A stretch of 64,000 bases of DNA from the NCBI GenBank assembly GCA_963575745.1, contig CAUYUJ010000115.1:1-64000 (forward strand), written 5' to 3'. The number at the start of each line of letters is the position of its first letter. The stretch's first letter is position 1. The notes under the pieces were generated by a model. The model saw nothing but the letters and a program-made list of their open reading frames with translations. It had not been told where the DNA came from and searched no databases. Shown here piece after piece: positions 1 to 64,000 of the stretch. The position numbers and the translations under genes are program-made. The stretch is from Prorocentrum cordatum (taxonomy: Eukaryota).

Positions 1-76
1 CCCCCGCCCCCCCCCCCGTGCAAAGCGGCGCGCGCCGCGTTCCGAGACCTGCGCCTCGTGGTTGGCAGGCAATAGT

Positions 77-240
77 CAGGAGGAAAAGAAACACACAGAC
101 ACCATCAATCGGCGACTCCCCAGAAAATATGGGAAAATATGGGAAGTGCGGGGGGAAGGAAGACAAAAGCCCAGAACATATAGGAAAAGATGGGGGATAT
201 GTTTGTTTGTGTGCATTTATTTGTGTGTCCCAGTTCCCCT
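77..240 (+). repeat. Dispersed ~160 bp repeat (other copies ~15675-15838 and ~27361-27510)
   Basis: Shared aggaggaaaagaaacacacagacac...aaatatgggaaaatatgggaagtg...tttgtgtgcatttatttgtgtgtccc in three places. Confidence 0.8.
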
Positions 241-715
241 TCAAACAGGTTCGAGCAGGGCCGGCGGGCGGCGGGTGGGCACGCGGCGGGCGGCCATTCT
301 GGGTTTCCCGAGGCACTCCGCGCTCCGCCCCCCTGCGAAAGCGCGGGGAGTTTCTCGAAGTACGTCGGGGGGGCGTCTGAATACTCCGCGCTTCTCGAAT
401 CTGTTCTCGAAGTGCTCGAAATAGTTTCTCGACATAGTCTCTCGAAATAGTTTTCTCGACATAGTTGCTCGAATGCTCCGAGCTTCTTAATAATACGCGT
501 CGGTGGGGGGGGGCGTCACCCCCGCCGACAGCCCCACATCGACCCTCGTCGCGGGCAGCCACCGCGCGCCGAAGGCGCTCCGACTCCCGTCGCGGCGCGA
601 CGACGAGGCGAGGTTGACCCCCTGTCGGGGGGGGGTACCCCCCCACGCTTATCAAGAAACCCAGAGTGATGTACCATAGGGGCATCACGAGGAGACACCT
701 GCAGAACCACCCCCG

Positions 716-1985
716 CTCAATTTCGAGAAACTCCGCGGCCTGGAACTGGCCACGCTGGAGCTTCTCGAAATTCACCGCTAGGGAGCAGGGTGGGCGCAAG
801 TTCGAGAAACTCTTCCGCGGCCTGGAATCTGGCTGCTTGTGAGTTTCTCGACATTCTCCGCTGGGGGGCGGGAGGCGAACGCGATCTCGAAGAACTGCCC
901 CGCTAAGGACTAACGATTGAAACCTCCTCGAAATTCCGCGCCAGGGTCGGGGGCCGCAATGTCGAGAATCTCCTCCGCGGCCTGACATCTGGCTGCTCGG
1001 GAGTTTCTCGAAATTCCCCGCTCGGGGGCGGGGGACGGGCGCAGTTTCGAAGAACCGCCCCGCCAAGGACTGGCGATTGAACGATCCTCGAAATTCCGCG
1101 TCAGGGCAGGGGGGTGCAATGTTGAGAAACTCGTCCTCGGCCTGAAATCTAGCCGTTTGTGAGTTTCTCGGAATTCCCCGCCTGGGGGGAGAGTGCCGGG
1201 CGCAATTTCGAAAGAATTGCCCGCGAAGGACTGGCGATTCAACGCTCTTCAAAATGCCGCGCCAGGGTAGGGGGCCGCAATGCCGAGAGACGCCCCCGCG
1301 TCTGGAAATCTTGCTGTTTCTAAGAGGTTCTCACGATTCCCCGCTGGGGGAGCGAGAGCGGGCGCAATTTCGAGAAACTCCTCCGCGGCCTGAACTCTGG
1401 CCGCGTGGGAGTTTCTTCAAATTCCCCGCCCGGGGGCGGGCGCGATGGGGGCGAGCGCAATCTCGAACAACTGCCCCGTTAAGGACCGACGATTGAGAGC
1501 TCCTCGGAATTCCGCGAGAGGGTCGGGGGCCGCAATTTCGAAAAACTCCTCCTTGGCCTGAAATCTGGCCGTTTGTGAGTTTCTCGGAATCCCCCGCTGG
1601 GGCGAGGGGCGGGCGCAATTTCCAGAAACTCCTCCGCGGCCTGACATCTGGCCGCTTAGGAGGTTCCCGAAATTCCCCGCTGGGGGGCGGGAGGCGAGCG
1701 CAATCTCGAAGAAGAGCGCAATCTCGAAGAACTGCCCCGCTAAGGACTGGCGATTGAACGCTCCTCGACATTCCGCGCCAGGGAAGGGGGGCGCAATTTC
1801 GACAAACTCCCCCGCGGCCTGAAATCTGGCCGTTTGGTGAGTTTCTCCCAATTTCCCGCCTGGGGGGCGAGGTGGGGGCGCAATTTCGAGAAATTCCCCC
1901 GCGGCCTGAAATCTGGCCGCTTGGGAGTTTCTCGAAATTCCGCCCTCCCGTCGCCCCCTCATGGGATATCGTGGAGTTTCTCAAA
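716..1985. repeat. Minisatellite of alternating ~75-80 bp units with internal inverted repeats
   Basis: Recurrent gcaatttcgagaaactc...ctgaaatctggcc...gagtttctcgaaattcc, alternating with gcaatctcgaagaactgccccgctaaggactggcgattgaa. Confidence 0.85.
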
Positions 1986-3103
1986 ATTGCTTGCTTGAGG
2001 CTTATTCTCCACAATTCCACTTTGGCCTGATCATCGGCCTGCAAGAGGAGTTTCTGGAAATCCGGCCGCGGCGACAAACAGAAGTTTGAGGCACTCCAAG
2101 TCAGCATGATTGCGGGGCTGCAGATGAGTGTATCAGAATATACGTTGAAGAAGGGATTCCCAGAAACGCCTCCTGAGCCAGGTGCCGGGCACGCGTCCTC
2201 TCCTCTTTCCCCGTCTATCCCCTCCCATCCCCCCTCACCCCACGCCGCTTGGCCCTTCCTTCTCCCCCCTTCCGCGCCCATCGTTTCCTCTCCTTCCCTT
2301 CCCCCCCCCCCCCCTCCGTCCCTACTTCCCTTACCTCCATCCCCCCCACGCTGTCCAGAACCCCTCCCTCCATCCCCTCAATCCCTCCACACCTTACTTT
2401 CCCAACTCCCTCCCCTCCCTTCCCTCCCTCCCCTCAGTTCCACCTACTTCCCTACATCCCCTCCTTCCCTCCCTCCCCTCCCCTCCTCCCTACTCCTCCA
2501 AACCTCCTTCCCTCCCTCTCCTCCTTCCTCCTTCCCCTCCCCGTGCACCTCCTCCCCTCCTCCCCCCGCCGCGGGCGACTTGTGTGCACTGTGCTGCTTT
2601 GTCGTCTCCCGAGGTGTCGTCGCTCCTCGGCCCGGGAACGGCACGGCGCATCGTTTCTCCGCCCCTCAGGGCCGAAGTACTATTCACCGTGCCGCGTTGG
2701 AGCGGAGCCTGAAGTCAGTCATGACATGGTGCGGTTGTCGCTGGAAAGGTAGCGTGCGAGCGGCCCGCTTGTTACGCGCTGACCCCCCGTTTGGGGGAGA
2801 GCATGCGCCGAAGAAGCCCTGGCAGGGTAGCGTGCACAGGGGGGCCATCGCAGGGGGATCCTCTCACAGGGATAGCGTGTTGTTTCGGAGATCGATGGCG
2901 CACGCCGTCTTTCCAACGCCAACCGTACGGTGCATATGTGCCGTTCTCGTACCCCCTTCCCGCCCCATCCGCCTTCCCTTCCCTCGTGCATCCACGCGAG
3001 AGTCGGCAGGGAAACCCTGGTGCCCGAACGCGGCCAGCACCGCAATTCGACATGTTGGCGCTCGGTTTCACCTTGCTCGCCCGCCGTCCGGCGCTAGGCT
3101 GAA

Positions 3104-3259
3104 GTCGGGCATGTTCCTCTATAGAAGGAAGATTTTTAAACAATGGCAAAAAATAGTTAGGGAACGATTTTTCAATTCTCCCGATTCCTTTTTGGAGTAC
3201 TTCTGGGGTACGTTCCAGTTCCAGTACAAACCTTTTGCCTGCAGGGGGACGTGCCCGAC
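3104..3259. mobile_element. MITE-like element, family C (second copy 12222-12374)
   Basis: Imperfect TIR gtcgggcatgttcctctatag / ctgcagggggacgtgcccgac around an AT-rich core; same ends at 12222-12374. Confidence 0.65.
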
Positions 3260-3350
3260 CCAACGCTGACCTTCTGCGTTCCTTCGCTCGTCCCTCCACG
3301 CCCTCCGCGCCGCCGCTCGCGCTCCAGGGGGGGGGGCGGGGGAGGACGAG

Positions 3351-3382
<32 letters not shown>

Positions 3383-3868
3383 GGAGGAGGAGGAGGAAGG
3401 AGGATGGAGGAGGAGGAGGGAGGAGAGGAGGAGAGGAAGAGGAGGGGGTGGGGGAGGAGGGGGAGGAGGGGGGTGACGAGGCGGCCGGAGGAGGAGGAGG
3501 AGAAGGAGGGGGTGGGGAGGGTGGAGGTGAGGAGGGGGAGGAGGCGGCGAGGAGGCGGAGCGGAAGGCGGCGGAGGAGGAGGAAGGAGGAGGAGGAGGTG
3601 GGAAGACGACACGCGCGCTGCGCTCCGCCGCGCCGCCAGGCGGGGGGGGGGAGGGAAGGCGCCGGGGGGGCGCGATCGCCTCGGCCGGCGCGTGGGGCCG
3701 AGGGCCGGTGCGCCGGCGCGGGCCAGACTTTTTTTCTCGCGCGGCTCCAGGGCAGCGGTTGAGCCTGATGGGCGGTTGAGGGCGGGAAGGAGAAAAGGGG
3801 CGAGAGGGAGGCCCAGCTGCGAGGGAGGAAAGGGGCGAGAGGGAGGGAGAAAAGGGGCGAGAGAGGGA

Positions 3869-4070
3869 GGGCCGGACGAGAGGGGGGGATTGGGAAAGGG
3901 GGGGGGGTCGAAACCTGCTGCGTGCAGCTGATTTTTGGCTTCCCCGAGGGGCCCATTCCTCGATATGCATGGCCGCCTCCGGCGCCGGGAGGCGCCGGGA
4001 AAATCAGCCACGTGAGCTGAATCTCCCCCCCCCCCCCCCCTTTCCTATCCCCCCCTTTCGCCCGACCCGA
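3869..4070. mobile_element. MITE-like element, family A (copies ~21118-21315 and 63100-63282)
   Basis: TIR tcgggcc/tgggcgaaagggggg...ccccccctttcgcccgacccga; conserved core ggccgcctccggcgccgggaggcgccgggaaaatcagc in three copies. Confidence 0.8.
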
Positions 4071-4559
4071 AGGGCGGAAAGGAGAAATGGGCGAGAGGGA
4101 GGCCCAGCTGCGACGGATCGCCAGCGCTGCTGGGATCCGCTGTGTGGGGTGCCTCGGGGAAGAGGAGGCGCCATAAACACGCGCTTTTGGCGCTCCGCGC
4201 GGGTTTCTTGGATCCGCGCTGGGCCCCCCCGGGCGGCGCCTCCGGCGCCGCCCCTGGCGCGCGGAGCGCGCCAGGGGGTGGGCTCCCGCGCGGATCCCAA
4301 AAATCCGCGCGGAGCGTTAAGTTTATGTTTCTGGTGTTTATTTGCTGTTTCCTTCTTCTGCCTCTAGCGCTACAAGTGGAATAGGGGGCGATGCGCGGAT
4401 GCCACGGCTGGTTTGTCGGGGCCAACCTGGCTCTTAGAAGTGGGTTGCAGGTGCCAGGAGTAGCTCAGGGGGTGGGGTGGCATAACCCGGTTAATGCTTA
4501 TATCCCCTTCGGAACTCAGGGCATATGTAGCATTCAATAGTTTTGGAGGGACCTTCAAT

Positions 4560-4880
4560 GGTTCTGGAGGGAACAATTGTCTGGGGAGGGTACTTGTAGT
4601 CCAGGGGGGGCACCATAATGTCTGGGGGGGACGAAAAGTACAGGGCGGGGGACCAATAGCCCCAGGGGGGGAATAATAGTCCGCGGGGTAGGCACTTGTC
4701 GACGTGGGTTGCCTGTCCTGTCGCGCGAGCGGGGGCGGCCCTGGGCATACCAATTGTCCGCGGGGAGTACCAATAGTCCGGGGTGGAGGACCAATTGTCC
4801 GGGGGGGACCAATAGTCCGGGGGGGGGACCAATAGACTGGGGGTGGGGACCAACAGTCCGGGGGGGACCGATAGTCCAGG
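4560..4880. repeat. ~19-20 bp minisatellite
   Basis: Tandem ggggggaccaatagtcc variants. Confidence 0.75.
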
Positions 4881-5114
4881 GATCCACAATGAATTTGGGT
4901 ATCGGGGCAATTTTCTTATCCACTTAGTAAACCTGGCGGCGATCGCAGTACCCCTGCTGGTTGAATCCACGGTGGGTTATCGGAACCCCCGCTGAGGTCC
5001 ACTCGGCTGCAGACATCCCTCGGACTCTGCGCCCCAGCGGTTTGTTTCAGGATCTGTCCTGCAGGGGTAGATTCACATGCTGTTGCCTGGCACCGGCGTG
5101 CTCGCGTCTAGAAC

Positions 5115-8100
5115 AATTATCCCGACAAAGCAACCTAACAGCGATATGTAGAAGCATATCTGAAAGCATTCCCCTTAAGATTCATATGAAAATCCAGTTG
5201 TAGAATTCTGCTGTTCTCGCAGTCGTAGTCGCATTCGCGATGACAGTCGCAGCGGCAACGGCAGTCGCAGTCACAGCCTCAGCCTCAGCCTGCCTCAGCC
5301 TCAGCCTCAGCCTGCCTCAGCCTCAGCCTGCCTCAGCCTCAGCCTCAGCCTCAGCCTGCTTCAGCCTCAGCCTCAGTCTGCCTTCAGCCTCGGCCTCAGC
5401 CTCAACCTGCATCAGCCTCAGCCTGCATCAGCCTCAGCCTCAGCCTCAGCCTGCCTCAGCATCAGCCTGCATCAGCCTCAGCCTCAGCCTCAGCCTGCCT
5501 CAGCATCAGCCTGCTTCAGCCTCAGCCTCAGCCTGCCTCAGCCTCAGCATCAGTCTGCTTCAGCCTCAGCCTCAGTCTGCCTTCAGCCTCGGCCTCAGCC
5601 TCAGCCTGCCTCAGCCTCAGCCTGCCTCGGCCGCAGCATCAGCCTGCCTCAGCATTCAAAATGTGGCCCAGGAATGGAGTTCTGGGAACTAGAAGAAACA
5701 GAAGTGGCGTACAGTTGGCTCCGGGCATTCAAAATTCATGCCCAGGAATGGAGTTCGAACTTGAAGAGCACGGAAGCGGCCTACAGTGGCTATCAGCATC
5801 AAAATGTGCCCGGGACCGGGAAATGGAGTTTCTGGTAAATAGAAGAACACGAAGTGGCCTACAGTTGGCTCCAGGCATTCAAAATGTGGCCCGGGAATGG
5901 AGTTCTGGGAACTCGAAGAGCACGAAGTGGCCTACAGTTGGCTCCGGGCACTCAAAATGTAGCCCGGGAGTGGAGTTCTGGGAGGTCGAAGAGCACGAAG
6001 TGTGTGACTGTTGACGAAAAACGAGCCCGGCTCTGTTCCCGGTTCTCCAGAATGTGGCCCGGGAATGGAGTTCTGGGAGGTCGAAGAACACGAAGTGTGT
6101 GACTGTTGGCCGAAAAACGAGCCCGGCTCTGTTCCCGGTTCTCCAGAATGTGGCCCGGGAATGGAGTTCTGGGAGGTCGAAGAACACGAAGTGTGTGACT
6201 GTTGGCGAAAAACGATTCCCGGTTCTCCTCCCCGGCACCCGCCCAGACCCCCCTGAGGAGTCATGATGCTCTCTTTTGACCCTACTAGAAACCTATCAGC
6301 AAAAGCTGGTAGGTAAAAAATTGGTTTTCTCAAAATAATCAAAATGAATTGTCTAAAACATACTTTCAAATCTTAGCAAAACCCACCCCAAAGCCATCAT
6401 GGGAAACCGGCGGGAAAACCGTCAACCAGGTTACCACGGGGCCCGTAGAGGCTCTATTCTCGCACGGCGCTCCTCGTATACATGGAGGAAAGCGTCTGGA
6501 GCAAGACGGAAAAATTATCCCGGCAAAGCAACCTAACAGGGATGTGTAGAAGCATATCTGAAAGCATTCCCCTAAAGATTCAGATGAAAATCCAGTTGTA
6601 GAATTCTGCTGTTCTCGCAGTCGTAGTCGCATTCGCGATGACAGTCGCAGCGGCAACGGCAGTCGCAGTCACAGCCTCAGCCTCAGCCTGCCTCAGCCTC
6701 AGCCTCAGCCTGCCTCAGCCTCAGCCTGCCTCAGCCTCAGCCTCAGCATCAGCCTCAGCCTCAGCCTCAGCCTGCCTCCGCATCAGCCTGCGTCAGCCTC
6801 AGCCTCAGCCTGCCTCAGCCTCAGCCTCAGTCTGCTTCAGCCTCAGCCTCAGTTTGCCTTCAGCCTCGGCCTCAGCCTCAGCCTGCCTCAGCCTCAGCCT
6901 GCCTCGGCCGCAGCATCAGCCTGCCTCAGCATTCAAAATGTGGCCCAGGAACGGAGTTCTGGGAACTAGAAGAACACGAAGTGGCCTACAGTTGGCTCCG
7001 GGCATTCAAAATGTTGCCCGGGAATGGAGTTCTGGGAACTTGAAGAGCACGAAGTGGCCTACAGTTGGCTCCGGGCATCCAAAATGTGGCCCGGGAATGG
7101 AGTTCTGGGAAATCGAAGAGCACGAAGTGGCTTACAGTTGGCTCCGGGCACTCAAAATGTAGCCCGGGAGTGGAGTTCTGGGAGGTCGAAGAGCACGAAG
7201 TGTGTGATTGTTGGCGAAAAACAAGCCCGGCCCTGTTCCCGGTTCTCCAGAATGTGGCCCGGGAATGGAGTTCTGGGAGGTCGAAGAGCACGAAGTGTGT
7301 GACTGTTGGCGAAAAGCGAGCCCGGCTCTGTTCCCGGTTCTCCAGAATGTGGCCCGGGAATGGAGTTCTGGGAGGTCGAAGAGCACGAAGTGTGTGACTG
7401 TTGGCGAAAAACGATTCCCGGTTCTCCTCCCCGGCACCCGCCCAGACCCCCCTGAGGAGTCATCATGCTCTCTTTTGACCCTACTAGAAACCTATCAGCA
7501 AACGCTGTTAGGTAATTATCCCGGCAAAGCAACCTAACAGCGATGTGTAGGAGCATATCTGGAAGCATTCCCCTTAAGATTCAGATGAGAATCCAGTTGT
7601 AGAATTCTGCTGTTCTCGCAGTCGTAGTCGCATTCGCGATGACAGTCGCAGTGGCAACGGCAGTCGCAGTCACAGCCTCAGCCTCAGCCTGCCTCAGCCT
7701 CAGCCTCAGCCTGCCTCAGCCTCAGCCTGCCTCAGCCTCAGCCTCAGCCTGCTTCAGCCTCAGCATCAGTCTGCCTTCAGCCTCGGCCTCAGGCTCAGCC
7801 TGCCTCAGCCTCAGCCTGCATCAGCCTCAGCCTCAGCCTCAGCCTGCCTCTGCCTCAGCCTGCTTCAGGTTCAGCCTCAGTCTGCCGTCGGCCTCGGCCT
7901 CAGCCTCAGCCTGCCTCAGCCTCAGCCTGGCATTCGGATTCGCAGTGGCAGTCGCAGTGGCAACATCAGCGGCAGTCGCAGTGGCACTGCCAGTAGTTGC
8001 AATAGCAATAGCTACACTAGCAGCAGCAACAGTGGCCCGGGAGTGGAGTTCTGGGAAGTGGAAGAGCACGAAGTGGCCTACAGTTGGCTCCGGGCATTCA

Positions 8101-8438
8101 AAATGTGGCCCAGGAATGGTGTTCTGGGAAGTCCAAGAGCACGAAGTGGCCTACAGTTGGCTCCGGGTATCCAAAATGTGGCCCGGGAATGGGGTTCTGG
8201 GAAGTCGAAGAGCACGAAGTGGCCTACAGTTGGCTCCGGGCATCCAGAATGTGGCCCGGGAATGGAGTTCTGGGAGGTCGAAGAGCACGAAGTGTGTGAC
8301 TGTTGGCGAAAAGCGAGCCCGGCTCTGTTCCCGGTTCTGTTCCCGGTTCTCCTCCCCGGCACCCGCCCAGACCCCCCTGAGGAGTCATCATGCTCTCTTT
8401 TGACTTTACTAGAAACCTATCAGCAAAAGCTGTTAGGT
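5115..8438. repeat. Three tandem ~0.9-1.2 kb units, each holding (CAGCCT)n and a ~70-90 bp minisatellite, bounded by a short TIR
   Basis: Units start acctaacag at 5133, 6531, 7532 and end gctg(t/g)taggt at 6314, 7513, 8438; non-repeat parts near identical. Confidence 0.9.
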
Positions 8439-9105
8439 AAAAACAAGACGGACGGTGGTTTGCGGGTTTCGGCCTACTGGGGCCCTCGCGGGGCCCCGGG
8501 ACCGTCAAGAGTATGCCTGCCGCCCAGGCCACCGCGGTCGCCCTATGGGTGTTCGTCTGTTTCCCCAGAAGGGGCGGCGTGGCGGGGAGGAGGATGTGAA
8601 GCAGGATGGGGGCGCGAAGCAGGTTGACGGGGATTTTCCTTAAGAGCGTTTTGCCAGAGGGTTCTACAAATGAGACTTCAGCTCAATTCATTCAGGAATC
8701 GTGCTCTCGCCTCAATGCCTGCTACATTTTTGGTCGGGGCGGCAACAATACCTTATGAAACAAACGCTAAGGTGCACATGGCCGTGTTTTCACCCTTGTC
8801 CCGGCTGAATCTTTCACAGGATTTCTTGGGCACGCTTTCACTGGCCGACCTCCTACTCGAGCCACCTTTGCTGACACGAGCTTTGCTGGTACGTTGTGCT
8901 TGTGTGTGCGGTAGGTTCGCGTCGTGTAGACTGGCGGCGACCCCGCCGCCGGCGTTCTATGCCGAACGCCGCTGGCGACTTATATAGAATTGTCGATGTT
9001 GAACGAGCGGACGTTGCGGAACCTGCACGGCCGATCGTTCAAGATTGGACGATCCCCGCGGTGTCAGAAACCAACGCCGAAGTCGGCACGACACGAACTT
9101 GCCGT

Positions 9106-9209
9106 GTTTGTGTGTGTGTTTGTATGTGTGTGTGTGTGTTGCTCCGCTTCGTCGCTGCGCGCGAAGCCGCGATCGCCAAAAAGTGTGCGTGTTTGTGTGA
9201 ACGTGTTTG

Positions 9210-9268
<59 letters not shown>

Positions 9269-9288
9269 TGTCTGTGTCTGTGTTTGGC

Positions 9289-9319
<31 letters not shown>

Positions 9320-9589
9320 CGGGTGGGTGGGTGTCGCTCCGCCTCGTCGCTGCGCGCGAGGCCGCGATCGCCAAAAAGAGCGTGTGTGTGCGTATGTGTG
9401 CGTGCGTGTTTGTGTATGTATATGTGTGTGCGTATGTGCGCGTGTGTGTGTGTGTGTGGGTGCGTGTGCGTGTGCGTGTGCGTGTGCGTGTGCGTGTGTG
9501 TGTGGTGTGTGTGTGTGTTTGTGTGTGCGTGTGTGTGCGTGTGTATGTCTGTGTGTGCGTGTGTGTATGCGTGTGCGTGTGCGTGTGCG

Positions 9590-9655
<66 letters not shown>

Positions 9656-9670
9656 TGTGTGTGTTTGTGG
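9106..9670. repeat. (GT)n/(GTGC)n microsatellite, followed by GAG-rich tract to ~9915
   Basis: Direct inspection. Confidence 0.95.
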
Positions 9671-10679
9671 AGCAGGAGGAGGAAGAGGAGGAGGAGCAGG
9701 AGGAGGAGCAGGAGGTGGAAGAAGAGGAGGAGGAGGAGGAGGAGGAGGACCAGGACCAGGACCAGGAGGAGGAGGAGAAGGAGGAGAAATATGGGGGAAG
9801 GAAAGAAGGAAGGAAGGAAGGAAGGAAGGAAGGGGAAGGAAGGAATGAGGGGGGAGGAGGATGAGGAGGAGGAGGAGGAGGAGGAGGGGGGAGGAGGAGA
9901 AGGAGGAGGAGGAAGAGCAGGCTATGAGCAGCACCGGCAGGATTCGTGGAACCCGCAATAGGGCGATCGGGGGCCTGAGCCCATGGAGAAACCTCACTTT
10001 GCTGGCGGGCCCATCTCGTCGCAGAACATGGCCCGATGATGCCCCGAACGGGCCACTTGTGATGTGTGTAGAGAAGAAGAGTCCAGACATGATCTGATCT
10101 TGCTTACATTCTGCGGTCACTCGCGACCCCTCCCTCGGGGTGTGCTTTCCGCCCCGGATCCGCACTTCCTGGCCCCGTGGCCCGATGACAGCCTCCATGG
10201 GGCTGGCATCGAGGAGACGCCGCCAGCTGACACACGAGCGCCTCGCCGGAGATATGGGGGGGGGAGGAGTGGGGGGAGGAAGAGGGGCATGGGGGCACCA
10301 GGTGGCACCGATACCGCTACGCCTCGGATCTGTCCCAGGTGCGCCCAACAAGAACTTCGAGGCGAATCCGGTCGTGGCGACGAGGGGTTCCCAGGAGACC
10401 CAGACAGGCAAAACCGACAGAAGGGTTCGGCGGTGTAGGTATCAGTTCCCTCTTCCGAAAGCAGGAGGAAGAGGAAGCAGCGGCAGCAACTCCCAGAGGC
10501 ACCTCTCCGAGCGGGCCTCCCGAAGCCGTGCTGTCGTGGCCGCCTGCGGCGGCGCGGCCATCTGCCTGGTGGCGCTGTTGCCCCGGCGGCGCTCGGGCGG
10601 CCATGTGCTGCAGAGCCCTGCGCTCGGGCGGCAAGAGGACTGGAGCCAGGAGGTCCTCGATCATCATCCTCCCCCCTCT

Positions 10680-10905
10680 CCTGCTCCTCCTCCTCTTCCT
10701 CCTCCTCCTCCTCCTTCCTCCTCCTCCTCCTCCTCCTCCTCCTCCTCCCTCCTCCTCCTCCTCCTCCTCCTCCTCCTCCTCCTCCTCCTCCTCCTCCTCC
10801 TCCTCCCTCCTCCTCCTCCTCCTCCTCCTCCTCCTCCTCCTCCTCCTCCTCCTCCTCCTCCTCCTCCTCCTCCTCCTCCTCCTCCTCCTCCTCCTCCTCC
10901 TCCTT
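10680..10905. repeat. (CCT)n microsatellite
   Basis: Direct inspection. Confidence 0.95.
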
Positions 10906-11875
10906 CTCTTCCTGACACTCTTCCCCGGGGCTGGTTTTCAATCCGCAGTCGTTTTTCGACGGGCCCCAAGTCCAGCGGTGGCCACAACAAAAGCGGCGAA
11001 TCATCACTCGTCGTGCGGTCAGCACCCGGGGCTGGCCCGTCAAAGCGCGTCGGCCAAAACCTGAGTCCTCCGAACCCGAGCCTTATACGTCTCCCCCATC
11101 GGACGTCCAGCCCCGCCGGAGGTGACCCGCGCCGTCCTGGCGCCCAACCCGCCGCGCCCTCAGCCGAGCCTGCGGCGCGCGGCGGGCCGCGGCCTCCGAG
11201 ACGCCGTCCTTCGTGATGCCTCGGCCTTCGGGGGCACGGCGGAACGCCACTCGAGAGTCGCAGAGAAACACGTTGCGCAAAATATGCCCTTTCGGAGTTC
11301 CGGGCGGGTTTCCTGGATTGGCGCCGGACCTCCTGACGGCGCCTCCGGCGCCGCCCCTGGAGGGGAGCCCAGCGCCGATCCAGGCAATCCGCGCGGGGCT
11401 CCGAGAGCTCCCGAAGGCGACAGGGGTGCTCCGCGCCGCGCACGGCGCGGTGAGCAACGTTAGCTGGCCCAGGACCCGTCCCCAGACATCTGGCAGCTCG
11501 ACTCTTGTCGAGACGTTCAGGGCCCCCTTGACAAGAACCAGGGCGCTGCCAACCAGGACTCTGACTCTTCCCACCACCCGCCAAACCACCCCAGCCCAAC
11601 CCGAGGGCCTCAACCTGCCCTCCATTTCCAGTGCGGGGGTGTCGGGGAACAATGAAAGAACACATCAAGTGGAGACCCATGCCAAGAAACGCCCTGATTG
11701 CCTCCAGGGTGCTCTGAGTTTCTTGGGTTTCGGTCGTTTTGCGATGGAGAGCGTGGCGTTCCCGCACCAAGAATCCATGGACAGGGTTGGGTTTCTTGTG
11801 GAAGGTTTCTTGTGGTCGAGCTCCTACTGCACGGAACCCGTACCCCCCCCAACCCGAATTTTGGACCTTCGGGTT

Positions 11876-12080
11876 AGAGGAGGAGGAGGAGGAGGAGGAG
11901 GAGGAGGAGGAGGAGGGAGGAAGAGGTGGAGGTGGAGGAGGAGGAGGAGGAGGAGGAAGGAGGAGGAGGAGGTGGAGGAGGAGGAGGAGGAGGAGGAGGA
12001 GGAGGTGGGGGAGGAGAGGAGGAGGAGGTGGAGGAGGAGGAGGAGGAGGAGGAGGAGGAGGGAGGAGGAGGAGGAGGGGG
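11876..12080. repeat. (GAG)n microsatellite
   Basis: Direct inspection. Confidence 0.95.
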
Positions 12081-12379
12081 AGGGGGTCTGGTGGGTAGGC
12101 ACCTTCGCACTGGCGAGAGCCTCGACCCACGGCTGCATTGCCTTCGGGCCCGCCGGTGCCCGGGTCCACCAAACGTCCCCGCCAGCTGTCCGCTGACCTG
12201 CCCCCCCTCCCCCAGGCTTGTGTCGGGCACGTCCTCCTACAGGCGGATTTTAGATGAAGAATTAGGCATCGTTCAACAATACCCCCAAGAGTAATCAACC
12301 ATTGTCAAAGAATCGTCCCCCGATTATTCTTTGACTATTTTTCAGTTCTCCTCCTGTAGAGGGTCAGGCCCGACAGAAC

Positions 12380-12724
12380 CCCAGGATCTCTCGACCCTTG
12401 CCCGAGGGGGCGGCTTCTCGTCCGGAGTCGGTTCTTGATGGTCGTCGCCAGGGCCCGAGATCGGCATCCAGAGGCCCACATTCGAGAAGGCGACCGTCTT
12501 CAGATGCTCGAGGGTGTCAAAGGCTTCTCAGCGTTCCGGGGGTCAGACGTGCTGGGGCTGCCGTTCTGGGCAGAGTTTCGAGGCGGAGCCGCCCGCGAGC
12601 ACGAGCGACCCCAGGGAGGCAGACCGGAACTGGCAGAAACACTTCTAACCTCTGACATCGATCTTTTTGTCGCGCGGCCCCGGATGTCTGGAATGTCTGG
12701 GTCTTTCGCGGTGTGCTCTGCCAT
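12380..12724 (-). pseudogene. Highly decayed LINE reverse transcriptase remnant
   Basis: Minus strand gives, in RT order across frameshifts, KDPDIPDIR, GRSC, NAEK/AFDTLEH (DxEKAFD-like) and GQGS. Confidence 0.35.
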
Positions 12725-13316
12725 TGTCAGATGTAGGTATTCTCTCTCGGGTGCGGGTTCTGCATGCCGGGTTCTCGTTTACAGAGCGGGCTTCCCAGCA
12801 TGAGGGAGCTGTGTTGTAGCGAGAAGCATGTGTATGAGGCGTTGAGTTGAGAATAGAGGAACGAAGGAGCCGATACCGCTTTTCGGCGGAAGGTCGCGGG
12901 AGCTCGTTGGAAGGCGACGGACGTCAAAATCGGCCCCCAAAGAGATGGCAACATTTCTAGGCTCAGGGTCTCCGGAATCGGCACCATGTCCACCGCCGAT
13001 GGCCATGCCCACCCTCGGCCCAGGAACGGTGATGTGCCCGTTGCCATTGGGGTGCAACCCTTGAGTTGCCATTGGCGCGCAAGTCTTTGATGCCATCGGG
13101 GCGCAACCCGTTGCCTCATCTGTCTCACTCCGTCGGGACGCTCCCGCACGCACTTCACAGTTCAGCGCGTTAGATTCTGGGTCCTCTGAGGCGGAGACGA
13201 TCTCTGGCCACGCAGGGCGGGGGGTAAACAGGGGGAGGGGAAAAGGCTTCCTTGAAGCACACCTGCCTTAGAATCTTAGAAGGCGCGGGCCTTTCAAGAT
13301 CACCGCCCACCATTAG

Positions 13317-13455
13317 CCACCCCAACCCAACCCGAAGGCCTCGACTTGCCCTCCATTTCCAGCGGGAGGGGGGTCAGGGAAAATTGAAAAATAACTTCAT
13401 GAAGCCCATAACCCCTCCAACCCGAAATTCAGGTCTTCGGGTTGGGTTGGGGTGG
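13317..13455. mobile_element. MITE-like element, family D (related copy 11586-11875)
   Basis: TIR ccaccccaacccaacccgaag / cttcgggttgggttggggtgg; shared gccctccatttccag core. Confidence 0.7.
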
Positions 13456-14756
13456 TCTGGTAGGTAGTCAGAGGCAGCCTTCCTCAGCCTCAGCCGCAAG
13501 TGATCGCAAACGTTTTCGACTGTGCAAATGGATGGGCTCCCCACCACTCTGCTCACGGGGGGCGTGGCCTCGGATGCTAAGCGCCCTGGGCCCTCATGCC
13601 ACCAAGTGTGCATGTGTATCCGAGCGCCGGCGGGCCTCTCTCGCCCAGAGATGCCCAGGCTACCACGACCGCCACCTGCCCCTGCCTGCCAACTGGAAGC
13701 TGTGCACACCCTGTCAGAGAACTCCCGCGGGTCGTGAGGGGCGCCAGTACCTCTATGACGATGAACTTCAGCGTGGGGATGCTCCCGTCTCGCGCCCCTT
13801 TTCGGCGTTCTCACTGAGCACCTTTTTCTTTGACCTACTTGTCGTGCTGGCAGTCGCACTGGCCGTCGTACGTGTCGTGCTGGCTGCCGTGGTGGCTGTC
13901 GTACTTGCCGTGCTGGCCAGAGTGCTGGCCGCGGTGCTGGAAGTCGTGCCGGTCGTGCTGGCCGTCTGGCCACCAGCTGGTCTCCTTCACCTTGCGGAGC
14001 CCGGCCTCGCGCGCCGCCGGAGGAGGAGGAGGAGGAGGAGGAGGAGGAGGAGGAGGAGGAGGAGGAGGAGGAGGAGGAGGAGATGGACGAGGAGAGAGGA
14101 GGAGGACGAGGGAGGAGGAGGAGGAGGAGGACGAGGAGAAGGAGGAGGAGGAGGAGGAGGACGAGGAGGAGGCTCGCGGGCCTCGGCAGCCCTCTGCGAG
14201 CCTCGGGGCCGCCCCGGGGGTGGGCAGCCACCCGCGTCCGCCCCTGGCCTTCGCCTTGCTGTCGTGGCGATGCCGGAGGTGCAGGGTCAGCCCGCCAGGC
14301 GCGCCGCGTGGCGCGCGCGGGCGAGAGCGGAGGATGCCCCCCTCCTCCTCCCCCTCCTCCTCCTGGTCTCTCGGCATCGCCCCGATCGTCTGGCTCCTCT
14401 TCCTCCTGGCGGCTCCTTCTTCCTCTGTCCTCCCTCTCGGCTCTCCTCCTCCTCCTCATCCCTCCTGCTCATGCCCTCCTTCCGCCCGCTGTCATACTCT
14501 TTCTCTCTCTCTCTCTCTCTCTTCTTGTCTCTCTCTCTCTCTCTCTCCCTTTCTGTCTTTTTCTCTTTTGTTGTTTCTCGCGTTCTCCCTCGCTCTCTCG
14601 CTCCTCCCGTGCGCGTTCGTGAGGTCATGCCTCTCCGGCACGCTCGCGCTGGCGGGTTGCAGGCCTCGGCGGGTCGATAATCGACCCCCGCCTCATGGTG
14701 GGCCCCCCCTCTCGGCAACACCTCTGGCGGGCGATGTGGCCAATGAGGAGGGTGGC

Positions 14757-14928
14757 AATGATGTTGATAATGATGTTGCTGCTGATGATGATGAAGATGA
14801 AGATGAAGATGAGGAGGAGGAGGATGAGGATGAGCATGAGGATGAGGACGACGATGACGATGCCGATGCTGATGATGATGATGATGATGATGATGATGCT
14901 GATGCTGCTGCTGATGATGATGATGATA

Positions 14929-14964
<36 letters not shown>

Positions 14965-15041
14965 CTGATGCTGATGGTGATGATGATGCTGATGATGCTG
15001 CTGATGATGATGATGCTGCAGATGATGATGATGATGATGAC

Positions 15042-15081
<40 letters not shown>

Positions 15082-15103
15082 GTGATGATAGGGATGGGGA
15101 TGG

Positions 15104-15157
<54 letters not shown>

Positions 15158-15185
15158 GGAGGAGGAGGAGGAGGAGGAGGAGGAG
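14757..15185. repeat. (GAT)n then (GAG)n microsatellite
   Basis: Direct inspection. Confidence 0.95.
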
Positions 15186-17969
15186 GAAGTGGCGGGGGAG
15201 GAGGTTTACGGTCGGGAACGTTGGCTTAGCGTGTCGAGCCGCCAGTTCTTGCCCACCGCGTTTCGGTGCGACACGCTGGCCACTTCCCAGTCCCCACGCG
15301 TCAACGTCTGGAGGTTTTTCCTGGCCTCCCGCCGCGCGGAGCGAAGCGACACGCTACCAGTCTGCAGGACACAGCATGTCGCCGGGGTCGCTGCGAGACG
15401 CTTAGCAACAGTTTCAGACCGTAGACTTTGCGGACAATGGGCTAGGGCCAGGGCGGCACACAGCACGAGGAGGCGGAAAGGCATAAGCCAGGGCAGGAGG
15501 AGGGGTAGCAGCAGGAGGGATCGACGGATCGAGGATGAAAAGGTCAAGACGGTCGGCGCTGCCGCCGCCCCACCTCCTGCCTCGGAGGAGCAGCAGCTTG
15601 GCCACAGCCTCTGGCAGCCTGGCGAACGCCCGTCGTCTCGCCATCCCCGCAGGAAGCCAGCGAGGGTGGAAGTTCAGGAGGAAAAGAAACACACAGACAC
15701 AATTGATCGTCGACTCCCAGGAGAATATGGGAAAATATGGGAAGTGGGAGGGAATACGAAAACCCAGAAAATATTTAAAAAACTATTGGGAATATTGTTA
15801 TTTGTGTGTATTTATTTGTGTGTCCCAGGGCCCCTTCAGAAGTGGCAACCTGCGGTGGCGGAGCCAGACGGGTGTATGTCGAAATCCCGCGGAGCCGTGC
15901 TGTCTTTGATGCCCCCAGCACGGCCCGATTTACTGCCCCCAGCAGGGTAGCAGCAGGAGGACGAGAAGGCAGGAGGGAGGCAGGAGGAGGGAGAGGACCC
16001 GAGCAGGCACAGCACGCACCTCAGATGCTGAAGCAGTTTCTGTCACAAGCCCGGAGGCAGCCCTGCGGTGCGGCCGCTGCTGCAACACACCCTCCTGTCC
16101 CAAGACCTCTGCTCGCACGGCAGGTTCGTGTCGTCTCGACGCGGCGTCGGCCCTCGCGTGGGCGTTCAAGGTTGAACGCCGTTGTCGGCCCTGAGCCGGC
16201 CGATATCGAACGATCCGCGCTGTTTGGAAGTCGCGATGGCCCAAGGTGGAATGATCCACGCGGTGTCGGAAACCAACGCCGGAGTCGTCACGCCGCGAAT
16301 GTGCGGTAAGGCAATTCACGCGTTTCGCTTTGCTGCTGCGAGCATCCGGTGGACAAGAGTAGACCTTCACAGCTGGAGAGCTTTTTGCTGTGTTGCCAAA
16401 TGCGCATCGATCGACACGCGAATGCTGGACCATATTCAATTTTCAAGGTCAGGGACTCACTTGACATCAATGTAATTGGTGGTTGTTGTACGGAGGCTCT
16501 GCGCGGCACCTGGGCAAGAGCACAACTTTGAGCATGCGGCGCCCATCACCCATGTAACTGTTCTGTACTCAAGCTGTCGGAAAACGCAGCTTATGGATGC
16601 CGCAAGCGGGAGCCAGGAGTTGAACACCTGCAGGACTGCAAACGGCATCCTTAATTCGAAGACATGCTAACCAGCGGGGGCCCCAAGCAGTGTGTTTCTA
16701 ACACATAATGCTGTGCAATTTGCACGGCGCAGTATCGGTTGTGCCAACTATGTAGTGTACTTTAGGTTGTGCAACCCAGGCGGTGCAATCGACCTGTTGC
16801 AAGACAAGCTGTACGTTCTACGCGCTTCAATTTAAGTTGCGCAACCCAGGTGGCGCAAACATGCCATATACAGATATATGTATGTAAAGGTTGTGTAGGG
16901 TATGGTGCAGACAGTACGGTGCAATAAATGCTGTGTAAGGCATTTATGTGGGACAAACTATGTGGTGCAATCTAGGCGCGGCCAGTGCGGGCGCCGATGC
17001 TGACCACGCCGACGACGATGACGGCGTCCTCGCGTCGGTGATGAAGTTTTTGGAACGAGTTCGACATGCGCGCGCGGCCGACGCGCGAGAGTGGCCCGCA
17101 TGGTATTAGTTGACACGGATCGTGCCCCCCCCCCCAGCACCCGCGCAAGGGCGTGCAAATAATTTCGGCAAGGGGCGCCAGAAGCCCGTTTGGCAGAATT
17201 CCATGAACATGTTGAAGATCCCATGGTTCTTTCAAGAATTCGTTAGAGCGCGAACGCACGCTTTTTTAGACGGATGTCGCGAAACCATATGTTTGTTGTA
17301 TGTTTGTTGGACACTCGGTTTTGAAACCGCTACGGAGGCGAAGGTTTGTGACGGATCTCGACATGCGCGCGCGACGAGGACGCGCGTGTGTGCACTTCGC
17401 CTCACATGTTTTGCAAAAGGATTCTCGGGACGGCCCGCGCGCAAGGACTTTCGAACGATTTCGACATGCGCGCGCACGGAGCCCGTCTGGTAGCATTTTC
17501 AGGATCTGTTGAAAACCCCGATGTTGTTTTAAGCATTCGCAAGATCGTGCGCGCAAGTTCGTTTTGAACATCTGTGATTCGAAACCTTGTGGTTTTATAT
17601 GTTCTTGGGATACTTGATGTGGGAATCCTTACGAAGCCGGCGGTTTTGGAAGGATTTCGGCACGAGCGCGCGACAGCGCGCGCGTGTGCACTTCGTCTCA
17701 TCTGTTGCGAGGAGTTCTTGGAAACAGCTCATTTTTAAATAAACGAGCGTGCGCACATACACATATATATATATATATATGTTGCAGAGGATGGCGTGCG
17801 TGGGGGTACCGGCCCCCCTGGAATGGTGCGAATTCGTATCTAGGATGGATGATGGGACAGAATCATGTGTTAATTGCACATCCCCAGGGGGTACTGGTAA
17901 GTCCGGCTCCGGGAGGGTGGTGGAGTCTAACTGTTCCTCTTTTAGAACAGGAAAATCTAGGGCCGCGAC

Positions 17970-18160
17970 AAGGCGGCGACGGCGGCCACATAGCCGCCAG
18001 GCCGACGACACGGCCCAGACGACGGGCGGCGACGAGGCGGCGACTGGACCGCGACAGCGGCCACATAGCTGCCAGACCGAAGATGTGGCCCAGACGTCGA
18101 GCGGCGACGAGACGGCGACGGGGCGGCGACGGCGGCCACATAGTCGCCACACCGAAGACA
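17970..18160. repeat. ~2.5 tandem copies of a 75 bp unit
   Basis: ggccacatag recurs at ~75 bp spacing; flanked by direct repeat ctctttagaacag. Confidence 0.75.
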
Positions 18161-18724
18161 AGGCACAGCTCTTTAGAACAGAAGTGAGAGCCCGTAAGTG
18201 CAAGCACTGTTTGGGGGACTGCTCCTGGCATAAAAAAACGTATGCTAGCACTACTACGGCGAGGGCCACAGTTTGAATACCACCTCCACCCATCCGTAGA
18301 AGAATGAGACTGGTTTAAAACGAGTGTGAGCGGTGCTGCAGCGAGAGCCGTAATGCGAACACCATCCGCAGAAGTGTCAGAAGTTTTTTTCAAACGAGCG
18401 TGCGCGGCGCCATGGCGAGAGCACACCGTGAAGCCCACAAACCCTCCATCCGTGAAAGTGGCGGAACATCGTGCGGACCCGTGTGCGCGGCGCTACGCCG
18501 AGAGCCGCAATGTGAAGCCATCGCGCTCTCCATCTCTGCAACTTCTGGATCGCTGCAAGCCGGATGACCAACAAGTAGTGAGGAAGATGGGTGCCGTACG
18601 CCCAGCCCGCCTTCAGATACGCCCAGGGCTGCGAAGAGGAGCAGCTTTGCTCGGGAGAGAAGGGACGGAGGAGAAGGGTGCACGAGGATGAGGCAGAGGA
18701 GGATGTAATGGAGGGGAATTCGCA

Positions 18725-18877
18725 CGATGATGACGATGATGGTGATGATGATGCTGATGATGATGACGACGGTGGGTATGCTGATCATGACGGTGATTCT
18801 GCTGGTGCGGCTGATGATGATGATGAGGACGATAGTGTTGGTGTTGCTGTTGGTCGTGGTGATGCTGGTTCTGGTGA

Positions 18878-18908
<31 letters not shown>

Positions 18909-19004
18909 AATGAGGAGGAGGTGGACGACGATGATGATGCTGCTGATGATGAGGAGGAGGATGATCACGGTGATGCTGACGATGAAGATGAATATGAACA
19001 TGAA

Positions 19005-19067
<63 letters not shown>

Positions 19068-19563
19068 GAGGATAGTGTTGATGATGATGACGATGATGAT
19101 GAGGATGAGGAGGATAATGATGATGATGCTGATGGTGATGATGATGATGCAGATGGGGATGATGGTGGTGATGGTGATGCTGACGATAATAATGATGGTG
19201 GGGGTGAGGTGTTGTTGCTGATAATGATGATGACGACGATGATTTTGCTTACGATAAGGAAACGAGGAGGAAGAGGAGGGGAGGATGAGGGTGAGGGTGA
19301 TGCTGGTGTTGATGGTACTGATGATGGGAATACTGATGACGATGATGGTGCTGACGATGATGATAACGATGACGATGACGATGACGATGATGATTCGGAG
19401 GAGAAGGATGATACTGATAATGACGATGATGGTGATGATGACCAGGATGATGATGCTGATGATGATGATCATGGTGATGATGATGATGATGATGATGCTG
19501 ATGATGATGATGGTGATGATGATGATGCTGATGATGCTGATGATAATGATGATGACGCTGCCA

Positions 19564-19607
<44 letters not shown>

Positions 19608-19740
19608 ACTTATGCTGATGCTGCTGCTGCTGCTGATACTGCTGCTGCTGATGACGATGATGATGATGCTGATGCTGATGATGCTGCTGCTGATGGTGAT
19701 GATGATGATGGTGATGATGATGATGATGATGCTGATGATG

Positions 19741-19809
<69 letters not shown>

Positions 19810-19860
19810 CTGATGATGATGATGATGCAGATGATGATTCCGACGGTTGTGATGATGGTG
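18725..19860. repeat. Long degenerate (GAT)n microsatellite
   Basis: Direct inspection. Confidence 0.95.
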
Positions 19861-21350
19861 ATGTCGGCGACGTCGGCGTGGATCGGGGGCGGGCCCGCCG
19901 AAAGGTCGAGCGGCGCGTGCGCGGCGCCGAAGCTCCGCGGGTGTGGCGGCGAGGCCCTGCGCCCCGCGGGGGAGTGGTCGCGCCTCATGGAGTTCACCGG
20001 GGGGGCGGAGGGCGACGAGGACGGAAGGACGCCGTGGGGGCCTTTTCCGATGCCGCAGGCGGTGTCTCAGAGGGCGCGAGGGTTTCTGCGAAGCCCCCGC
20101 CGCCTTCTGAGCAGGCACGCCCCCTCTCACCTCACCCCCTGAGCCTGGGCTCGCCGTCGACCACCCAGCTGTGTTCCCTTCCCCCCCGGCGCAGACTGCG
20201 GGCCCCGACATCCGACCTTGTGCCCGCCCGGTTTGTTCTTGGCTCGCCGCCAGGTTCCTCCGGGCACGGCTGGACGCGGGGAGCATCCTCTTCGCGGCGG
20301 ACGCTGCCCACGTCAGCTTCGCCTACAGCTGCTGCAGCCCCCGCGGGCGAGAGGCCTGCGCGCTCTGGGGCGGCGCCGTGGGGTCGTTCCAGTTCCCCGA
20401 CGTTCGCATTCGGCTGCACGACCGCGTGGTCTCTGCGGGCATCCACGAGGGGGGGGTGATGACCAGGGCTCCGAGGAGAACAAGGTACCCACGCCGCTGC
20501 CCTTCCCTCGTCTTCCCGTTTCTGGGCCTCCTGGGAGACCCTCGTCGCCACGGATGGATTCGCCTCGACATTCTGGTCGGAACGCACCCGGGAGAGGTCA
20601 GGGGAGCATCGCTGGACCGTTCTGGCAGGGAGGTACAGGAAAACAGTTCGAGCCAAACGAAACACACAACGACAACAAAACGAAACACAACGTTTAGGTC
20701 CAGCCCTGCTGGGGAGCAGCGGTAATGGTGCCTTCTGGTTTCCCCCTCGGATGGGGTGGACATCGTGGCCGGGGCTGTGTAATCCCCCCAGATGGCATAT
20801 GCCCCGCCCCCTCCCCCCCTTCTCTTGCTCTCTCGATGCGCTCCCTGAGGCGGAGGAGGAGGAGGAGGAGGAGGAGGAGGAGGAGGAGCCGCCTGGATAC
20901 ATGCCTCGGTCCACGATCGTACCCGCGGCCTCGCGGGTCAGGCCCCCGGGCCGCGGTCCCGCGGGCACGGGGCGCTTTCTTTCGCGGGTGCCCCCCGCAA
21001 AGAGCCCGGCCGTGTGACCGCGCATCCACCGGCCTGCGCCCCCCAGAGCCCGGGCCGCGAGGGCGTGGATTTGGATACGTCCGCCGCTCGTGAGACGATC
21101 TGCGACCCCCCCTTCTCCCGGGCTGGACGAAAGGGGGGGATTGGGAAAGGGGTGGGGTTACGAAATCTGCTGCGTGCAGTTGGTTTCGGCCCCACCGAGG
21201 GGCCCATGCCTCGATACATGGCCGCCTCCGGCGCAGGGAGGCGCCGGGAAAATCAGCGACGCGAGCTGATTCTCACCCCCCCGCTTTGCTATCCCCCCCC
21301 TTTCGCCCGACCCGACTCTCAGACGCCCCCCTCGTGGTCGCCCCCCACAG

Positions 21351-21457
21351 GTCTGCGTGCACGACCCGAAGGACGGCATCCCGAGCGTGTATCTCGCGCT
21401 CGTCGCTGACCACGAGTCGCAGCTGAGGCTGTTCGGGGCGGTGCGCTCCTTCGAGAG
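21351..21457 (+). CDS. Candidate internal exon, unknown protein
   Basis: ccccacag|G acceptor, high-GC3 frame VCVHDPKDGIPSVYLALVADHESQLR(LFGAVRSFER); donor uncertain. Confidence 0.4.
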
Positions 21458-21530
21458 GGCGCTAGGGGGAGCGGAGAGGCGCGAGCAACGTGGTCACGGG
21501 AAGCCGACCCAGACCACCGCTGTGAAAAGC

Positions 21531-21731
21531 TCGGCGGCGAGCGAGGGGGGGAAGTGAGAAGGAGAAGGCTTTCTCAGAAGGCGGCGGGTCTTCTTAGAAG
21601 CCCTTCGGCCTTCTGAGAAGTTTTCTGTCTCTCCAGGGAAGGCTCAGAACAACTTCTCAGCAGGCTGAGGGACTTCCGAGCCTTCTGAGAAGGCCCGCCC
21701 GTTTTCGCTTCCCCCCCAGGCTCGCCGCCGA
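21531..21731. mobile_element. MITE family B with 5-6 bp TSD (copy 62201-62400 in opposite orientation; partial ~40095-40236)
   Basis: TIR tcggcggcgagc/gctcgccgccga, TSD (a)aaagc, internal ttctcagaa/ttctgagaa motifs. Confidence 0.8.
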
Positions 21732-21889
21732 AAAGCAGTCATGGGTCCTGGAGGATCTTTCAATGCTCTTTTTTCTCAGACAGTAGGTCGCTTGACAAGG
21801 GCCCTGAGGCCCACAACGGGCTCCAGGGGCCGAAACTCAGAACTTTGGCGAAGGATGGTTCCCAGAATGCCCTGGGCGTGGGGGGAGAG

Positions 21890-22075
21890 GCGCGAGGGGC
21901 TTTTCCACATGACGCTGATGGTGGTCTCGGAGGCCAGCTGGAACAGCAGCCTCCAGGCGGCGGCCGACTCGGAGTGGGCGCGCCTCAACGCGGGCGTCGG
22001 GGACTTCGTCCTCTCGCGGGCCGCCCTCGACACCTCCGAGATCGACCCTGGCGGCGCCCAGCGCCGCTGCGAGAG
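21890..22075 (+). CDS. Candidate internal exon, unknown protein
   Basis: AG|G acceptor, AG|GTGAG donor, high-GC3 frame REGLFHMTLMVVSEASWNSSLQAAADSEWARLNAGVGDFVLSRAALDTSEIDPGGAQRRCE. Confidence 0.5.
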
Positions 22076-22962
22076 GTGAGCCGCGAGATGCCCGAGCTGC
22101 GGGATGCCCGAGCTGCAAGTGTGCCCGAGCTGCGCGGGAGGCCCCCCCCCCCCCGGGCCGCTGCGGCGCCCGGGCGCCGGGCGCTGGGGCCCTGGCCGCG
22201 AGGGGTCCGCCCCTCCCCCTCCTCCTCCTCCTCCTCCTCCTCCTCCTCCTCCTCCTCCTCCTCCTCCTCCCCCTCCTCCTCCTAACCATCACGAACCAGA
22301 AACGAATAAAACCAAAATGCCTTCCCGAATAAAACCAGAACGACGTCCTTATGAAAACCCACTCTCAAGTCTCGTGCGCCGCCGTGAGCGGTGGCCGCGT
22401 GCCCGCCCGGGCGGCGGCAGCGGCAGCGCGGAGTCCGCCAGCGGCGGCGCCGCCGCCCACGATCGGGCGTCGTCGTCTAGCGGGGGGGGGGAGGGCGAGC
22501 AGTGAGGGGGGTGGGTGCGGAGGTGCACCTCTCGTGCCCCACACGGGGCCCTGAAGGGCCCCCCCTGGGGCCCAGAAGTGGCACGAGAGGTGCACGTTTC
22601 GTCGCCTCCCTGTCGCTCCATCCCCTCTTCCCCCTCCTCCTCCTCCTCCTGCTCCTGCTCCTGCTTCTTCTCCTCTTCCTCCTCCTCCTCCTCCTTCTTC
22701 GCCTCCTCCTCCTCTTCCTCCTCTTCCTCCTCCTCCTCCTCCTCCTGCTCCTCCTCCTCCTCCTCCTCCTACCTCCTCCTCCTTCTTCTGTTCATCCTGG
22801 CGTTGGCGCTGAGGCCGGGCGCGCTGCTGCTGTGACCGCTCACGGCATCAATTCGCGCGACATCGAGGGCAATGATGGTGCCTTTACCCTAGTGGACGAC
22901 GGCGTACCAACCACAGGAGGTTCGCCAAGTGGAAGGCGACCTTTCAGGCTGGCTTCAAGGAG

Positions 22963-25900
22963 TTGTCCCAGAAGCTGTTCGGAGACGTGCTGGCCACCGT
23001 CGACCGCATCAAAGGGGAGCAGCGCAAGCACGTGGACAGGCTCAACAAGAAGAGGAATACCGACGGCAAAGGAGACGACAAGGAGCCCATCCTTGTCGAC
23101 ACTGCGGCTTCAGCAGGGTCCGCTGTTGCTGGCTCGGGAAGCGGATCGACAAGTTCTCTTGGGAAGCAGGACGTTCTTGAACTGGCTCGCAAAGGAGCGG
23201 GACGTGCTGAGCCTGCCCCAGCTGGGCTAGAAACTCTCGACCGTTTCATACCCGACGCGGGCGTCCGCAAGAGGACAAGGTCGTCTTGGGCCAGGGTGCT
23301 GGCAGGGGCGCAGATAGTGAGGGCGGAGCCCATGCCACCCCAGCGCCTCCCACCCCCTAGCCATTGGGATCCTCGTCAGGTCAGCACAGGCATCTTTGAA
23401 CCGAGGAGTGATCACACAGGTATTTTTGTTGCGGGCGGATTGTTCGCCAGCTACAGCCAGGCTAGGCCGTTTTCCCGTCCCCATGCGTCGCCGCTTTGGA
23501 AGTTGGCACAAGTCTCAGGGCCCCCCAGTTTGCCCGATTAGGTTCGGAAGTTTTGAAGTGGAGGTTGAGACCGCAACCTGCACATGGTAGGCAGCCACGA
23601 CGGCGTGGCTGGGTCCGACGCCTGCGCACGCGGTCCTCGCACAGGAGCACCATTTCGTCTCGCAAGATCAGGTCGGGGTGTCCTCGCAGTGGGCCGTCCG
23701 CTCTAGATGGAATGCATGTTCTTTCTGCCGCTCAAGTAGTGGCCCATGATTCCTCGGGAGGCGTTGCTATTTTGGGGTCGAGATTTCGTGGGCATGTACG
23801 ATCTTTGGGACGGTCCTGAGTTCGTCCACCAGTGGGTTCGGGCTACCGTGATCCAGATCCCAGGGGCATCCTCTTTCATAGCGGTGCCAGCTTACCCTGA
23901 GGACTCAGGGGGCTCCTCGGAATCCATTTTGGGCACGCTGTCCTCTGTTGGGTCTCTGCCTGCTTGGTACCAGGGGCCTTCAATTGCGGGGGATGGCTTA
24001 CAGATGGAGCCGCAGGGGTTGGCGGTCAGCGATTTCGCGCAATCTCTGTCGGCTGACAACGTTTCCACAGAAGCTCAAGGCACGTGTTCAGGCACCTCGA
24101 GGGAGAGAGACACGAAGCTATACTATTTCGTCGTTTCCAGCGGCCTGTCCCAGGCCATTAAGGCCCGAGAGGCGGCCAATAAGCCCCACAAGCACGTGCG
24201 CCTTCTTTTTTCGAGCATATTGCCAATATGCAGGCTCTCAGCTTCGTCGGCCATCCTCGTCCCCCCTGTTGTGTGGCATCGCTCCTACTCCTGAGCCCCC
24301 GTATTGGTATAAGGAAAGAGATTGTGCCAACTATGGGAGTGGGTTGGTCACGGCCAGGGCCTCCCTGGATCTCAATCCAGAACCGCCCCAACACTCTTTA
24401 TCGTTTCTGGGCAAGTAAAGCGGACATGGGGATCCAAGCTGACCGGAAAGTTCTTCTTCCTGTTATAAGCGCTCGGGGGTAGTTTGCCCAAATTTGTTTG
24501 GAGGTCGGTCGCCGGCATAGTCAGCAGGGTAGCTAGGCAGCCTGGACTGTATGCTACGACGGCGGCGGAGAGCAACTGACGCATTTTGTTTCGACGTTAC
24601 GCCCGTGGGTTACCCCGGGTGCTGCTGCCTTGCTGCTTCGGGAGTTCCAGGAAGTGGTGGTCCTGTTGCAGGGCGGCCGCAGCTGGACCCACTCCCGTAC
24701 GACTGCCACAAACCGACTTCACGTCAAGGTTTCACGCGTTTCAAGCTGGTCTCGCGGCGCAGGGCTACGTGAGCAGCCAGCGCGTCGTGGCTGCTGGCGC
24801 TCCTTCGTGGTGTCTCACTTCTGCTGGCCTCGAAAGCACCCCACTTCGAGATAATGATGGTAATGCTAGTAGATCGTCGCCATCCCCTCCCCAATCTCGC
24901 GAATCTGGGTCTTTCCCCCTGAATTCCCCCGACCTCATCTCGGACCACCTCGGCGCGTTCGCGTTTAAGTTCCGGGACGCCGAGGGTTACGTTCAGAAGG
25001 CCTCCGAAGGTTTGCGAAGCATGAGGAATCGGGACCACGTCTGCATATCAGATAAAGTGTCGGCGGCATTGTGCGCGTTCTCGGGTGGATCTGATATGGA
25101 TGTCCTGTTTGGTTGGCGGTTTGGAGTCCGTGGTGAGGACTATTTGTCATTGTGCCCGAGGAGGTCACCCCGTGGGCTCCCGCGTCGACGCTGTCCTGCA
25201 ACGGAGTTCTTCTTGCTGGTCCTCAGTCCAGTCCCCTTTGGAGAGTGGGGCTGCTAGTTGCAGCGGGCCCTGGAAGGCCGCCAGCGAGCCCCCGCCTCGC
25301 GAGCCGATCGGCCCCCAGGGGCCGCCGTCAATCGCGCCGCCCGAGAAGTCGAGCGCCGTCGCGACGACGTGCCCGTCTCGCGCGGCCGCGAGTGCGGATG
25401 GTTCCACATGAGACATTGACGCCGCGTCAGACGGAGCGCCTGTCCTTCGCACGTCCACATCCCGCAGCGTGGAAGCCGCCGCCGCGATCCCCAACCACGG
25501 GCGGTGCGTTGCGGCACCGCTCTTGCCGGAGCCGGCTGGAGGAGGGGGGCCGGTCGGCGCCCTCTCCCGTTTCCCCTCGCTTTTGTTGGCTTCGTGGGCA
25601 GTCTGTCGAAGCGGAAGGTTCCACCGGATCCAGGAGAGGGGCGGCGCGCTCGGGTCTGTGCGGCCCGTTGACGATGTGCCCCGCCTAGGCCTCTGCAGCA
25701 GCAGCACCAGCAGCAGTGCGAACTGTTCTCCTTTCCAAGGCGGCCCTCGCGTTTGCGCCGTGGCCCATCGCGGCCGAAGGTTCACGGGCATCGCGGGTCT
25801 GGTACGATGTTCATGGCGCGGTGGCTAGGGGTTCGTTCGCCGCGTGTTTCTGGCGAGCGCGCGCTATTCTTTCCATGGGTCTGTTTCCGCAGTCGATCCA

Positions 25901-27000
25901 TAAACACCTTGGCATTCACATCGGCGATGACGGGTCGCAGGGCCTGCTTCGCGCGTCGCCGAGCCCATCGTGGATGGAGCTTTCCATTTGCACCCTGTCC
26001 TCTCAGAAGACGTGGGAGGCCCTGTCTCGCGGGGCAAGTCATCCGTCGCGTGTCCCTCTCAGGCCATTGGGTCCAAGATCGGAGGTCGCCCCGGGGGCCC
26101 GAAAAAGGGAAAGTGCAGGCGGCGGCGCCGCCGCGCACCCGAGGGCACATGATATTGCGGGGGGGCCCAGGAGGTAAGGTCGCAGAGATTAGAAATTCTG
26201 CAAACCCCATGTCGTCTCACGCAGCGCGTTCCGCGCCGTCGCAGGCGTCGGCCTGCTCCAGGCCAGCGCCGCTGCGGGCGCAGCCTGTCCTCGGGGCCCC
26301 TCGCAGGGGCTGCGTGCACGTCGGAGTGCGCGCGGCGCTTCCGAGTGCGAACTGGCTGGGCTGCGGCGTTGCATGGGTCGAGGTCCAAATTTTCTAGGTC
26401 AGAGCAGTGCCGCCTCCACCCTCGTCCAGGAGGCCGTCCCGCGCCGCCTCCCGCCCGTCGCGTCGCGGCTGTGCGCCGCGCTCAGGAGGCAAGGGCTAAC
26501 CATTGCAAGGTGCTCAAGAGCCCACTGACATTATATTATCATCAGGCCAGCCTCGGATCAGATCTTCGGGGGCACCAGTGCGAAGGAGAGAACGAGCTTG
26601 CTAAGGGGCGTGCCATGGGCCAGTTCGGAGCCACACAGATGCGCCTTTTCCTGGATCAGCTGGATTTCTTTCACCGAGCTCGACGGCTTCTACGGGGAAC
26701 TTGGCGTGGCCCCCATGCCCGCGCCCCTCGTCAAGTCGGCGGCGCATGAAGGCGCGATGCGCCAGCTCCAGAGAGATGCAGGCGAGGCCCAGGACCTCGA
26801 CTGCAGGCTGTGCCACGGCGTCGTTGCCCGCGGTCTGAGGCCTAACATGTGCTCCGCATGCGAGAAATGATGCGTCCGGGGCCTTGGATGCGGCGCTGCC
26901 TGGTCGAGGGGTCGCGCGATCCGAGCGCGACGCCCGACTCGATGTTCCATCGGATGCAGCGTTGTTCGGCAGCGCGGGATGAGAGGGGCGCACCTGTGGA
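22963..27000 (+). mobile_element. Decayed APE-type non-LTR retrotransposon
   Basis: APE motifs in order at ~23560-24210: VETATCTW, AVLAQEHH, SSGGVAIL, IAGDGLQMEP, KLYYFVVS, PHKHVRL; then KHLGIHIG (RT domain 7-like, ~25900) and DSMFHRMQRC (zinc knuckle-like, ~26940); many stops and frameshifts. Confidence 0.7.
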
Positions 27001-28253
27001 TGTGGATGCCCAGGGGGCTGCCAGAGCGGCTGATCACTCTCGACACTCAGCGGGTGCTGCTGCGCGTCAGAGGAATCTGCCCACGTCCGGGAAACCCGCG
27101 GCCTCTCTTGAGGCAGAGAGGCGGCGTCTGCACGACGCGGGAGAAGGACGCGGCGAGAGGACGCAGTTGCGTCGGGTGAACTTCTCATTGGTGCCAGGTG
27201 CGAGAAGGATAACATGCCCGGCGACCCATGCAGGGCAAGCTGGGGGGCTGCAGCCCGCGACGAGACTGGCAAGGGAGTCTGCGCGATGCTCGGGCCCTTC
27301 TGCGCCCCCCCACCCAAAAACAGCATGCAGAAACAGAGGCCAGTTCGGCCAGGGAAGTCTCAGGAGGGAAAAAAACACACAGGCACAATGAATCGTCGAT
27401 TCCCAGGAAAATATGGGGAAACATGGGCAGTGGGGGGGGGGGCAGAACCCCAGAAAATATAAGAAAGATGGGGGATCCTCTTATTTGTGTGCATTTATTT
27501 GTGTGTCCCCGCCTGGGAGGCCTCGTCGCTACGGCATCGCTGGGAGGCCCCGGGCGTGCTCCGACTGTCTCCTCGTTGCCTGCGCTCTGCGCGCGCCCCG
27601 GAGCCGCCCGGCCGTCCTGCCGGGGGCCCCGCGTTGGTGGAGCGCGCCCCTTGCTGGGCGCCCCTGGGGGGGGGGGGGGGCAAGAGAGGCGAAGGCGCGC
27701 GCCCCGGGGGGAGACGCCCGATTCAACCAGGCGGTCGTTTTTCCATCCAACCCGTCGTGTTGGGTCCTCGCATTGGAGATGCAGCGCCTCTCTCCCCTCC
27801 TCTCCTCGCGCTCTTCCCTCCCGCCCCTGCCCCTGCCCGCCGCGCCAGTCGACCACTTCGGCGCGCCCTTGCGCGCTTCGTCGCCGCATTGGGAGCTCCG
27901 CCGAAGGCCCCCGCGGCGCCGCCCGCGCGCGTCCCCGCCGCGTATTTCGGCACGCCCCTTGCACGCTTCTTGGCCCCATAGGGAGCTTCGCCCGAGGCCG
28001 AAATTGCACCGCCCGCATGCGTCCCAGCCGCCCATTCCGGTGCACGCACTCGAACTCCTCGCGCGCTTCGTGGCTTCATAGGGAGCTCCGCCTGTGGCCC
28101 GACTGGTGCTGCCCGCGTGCGTCCCCGCCACGAATTTCGGCACGCCCGTCTCACGCTGCGTGGCCCCATGGGGGCCTCCACCTACGGCCCAATTGGCACT
28201 GTCCGCATGCGCCCCCGCCGCCGATTAAACCTCCGCCCCCCCCCCCCCCACCA

Positions 28254-28374
28254 CGCACACACGCACGCGCACGCGCGCACGCACACACACGCACACACAC
28301 ACACACGCACGCACACACACGCACACGCACACGCACACGCACACGCACACACACACGCACACACACACGCACGC

Positions 28375-28443
<69 letters not shown>

Positions 28444-28479
28444 CACACACACGCACGCACGCACGCACGCACGCGCGCT

Positions 28480-28555
<76 letters not shown>

Positions 28556-29297
28556 GGCACGCAGGCACGCACGCACGCAGGCACGCAGGCACGCAGGCAC
28601 GCAGGCACGCAGGCACGCAGGCACGCAGGCACGCAGGCACGCAGGCACGCAGGCACGCAGGCACGCAGGCACGCACCACACACACACACACAACCGCAAA
28701 CACACGCAAACACACGCAATCACACGACAACCCCGCCACGCAACGCACGCACGCTACGCACGCCCGCGCGCACGGCACGCACGCACGCCACGCACGCCAC
28801 GCACGCCACGCACGCCGCACGCACGCCGCGCGCCAACGCACGCACGCACGCACCGCAACGCCACGCAACGCACGCAGCACGCGCGCGCGCCCCCGCACCG
28901 CACGCACCCGCACGCAATCGCACGCACGCACCACTCACGCACGCAGCACGCACACCACAGCACACACACACACACACACACACGCACACACACACACACG
29001 CACACACGACACACACACACATGCGCACACACATACACACATACACACTTACACACATACACACATACACACACACACACACGCACACGCACACGCACAC
29101 GCACACGCACACGCACACGCACACGCACACGCACACGCACACGCACACGCACACGCACACGCACACGCACACGCACACGCACACGCACACGCACACGCAC
29201 ACCCACACCCACACCCACACTCACACCCACACCCACACCCACACCCACACCCACACCCAAACCCCTGACACACACACACACACACCACACACACACA

Positions 29298-29348
<51 letters not shown>
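28254..29348. repeat. Compound (CA)n/(CGCA)n/(CGCAGGCA)n/(CACACG)n microsatellite
   Basis: Direct inspection. Confidence 0.95.
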
Positions 29349-29352
<4 letters not shown>

Positions 29353-31071
29353 TGCGGCCCCATAAGGGGGCTCCACCCAGGGCCCCACATGGCGCCGCCC
29401 GCACGCGTCCCCGCCTCTGACTTCGGCACACCCCTCGCACGTTTCGCGGCCACATAGGTAGCTCCACCAAAAGCCCAAATGGCACCACCCGCATGCGTCC
29501 CCGCCACACATTTCGGCACGCCCCTCACACGCTTCGTGGCCCCGGTGCGAGTTCCACCCAAGGCCCAAACGGCGCCGCCCGCACGAGCCCCCGCCACCCA
29601 TTCCGGCGCACCCCTCACACGGTTCGTGGCTGCGTATAGGAAGCCCCGCCAAAAGCTAAACATGAGTTGCCCGCGTGCGTCCCCGCCGCCCTTATTGGCA
29701 TGCCCCATCGGGACCCCCGCCCAATGCCCAACTGGCGTCGTCCGCATGCACCCCCGTCGCCAACTTCGGCACACCCCTTCAGGCGCTTCGCGGCTCCATG
29801 GAAGCTCCTCCCTAGGCCGACATGGTGCCACCCGCATGCGGCCCCGCCACCCTTTCTGGCACACACCCCACACACGCTTCGTGACTACATAGCAGCTCCA
29901 CCCAATGCTCAAATGTTGCCGCCCGCATGCGTCCCCGCCAACCATGTCGGCGCACCCTTCGTACGTTTCGTGGCCCCGTGGGAACCTCCACCCGAGGCCT
30001 AAATTATGCCGCTCGCATGCGTCCCCGCCAACTGTTTCGGCACACCACTTACACCTTTCGTGGCCCCAGGAGCTCCCTCCACCCAAGGCCCACATGGCGC
30101 CGTCCGCATGCGTCCCCGCCACGCATGTCGGCACACCCCTCACACGCTTCGCGGCCCCATAGGGAGCTCCACCGCAGGCCCGAATTGTGCCGTCCGCAGG
30201 CGCCCCCGCAACCGATGGCGGCACAACCCTGACGCACTGTGTGGCCCCATGGGGAGTTGCACCCGAGGCCCTGGCGCCGTCCGCATTCGTCCCCGCGTCC
30301 TATGTCGACGGGCCCCTTCGCACGCTTCGTGGCCCCACGCGGAGTTCCACCCAAAGCGCCAACGGCGCCGTTCGCATGCGTCCCCGTCACCAATTCCAGC
30401 ACGCCCTTCACACGCACCCCGTAGGGAGGAGCTCCACCCAAGGCCCCACATGGCGCCGTCTGCATGCGTCGCGGCCACCCATGTTGGCACACCCCTCGCA
30501 CGTCTCGCGGCCCCACGAGGAGTTGCACCGAAGGTTTCAGCGGCACCCTCCGCACGCGCCCCCACCACCCAATACGGCGCGCCCTTTGCGCGTTTAGTGC
30601 TCTTGTGGGGAGCTCCACGAAGGCGCCAGTGGCGACGCGCGCAAGCGGTCCCCAACCCATTTCGGCACACCGTTCACGCGGTGCATGTCCTTACAGGGAG
30701 CTACACCCAATGTCCCAGCGCATCGTAAGCACGCGCCGCCCCCTCAAATGTTCTTCGCGTTTCGTGGCCCCACAGGCAGCTCCACCCAGGGCCCCATTAG
30801 GAGATCCACTGATGGCGATATCCGCGACGACGGCACTCGCAACTGGATGCGGTTGGGTCTTTCGCATGGTTTTTTCAGGTCAGAATTGGCAATGGCGATG
30901 CTGACAGGGCGGCTAAGTTAGGGTTGAGGCTTCACCCCTCAGCCATCAGCGAGCGAGAGACACGCCTTGACTTCGCAAGACTGCAGCCCTTTCTCAGGAA
31001 CGAGTTGTTTGCACTTACGGCCTAGGCTCGACCTCGCGGGATTGGGGCTTTGGGGGGGCCCGAGATTGATG

Positions 31072-31167
31072 TCAGCGCCGCCGCCTCCAAGGATCGCGGC
31101 TGGGCGCGGCGCCGCCGTTGCTGGAGATGCTCCACGCGCCCCAGCTGCAAGCGCCGCCCCTCTCCTC
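31072..31167 (-). CDS. Candidate terminal exon of a minus-strand gene
   Basis: ccag|G acceptor, high-GC3 frame EERGGACSWGAWSISSNGGAAPSRDPWRRRR*, in phase with the exon at 33575-33650. Confidence 0.35.
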   Translation of the reverse strand, partial: EERGGACSWGAWSISSNGGAAPSRDPWRRRR

Positions 31168-32394
31168 CTGGTTGGAGCGGCCGCGTTCCTGAGGCCATCA
31201 CTGGGCTCAGCGTTCAGCGGCCGTGGGGCGCAATGCGACGAAGCTTCTGCGTTCCGACGATTCTCCCGCTCTGTGCGTGCGTGCGCGTGGCACGCGAGGC
31301 ATGCGCCGCGCTGGGCCCCCCCGCTGCTCGAGTCCAAAGTCGCCCCCCCCCTCCCCCCCGCCCGCGTCGGCGCGCCCCTCGCAAGCTCCGCGGCCCTATA
31401 TGAAGGCTCCACCGGAATCCCCAGTGGCGCAGTTCGAACGCGCCCCCGCAACCAATTTCGGCGCGCCTCTCGCACGCTGCGTGGACCCATAGGGAGCTTG
31501 GCCGAAGATCCCAGCGGCGCAGTTCGCACGCGTCCCCGCCGCCCATGTCGGCGCACCCTTGACGCGTTTCGTTTCCCCAGCTGGAGCTCCACCGAAGGTC
31601 CCACTGGCGCAATTAGCGTGCGCCCCCGCCACCCATGTCGGCTCCCCTCGCACGCTGTGCGGCACCATAGGGAACTTCGCCGACGGTCCTAGCGGCGCAG
31701 TTCTCATGCGTCCCCGCCACTCATTTCGGCACACCGTCACACGCTTCGTGGCCCCTTAGGGAGCTCCACTCAACTGGCAGTTCGCATGCGTCCCCGCTCC
31801 CAATTTCGGCGCACGCCTCACGCGTTTCGTGGCCCCATTGGGAGCTCCACCGAAGATCCCAGTGGGCCTCCGCCCAAGTTCACGCACCCCTCGCACAGTT
31901 CGTGGCCCCGTAGGGAGCTAAACCGAAGATCGCAGTGGCGCAGTGAGCACGCGTCCCCGCCATAAATTTCGGCTCACCCCACACACGCTTCGTGTCCCCA
32001 TAGGGAATTCCACCGAACGCCCCAGTGCCACCACTTTCGGTACACTGCTCACTCGTTTCGTGCCCCCAAAGGAAGCTCCACCGAAGGTCTCAGTGGCGCA
32101 GTTTGCATGCGCACCCGCGAACAATTTCGGCACACCCCTCAGACTGTGCTGGCCTCATGCGGAGCTACACCGGAGATCCCAGTGGCGCAGTTTGCATGCG
32201 CCCCCGTCACCCGTGTCGGCACACCCCTCACATGTCTCGTGGCCTCGTAGGGAGATCCCACAGATATCCCAGCGGGCAGTCCGCACACGTCCCCGACGCC
32301 CAGCTCGGCAAACCTCTTACTCGTGTCGGGGCCCCGTAGTGAGCTTTACCGAAGATCCTGGCGGAGCAGTTCGCATGCGTCCCCGCCATTACAG

Positions 32395-32550
32395 TGCCGT
32401 TTTTAATACATGCTCCGCGTGCGGACCATGTGTGAAAAATACAGGGTTGATTTACACATGCAAGGATGAGTTGATGCATTAATCTATTCATAAATTAATC
32501 ATGCATTAAATTCCTATGTGTTAAACATCCCATGTATTAAAAATCTGCCC
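32395..32550. mobile_element. AT-rich MITE-like insertion in the satellite (related sequence ~62437-62516)
   Basis: tttttaatacatg...catgtattaaaaa inverted ends; right half homologous to 62437-62516. Confidence 0.55.
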
Positions 32551-33574
32551 GGTAAGTTCGGCACACCCCTCACGCGCTTCGTGGCCCCATGGAGAGCTCC
32601 ACCCGCGGCCCGCAGGCAGCCGCCCCCGCCTGCGTCTCCGACGCCCCTTTCGGCACACCCCTCGCTCGGCTTCGTGGCCTTCGTGTGGCCCCGTTGGGAG
32701 TTCCGCCGAAGACCCCAAGGTAGCAGCTCGAAGGAGTCCCCGCAGCCCAGTTCGGCACGTCCTTCGCTCGCTTCGTGGCCCCACAAGGGGCTCCACCGAA
32801 GGTCCCAGCGGCGCAGCTCACACGTGCCCCCACCAACATGTCGGCATACCCCACACACGTTCGTGGCTCCATCGGGACCCCCGCCGAAGATCCAAGCGGC
32901 CAGTTCTCATGCGTCCTCGCCCCCAATGTCGGCAGACCCTCACACGGTTCGTGGCCCCATATGGAGCTCCACCGGAGATCCCCGTGGGCGTCCCGCGTGC
33001 GTCCCCGCCATCCATTTCGGCTCTTCTCATGCGCTTTGTGGCCCCGCAGGGAGCTCTACCGAAGATCCCAGTGGCGCCGCCCGCATGCGTCCCCGCCACA
33101 TCTTTCGCCACACGCTTCACACGTTTCGTGGCTCCGTAGGGAGCTCCACCGAAGACCCCACCCGCATGCGGCCCCGCCACCTATCTCCGTGCACCCCTCA
33201 CATGTCTCGTTGCCCCGTAGGGAGCTGCACCGCCCGCATCTGTCGCCGACACCCACTTCGGCACACCCCTCATGCGTTTCGCGGCCGTCTACAGGACTCC
33301 ACCGAAGGCCCCAGTGGCGCCGTTCGCATGTGCCCCCGCCTCCCATGTCTGCACACCCCTCGCACGTTTCGTGGCCTCACACGCTTCGTGGCCTCACCGA
33401 AGGTCCCCGCGCCAGGGTTCGTATGCGGCTCTCCGCCCACCGCATGTTAATTCCGAAACGTTCCTCACAATGTTCGTGGCCCCATAGAGGTGTTTCCCCT
33501 TTCTCTGTCTCACCTGCACCTGCAGATGGTTGGGCTCTTCGCCACGATAGATATGGCAAGGTTCCCCTCTCTTC

Positions 33575-33650
33575 CATCGAGAAGGGCGGGCAGCCCGGCG
33601 GGTAGCTCCAGGAGGTGAGGGAGGCCCTCTCCTTGAAGAGGACGAGGCCC
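33575..33650 (-). CDS. Candidate internal exon
   Basis: aaaag|G acceptor; every codon GC3: GLVLFKERASLTSWSYPPGCPPFSM. Confidence 0.45.
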
Positions 33651-34520
33651 CTTTTGTCCGAACTGCCCCCCATACGCTCCGCTGCGTTTGACGATTCCGA
33701 CAGGGCTCCTGGGCCCTTTTGGTCTCCCCCGTCTGCGTGGGCCACCGCGGGGTCGCCCTTCAGCCCTCAAGTGGGGGCTGGCTCCTTGGCGGAAATTCCT
33801 CCTCTTCTTTCTCCTCTTCCTCCTCTTCCTCCTCTTCCTCCTTTTTCTCCGGTTCTTCTCCTTATAATTAATTCCTTCCCGTCGCATCCCGAAGCCGGTC
33901 GAAAGGGCGGGCCGGACGTTACGCTTGATACCTCCTCACCATGTATGACCCGAAGGAGGGCGGGCCGCTTCCAAAATGTGGCTCCCGCCTTAGCGCCGCA
34001 CGCAGTCGTTTAAACTTTACAAGAGCTTCAAACATTGATGGGGTGGCCGTTTTCCAAATGTGGCTCTCGCCTCAGCTCCGCGCACGCTCGTCTTAAACAT
34101 ATGCAAGGGCTGCATGAATTGAGGACGGTTAGTTCCCAACATGTGGTTCTAGCTTTAGCCCCGCGCAGAGTCGTTTTAAGAATTTGCAAGAGCTTCACGG
34201 ATTCAGGGCGACTTGTTTTTAAATCGTGGTTCTGGCCAGAGCGTTGGGCACATGCGTTCCAAAAGCTTGCCAGAGGTTCACGGATTCCCATGGTCAACGT
34301 ACCAGAAATGTTTTTCTTGTTGCGAAAAGGATTCAGGAATGTGTCGGCGTAACAGTTACGTTGATTCGCGGTGTCTAAGTCTCAGGAATGGTGTTCTGGC
34401 ACGATTCAGGATCGCCAAGACGCAAGAGTCAGATTGATCCGTGGCGTTGGAGTTTCGAGAGTTCTGTTTTGGCAAGTTTGAGGGTCTTCAAACGGTTGTC
34501 TCCCAAAGGGGCAGTTCCGC

Positions 34521-34612
34521 CAGTGGAAATGAACCTTTGTAGGGGCCCATGAAGAGGGAGCTTGGAGGGAGGGTTTATTCTAACATCATTGATGAGTCTT
34601 GGGTGTGCACTG
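34521..34612. repeat. ~92 bp dispersed element with cagtg...cactg ends (second copy 42031-42121)
   Basis: Two alignable copies, each followed by a CCT tract. Confidence 0.65.
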
Positions 34613-34613
34613 G

Positions 34614-35040
34614 TCCTCCTCCTCCTCCTCCTCCTCCTCCCTCTCCTCCTCCCTCTCCTCCCCCTCTTCCTCCTCCTCCTCCTCCTCCTCCTCCTCCTCC
34701 TCCTCCTCCTCCTCCCTCTCCTCCCCCTCTTCCTCCTCCTCCTCCTCCTCCTCCTCCTCCTCCTCCTCCTCCTCCTCCTCCTCCTCCTCCTCCTCCCCCT
34801 CTTATTCCTCCTCCTCCTCCTCCTCCCCCTCTTATTCCTCCCTCCTCCTCCTCCTCCTCCTCCTCCTCCTCCTCCTCCTCCTCCTCCCCCCTGGGTCGAA
34901 TGGAACATGAGGGCAGAGTCTGGACGCCCAAACCTCCTCCTCCCTCCTCCTTCTCCCTCCTCCTCCCCCCCTCCTCGTCTTCCTCCTCCTCCTCCTCTTC
35001 CTCGCCCTCCTCCTCCTCCTCCTCCTCCTCCTCCTCCTCC
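34614..35040. repeat. (CCT)n microsatellite
   Basis: Direct inspection. Confidence 0.95.
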
Positions 35041-35061
35041 TTCATCGCCCCCTCATTGAGC

Positions 35062-35212
35062 CTCGCCCAGCGCGGCCCCCCTGCGCGGCGGGCGGCCTCC
35101 CTGCGCGGCGGCGGCGGCGGCTCCTGCGTGGCGGCGGCCATCTGCGCGGCGGCGGCCTCCGAGGCGGTGTCCGAGCCGCCCCCCCCTCCCGCGGCGGGGT
35201 GAGGCGCGCGGC
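35062..35212 (-). CDS. Candidate exon
   Basis: High-GC3 frame ...SDTASEAAAAQMAAATQEPPPPPRREAARRAGGPRWA, possible AG|GC donor at 35061. Confidence 0.3.
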
Positions 35213-35323
35213 CTCGCCTTACGGAGCCTGCGCGATCTCTCGCCGCCAGTGGCGCCGCCAGTGCCTGTCAGGCGGGGTCCCCACTGCGCGGCGTCGTCTC
35301 TTCGCGTGCTGGCCCCGCTGCGC

Positions 35324-35355
<32 letters not shown>

Positions 35356-36178
35356 TGAGGAGAAACGGCGGGGGTGAGTGACAGGAGTACAGTCGGCCCG
35401 AGGTAGAAGATCGAGGTCGGTTCGGGGAGGGTACCCTCAAGTGCTTCACGTATGTTGGATGTTCTTGTGTGTTCTGGGGAGGGCACCCTAGGATGTTCGG
35501 TATGTTTTGGCCAGCGGAGGGCCTCAGTTCTTGAAGGATGTTCTTCTGGCCTTGGTCCGACTGTAGAGGCATGAGGGAGAGGAGGAGTATGATGAGGAGG
35601 AGGAGGAAGAGGAAGAGGAGGGGGAAAAGGAACAGCAGGATGAGGCGGCGGAGGCGGAGGGGGAGTGATAAGAGGCGCAGGAAGTGAGGGTATACGAGTG
35701 GGCCACGGCCGCCGAAGAGGGCGCAGAGACATGGATGCTCGACTCACGTGCGGTCAAAGCCCAGCACGAAGTAGCGCCGGAAGGAATGCTGCTTCGACAA
35801 CACATGTATCAACCAGCGCTGCCCTTTCTGACACCCTAGCTAGTCCAGGGCCCGTCGGCCCATCCCGCCACCGCGCCTGGCTGTCGACCGCAGGCCTCTT
35901 GAATTTATCTCGGGGGGCCTCTCGGGGGCCTCGTGGAGAACTCTTGGGGCGTTTTGGGAGCCTGGTTGTGGTGTGACGGAGGCCTCTGGCGGGACTCTTG
36001 GAGGCATCTTCGGGCTCATCTTGAGCCCCTTCTTTCGAATTCCCGTTTTTTGGCCAGCTTCGAAGCGTATTGAGCCCCTCGTGGCGGTTCTTGGGCCGCC
36101 TTGGGCTCTCAAAATTGCCCGAACAAGCTACGAGCACTCAGTGGATCTTGATAAATTTGTCTTCTCTCCTCCGCACGC

Positions 36179-36197
36179 GCAGCCGTTTTGGGTCAAG
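36179..36197 (+). promoter_or_regulatory. Relict DinoSL / trans-splice acceptor of P1 copy 1
   Basis: gcagccgttttgggtcaag vs DinoSL 3' part gtagccattttggctcaag (16/19), after a pyrimidine tract. Confidence 0.75.
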
Positions 36198-36261
36198 CAG
36201 GTCGAGGCTCACGGTCTAAGAGAGGCCCCGGCGCGAGGTAAGCAGCGCACCGCGATCCGCC

Positions 36262-36621
36262 ATGGCGGAGGTGGCGGCGGACGAGGTGCCCCAGGCCGAG
36301 AAGGACGAGCTGTTCTGCGCGTACGCGGCGATGATCCTCAAGGACTCCGAGCTGGAGGTCTCGGAGGAGAACCTCACGACCCTCATCAAGGCCGCCGGCG
36401 GCTCCATCGAGTCCTTCTTCCCCGCTCTGTTCGCCAAGATGTGTGCTGGCAAGGACCTGGAAGACTTCCTGAAGTTTGGCGGCGGCGGGGGGGCTCCGGC
36501 TGCCGGAGGAGGCGGAGGTGGCGGCGGAGGTGGCGATGGACCGGCGGCCGAGAAGAAGGAGGAGAAGAAGGTCGAGGAGGAGGAAGAGGAGGAGGACGTG
36601 GACTTCGACCTCTTCGGCTGA
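36262..36621 (+). CDS. RPLP1: 60S acidic ribosomal protein P1, copy 1 (119 aa)
   Basis: ELFCAYAAMILKD N-domain, FFPALFAK, Gly/Ala hinge, acidic tail KKEEKKVEEEEEEEDVDFDLFG; strong GC3; gccATGg context. Confidence 0.95.
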   Translation: MAEVAADEVPQAEKDELFCAYAAMILKDSELEVSEENLTTLIKAAGGSIESFFPALFAKMCAGKDLEDFLKFGGGGGAPAAGGGGGGGGGGDGPAAEKKEEKKVEEEEEEEDVDFDLFG

Positions 36622-36971
36622 GGGCGCGCCGTGTGCCCCAGGGGTTCCAGGGCCTACACTTGCGCGCGGGCCCACCTCCCCGCTCCCCGCCATCCCCATC
36701 CTTGCCTCTGCCGACCCTCCCTCCTCTCTCTGGCATCCCTTCCTGCCTCCCTCCGCCCTGCCCTGCCCCTCCCTCCCTCCGTTCGGACGGCTCCCTCATA
36801 CATCTGTTCCGCCCTCCCTCTCCCACCCCCATCCATCCTTATTCCATCGCTCGTCACTTCCCCACCCCTTCTCCCTATGTTGCCTCCCCTTTTAGATTCC
36901 CCCATGCATCTCGTCTGCCCTCCCTGTCTCCCAGCCGCCTCCTCTGTCGTCCGTCACACATACTTCCTCCC

Positions 36972-36992
36972 TTCGTAGCCTTTTGGCTCAAG
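36972..36992 (+). promoter_or_regulatory. Near-complete DinoSL copy
   Basis: ttcgtagcc-ttttggctcaag vs DCCGTAGCCATTTTGGCTCAAG; a second ttggctcaa at 37021-37029. Confidence 0.8.
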
Positions 36993-37130
36993 GGGGCCCG
37001 CCTCCTCAAGAAGGCCCAGGTTGGCTCAAATGTTCCGGATGCTCGACAACGGTCGAGGGTCTCGAGAAGGCGTTGTTTTCTCGAAGCGTCGATCAAGAAT
37101 TGCGGTCGGACCAAACAATGAAGCGCAGCA

Positions 37131-37860
37131 ATGCGGTTGCTCTGCGAAGGAATTCGAGTAGGTGCGCAACTCGTCCCAAGCCACTACGTTGCGGCTGTCA
37201 GACCATGCAGAAAAGGCGGCCAATGGCAACTCGCGCTGTCAGTACTGAGCGAGATGTTGGAAGTGAAGCTGGAGCCCGACATCATCTCTCCTACAATAGC
37301 CGGGTCCGCGCGTGCGGTGCCCAGCGCAGTGGCAGCGAGCCGCCCCCCCCCGGCCGCTTCGGGGTGGCCGTCGGGGTCGCCTCGGAGCCTCTGGAGCGGC
37401 TCCGATCTGGAGCGGCTCCGATCGCGCAGCGGACGCTCCGTGACTGCCGAAGATCCGCTCCAGACGCCCCCAAGACGGCCTCAGGACGGCTCAAGACGCC
37501 CCCGAGTTGCCCCGAGAGACCTCCGAGCGGGCCCTTACGACGCAAAAATCGTCCCATTCCCTTCGTAAAACGTAAATGTTTGGAGAACAGATGTGGGAGG
37601 TGAAGCTGGAACCCAACGTCGTCTCTACTACAATGCATCAGCTACAACGCTGGGATCAGCGCGTGCGCGAACGGCGAGCAGTGGCAGCTCGCTCTGGCGC
37701 TGCTGAGCGAGATGTGGAGGCTAAGATGGAGCCCGCCGTCATCAGTTACAACGCTACAGCGCTGGGATCAGCGCGTGCGCGAAGGGCGAGCAGTGGCAGC
37801 GGGCCCTGGCCCTGGTGTGCGAGATGCGAAAGGCGAAGCTGGAGCCCGCCGTCATCTCTA
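37131..37860 (+). pseudogene. Frameshifted pentatricopeptide-repeat (PPR) gene remnant
   Basis: CRKGGQWQLALSVLSEMLEVKLEPDII, MWEVKLEPNVVS, SYNAGISACANGEQWQLALALLSEM, GISACAKGEQWQRALALVCEMRKAKLEPAVIS spread over several frames. Confidence 0.85.
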
Positions 37861-37899
37861 TTAGAATGCACCGTTCACCGCTAGCCAAATGGGCGAGCA

Positions 37900-39030
37900 G
37901 TCGCCGTGGACCGGCTCCCTCTGGCGGCCACTGGCGCGGCCCGGGGGCTCCGGCGCGTTTCCAAGATGGCTTCAGAGCGCTCCGAGCCGCCCCTGGAGGC
38001 CCCCCCAAGAGGGCCCGAAGACGGCCGAAGACGGTCCAAGAAGGCTTCCGAGACGTTCCGAGCGCTCGGAGACGCCCAAGATGGCCGCTCGACGGCCCAA
38101 GAGGCTTCCAAAATGCTCCAAGTGGGCTCCAGAGAGAGCCCCAGGAGAGCCCGAACAAGGACAAATCGCCCCAATCCTGAGGGGAAACGTACATTTCGGG
38201 AGTTCCCGTGCTTTTCGTCAACGAAGCGTCCAAGACGGCCGCACAGGCCCTCAAGATAGATCGCCACAAGACGCCTCAGGAGGCTGCCAGGAGGGCCCCA
38301 AGACGGCTCAACACTGCGCCAGGACGGCTCCTCAGACGCAAATGGCGGCCAAGAGGGGGCCAGGACAGGTTGGGAGCGCTCCCGAGGGGCCTCAGTGGCC
38401 CCGGCGCGCGCTTCCAAGATGGCTTCAGAGCGCTCCGAGCCGCCCCCGGAGGCCCCCAAGAGGGCCCGAAGACTACCGAAAACGATCCAAGAGGGCCTCC
38501 GAGACGGGCCCCGAGCACTCGAAGACTCAAGTGGCCCCCAAGACAGCCCCACGGAGGCCCCAGGAGCTGCCCAACAGGCACCAGAGCAAGCTCCAATACG
38601 GCCCGCGACCCCCTGCATGGCCCCAGGACGGCCCAAGAGGCCCCCGAGATGGCCCAAGAATGCCCCGAAATGCCAAGATGCCCCCCCCAGAGGCTCCGGG
38701 GAGACCCCCACGAGGGCTCGAAGGGGGGCCGAAGGGAGTCCAGACGACGCCCTTCCCGCAGCCCCACTTTGCCAAGAACCCTCCAAGGACCACTCCCACA
38801 TGCCCCAGAGCTCCCAGGAGAAACTGATGGTTCTCACGGCGCTCCCAAGACGAGTGCCTCGAGCCACGGCACCTTTTCGCCGTCTCTCGAACCCCAAACG
38901 CCCCCACGCAAGCCCCATACCCCCAAGGCAGGCCCCAGACCACTCCGAGGTGCCCCAGAGCCTCCCAAGAGACTCCGATAGTCCCCACAGGGCTCCTAAG
39001 GGCGGTCCCAGGGGGCGCTCCGAGATGCCC
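37900..39030. repeat. Low-complexity cccaaga-rich dispersed repeat (also ~35900-36110 reversed, 54745-54930, 55400-55900 reversed)
   Basis: Recurrent ggcccccaagag / gatggcttcagagcgctccgagccgccc motifs. Confidence 0.7.
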
Positions 39031-39525
39031 TAGAGTCGCCCACACGACTCCGACGCTTGCCAAGAGATCCTCGTCCCTCATCCCTCCTTCTCCACTACGG
39101 AGTGCGCGCGCGCGCGAAGCCCCTCGGCCAACCAAGAACCTTCTCCACTTGTGTTCCGCCTCCCTCTCTCTCGCCTCTCGCCCCCCCTCTACCTGTCGTC
39201 CTCCCATTCCTCCCTCCTCGACCTACCTTTCCTCCTTCTCCCCCTCCGCTCCTTTTCTCTTCGCTTACTTCCCCTGATCCTCCTGCTCCTTCGTATATTC
39301 AAACTTCCCCGCCTCAGCAGACACCCCCTTCTCATCCTCCTGCCCATCCTCGTTGTCCACCTCCTGTTTTCCTTTCCTCGTCGCTCAACCTCATCCCCCT
39401 TTGGCTCCTCACCATGATCCTTTCGCGTCCGCATGACCATCCTTCCCTTCCTTTGGCTTTCCTCCCCCCTTTCTGGCGCCATCTTTTCCCCCCCTCCGCG
39501 CGTCCTCCCCGCTCCGCCCTCATGC

Positions 39526-39544
39526 GCAGCCGATTTGGCTCAAG
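39526..39544 (+). promoter_or_regulatory. Relict DinoSL / trans-splice acceptor of P1 copy 2
   Basis: gcagccgatttggctcaag. Confidence 0.75.
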
Positions 39545-39603
39545 CCGGTCGAGGCTCACGGTCGAGGCCCCGGTGCGCGGTAAGAAGCGCACCGCGATCC
39601 GCC

Positions 39604-39960
39604 ATGGCGGAGGTGGCGGCGGACGAGGTGCCCCAGGCCGAGAAGGACGAGCTGTTCTGCGCGTACGCGGCGATGATCCTCAAGGACTCCGAGCTGGAGG
39701 TCTCGGAGGAGAACCTCACGACCCTCATCAAGGCCGCCGGTGGCTCCATCGAGTCCTTCTTCCCCGCTCTGTTCGCCAAGATGTGTGCAGGCAAGGACTT
39801 GGATGACTTCCTGAAGTTCGGCGGCGGCGGGGGGGCTCCGGCTGCCGGCGGAGGCGGCGGCGGCGGAGGTGGCGATGCGCCCGCGGCCGACAAGAAGGAG
39901 GAGAAGAAGGTCGAGGAGGAGGAAGAGGAGGAGGACGTGGACTTCGACCTCTTCGGCTGA
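39604..39960 (+). CDS. RPLP1: 60S acidic ribosomal protein P1, copy 2 (118 aa)
   Basis: Same protein with E>D changes, one fewer hinge Gly and DAPAAD. Confidence 0.95.
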   Translation: MAEVAADEVPQAEKDELFCAYAAMILKDSELEVSEENLTTLIKAAGGSIESFFPALFAKMCAGKDLDDFLKFGGGGGAPAAGGGGGGGGGDAPAADKKEEKKVEEEEEEEDVDFDLFG

Positions 39961-40469
39961 GGGCGCGTCGCTTGCCCGAGGGGTTCCTGGGTCTAAAATC
40001 TCGCGCGAGCCCTCCTCTCCTCTCTCTGCCATCTCCCTTGCCTCTGCCGTCTCTTCCTTCGCTCTCTGCCATCACCTCAGAGGTCTAGGAGGTGGGACTT
40101 CTCAGAAGCCCTCGCGCCTGCAGAGAAGCTGCCTGTGTCTTTGGAGAAGGCCCAGAAAACTTCTCAGAAGGGGGGGGGGCCGATCCCTCTGAGGAGGCCC
40201 GCCCTTTCTCACCTCCCCCCCCCGGCTCGCCGCCGACTCACGGGGGGGGGCTCCCCCTCCCCCGTCCTGTCGCCGCTCCACGCCTGCGGCGTGCGTCGAT
40301 CAGGCAGCGTAGATTGGATCGGACGACGAGGAGGAGGAGGAGGAGGAGGAGGAGGAGGAGGAGGAGGAGGAGGAGGAGGAGGAGGAGGAGGAGGAGGAGG
40401 AGGAGGAGGAGGAGGAGGAGGAGGAGGAGGAGAGAGTAGGAGGAGAGAGGAGGAGGAGGAGGAGGAGGA

Positions 40470-41357
40470 GAGGCAGGAGCTCCCTGCCTGCCCCCCCCCC
40501 ACACCGCGGGGAGCCTCCGCGCTGCTCCTCCCGTGCTGCCCTCTGGCCACGGTTGGCTGGGGCGCAGGCGACCGCCCGCGGGGTGCCGCCCTCGGAGGCC
40601 CGTGCGCGGAGCCCCCCTGGGGACGGCGGCGGGCCCTCCACGGAGGCGCCTCCGGCACCGCTCCTGCTCGTGCCGCGCCCCGGGGAGGAGGAGGAGGAGG
40701 AGGAGGAGGAGGAGGAGGAGGAGGAGGAGGAGGAGGAGGAGGAGGAGGAGAGGAGGAGAGGAGGAGGAGGAGGAGGAGGAGGAGGAGGAGGAGGAGGAGA
40801 GGAGGAGGAGGGAGGAGGGAGGAGGGAGGAGGGAGGAGGGAGGAGGAGGAGGAGGAGAGGCAGGCGCTCCCTGCCTGCCCCCCCCCCCACACCGCGGGGA
40901 GCCTCCGCGCTGCTCCTCCCGTGCTGCCCTCTGGCCACGGTTGGCTGGGGCGCAGGCGACCGCCCGCGGGGTGCCGCCCTCGGAGGCCCGTGCGCGGAGC
41001 CCCCCTGGGGACGGCGGCGGGCCCTCCACGGAGGCGCCTCCGGCACCGCTCCTGCTCGTGCCGCGCGCCCGGGGAGGAGGAGGAGGAGGAGGAGGAGGAG
41101 GAGGAGGAGGAGGAGGAGGAGGAGGAGGAGGAGGAGGAGGAGGCGGAGCTCCCTGCCTGCCCCCCCCCCCCACACCGCGGGGAGCCTCCGCGCTGCTCCT
41201 CCCGTGCTGCCCTCTGGCCACGGTTGGCTGGGGCGCAGGCGACCGCCCGCGGGGTGCCGCCCTCGGAGGCCCGTGCGCGGAGCCCCCCTGGGGACGGCGG
41301 CGGGCCCTCCACGGAGGCGCCTCCGGCACCGCTCCTGCTCGTGCCGCGCGCCCGGGG
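40470..41357. repeat. Three near-identical ~210 bp GC-rich units separated by (GAG)n
   Basis: ctccctgcctgccccc...cctgctcgtgccgcg at ~40480, ~40867 and ~41148. Confidence 0.9.
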
Positions 41358-42401
41358 AGGAGGAGGAGGAGGAGGAGGAGGAGGAGGAGGAGGAGGAGGA
41401 GGAGGAGGAGGAGGAGGAGGAGGAGGAGAGGAGGAGGAGGAGGAGGAGGAGGGAGGAGGGAGGAGGGAGGAGGGAGGAGGGAGGAGGGGAGGAGGGAGGA
41501 GGGAGGAGGGAGAGGAGGGAGGAGGGAGGGAGGAGGGAGGAGGAAGGAGGAGGAGGAGGAGGAGGAGGAGGAGGAGGAGGAGGGAGGAGGATCTCAAGCG
41601 AAACGACCGTCCGGGAATTGCCACCTGGGGCTCCGGCGTCGCCCCAAGAATGCGCACCGGGGCCCGAAATCGACGGCCTTCGCGAGCCCTCTCCTCGTCC
41701 CCTCCAGCGCTGGCGGTCTGTCCTCGAGAGCCGTCGCAGCCAGGGAGCGTCCGGACCCTCCAGGGGTCGTGGCCCCTTGCTAAAATCAAGTCGGGTCCGA
41801 CGCTTCCGCCGCCAGCTCAGGAGCAGCAGATGGATGGCAGCACACCAATCCAATCAAATTCATCCTGACTCCCTCCGCCCTGCCCCGTCCGTTCCTCCCT
41901 CCCTCACTTCTGACAATTCCCTCCTGCCTCTCTTCTGCCTCGTTAGCCCCACATGCTTCCTGCCTTCTTGCAACCTCTTGGATCCCCTCTTCCTCCGTCT
42001 CGTCCTCTCTCCTCCTGGAGGCAGTTTCCTCAGTGGAAATGAGCCGTTTTAGGGGCATATGCAGAGGGAGCTTGCAGGGATGGTTAATTCCAACATCGTT
42101 GAGACTCTTGGGTTTACACTGGTCCTCCTCCTCCTCATCCTCCCTCCTCCCTCGACCACCAACTCCCATCCTTCTCTCTCCTTCCTCCCTCCTCACTCGT
42201 CGAGTATTCATGATCCCAACTCCCTCCTCCCTTCTCCTTCCTCGTGTGCCCCTCCTCCTTTGTCCCTCGTCCCGCCCCTCCCCTCTCTCTCTATATATAT
42301 ACTTCGTTATCGTTTTTGTGTCTCTCCCTCTCTCTCTCTCTCTTTTGTTGTTCTCTCTCTCTCTCTCTCCCTCTATCTCTTTTTTGTTGTCTCTCTCGTT
42401 C

Positions 42402-42435
<34 letters not shown>

Positions 42436-42797
42436 CTCCCTCCTCCTTCTTGCCTCCTTGGTCCTCCGCCGTGGCAGGTCCTCTACCTGCACCTTGCCTT
42501 CTTGTCCTTTTCCTTTCCTTTTTATCCTTTTCCGTCTCCTGATCCTCATTATCATTTCCCCGCCTCCTCAGCAGATACGCGCTCCTAATCCTTCTCCTAA
42601 TCCTGGTTGTCCATCTCGTTTTCCCTGTCCTCGTCCTGTTCCTCCTCTCCCGCCCCCTCCTGACCATCATCCTCATCCTGCATCCTCGTCATCCTCATTG
42701 CCTGCCCTCACCATTCCCCTCATCATTCCCCTCCGCGCGTCCTCCCCGCTCCGCCCTCCTCTCCTTCCGCATCCTCCCCCTTCTGACCTCCGCACGC

Positions 42798-42816
42798 GCA
42801 GCCGTTGTGGCTCAAG
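42798..42816 (+). promoter_or_regulatory. Relict DinoSL / trans-splice acceptor of P1 copy 3
   Basis: gcagccgttgtggctcaag. Confidence 0.75.
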
Positions 42817-42883
42817 CCGGTCGAGGCTCACGGTCTCAGAGGAGAGGCCCTCGCAGGAGGTAAGAAGCGCTTCGCGGTCCGCC

Positions 42884-43243
42884 ATGGCGGAGGTGGCGGC
42901 GGACGAGGTGCCCCAGGCCGAGAAGGACGAGCTGTTCTGCGCGTACGCGGCGATGATCCTCAAGGACTCCGAGCTGGAGGTCTCGGAGGAGAACCTCACG
43001 ACCCTCATCAAGGCCGCCGGCGGCTCCATCGAGTCCTTCTTCCCCGCTCTGTTCGCCAAGATGTGTGCGGGCAAGGACCTGGAAGACTTCCTGAAGTTTG
43101 GCGGCGGCGGGGGGGCTCCGGCTGCCGGAGGAGGCGGAGGTGGCGGCGGAGGTGGCGATGGACCGGCGGCCGAGAAGAAGGAGGAGAAGAAGGTCGAGGA
43201 GGAGGAAGAGGAGGAGGACGTGGACTTCGACCTCTTCGGCTGA
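42884..43243 (+). CDS. RPLP1: 60S acidic ribosomal protein P1, copy 3 (119 aa)
   Basis: Protein identical to copy 1. Confidence 0.95.
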   Translation: MAEVAADEVPQAEKDELFCAYAAMILKDSELEVSEENLTTLIKAAGGSIESFFPALFAKMCAGKDLEDFLKFGGGGGAPAAGGGGGGGGGGDGPAAEKKEEKKVEEEEEEEDVDFDLFG

Positions 43244-43859
43244 GAGCGCGCCGTGTGCCCTAGGGGTTCCTGGAGTCTAGAAGTGGGTCTAAAGATGCGC
43301 GCGCGCCTCGAGGACGAGGGTAAAACCGTTCCAGAGAGTTCCAGAACGCTCAAAGAGTTCCGGAACGCTCTGAGAAGGCCGCGGCGCCCGAGAGATCTTC
43401 CAGAGCTCCCAGATCTCAGAGATTCTCGATTTATCCTCACCCGAATTTATCCTCGTCCTGGCGTCGTCGTACTCCCCTCTCCCCGCTATCCTCCTTGGAT
43501 CTGCCTCCCCCTGGGCCAGCCTCGTGGCATAGTGGGCCCATCATTGTTTTTGTTAAGAGCCTCCTTCAAGCGAGTAGGAGGGTTTCTTGGACCGTCTCGG
43601 GCGCGAACAACTTACGAGCACTCGCTGGATCTGAATGCTTGTTATCATCTTGGACCAGCCCTGAGGGCTCCCAAGATGGCCCCGAGGTCTCTAGTAGTGC
43701 TCCAGTGCGGGACCCAGGGGGTATATTGGAGCAGATTATCGGACATCCAGGCGAGTGACACTCCACAGCTGGGGCAGGTGGGCGAAGCCGCTCCGACAAC
43801 AACTTCCCCCTTCAGGTTGGTAAGGTCGAACCGGGTACATAAAGAATGGGCACAACAAC

Positions 43860-44040
43860 CAACAGGAGAGCGGCCGTTGCCGGTGTTGGATAAGATTTGC
43901 TGACGGGTATCTTAACATTTTTTCCGTGCCCATTTCGGGCGTCCAAGTCAGGAGCGTTTCCCCTACGTCAGGCAAGCCCTCCCTGAGGATGGCCAAGGCG
44001 CTCCTGAGGATTCTGTCGCGTCTGGGAATTGAGGGGAGAA
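43860..44040 (+). pseudogene. Possible decayed LINE RT fragment
   Basis: RPLPVLDKIC*RV (domain 2-like), then LLRILSRLGIEG. Confidence 0.3.
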
Positions 44041-45859
44041 GCCATTCCGAGGAAGGGCTCAAGCATATTGTTTCTCTCCACGCAGGCGCCCCGCCCCCTG
44101 AACAGGCCCCTCCTCAAGACGGAACGCCAGGGAGGTGCACTGAAAATCTCGACCTCGCCCGCCGCCCGTCCGCCGTCCGCGTCCCTGCGCCATGAGACTG
44201 CTCCCAGGTCGCCTCTGGCCCGGCCCGACAAGGCGCGCCGTCTCGGGATCGATGGTCCTCAGGACGCGTATTAGCCCGATGTGTGTTTACCCCGTTCGCC
44301 TGTGTCGGCCATCGTGACACCATCCGCGTCGTCTTGAAGGGCTTAGGTGGACCACTTCACGTTGGCGCGAACTCACGTTCATCGGCCAGAGCAGGCCCCG
44401 CTGCTGCAGAACGCCCCAGGGAGTGGCATGCTGCCATGAGGAGGGCGCTGCTCGATTTGGTTGGCGAGGGTTGGGTGCCAGGAGCGCTGGCTGGAAGGGC
44501 CAGTCGCCCGCCTCACACACACACACACATTCACATCCACATATTCCACACACACACACCACAAACACCACAAACACAAACACACACACAATCACACACA
44601 GAAACACACACGCAAACACACGCATACACGCACACACTTGTTGGTGTCGCGGCCACGTGCGCCGGCGCGGCGCAGAGCAGGTCGAGCGACAGGCGAGCGC
44701 GGGCTGGCCCAGACCACGCGGCGCGCAGAGATTGGTGCACCACACGCACACAAGCACAAGCACAAGCACACACACACACGAGCACAAGCACAAGCACAAG
44801 CACAATCATACACAAACGCACACACACACGCGATTGGCATAGCGAGCTCGCGACTGCCGCGAGAGCTCCTGCCCGTCCTGCCACCATCCAAGCCTCTCGC
44901 TTTCTTCCTCCGCCTCCCTCCAGGTTTTGTGTGCTTGGGCTTGGACTGGCCAGCGTGCTCCCGCGCCGCACTTTCTTTGTAGATCGTGAGCGCCCACGTC
45001 CTTTACTGCTGCTGCTGCGCCTGCGACCTCATCCTCTTCGCGTTTCGACGGCCCCCACAAATCCTTCTCGTCCTTCTCCTCCGCGTCCACTGCCAACCTC
45101 GTTATCCTCCACGTCCTTCTCACCCACCGCAGATGTACTCGCCATGGTTTGACCACGAATGCACCCCTATTGCGGGTGCACCGTTTTCGTTGCTATGGCA
45201 GAGTACGGCACCCCCTGCACGGGCGCCTCGAGGTGAGCCTGATATGTGCCAGTGCGCTGGGATCCGCGTAGGCTGCCCTCTGCAAGTGCGGCGTTCCTCG
45301 GCGTGACGTCGTTTCCTGCCCCAGGGCTGCTGATGCTCGTGCGCCCAGTCCTCGTTCCCCACCTCCTCCCCCTTTTGCCTTCTGCTCTTTGTTGGAATCT
45401 GAGCACGGTCAAAAACCTTTCACGACGCGAGCACGTCCGGGCTTTTTCAAGCCACACCTCGGGCATCCAACGGCCGTTGGGACGTTCCGGGCAGCACTGG
45501 AACACCCTCGGCGGGGCGCAGCTGTTGGGAAGCATCCCGAGTTTGCAGAATCGTCGGGAGCCAACGAACATGTTCGAAAGAGCGCGTTCTGTCGACGCCT
45601 GGACGGGGAGGGGGGTCGAACCAGGCCTCTCCCTCCCCCTGAATTGCAAGTGAGCGGGGGGGGGGTGAACCGGCAGGCCCCCCACCCTATCTAAGAGGGG
45701 GATTTCAAACCGCCCCCCCCTCCGAATTGCAATGGGGGGATTCGAACCGGGCCCCCCCACTTCCCTCCCCAGCAGTGGCAACCGACGACGGTGAGCGCCG
45801 GCGCTGGCGCCGTTGGGCAGCGACGATTAACACGACGACGATCGAGCCTTCGTAGGATG

Positions 45860-46115
45860 CTCTTGAGATTGGGTCGGGCCCTTGTGAGATTCTATAAGAT
45901 CTGGATCGACCCTTAAGAAAACTCATTCGAGCTTCATCTAGCGCATTAGGGCTGGATCGGGTGATAGTAGGATTTATCTAGAGCTGGAGCCAACCATAGT
46001 GGGATTCACTTAGAGTTGGATCGAGCCCGATTAGCATGCCATTGAAGTTGGATCCATCTATAGTGAGATTGAATCAGAGCTGGATCGGACCTGAGTGAGA
46101 TTCACTTAGAGATGA
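45860..46115. repeat. ~30-35 bp minisatellite
   Basis: Repeated tagag(c/t)tggatc...gtgagattc. Confidence 0.65.
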
Positions 46116-47519
46116 ATCCAGCCACCCCCCACCGCCCTCCCCGGTTTGACCCCCCCCATGGAGGGAGGTGGTGCCCGGTTAGAGAAGCCGATATTTTGGG
46201 AGGGACAGGGGGGGAGGGGTTCTCCGGGCGCGCCGCCAGAGGTGCGGCCCGCCCCCCGGTTCCGGCGTGTTCAGGGTTCTCTTCGCGGCAAGCGTCCACA
46301 GCACGGGCTCCCTTCAGCGTCCAGAGACCTCTTTGGAGTCGACGCCCGGAGCCCGAAGGGGTCTGCCCCCCCCCCGGGGTGATTTGTTGTCCACGACGCG
46401 AGCCTCACCCCACGCGCGCGCTGCTCTCCGCAGCAGCTCAGAGCGTGAATTACCTACCCCGCTTTCGCTTCCAGGCAAAACCAAGTCATAAGTACCACGC
46501 GCCTCCTCGTCAAGCGGCCTGACCAGTACAGGCCGTAGTTTGGCATCGCTTGGTGTCTCTTGGAAGCGAGGGTGGTCAAAAGCGAGGTAAGTTTGTTTGC
46601 CCCCTCAGCCATTCGGGGCGCTTGTAACCCACTTATTAGCCAGGTTGGGCCATATATAACCCACCTTGGCATCCACGCGTAACCCCCCTATCCACTTGAT
46701 AACCCCCACGGTCATCCCAGCGCGCGCGCGCTGCCCTCCGCAGCAGCTCGCCCGCGGTCGGGCCATCGGCTGCCCGGGGGGCGCCGCGGCCGCGATGGGG
46801 GCGCCCGCGCAGGCCGGCGCGGCCGCGCCGCCGCCGGAGGGCGAGGCCCTCGGCCCCCGAGGCGCGGAGCGGGCGCGCAGCTGCCCTCCCAGGGTGTCCG
46901 CGGTGGTGGGCCCGTGTTCCACCACCACCACCATCAGTTGGAGGGGGGAAGGGGGTGGAGGACGAGGAAGTGGAGGACGAGGCGGAGGAGGACCTAGAGG
47001 AGGAGGAGGAGGAGGAGGAGGAGGAGGAGGAGGAGGACGAGGACGAGGACGAGGAGGAGGAGGAGGAGGAGGACCTAGAGGGAGGAGGAGGGAGGAGGAG
47101 GAGGAGGAGGAGGAGGAGGAGAAGGAGGAGAGGAGGAGGAGGAGGAGGAGGAGGAGGAGGAGGAGGAGGAGGAGGAGGAGGAGAGGAGGAGGAGGAGGAG
47201 GAGGGAGGAGAGGAGGAGGAGGAGGAGGGAGGAGGAGGAGGGAGGAGGAGGAGGAGGAGGAGGAGGGAGGAGGAGGGAGGCGGGAGGAGGAGGAGGAGGA
47301 GGAGGACCCCCTCCCCCTCCAACTTCTGGTGGTGGTGGTGGTGGAAGACAGGCCCGTCACGCGGGGGTTGCTGAGGGGATGAATTTGCTGAGCCCCTCCG
47401 CCGCTGTGTCTTTCCTCCGGTCCTCGCTCGTTCGCCTTTTTTCTCTGGCCTTCGCTCGGTCCCGGTGCTGCAGTGGGAGCCAGCGCTTTTGATTCCAAAC
47501 CACGTCCAAGCACAGTGTC

Positions 47520-47762
47520 GAGGGGATAGGTGGGCTTTGAGCAGATGCCACGGTGGCCAATTCTGACCCAACCAGGCTTATCAGTGGGTTGCAGGTGCCC
47601 CAAGTGGCTGAGCGGGGTCAGCGATCCAGGCTGAGCGGGCTCCGCCCACTTAGCGGACTTATCTGACCCCCGTAGCCACTCGGGGCACGTGTAACCCACA
47701 CATAAGCTAGGTTGGACGAGATCCAACCACCTTGAGATCCTCTCATACCTCCATCTCCCCTC
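47520..47762. repeat. Long imperfect palindrome / foldback element (arm also at ~4372-4470 + and ~46600-46700 -)
   Basis: ccaaccaggcttatcagtgggttgcaggtgccccaagtggct...ggggtcag pairs with ctgacccc...agccactcggggcacgtgtaacccacacataagctaggttgg. Confidence 0.75.
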
Positions 47763-48825
47763 ATCAAAGGCCGCGGTGATCCCAGTCGCGCCTCTCAGGC
47801 GTGTTGTTGGAGCCGTTTGGGGGTCTGAGGTGGCCCAGCACTGCTTCTGGCCAGCAGGAAGGGCGGGCAGGTTCGAGGTTCTGGGTTCGGACATGGGTTT
47901 TGCCTTTATCGGCCTTTGGGGGCCGTTTTCGGGCCCTGGAACCGGGAAGAACGGATCCGGGGTGAAAGACTGCTCCAGATGGACCCCTCCCGGCAAGGGT
48001 TCGGCAAGGAGCAGGCGAAGGACGGCACTGTGGGGGCTTTCACCACCTGCATCACAGCCCCACGCGACATGTGCGAGCAACTCCTACGGAACTCGGGACA
48101 CGCCAGCATCTTTTTCACGATGCTCGCAGTAGATCGGCTCGCGGTCAAGACCAACACGGTGGAGTGGATCGAGAGACCGGAGAGCTCTACGAACATGCAA
48201 TACTACAACCACGTCAAGGCCGCAGCAGCCCGCCTTGAATCCAAGCCCGCCCTGGTCCACCGACGCGGCAGCGACCAGTGTCTCGGCCTCTTGAAGACCG
48301 GCGACCCCAAGACATCGCCGCCATACATTTGGAGGGCCACCGTCCCCAAGTGGTGGGATGCGGACACCCTCATGAGCTTCTTGACCGACAACGGGTGGAC
48401 GGAACCCGTGGCGCAGGTCCAGCTGCGAGGTGGGACCTGGCGGATCCGGTGTTCAGCTCGCCCAGATCTCGCCACATCCTACATCTACAGCCTCGGCGAC
48501 TCAGACACCGTGCGCCTCCTACCGGCGGTCCGGGCCCTCGTTCAGCCCACGACCGTGCAGGTCCGCTCCAGGCCGGTGTTCCCGTGGCTGGAGCCCCGCC
48601 AGACCAACGCCGCGAACCCAGGCAGAGACGGCGGCGAACCCAAACAACCACCAGGCGCCGGGGCAGCAGCAGCACCCGACTCCAAGCCTGAGCGACATGG
48701 ACCAGAGCACCAGCGAGAAGCGGCCTCCTCCACGACAGGGCGTCGAGGACCCCAAACGCCGTCGCACCGCTGACGGCGGCGTGACCTTCGACTCAGCAGC
48801 AGGGCCCTTCGCCGGTCTGTGCACC

Positions 48826-49240
48826 GTGGAGGCTGGCGGGCGGGGCGCGTGCGGGTACGCCTCTCTTTGCGCGGCCTACCGCCTCCGCAAAAAGTGCCAG
48901 GAACAAATCGAGGTTGAGGCAATGCTCAAGGAAGCCCGCTCCCTCCGGGCCAAGACCGTCGCTGAACTATGCACCCATAGGCCCGTCTACGAGGAGGTCT
49001 TCGCCCCCGAACCCGACGAGCCGCAGACGTGGGAGGCCTACATCGGCGAGTGCCGCAAAACTACCACATGGATCGACGAGCTGCAGCTGTTGGCCGCAGC
49101 CGCTGTCCTGCAGCGCACGGTATGCGTCTGCTGGCGCACTGGGCCGCTCGAGCGCTGGAGCTGGCGCACCTTCCACAAAGACTTCGCGAGCACGGGCGTC
49201 CTCGTCATCTACTGGGACGGCAGCCACTACCAACCGGTGC
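48826..49240 (+). CDS. OTU-like cysteine protease domain
   Basis: GGRGACGYASL (Cys 48850-52), LRAKTVAEL, WEAYI, WIDELQLLAAAAVLQRTVCV, YWDGSHYQPV (His 49225-27). Confidence 0.8.
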
Positions 49241-49994
49241 GACCCCCCTCGGCCAACTACTCCTGGCCGGAGTCGCTCTTGTCCGACAACGGGTCCGTCT
49301 TCCCACGCAGGGGGCGGGGCGGCGCCGCACCCTCCGACGCCTTGCCGGCAGCCCCTGACGAGGCCGCCTCCTCGGCCCCGACCTGGATGGACCCACCGTC
49401 CCGCTCTGGCGACTCACGCCTCCACGGCGAGGCTACGGCCCCGTCCCTGCAGAGTTGGATGGGCCCTGGCACGCCCCACGACCCGAACATCGCCGCAGGC
49501 AAAAGGTGGAAGCAACACCACCGCGACGACGCCGCGCTGTCGCCTCCCTTCTGGATGGACAGCGTCACGGGCAGACCGCCGCCCACGACTACCACCGCTC
49601 CAAGGGCAGGGCCCTCCCCGGCCCCGGCCCCATCCGACAGTCGGGCACCCGTGCCTGGCAGTGAGGCAGCAACTGCGTCGACGGCGCGCCTCCGCCTCCG
49701 ACGCAAAACACCGACGACCGGCACCCGCGCCTCCGCCGCCGCCCCCACCGCCGAAGCCACCCTGGAACGCACGAAGGGCGCCCTGGACTTCGAGAATGCC
49801 GTGTACCACTGGACAGAGCAGTTGCTTACTAAACGCGCATGCCGTCTCCCACCGACGCCGGCACAATACAACAAGCTAAAGTTGCCGCTCTTGCTTGGCT
49901 CGACTCCCACCCCGGAGAAGAGGTGGCGCCAGCGGCCAAAGCCTTCTACGACACCATACGAGACGTACGATATCGGTACGCTCGCCCTGGCGAC

Positions 49995-50380
49995 GGCAAC
50001 ATATGCGATCGATGTGGATGGGTCCCACCAACAGGCATTGCTCCGAGGGCCGCCAAAGGGCTCTTCCACCACCACCGCCGCGACTGCCGCGGCTGCACGT
50101 ACAAGCAGGCAGAATCCGACAACAAGCTCGGCCCGGATGCGCGTCGCACCGTGGCGGCCTTCCTGCAGAAGAACAAGCAGGCGGCCATACAGGCGGGGCA
50201 CGAGCGGAACCTGCGTCAGAGGATGGCTCGCGCCCCCGAGGCTCTCCAGAACGCCGCCCACGACCTCGACACCACCGTGCCGTACTTCGTCTCCGAGTCC
50301 GGCGTCAACAGGTACAAGTTCCAGTGTAAGCACTGCCACCGGAAGATGAAGCGTGCCGACGCCTTCTGTGACCCGTGCGT
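49995..50380 (+). CDS. Two zinc-finger-like motifs
   Basis: CDRCGW...HHHRRDC and FQCKHCH...FCDPC. Confidence 0.6.
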
Positions 50381-50732
50381 GCAAGCACCAGCACCCATCA
50401 GCTTCCAGGAGTTCCACCTGTTGCTCTGGAAGCATGGCCTTCGACATCAGGAAGTGCAGACCGCCGAGGCCCTCAAGGCCAAGGTCGCACGCTGGAGGCC
50501 GCACTCTCTGAGGTGAAGGTGCCCGCGACGGTCATGCAGGCCCCGGGTTTGGTGGACCCACGCCTGCAGGGTCGGCGAGGCGGCCAATCCAGGCCCGCCT
50601 GCGCACCGACGCCGTTGCGGGAACCACCGACACGCACCCACCACTACAGGCGACGACAGTCGCACACAGCAGCTCACCACTCCCACTCCAGCTTCCGACA
50701 TCGGCCCGTCCCCCCACAGAGGGGCCCGCCAG

Positions 50733-51410
50733 GTGGCGGTCACGGTCTGGCACTCGAACGTGCAGGGGGCCCCGAACCAAGACGACCTCAGGAGTGCTCT
50801 ACGACACGCGACCCGCATGGACGCCGACGTCGTAGTGCTCACAGAGACTCACTGGGACGAGACGCGTGCGAAGGAGCGCGTATCCGCGCGCAGCAAGTTC
50901 GGCCACGCATTCGCAACGGCCTCTCACACGACCACTCCGAACACAGCGGGCGTGGCCATCTACGGTCCAGCAGGCATGCGTCGCGATCCATGGTGCTGGC
51001 CCACCTCCCTACGAGGCTGGGTAGCATCAGCAGTGCTTCGCGCCGGCTCAACGGACGTCTTGATCATCGGAGTGTACGGCCACTCCGGCACCAAGCGGGC
51101 ATCGAAGGCCGGCAGGGCCGCTCTCGCAGATGCTCTCGCCGTGCGCGCTGCTGCCGCCGACCTACCCACAGTCATGATTGGGGATTGGGATGCCCCGCCA
51201 GACGACGACGACTATTCTTCCCTCGCGGACTTCACCATCGACCACCGAGTTGTGGGCCACCTGGATGCCCCCACGCATACTGGCGGCAGGTGCATCGATT
51301 ATTCACGCAGCCGCAGTTTGACGACACTCGATGCCAAGCTCGGCCCACCTGTCTCGGACGAGCTTTCAGCCAAGAGTCCATCCGACCACGTCCAACACTG
51401 CACGGAGTTC
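50733..51410 (+). CDS. APE-like endonuclease domain
   Basis: WHSNVQG, VVLTETHW, AGVAIY, IGVYG, MIGDWDA, PTH..GRCIDY, SDH. Confidence 0.92.
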
Positions 51411-51963
51411 GCCGTGGGCGCCGACGCCGACGTCACCTCCCTACGACGCCACCACCCGCTGGCACCTCCCGCCTCCAAAGCCTTGTGGTTGGAAGCATGG
51501 GAGCGCGCGGCCACCACCACGCGCCTCGCCGAGGCGGCGGCCGGGCACGACCCGAGCACGCATTGGCAGGCTTGGTCGGACACCCTGGAGCTCAGCGCCG
51601 GCGTCCCCCAGCACAGCCTCACCAGGTCCGACGGCGACGACGTGCGGCGATGGACCAAGGTGTGGAAATCTGCCGCGGACCACGCCAACACCGAGGAGCA
51701 CCGACAGCCAGTCGCAGAACGGCGACTCCGACGCGTCTACCGGCGCCTCCTGCAGTACGACAACATCCAGGGCGAGGACGCGGCACTCAGCGCCTCCCTC
51801 GCCAGGAGCCTCGGCTCCCTGGTTTCCGACGGCTGTATTCCCCACCCGGCCACTTACGACGACGCCGTCTGCAGCGTTCGACGGGCCATCCGGGCCTTCG
51901 AGGAGGAGGTCATCCAGTCCCGTTTGAACCAGTGGAGAGAGACACCAACAGCAGCATCATTCC

Positions 51964-54225
51964 ATGACGTCTGCCTACGCCTACGTCCGCAACGCAGCCA
52001 ACGCCCCCCCCGCGGCCGCAACCGATCCAACCTCGGGCCGGCTCTCCGGGGGATGCGCCGCCAGCATGACCGCAGCCAAGCGCGCCTGGGACGCCAAGAT
52101 GGCCGCTCCCCCAGACACCTCCAGTCTCGACCAGTATTTCGCCGAGGCCGCCAGATACGTGGCCCCAGTCCGACCGTGCGTGGAGTGCGGCGGAAAGCGG
52201 CACCTCGAGTGGGACAGGTTCACCGTTGCAGGCCTCAAGGCGGCAGCATGTGGTTGCCGGGGCACCGCGGCCGGGCCCGCGGACTACGACGCCGATTTCC
52301 TGCTCTCCATGCCCACGCCTGCGTGGCAGCACCTGGCGGACCTCGCTGACATGATCATGGGCGCGGGCATCTGGCCGGACGCGCTCCGCGCGCAGAACGC
52401 GACCTTCATTCCGAAGATCTCCTCGCAGGGCCTGCGCCCGATCGCCGTCATCCCCGTCGTCACGCGCACCCTGTCGAGGTGCCTTGTTCAACATTACCGT
52501 TTCTGGACCGCCAGGGTCCAATCTACAGACGCGGTCGGGCAGCTGCTCCGGTTCGAGGCCGCCGTCACCGCGCGCATAGCCGACAACCTCCCGACAGTTG
52601 CACGCACCAGTGACCTGGCCAGCTGCTTCAATCACATCGACCCGTCTTTGGCGGAGCGAGCGGCGCTTCTTCACGGCATGCCGGACACGCACGCTCATTT
52701 CCTCTTCGCCGTGAACGTGGACAAGCCCACAATTCTCCGTGGTGGAGAGTGCGCCATGCGCGCCCCACCGCCAGACAACGGTCTTGCACAGGGCGACCCG
52801 AGCTCTCCGCTGGGAGCGGCTGTGGTCGCCGCCACGCACAAGGCAATCTTGAAGAGCACAGTCGACGGCCTGCAGTACTTCGACACGTACGTCGACGACA
52901 GGACGGCCCTGACCAACTCTTTGGAGGCAGACCGACATTATACCCAGGAGGTGGCACGTCTGGACCGCCTCACGGGACAACGCGAAGATCCCAAGAAGGG
53001 CTCTATGGCGGCGGTCTTCCTTACCAACGGCACCGACCGCGCCGACAGCACCCTCCCCCTCCCCCTCCCCCTCACCAACAGTCGCGCCGACAACCACATC
53101 GACACCGACATCGAGGTGCTAGGCATCGTTTTCGACCTTACTGGATCCCGCAACCCCCGCAGCGGCCCGCGCACCGAACGGAGGGCAGGGGAGCTCCAGG
53201 AACGACTCCGACGCATCGCCAGGATCGCCAAAGCTGCCGGGCTCGGGGCCCGGAGGCGCATGGCCATGGTGAGAGCAACCATGTCCTTGTGGCGCTGGGA
53301 CGCTGCGTGGGTCATGGCCGACGACAGGGACCTGCACAGCATGCGCTGCGACATAGAAAAGACCATCACCGGGAGATAAAGACATTGGGCATGGAGGCAC
53401 GGCGGTGCTGTCTGGCTCACCACGGACAAAGGATGGCTCGTGGAGCCCTTCGCGGTGCAGTTCTCGGTTATCATCCGGTGTCTCGTGGAGGCGGCGTGTG
53501 GCGAGGACACCGCGCGCACCGTGGAGCGAGCCTGGACCCACCTGCACGAGCAGGGGCAGCACGGAGGTCGTGCGGACGGATCGTGGAGCTATCGCCTGGC
53601 TGCCCGGATCCGGCAAGTCGTCTCCCGTTTCTGGCAGCCCACAGACAGTCCATGGAAGTACCATTTCGACCATCAAACTTTCGATGTTCGACTTCTTCGC
53701 CAAGAACACCTGGACCACCACGTGCGCCAGGCATGGCGGGCATGGATTTGGACAGATTACCACCGACGGACGCTCCGCAAGGAGGCCGCCGGCCGCGTAC
53801 CAGCGCCTTGCCACACGACCCTCTGCGAGTGGCTGAACGAGCACGCCGGGGCCGACCACGACCGGTTTGCTTTGGCACAGATGTGCGTGATGGCAGCCGA
53901 GCCCAACGCAGTGCGCCTTTCGCATCTGCATCCAGATTGCTTCTCGCGCACCTGCCCCACCTGCCAGGTGGACAACAACACCCACCACATGATGCACGAA
54001 TGTCCGACCACGGAGCCGCTTCGTCGAGCGCACGGGCTCCATTTACCTCTACCACTCCCGGCCGACCTCTCTCAGGCCGAACGGAGCGCTTTCATGCTGC
54101 ATGGTTGGCACGACCACCACCGCCCTCAACTTTGCACTTTGGCGTACCGGGTGCTCAACTACAAACTGGCGGTCTTCCGGCCGTGGCACGCCGCGTGGCT
54201 TGCAGCCGCCGGTTCCGGCCGATAG
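51964..54225 (+). CDS. Reverse transcriptase plus C-terminal CCHC knuckle (internal TAA at 53377-79)
   Basis: FIPK..LRPIAV, DLASCFNHID, GLAQGDPSSP, YVDD (52888-99), EVLGI; same frame continues past the stop to CPTC-x8-H-x3-C. Confidence 0.93.
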
Positions 54226-56039
54226 CAGCAACAATAATTTGATTGCATCTTGTGCATCAGCGACAACAAGTGATTGCATGTTCTGCATCCTCTCAACAAG
54301 TATGCGCTTGTCGGCGCCTTCTTTCAACTATAGTGTTTTCCTTTTTTACTACTTCGAGGACATCAGACATCCTGTTGCAGTCAGAGCCGGCGGGGACCGA
54401 TTTTGAGTGGATTTGGCTTCCCCCCCCCCCTCCTGACGGATCTCCTGAGGCCCCTGCCAGTTCAGACCCCCTGGCCGCCTCCAAACGTGAAGTAATTCGG
54501 CACGATCGGAATGGTTACGGAGAGGATTGTACGTCCATGTTGAACAGGGCTCGCTGTCGACGTCACCGCGGACGTTGAGGGGCGGCTGTCCAACAGCGGC
54601 CGCTTTCGGCCTTGGATCACAGTTGTCGGTGGGCACATTTCGAGCGTCTACATGTAATTTTGGGGCGATGATGACAGTCCAGGGCGCCTCAAGAGGGTCC
54701 CCGAGGGAGACCGCGAATCGACATATCGCGCTCTCCGCCCTTTAACGCCCCCAAGAGGCCCCAGGCGGCTCCCAAGAAGCCTCCAGGAGGCCCCAAGAAG
54801 TCCCCAAGAAGCCCCCCAAAACCCCAAGCAGCTCCCAAGAAACCCCTGAGAGGCCCCAAGAAGTCCCAAGGAGGCCCCCAAAGCCCCAGGAGGCCATCAA
54901 GAGGCACCCCAAGAGCTCCCCCCAGACGCCCTGAGGCACTCCTGACGATCCTCGACGCCGTCCCATCACTGAGTGCCAGTTGCATCTCGTGTCTTGCTCG
55001 CGGGACGACTCTATGGTTTTGTTTGCGCGTCGTCGTCTGTGGTGAGAACTCTAGACGCTTCGCGTAGCCCCGCCAGTTAGGCAGCTTAGGTTCGGCCGTC
55101 GGTTCCCGTGCGCTAGGCAATTTGGCTCGCGCGTAGACCGCCCGACCTCTGACGCTGCTGGCACGCTCGCCTGCGGCCGCGACGAAAAACATAGCCCCGC
55201 CAGTTCATCTAGAAACGAGGCCCAGACGATTTGACATGATCAGGGATGTGGAGGAGAACGAAGCGGACAAAACATGCGTGCAGCAGGCCGATGAGAAAGA
55301 GGAGGAGGAGGAGGAGGAGGAGGAGGAGGAGGAGGAGGAGGAGGAGGAGGAGGAGGAGGAGGAGGAGGAGGAAACGGAGGTGGAGGAAAGGCGAGCAGAA
55401 CGGCTAGAGGCCTCTTGGATGCCTCTCGGATTCTCTTCGGATTTGGTTCGAAAGCTTCTTGGGGTCATCTTGGGGGTTTTGGGGGTATCTTGGCAGCCCC
55501 ATCGGCCTCTGGAGGCGCCTTCGGTGCTTCTGGGGGCCTCTTGGAGCCTCTTGAGGAACTCTTGGGAGCCTCTTGGGGGCATCTTCGGGGCATCATGGGG
55601 GCCTTTGAGCCTCCTGGGCGCCTCTTGGGGCCGCCTTGGGGCTCCTTTGGGAGCCTCGGGGGCCGTTTTGGGGCCATCTGGGAGGACATCGATCCATGGA
55701 GGGGGGCTCCTTTCTCAGTGTCCCTCACCAGGAGGCCCACATGTGGCCAAAACTTTATATCAATCAATGATTTGGCCTTCTCTCCGAGGCCTTTTGGGGC
55801 GTCTTGGGTGCCTCTGGGGGGGCCTCTTGGAGCCTCGTAGGGGCCTCTCGGGAGCCTCTTAGGGACATCTTGGGGGCCGTTTGGGGGCATCAAGGGGCTT
55901 GTCGGGCACCCCTTGGTGCCCTCTTGCTTTGGGGCCATATTGGAGGAGAACGACCATAAGAGGGGCCGTATTATATTGGAGCCCCCCCCACCCGGGAGGC
56001 CCAAATGCGGCCAAAACCCTCGTCCAGGGATGTGGGGTC

Positions 56040-57215
56040 CACCGGTCGCCCCAGCGGCAGGGTCCGCATGCGTCAACGCCACCCATGACAGCGCCTCGTG
56101 GCCCAATAGGAAGTTCCGCCGGAGGCTGCAGTGGCAGGGTCCGCATGCGTCAGCGCCACCCAGAACACCGCTTCGTGGCCCCATAGGGAGCTCCACCGAA
56201 AACTCCAGTGGCAGGGTCCGCATGCGTCAACGCCACCCATCGCAGCGCTCCGTGGCCCCATGGGGAGCCCCACCGAAAGTTCCAGCGGCAGTGTCCGCAT
56301 GCGTCAACGCTGCCGAGGACAGCCTTCCGTGGCCCCATAAGGAACTCCACCGAAAACTCCAGTGGCAGGGTCCGCATGCGTCAACGCCACCCAGGACAGC
56401 GCTTCGTGGCCCCATGGGGAGCCCCACCGAAGGCTTCAGCGGCAGTGTCCGCATGCGTCAACGCCACCCGTGTAGGCGCACCCATCACACGGTTCGTGGC
56501 CCCACAGGGATCTCCACCGAAGGCTACAGTGGCAGGGTCCGCATGCGCCAACGCCACCCAGGACAGCGCTTCGTGGCTTCATAGGGAGCTCCACCGATGG
56601 CTGCAGTGGCAGGGTCCGCGCGCGCCACCGCCATCCATCGCAGCGCTTCGTGGCCCCATGGGGGGGCTCCACCGAAGGCTCTAGTGGACCGTCCGCACGC
56701 GTTTCCCCGACCCAGGGCAGCGTTTCGTGGCCCCATAGGGAGTTCCACCGAAGGCTCCAGTGGCAGGGTCAGCATGCGCCAACGCCACCCAGGACAGCGC
56801 TTCGTGGCCCCATAGGGAGCTCCACTGAAGGTTCAAGTGGCAGGGTCCGCGTGCGTCAGCGCCACCCAGACATCGCTTCGTGGCCTTATAAGGAACTCCA
56901 CCAAAGGCCCCAGTGGCACCGTTCGTATGCGTCTCCCCCGCCTAGGAAAGCGCTTCGTGGCCCCAAAGGGAGTCCCACCGAAGGCCCCAGTGGCACCGTT
57001 CGCATGCGTCTCCCACACCCAGGACAGAGGTTCGCGCCCCCATCGGGGTTTCCACCGAAGGTCCCAGTGGCGCCGTTCGCATGCGTCCCCCCCGCCCAGG
57101 GCAGCGTTTCGTGGCCCCACAGGGAGCGCCAACGCAGGTCCCAATGGCGCAGTTCGCATGCGTTTCCCCCACCCAGGACAACGCTTCGTGCCCCCCCAGG
57201 GAGCTCCACCGAAAG
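56040..57215. repeat. Satellite block, ~77 bp variant
   Basis: gtggcagggtccgcatgcgtcaacgccacccaggacagcgcttcgtggccccatagggagctccaccgaa. Confidence 0.9.
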
Positions 57216-57739
57216 CGGTACCTACAATGCGGCACTCGCAGCTCCATTTGGTTGGGTCCTTCGTCAGGCTACTTGTTGTGATTGCCCTCGGGCCCCCCCC
57301 CCCGTTCGTCACGACAGCTGGACGTGGCTCGAGAGACTGGCCAGGATGGACCGGGTGGGAGGGGGGCGGAGGAGGAGGAGGAGGAGGAGGAGGAGGAGGA
57401 GGAGGAGGAGGAGGAGGAGGAGGGAGAGAAGGAGGCGGAGGAGGAACTTAGAGCGGATGTGTGCCCGGTGCAGAGGCGGCCTTGTAAGGGGACCCCGGGC
57501 TGGCAAGAAGCCCCGAGGAGTTTTTCGGGAGCTTCTTTGGGAGGGCTGAGCCCAGACATCCGCCGTTTTTTTTGTTTTGCCACTGCGGGGCCCCCCAGAA
57601 GTCCAGCCGTTCTTCCCAAAAGTGTTTGTTTCCCAACCTTCCTGTGGTGTTGGGTCCTCGCTTTGAGGACACAGCGCCCCGCGTCCTCACTCCTTCCGCT
57701 GCCCTCCTCCTCCCATCCTCCCCCCCTCCTCTCCTCCCC

Positions 57740-58695
57740 TACTTTGGCATACCCCTCACACGCTTCGTGGCCCCATAGGGAGCCCCACCAAAGGCCCAAA
57801 TGCCAGCGCTCGCATGCCCCCACCGCACCCATTTCGACAAACCCCTCACACGTTCTGTGGCCCCATATGGAGTTCCACCGAAGGCCCCGATGCCAGCGCT
57901 CGCGTGCGCCCACCGCACACATTTTGGAACACCCCTTACACGTTTCGTCGCCCCATAGGGAACTCCACCACAGGCCCAAATGCCAGCGCTCGCATGCGCT
58001 CGCCGCACCCGTATTGGCACACCCATCGCACGTCTTGTTGGCCCCACAGGGAGCTCCATCGAAGGCCCAGATGCCAGCATTCGCATGCGCCCACCACACA
58101 CCCATGTCGGGCGGGACACCCCTCGCACGTTTCGTGGTCCCATGGGGAGCCCCACCGAAGACCCACTTGCCAGCGCTCGCATTGGCCAACCGCGCCCGGA
58201 TTCCCCTCACACGTTTTGTGGCCCCACAGGGAACTCCACCACAGGCCCAGATGCCAGCGCACGCATGCGCCCAACGCACCCATTTTTGGAACACCCCTCA
58301 GACGTTTCATCGCCCCATAAGGAGCTCCACCGAAGACCCACTTGCCAGCGCTCGCGTCCGCCCACCGCGCCAATTTTGGGGCACCCCTTTAATTGTTTGT
58401 TGGCCTCATAGGGAGTTCCGCCGAAGGCCCAAATGCCAGCGCTCGCACGCGCCCGCTGCACCCATTTTGGCACACCCCTCACACGTTGCGTGGCCCCATA
58501 GGGAGCTCCACCGAAGGCACGCATGCCAGCGCTAGTGTGCCCGCCGCGCCCATTTTGGGCACACACACACACACACACCCCACGCGCTTCGTCGCCTCAT
58601 AGGCAGGCCCAGCTGCCAGCGCTCGCATGCGCCCACCGCCCCCAGTTTGGCACACCCTTCACGTGCTCCGTGGCCCCATAGGGAGCTCCACCGCA
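57740..58695. repeat. Satellite block, ~90 bp variant
   Basis: Same core with aaatgccagcgctcgcatgcgcccaccgc linker. Confidence 0.9.
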
Positions 58696-59014
58696 TGCGG
58701 CGCATACGACGGCAGTGCGGTCTTTTGCCAGGCTATGTGGTTTCACTCCCGGTACTTAGTTGTTTGCCGGTCTGGGGGCCTGCGAGGGCCTCCAGGTGCC
58801 GAGTACAGGGAACCATCTCCGTCGTGTTCCCAACCATCCTGTGGTGTTGGGTCTTCGTTTTGAAGAGACATTCCCCGCGTCTCTTCCTCCTCCTTCTCTC
58901 CTCGTCCTCCCGCTCCCCCCTCCTCCCGACCTTGCCTCTGCCCTCCGCATGTCCTCACCATCGTCGTCGTCATCATCATCATCGCCATCACCTCTCCTCC
59001 TCTTTCAAGTCTCT

Positions 59015-61480
59015 GTTTCGGCACAACCCTGACACGTTTTGTGGCCCCAAAGGGAGCTCCACCTAAGGCCTCAGTGGCTACGCTGCGCCCGAATGCCGCC
59101 ACGCCCGTCATTTTTGCACACCCCTCACACGTTCCGTGGCCCCGTATTTAGCTCCACAGAAGGCCGCAGTGCCTGCACCCGCATGCCCCCCCCCCCCCAC
59201 TCACTTTGGCACACCCTCACAGGTCTCGTGGCTTCATGAGAAGCTCCACCGAAGGCCCCAGTGGTTGCGCCCGCATGCCGCCACCCCCCCTCACTTGGGC
59301 ACATCCCGCACAGGCTCCTTGGCCCCATCGGGAGATCCACCGCAGGCCACAGTGGCTGCGTCCACATGCCGTCCCCCGCTTCATTTTGGCAGACCCCTCA
59401 CACGTTGCGTGGCCCCATAGGGAGCTCCACCGAAGGCCACAGTGGCTACACCCGCATGCCGCCACACCCTCACTTGGGTACACCCCTCACACGCATCGTG
59501 GTTCCATGGGGAGGTCCACCTGAGGCCCCAGTGGCTGGGCCCAAGTGCCGCCACCCTCTTCACTGTAGCAGACCCCTCACACGTTTCGTGGCCCCATAGG
59601 GCGCTCCACCAAAGGTCCCAGTGGCTGCGCCCGCAAGCCGCCACCCCTTCATGCTGGCACACCCCTCACACGTTTCGTGGTCCCATCGGGATCTCCACCG
59701 AAGGCCCCAGTGGTTGCGCCGGTATGCCGCCACGCCCCTCCCTTTGGCACAGCCGTCACACGTTTCGTGGCCCCAGGGGGAGCTCAATTGAAGGCCCCAG
59801 TGGGTGCGCCCACATGCCGCCCCCCCTCTTTTGGGCACACTCCTCACACTTGTCGTGGTCCCATAGGGAGCTCCACCGAAGGCCCCAGTGGCTGCGCCCA
59901 CAAGCCGCCACCCCTCGTTGTTTTGGCACGCCACTCACACGTTCCTTGGCTCCACTTGGAGCTCCACCGAGGGCCCCACGTTCGTGGTTTCATCGGGAGC
60001 TCCAGCGAAGGCCCCAGTGGTTGCGCCCGCAAGCAGCCACCCTTTCATGTGGGCGCACCCCTTTCACGTTTCGTAGCCCCCATACGGCGCTCCACCTAAG
60101 GCCTCAGTGGCTGCGTTCGCATGCCGCCACCCCCTTCACTTTAGCAGACCCATGACACGTTTCGTGGCCCTTTGAGGAGCTCCACCGAAAGCCCCAGTGG
60201 GTGCGCCCGCATGCCGCCCCCCTCACTATGGCACACCCCTCACACGTCTCGTGGTCCCATAGGGAGCTTCACCGAAGGCCCCAGTGGCTGCGCCCGCATG
60301 CCGCCACCCCCTCCGATTTGGCACGCCACTCAGACGTTTCCTGGCCCCACAGGGAACTCCACTGAAGGCCCGGTGTGGGTGCGTTCGCATGCCTCCACCC
60401 CTTCATGTTGCACACCTCTCACACGTCTCGTGGTTTCATCGGGAGCTCCACCTAAGGCCCTTGTGGCTGCGCCCGCATGCCGCCACCCTTCAATTTGGGC
60501 GCGCTCGTACACGCTTCGTGGCCCCATATGGGGGCCCCACCGAGGCCCCAGTGGCTGCGTTCGCATGCCGCCACCCCCTTCACTTCAGCATGCCGCTCAC
60601 ACGTCTCGTGGCTCCATAGGGTGCTCCACCTAAGGCTCCTTGTGGCTGCGCCCGCATGCCGCGACATATTGATTTCTGCACACCCATCACACGCTTCGTG
60701 GTCCCAGAGGGAGCTCCACCGAAGGCCGCAGTGGCTGCACCCGCATGCCGCCCCCCTTTCAATTTGCACACCCCTCACACGCATCGTGGTTCCATGGGGA
60801 GCTCCACCTAAGGCCCCAGTGGCTGGGCCCTCATGCCGCCACGCCCCTCTGCGGCACAGCCACTCAAACGTTTCCTGGCCCCTCAGGGAACTCCACTGAA
60901 GGCCCCGGTGGCTGCGCCCGCATGCCGCCACCCTTTCATTTTGGCACAGCCGTCACACGTTTCGTGGCCCCATAGGGAGCTCCATGGAATGTCCCAGCGA
61001 CTGCGCCCGCATGCCGCCACACCGCTCGTTTTGGCATGCCAATCACACGCTCCGTGGCCCTACAGGCAGCCCCACCGAAGGCCCCAGTGGCTGCGGTCGC
61101 ATGCCGCCACCCGTAGGCTGGCGTGGTAGGGGGTCAGGGTCGGCTCCGGGCGCGGAATTGTCGGGTGGGGGGTCCCAAGAACAGAGCTCCCAGGAGGGCG
61201 CACTCTTACACGCTTCGTGGCCCCATAAGGGGCTCCACTAAGGTCCCAGTGGCTGCGGTCACATGCCGCCACCCGTTTCGTGGTCCCATCCGGAGCTCCA
61301 GCTAAGGCCACAGTGGCTGCGCACGCATGCCTCCACCCTTTCGTTTTGGCACACCCTGTTCTGACTGACCTCCGCGCCCACATGCGGGCTGCCCCAGCGG
61401 CAGCGCCCGCATGGTGGCCCCACCCCGTTTCGGCGTTTCTTCAGGCATTTCGCGGCTCCGTCGGGAGCTTCACCGATGGC
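59015..61480. repeat. Satellite block, ~88-90 bp variant
   Basis: Same core with agtggctgcgcccgcatgccgccaccc linker. Confidence 0.9.
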
Positions 61481-62546
61481 GTTCTCCCACCGGCGGTACC
61501 CACAACTGGTGTTCTTCGCCCGGATTTGTTGGCGGGAAGGGGCCTACCATTTTTAAGACGCCCCTTGTTTAGGATGTAATGCTTGGGAGGTTGGTACTGA
61601 GAATCGGCGCTGGTACACCCGTCATCAGAAGCCGGCCTAACCCTGTTTAGTCTCGCCCAGTCCCGCCTAATCCGGCCAAGTCGGACTCAATCATGTGATT
61701 AACTTAGTCTCATACGGCTTGACCGCTTCTCAAAATGTATATTTTGGTGGCGAGTCATGGGAGCTTTGTATGCCATCGTCTTTAGAATGCACTAGCGTCG
61801 ACTAGTGTCTAGTAGTCGATGATATTGCGCGCATGTTGCGTCGATTTAGCGTCGATTAGGGTCGATTGGCGTCTATACGCAAGAGCCGACAAGATGGTAT
61901 GGGAGGTTCCCATGAATTGCCGCAGAAGTATCAGTAGCCTTTTCTCGGGTGGAACTCGCTGGAGGTTCAACTTTGACTGGGCTCTGGTACATCTCCTGTC
62001 GACAACTGGCCACATGCGGAGCAATCCCGCTTAATCTGGCCCTATTCCGTTGGATCCGGCTTATTGGCTTCGATTCAATTCCAGCCTTCAGCTGGCCTGA
62101 TCCGGTTCTGGGGGCCGCTTGGTCAGGCCTAATCGCAGGAGTACCCCAGGAGCTGCCTCGTAAGATTTCGTCGTGCCCGCGATGACCTCCCAGCAGTCGC
62201 TCGGCGGCGAGCGAGAGGGGGAAGTGAGAAGGGGCGGGCCTTCTCAGAAGTCTCGGAAGTCCCCCGGCCCTCTGAGAAGTGTTCGAAGCTGTCCCCCGAA
62301 GCCAGGAGAAACTGTTCAGGAGGCGCGAGGGCTTCTGAGAAGTCCCGCCGCCTTCTGAGAAGGCCTTCTCCTTCTCATTTCCCCCCTCGCTCGCCGCCAA
62401 GTCGCCGGGATTTAGCACTAAAAAACAACGGGGAGCTCATGCATACATTTATTCATACATTAACCATGTATTAAACATCCTATATGTTTGAACATCCGAT
62501 GTATTAAAAACTGCCCTGTAGAAGTACCCCAGGAGCTGCCTCGTAG

Positions 62547-62740
62547 GATTTCGTCGTGCCCGCGACGACCTCCCAGCAGTCGCCTCCCAAGAGCTGCCCG
62601 CGGCGCCCCCGTCGGCCAGGGCGCGACGCCTGGCCCCCCTGGGCGGACGCGCTGGAGGCGCGCCTCGCCCGCTTCCGCGGGGAGCTGGAGGCGGACCTCG
62701 GCCAGCGCTTCTTCGACCTCGAGGCCGCCGCCTCGGCGGC
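62547..62740 (+). CDS. Candidate exon, unknown protein
   Basis: cgtag|G acceptor, high-GC3 frame DFVVPATTSQQ...WADALEARLARFRGELEADLGQRFFDLEAAASAA. Confidence 0.4.
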
Positions 62741-63304
62741 TCCTCCTCCTCCTCCTCCTCCTCCTCCTCCTCCTCCTCTCCTCCTCCTCTCTCCTCCTCC
62801 TCCTCTTTCTCCTTCTCTCCTCCTCCTCCTCCTCCTCTCCTCCTCCTCCTCCTCCTCCTCCTCCTCCTCCTCCTCCTCCTCCTCCTCCATCCCCCTTGGG
62901 GGGCGCCGTGGCGATCGCGAGATGATGGAGCTCCGGGCATGCTCGCGCCGTGCAGAGATGGCACCTGGAGGTGCTCCGCCGTCTTCGGCCTCCAGGGGCC
63001 CTCGCTGGGCCCCGGGACTGTGAGACAACGATCCGGGACGAGCAGCCCACCATGGGAAAGGGGTCGGGCCTTCCAGGGGCCCCCTCTTGAAAATTCAGAT
63101 CGGGCCGGGCGAAAGGGGGGGATTGGGACGAAATTTGCTGCATGCAGCTGGTTTCGGCCTCACCGAGGGGCCCATTCCTCGATACATAGCCGCCTCCGGC
63201 GCCGGGAGGCGCCGGGAAAATCAGCTACGTGAGCTGATTCTCAAACCCCCCCTTTGCTATCCCCCCCTTTCGCCCGACCCGATCAGAACATCGGATATCT
63301 GGGC

Positions 63305-63520
63305 TGGGCGCCGTGGCGATCGCGACCTGATGGAGCCGGCGGAGAGCCCTCAGAGCTGGGTGTCACCAGAAAAGCATCGCGACGGCCGGTTCCGTTCGTG
63401 GACGAGGCCCGCCGGCAATATCCCCGCCCATTTTGAGCAGGAGCTGTTGTCGGTGTCGCCGCGGACGCTGTCCATTCGAGGCAGAAGGCCCCTTCCCATG
63501 AGCGGCAGCGGTCGGACTCG
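63305..63520 (+). CDS. Candidate exon, unknown protein
   Basis: Plausible coding frame RRGDRDLMEPAESPQSWVSPEKHRDGRFRSWTRPAGNIPAHFEQELLSVSPRTLS; boundaries unclear. Confidence 0.3.
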
Positions 63521-64000
63521 GGAAGCACTTGCGTTTTGGCATTGCACACATTCTCTGGTACATCAAGAGATAGCAAACCACCCCCACATCCACCACGATC
63601 ATCTTAAAACCTTTCCTGGCAGGCCTGTAGATGTAGTCGACGCTCTCTGACGTCGAAAAGATCAATTCGCCAAATTGTTGGGGCCATGAGTCGTTTGATC
63701 GCCCAGTTCTCATGTTTATCAACCCGATTCTGCGTTTTATCGCATTCGCGTTTTCGTATACATGCCATGAGTTGATGGAGCTGGAGGGGGGGCCCTCAGA
63801 ACGGGGCGTCGCCAGACACGCATTCGCGATGGGCATGTTGCCCCACATACAAGGTTGGTTTTTGTTTTCTCTGCACGCCTCCGCGCAGGTTTTTCCGACA
63901 CCTCACCTCCTTTCCCGCCTCCGATCACCAGGTTCTCACACCCACCATCGCCAACCTGGCCATCATCATCGCACCCGCATTTTCATTTCGGTCATGATCA

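Follow-up and report, generated by a model that had tools for sequence, protein, structure and literature searches.

The window, a 64,000-nt stretch of Prorocentrum cordatum DNA, contains a dead copy of a dinoflagellate APE-type LINE that also encodes an OTU cysteine protease and a 2A-like motif. For intact relatives we consider it rather likely that a single giant ORF is divided by ribosome skipping at NPG/P and by OTU cleavage at GGG sites. The protease and the skipping-type signal together suggest a giant protein cut into pieces, as in viral polyproteins. The window copy is dead, with three frameshifts and two in-frame stops, so no processing takes place at this locus. A sequence-only reading had proposed the order ORF1-OTU-ZnF-2A-like-APE-RT-CCHC, and Pfam and motif searches placed all of these parts on the plus strand in that order; in full, it runs tandem RRM-like domains, OTU, RGG tail, Cys/His fingers, RVGEAANPGP, APE, RT and CCHC. 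The features are as follows.

47808..47988, no strand: left flank, a highly repeated element that is the LINE insertion target (contig depth and joints)
47989..54390, plus: APE-type LINE copy with OTU, 5'-truncated and degraded
48000..48640, plus: 'ORF1-like' remnant, two RRM-like (ferredoxin-like) domains (tblastn, alignment, L006 model)
48641..48745, plus: low-complexity linker with frameshift 1, at which the frame of the RRM module gives way to that of OTU
48799..49299, plus: OTU cysteine protease/deubiquitinase domain (Pfam PF02338)
49300..49329, plus: ubiquitin-tail-like diglycine FPRRGRGG/AA, candidate cis-cleavage site 28 residues past the His box
49831..49835, plus: frameshift 2, private to this copy (comparison with P0026)
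49836..50513, plus: Cys/His finger region (CxxC...HHH at 50001-50096, CxxC...CxxC at 50319-50378)
50514..50516, plus: in-frame TGA, 20 codons ahead of the NPGP motif
50547..50597, plus: 2A-like motif VWWTHACRVGEAANPGP, i.e. VWWTHACRVGEAANPG/P, one case of the recurrent RVGEAxNPGP
50757..51389, plus: APE-type endonuclease domain (Pfam PF03372)
51939..51942, plus: frameshift 3, four additional bases that separate ...NQWR from HQQQHH...
52408..52953, plus: reverse transcriptase core (RVT_1; YVDD at 52888-52899)
53377..53379, plus: in-frame TAA, private to this copy
53953..54003, plus: C-terminal CX2CX7HX4C zinc knuckle
54223-54225, plus: TAG stop
54223..54390, plus: 3'UTR including the TAG, about 165 nt, without a poly(A) tail

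The element ends were placed to about +/-25 nt (5') and +/-3 nt (3'). Homology to relatives begins at about 48000 (tblastn of eight proteins), and a contig from another run agrees with the window to 54393 and diverges beyond. Summed contig depth in run X1 was 80 in the bin 47808-48061 and 2 in the following bin. Eight joints connected 47843-47988 straight to 54391-54457 in contigs of a related repeat; their support is modest because the sides are only 20-32 letters long. Of the span first proposed, 47979..54238, the location of the LINE held and both ends moved: the ATG at 47979 is probably part of the flanking repeat and not the ORF1 start, and the element continues to about 54390. Measured against relatives, which have about 480-940 additional N-terminal residues, the copy is 5'-truncated, and its first RRM-like domain is clipped. 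A second copy was not found within the 64,000 nt. The element is present in multiple copies, and depth in run X1 climbs along it in the 5'-to-3' direction, from 2-5 to about 10 and then about 22.

Repair of frameshifts had been expected to yield one chain; the three frame changes were found, but the reconstruction also requires read-through of two stops (TGA and TAA). At frameshift 1, RPVFPW stops at 48587, and DPKRRR follows in the next frame from 48748, a gap spanned in relatives by a single chain that holds both the RRM-like and OTU parts. P0026, also from P. cordatum, is continuous over the second site (...QQLLTRMPSP...), and P0025 over the third (NQWRHQQQHH). Position 53377 is C, not T, in contigs from two runs, and the TAA site is Q in P0024 and P0025. 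The linker equivalent to the TGA site is stop-free in L006. The P0026 gene model changes frame at that site into an alternative-frame exon (...SEVKK...), which suggests that its copy carries the same TGA.

The architecture is conserved as a single open frame. The metagenome relative L006 has the same part order in one uninterrupted ORF of 3076 aa, L055 and L070 share the order of the window element, and P0009 combines, within a single protein, an RRM-like module with OTU, the fingers, two 2As and APE; the protein relatives are mostly gene models. The RRM-like 'ORF1' module is fused upstream of OTU in L006 and in 8 of 23 database hits, and on these alignments 'ORF1' in relatives is read as part of the fused chain, with no separate ORF. 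The RT tree sets the window element, P0027, L006, L055 and L070 apart from 11 further LINE RTs that bear the motif (support 100/99). Part order and RT grouping together indicate that OTU is integral to the LINE family throughout the lineage.

Profile and structure searches bore out the individual domain calls. Pfam OTU (PF02338) scored above its cut-off (4.7e-6, 27.6 bits, cut-off 23.3), as did Exo_endo_phos (PF03372; 1.8e-10, 41.4 bits, residues 81-291 of the piece from 50517). RVT_1 fell below its cut-off of 29.6 in the window (1.3e-5, 25.4 bits) and exceeded it in L006 (32.1 bits); the RT core shares 96%, 87% and 69% identity with three P. cordatum proteins. The zinc knuckle has the same spacing in L006: CPWCENLGHWNHVVWLC. 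Pfam hits to the finger region were weak and all sub-threshold; its Cys/His spacing is identical in P0009 and L006, and the P0009 region matches L055 and L070. The RRM-like homologue in L006 was modelled by AlphaFold with pLDDT 80-93 across residues 80-305, and its matches to RRM domains were middling (VIA-align, Z 6-8).

The OTU Cys box is GGRGACGY (48835-48858; predicted catalytic Cys codon 48850-48852) and the His box is DGSHYQ (49216-49233; His codon 49225-49227). The predicted catalytic Cys is invariant in all 21 aligned OTU sequences. A Foldseek search of the PDB with the OTU model (pLDDT 84.6) returned 44 chains at E<=0.001. Ranks 1-50 were all OTU or otubain, many solved with bound ubiquitin or ISG15, and the hits include nairovirus vOTUs.

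Both candidate processing signals, GGG after OTU and NPGP before APE, are conserved in divergent relatives. Among the 14 sequences reaching at least 35 residues beyond the His box, x-[R/L/S/G]-G-G-G is found 26-36 residues past it in 10, three have G-A variants, and one, a distant cellular-type OTU, lacks the motif. The tail at this site is modelled as disordered (pLDDT <50), with no docking into the active site. The border ahead of the N-domain is LL(x)GG in P0005, P0007, P0011, L006 and L055, and an NPGP motif in L010, L016, L070, L106 and P0019; the two signals therefore interchange, since the homologous border bears one or the other by member. A further GGG, HRLGGG, occurs in most relatives where the window has HRRGSDQ (48258-48278). 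In the alignment it is absent from the window, L055 and L070, and it lies in a confidently modelled turn of the RRM-like module (pLDDT 81-86), so not every GGG is a cleavage site.

In the window, 45 residues separate the motif from the APE domain downstream. An [R/S]VGEAxNPGP DNA pattern matched at least 120 metagenome loci, and the first residue was Arg in all 121 matches listed, though the pattern also permits Ser. Of the unique contexts, 94 of 105 are open over the 25 residues upstream, with additional conservation at -14 to -10; the Leu-rich upstream stretch common to many contexts is missing from the window motif. Seven viral contigs carry RVGEAxNPGP; two permuted controls gave 0 and 0. 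The motif marks domain borders in LINEs, in recombinase-bearing (DIRS-like) elements and in an RdRp-bearing contig, where it is downstream from RdRP_1. It precedes a Phage_integrase domain (Pfam) in L062, and in L011, L057, L061 and others it stands between IPTDRNMAD..SRG and a conserved segment unassigned by Pfam, flanks that by eye resemble RNase H-like and recombinase N-domain sequence. Tandem copies occur, as does the N-to-H variant RIGEANHPGP; known 2As show both features likewise. At the homologous place P0009 has two canonical 2As (DVESNPGP and EGVEPHPGP), P0027 (31% identical) has RVGEASLPGP ahead of APE, with Leu replacing Asn, and L070 has no [N/H]PGP anywhere between fingers and APE.

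The 2A-like label therefore stands as a recurrent motif, but the canonical D[V/I]ExNPGP is not matched because Ala occupies the key Glu position. According to the available text of Odon 2013 (PMC3708506), changes at the Glu position ablate canonical 2A activity, and E-to-S variants of Nematostella LINE 2As were inactive when tested. VGEA, IGEA, GEASNPGP and GEAANPGP have no occurrences in four supplement files of Rao et al. 2025 (PMC12338488).

The preferred explanation is as follows. Intact members of this RT lineage encode a single very long ORF, reaching 3076 aa, ordered as N-terminal region, tandem RRM-like, OTU, x-R/L/S-G-G-G, Cys/His fingers, RVGEAxNPGP, APE, RT and CCHC. Skipping of the Gly-Pro bond at NPG/P would free the nucleic-acid-binding/accessory half from APE-RT, a single-ORF stand-in for ORF1 plus ORF2 in which the upstream product may be in excess. 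Like its structural relatives, the OTU domain would recognise LRGG-like tails, and it would cut the upstream half at GGG sites, minimally C-terminal to itself. It may additionally serve as a deubiquitinase.

Disordered regions often have Gly-rich linkers, and it is a serious possibility, if one we tend to doubt, that the GGG sites are flexible linkers and OTU is solely a trans-acting deubiquitinase with no role in polyprotein processing, one that might guard against host restriction or ubiquitin-dependent quality control directed at the stalled ribosome or at the element's own proteins. Cellular and nairoviral deubiquitinases, the ribosome-bound Otu2 among them, make up most of the structural neighbours, and both the undocked, disordered tail and the non-universal HRLGGG turn agree with such a role. 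A 2026 preprint, in its available text, ties ORF2p OTU/Josephin deubiquitinases to relief of 2A-induced protein loss and invokes a nairovirus OTU precedent. However, the distance from GGG to the His box is fixed among sequences only 20-35% identical, ubiquitin-like P4-P3 residues are kept (ELRGGG, CLRGGG, LYRGGG, FLGGG), and NPGP motifs stand in for LLGG at the other border in some members; a deubiquitinase that accepts LRGG tails might also be expected to take such a site in cis. A different role for RVGEAxNPGP, such as docking or targeting ahead of enzyme modules within one undivided chain, seems rather doubtful. It would account for the departure at Glu from D[V/I]ExNPGP and GxExNPGP, for the lack of the motif in the four supplement files of the 2025 catalogue and for LPGP in P0027, but not readily for a motif that borders unrelated modules (before APE, recombinase and N-domain, after RdRp), occurs in tandem and with N/H alternation, is replaced by canonical 2As in P0009, and is spread over retroelements and RNA-virus-like contigs in parallel with 2A.

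The TGA at 50514 could be ancestral in a Prorocentrum subfamily with two ORFs, RRM-OTU-fingers and 2A-like-APE-RT, the second expressed through read-through or re-initiation. In its favour, the gene model of P0026 departs from the frame at precisely this point, which would imply the same nucleotides, and the stretch from the TGA to the APE domain contains no ATG. We think this quite unlikely: the equivalent linker is open in L006, of the four further lesions in the window copy two have proved private, and segmental duplication of a dead copy can also yield shared lesions. That OTU is an unrelated gene fragment or separate insertion beside the LINE, through chimerism or misassembly, is scarcely credible. 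The single copy in the window and the frame change between the RRM-like part and OTU would fit it, but the same order recurs in L006 (within its one open frame), L055, L070 and P0009, and the RTs of the window element, L006, L055 and L070 group together. Insertion of OTU as a separate unit is thus contradicted by the part order in L006, L055 and L070 and by the RT tree.

Arterivirus PLP2 and tymovirus PRO combine polyprotein processing at LxGG-type sites with ubiquitin removal, and nairovirus vOTU is known only as a deubiquitinase. The window family resembles the viral OTU/papain-like proteases in pairing an OTU fold with ubiquitin-tail-like sites adjoining the protease, with cleavage here predicted; the sequence relationship to viral OTUs is limited to the fold (12-22% identity). 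Among transposable elements, Ulp1 occurs in NeSL/Utopia (in the available text of PMC4640811), a C48 peptidase in cryptophyte Dualen (PMC5029228) and OTU in Ginger1 and Helentrons (PMC2836005, PMC6431247). These likewise fuse a ubiquitin-/SUMO-type cysteine protease to transposition enzymes, but Ulp1/C48 has a fold other than OTU, Ginger1 and Helentrons are DNA transposons, not LINEs, and all of these lack a 2A-type signal and conserved GG sites following the protease.

The pairing of OTU with a 2A-like peptide, at first not placed in any named clade, is not unprecedented because the 2026 preprint mentions a Symbiodinium ORF2p with both. There too the host is a dinoflagellate, and OTU precedes a 2A-like peptide and APE-RT within one protein; in the preprint's available text this protein is a single sentence drawn from structure annotation, and it has a second RT at its C-terminus. 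P0009 is possibly the same protein, or else related to it. The RRM-like module, GGG sites and RVGEAxNPGP are not described in that text, though such peptides could be included in its supplements.

The consulted part of Odon 2013 records APE-type LINEs (L1Tc/Ingi, Rex1, L2, CR1 and Crack) in which a single ORF carries an N-terminal 2A. As there, the NPGP signal of the window family is immediately upstream of APE, and the idea that 2A lets a single ORF supply ORF1-like functions as a separate product is common to both. On that partial account, those elements differ in having GD[V/I]ExNPGP rather than RVGEAxNPGP, no protease where the window family has OTU, and in most cases a short leader upstream as against about 1900 residues here. 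Class B 2As, which have W at position 16, EEGIEP[N/H]PGP and dinoflagellates among their hosts (Rao et al. 2025, PMC12338488, available text), are likewise non-canonical, with N/H preceding PGP. The window motif has W at positions 15-16, though W upstream of RVGEA is not conserved (at -15 in 8 of 85 contexts), and the core differs, EEGIEP in the class B description against RVGEAx. The second 2A of P0009 matches class B as described there.

Between about 47989 and 54390 on the forward strand, the element was found to consist of five consecutive stop-free pieces that use two of the three frames. The sequence-only reading had described a LINE with the order ORF1-OTU-ZnF-2A-like-APE-RT-CCHC, and the domain motifs that it named were all found in the window by Pfam and motif searches, at the following positions.

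Features of the window copy
Second stop-free piece, + strand: OTU domain (PF02338; Pfam 27.6 bits, cut-off 23.3)
48835-48858, + strand: OTU Cys box, GGRGACGY
49216-49233, + strand: OTU His box, DGSHYQ
49300-49329, + strand: FPRRGRGGAA motif
50001-50096 and 50319-50378, + strand: two Cys/His clusters
50514-50516, + strand: in-frame stop, TGA
50547-50597, + strand: 2A-like motif, VWWTHACRVGEAANPGP
Fourth stop-free piece, + strand: Exo_endo_phos (PF03372; Pfam 41.4 bits, above the cut-off)
Fifth stop-free piece, + strand: RVT_1 (Pfam 25.4 bits, below the 29.6 cut-off; YVDD present)
52888-52899, + strand: YVDD motif of the RT
53377-53379, + strand: in-frame stop, TAA
53953-54003, + strand: CX2CX7HX4C knuckle

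The APE lies upstream of the RT in the window (Pfam), and the two are contiguous in a Prorocentrum cordatum protein (P0025) and in the metagenome locus L006, where RVT_1 scores 32.1 bits (cut-off 29.6). The proposal that these parts form one chain was borne out for their order, but the window copy can be read as a single chain only after three frame changes and the passage of two in-frame stops. The window copy is a fossil.

The place of the OTU within the element was investigated through its relatives. A full HMMER search with the window OTU piece retrieved 23 proteins only, and a word-index search with the same piece among longer proteins gave no matches. In eight of the 23 proteins the ORF1-like region and the OTU occur in one chain, 25-60 residues apart; because relatives keep both in one chain, the frame change that separates them in the window is most likely a lesion. 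One of these database proteins (P0009, 1426 aa) contains the end of the ORF1-like module, the OTU, the Cys/His fingers, two 2A sequences and the APE domain. L006 carries a single unbroken ORF of 3076 codons that comprises an N-terminal region, the ORF1-like module, the OTU, the fingers, RVGEAQNPGP, the APE, the RT and the CCHC knuckle, and two further metagenome loci (L055 and L070) have the same order of parts.

L055 and L070 also gave the top scores among non-seed sequences when searched with an RT profile seeded with the window, the database protein P0027 and L006. In an RT tree, the window, P0027, L006, L055 and L070 were separated from 11 other LINE RTs with split support of 100/99, in an unrooted tree of 16 rows with long branches whose seed choice favours the grouping, whose relatives are from metagenomes only, with no reference RTs, and in which P0027 is grouped by its RT. 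Near-copies of the window (P0024 and P0025) and two loci that were too short (L041 and L029) were left out of the tree. A phmmer search of the window RT against PDB sequences gave no matches at E<=1, and of the 593 pattern matches from a related-locus search with the RT alignment none was confirmed. Together, the eight fused proteins, the unbroken ORF of L006, the order of parts in L055 and L070 and the RT split indicate that the OTU belongs to the element and is no separate insertion, and we are highly confident that this is a LINE lineage with an integral OTU and a conserved NPGP motif. A Dualen-type element was also considered and rejected: Pfam detected no RLE or RNase H in the window, and the Dualen protease is C48, not OTU, in the consulted part of the relevant paper (PMC5029228).

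Two of the metagenome loci have additional features at the start of the ORF. In L006 (684-9911, minus strand), the first ~600 residues, upstream of the LLDGG border, form a long hydrophobic region that is rich in Trp and Leu, has no Pfam match and looks like several membrane-spanning segments. In L070 (3138-7709, minus strand), ORF residues 1-40 match, in frame, part of a peridinin-chlorophyll a-binding protein (Pfam PCP, 1.9e-10), and two tandem NPGP/HPGP motifs follow; either the element has picked up a piece of a dinoflagellate PCP gene, or it is located in such a gene.

The ORF1-like module was modelled from its L006 homologue, and the model comprises two beta-alpha-beta-beta-alpha-beta domains. 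The top VIA-align matches for both were RRMs (Mex67, Z 8.1; TRMT2A, 7.2; PID-3/TOFU-6, 7.1), with Z values of 6-8.1 being middling and shared by ACT and PII domains, and Foldseek returned nothing at E<=0.001 for this model. On the predicted fold, the module is probably RRM-like and nucleic-acid binding.

The model of the window OTU piece had a mean pLDDT of 84.6, with a core above 90. Foldseek matched it to 44 PDB chains at E<=0.001, and all rows listed through rank 50 were OTU or otubain: 6w9r at 1.7e-6, followed by OTUD3, OTUD1 and nairovirus vOTUs, with target-normalised TM values of 0.6-0.75. The structural matches include a Wolbachia OTU and ribosome-bound Otu2, and many were solved with ubiquitin or ISG15. 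The Cys of GGRGACGY is invariant in 21 of 21 aligned sequences, and the window has His followed by Tyr, Phe or Trp, as do 16 of the other 20 rows; three database relatives (P0006, P0020 and P0021) lack the pair, and a fourth (P0016) has HH.

Fourteen sequences reach at least 35 residues past the OTU His box, and in ten of these x-[R/L/S/G]-G-G-G occurs 26-36 residues after it. Examples are ELRGGG, CLRGGG, LYRGGG, FLGGG and ELSGGG, with GRGGA in the window; three of the 14 have G-A variants, and the remaining one, which is a distant OTU of cellular type and carries a SEC-C motif, has nothing of the kind. The RGRGG tail of the OTU model is disordered (pLDDT <50) and lies outside the active site, which fits a linker and says nothing in either direction about docking or cleavage in cis. 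LL(x)GG also occurs ahead of the N-domain in three database proteins (P0005, P0007 and P0011) and in L006 and L055. HRLGGG, inside the ORF1-like module, is a weaker case than the other GG motifs: it was confidently modelled as a turn (pLDDT 81-86), and neither the window nor L055 or L070 contains it. GG-Tyr (VRLGGYRGT, GQGGYAAT, WGGGYLGV) is often seen 5-6 residues before RVGEA, in L006 (residues 1935-1953) and in many metagenome loci, and could be a further protease site at which the 2A remnant is trimmed, or merely part of the motif.

The NPGP motif had been read as a 2A-like signal. It stands at a module border before the APE and is recurrent, but the canonical 2A consensus is not matched: in the window RVGEAANPGP, NPGP is kept, Ala occupies the canonical Glu place and Glu is one place further from the bond that would be skipped, so that the string fits neither GD[V/I]ExNPGP nor GxExNPGP. 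As with 2A, its position is at the border of functional modules, upstream of the APE in LINEs. In the accessible part of the 2025 2A catalogue (Rao et al. 2025, PMC12338488), class B 2A has an invariant Trp at position 16 and an EEGIEP[N/H]PGP core; the window motif is not of this class, as it has W at positions 15-16 and a different core, and Trp is unconserved in 85 clean contexts among the matches listed. P0027, which is 31-32% identical to the window in APE and RT, begins ...WKGVRVGEASLPGP, with Leu for Asn. Tandem copies and an Asn-to-His variant were found in three metagenome loci (L016, L047 and L070, the last with RIGEANHPGP), and the place of the window motif is taken in P0009 by a tandem of DVESNPGP and EGVEPHPGP, the second of which is class-B-like. 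In L070, the motif is missing before the APE.

A degenerate [R/S]VGEAxNPGP pattern was found at at least 120 loci in metagenome contigs; by a rough estimate that assumes uniform base make-up, fewer than ten would be chance matches. Arg was present in all 121 matches listed, though a quarter of the allowed codons encode Ser, and positions -14 to -10, which the pattern leaves free, were biased among the matches listed (G/P, L/Y/F, x, G/A, T/C/V). Also among the matches listed, the 25 upstream residues were stop-free in 94 of 105 unique contexts, and, according to a crude pattern, 36 of the 85 clean contexts are followed by what looks like the start of an APE. Pfam was run on the 20 longest motif-holding ORFs among these matches and identified RVT_1 in 12, Exo_endo_phos in six, RNase_H in five, and Phage_integrase (L062, with the motif upstream of the recombinase), OTU (L070) and RdRP_1 (with the motif 580 residues downstream of the polymerase domain) in one each.

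In eight loci (L011, L057, L061, L062, L085, L091, L102 and L111), the motif is flanked on both sides by conserved sequence, IPTDRNMAD..SRG ahead of it and a further segment after it. Read by eye, these flanking segments may be an RNase H-like end and a tyrosine-recombinase N-domain, the latter being assigned to no family by Pfam, and the eight loci look like DIRS-like retroelements that share the same separator. In a viral contig collection the pattern occurred in seven contigs, compared with none for each of two permuted patterns of equal make-up. One of these is a picorna-like RdRP_1 contig that was also found among the metagenome loci (L019, identical to L127; ORF 2-4141); in the six others (L121-L126) the motif is inside long ORFs, two of which have weak, sub-threshold coat-protein matches. 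The recurrence of the motif in P0027 and in metagenome and viral contigs, at module borders, argues that RVGEAANPGP is not a chance NPGP.

Whether the motif skips is a separate matter. Excerpts of an earlier study record that loss of Glu ablates the activity of canonical 2A and that Nematostella E-to-S variants are inactive (Odon 2013, PMC3708506), and skipping is doubted here because Ala stands at the Glu place that canonical 2A needs. The Leu for Asn in P0027, the lack of the motif ahead of the APE in L070 and the TGA upstream of the window motif also count against skipping. On the sequence evidence, we lean slightly towards a motif that does skip. During translation of an intact ORF, the ribosome would then skip the Gly-Pro bond of NPG|P and release the upstream half and the APE-RT as separate products, and the OTU, which is built like enzymes that cut after LRGG, would trim the upstream half at the GG(G) sites; it may also strip ubiquitin from element or host proteins.

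The strongest argument that both signals act as separators is that they swap places: at the homologous border ahead of the N-domain, directly in front of a GGS..T.RKRK.Q stretch that the sequences have in common, five of them (the metagenome loci L010, L016, L070 and L106 and the database protein P0019) have the NPGP motif instead of LL(x)GG. The main rival explanation, which a 2026 preprint (bioRxiv 10.64898/2026.06.17.732966) suggests in the part available, is that the OTU works in trans as a deubiquitinase and opposes the quality control that acts where 2A stalls the ribosome. Self-processing of the polyprotein by the OTU is judged less likely than not. Overall, the interpretation given in the sequence-only reading is supported in part. 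A broader reading would make RVGEAx[N/H]PGP a third, uncatalogued ribosome-skipping class, employed by RNA viruses and by retroelements of marine protists (LINEs and DIRS-like elements with a recombinase). The OTU-bearing LINEs would then be retroelements with a polyprotein that truly processes itself, its modules being separated interchangeably by StopGo signals and by ubiquitin-tail-like LxGG sites that the element's own OTU cuts. This reading would have to hold in every part; taken whole, it is rather unlikely.

The common view of LINEs is that ORF1p and ORF2p come from two separate ORFs, and that maturation by proteolysis belongs to LTR elements and viruses. A LINE lineage with a single frame of up to 3076 codons for RNA-binding domains, a ubiquitin-type protease, zinc fingers and APE-RT would depart from this view, and should protease-site-like and 2A-like signals punctuate the frame, viral polyprotein logic would be at work in a non-LTR element. 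If active, RVGEAxNPGP would widen the StopGo sequence rules, with NPGP kept and the acidic residue moved, and would provide a new marker for recoding sites in protist and viral metagenomes. The value of the window copy is as a pointer to the OTU-bearing LINE family.

Parts of this architecture have precedents in the portions of the literature that were available: single-ORF LINEs with 2A ahead of the APE (Odon 2013, PMC3708506), Ulp1/C48 proteases in NeSL/Utopia (PMC4640811) and cryptophyte Dualen (PMC5029228), and OTU in Helentrons and Ginger1 (PMC2836005, PMC6431247). The combination of OTU with a 2A-like signal, which the sequence-only reading did not place in a named clade, is not unprecedented: the available part of the 2026 preprint already notes it (bioRxiv 10.64898/2026.06.17.732966). 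That part of the preprint was found to contain nothing of the family anatomy, neither the RRM-like module nor the GG(G) sites nor the giant ORF in one frame. In titles and abstracts joining non-LTR retrotransposon, OTU and cysteine protease, no OTU-bearing LINE was found, and the matches listed for ovarian tumor, non-LTR, RT and endonuclease concerned cancer or mammalian L1 only (titles and abstracts). GEASNPGP, GEAANPGP, VGEASNPG, IGEASNPG, GEATNPGP and GEAKNPGP were absent from the full-text literature searched, a scope outside which Repbase and preprint supplements lie, and RVGEAxNPGP strings were absent from four supplement files of the 2025 2A catalogue (Rao et al. 2025, PMC12338488).

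The proteins closest to the window copy are three Prorocentrum cordatum 'unnamed protein products' (96, 87 and 69% identity). Two gene models from this species read across sites of frame change in the window (P0026 across 49831-35 and P0025 across 51939-42), and these changes are therefore private to the window copy. Gln occupies the TAA position in P0024 and P0025, and when contigs of four public runs were mapped on the region at a likeness of at least 85%, position 53377 was C in contigs of two runs, compared with T in the window. The TGA at 50514 precedes the window NPGP motif by 20 codons, and the frame switch of the P0026 gene model there suggests that the P0026 copy has the same TGA. From one public run (X1), 1030 contigs matched, mostly at 85-95% likeness, indicating many diverged copies, and contig depth climbed towards the 3' end, from 2-5 through about 10 to about 22. 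The copies are dispersed and 5'-truncated, as expected of a LINE; no second copy was found within the window by blastn.

The element that had been placed at 47979..54238 is real, but its ends required correction. Stretches 47843-47988 and 54391-54457 are joined directly by eight contig joints (modest evidence, with sides of 20-32 letters), contig depth falls sharply after bin 47808-48061, and the protein homology of relatives begins at 48000. Because these observations agree, the element was placed at 47989-54390, inserted in a second element that is highly repeated. The ATG taken earlier as the start of ORF1, at 47979, probably falls in the left flank, outside the element. A contig from another organism tracks the element up to 54393 and diverges beyond. 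A 165-nt 3'UTR follows the stop codon of the element, no poly(A) or simple repeat is present at 54390, and no target-site duplication was seen at the element, with ends known to +/-3-25 nt. The N-terminal 480-940 residues of relatives are missing from the window copy, among them ~500 further residues common to several of the 23 proteins from the OTU search, and by tblastn none of the 23 matched the whole window at any other place; the window copy is therefore 5'-truncated.

The surroundings of the element are rich in repeats. Two extremely abundant repeats lie at 47300-47553 and 54650-55100 (summed X1 contig depth 1696 and 4101, respectively), the right-hand one being a tandem CCCCAAGAGGCC-like unit in which many joints fold back on themselves. 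Just upstream of the repeat that flanks the element on the left, at 46700-47400, is a long run of GGA/GAG-type low-complexity repeats, whose translation is poly-Glu, poly-Gly, poly-Arg or poly-Pro/Ser in different frames. Further upstream, at 36183, 36978, 39530 and 42802 on the forward strand, are four spliced-leader-like relics, compared with 0.1 expected, each with two mismatches to a 15-base part of the dinoflagellate spliced leader, which suggests that this stretch holds gene copies that were retroposed or trans-spliced.
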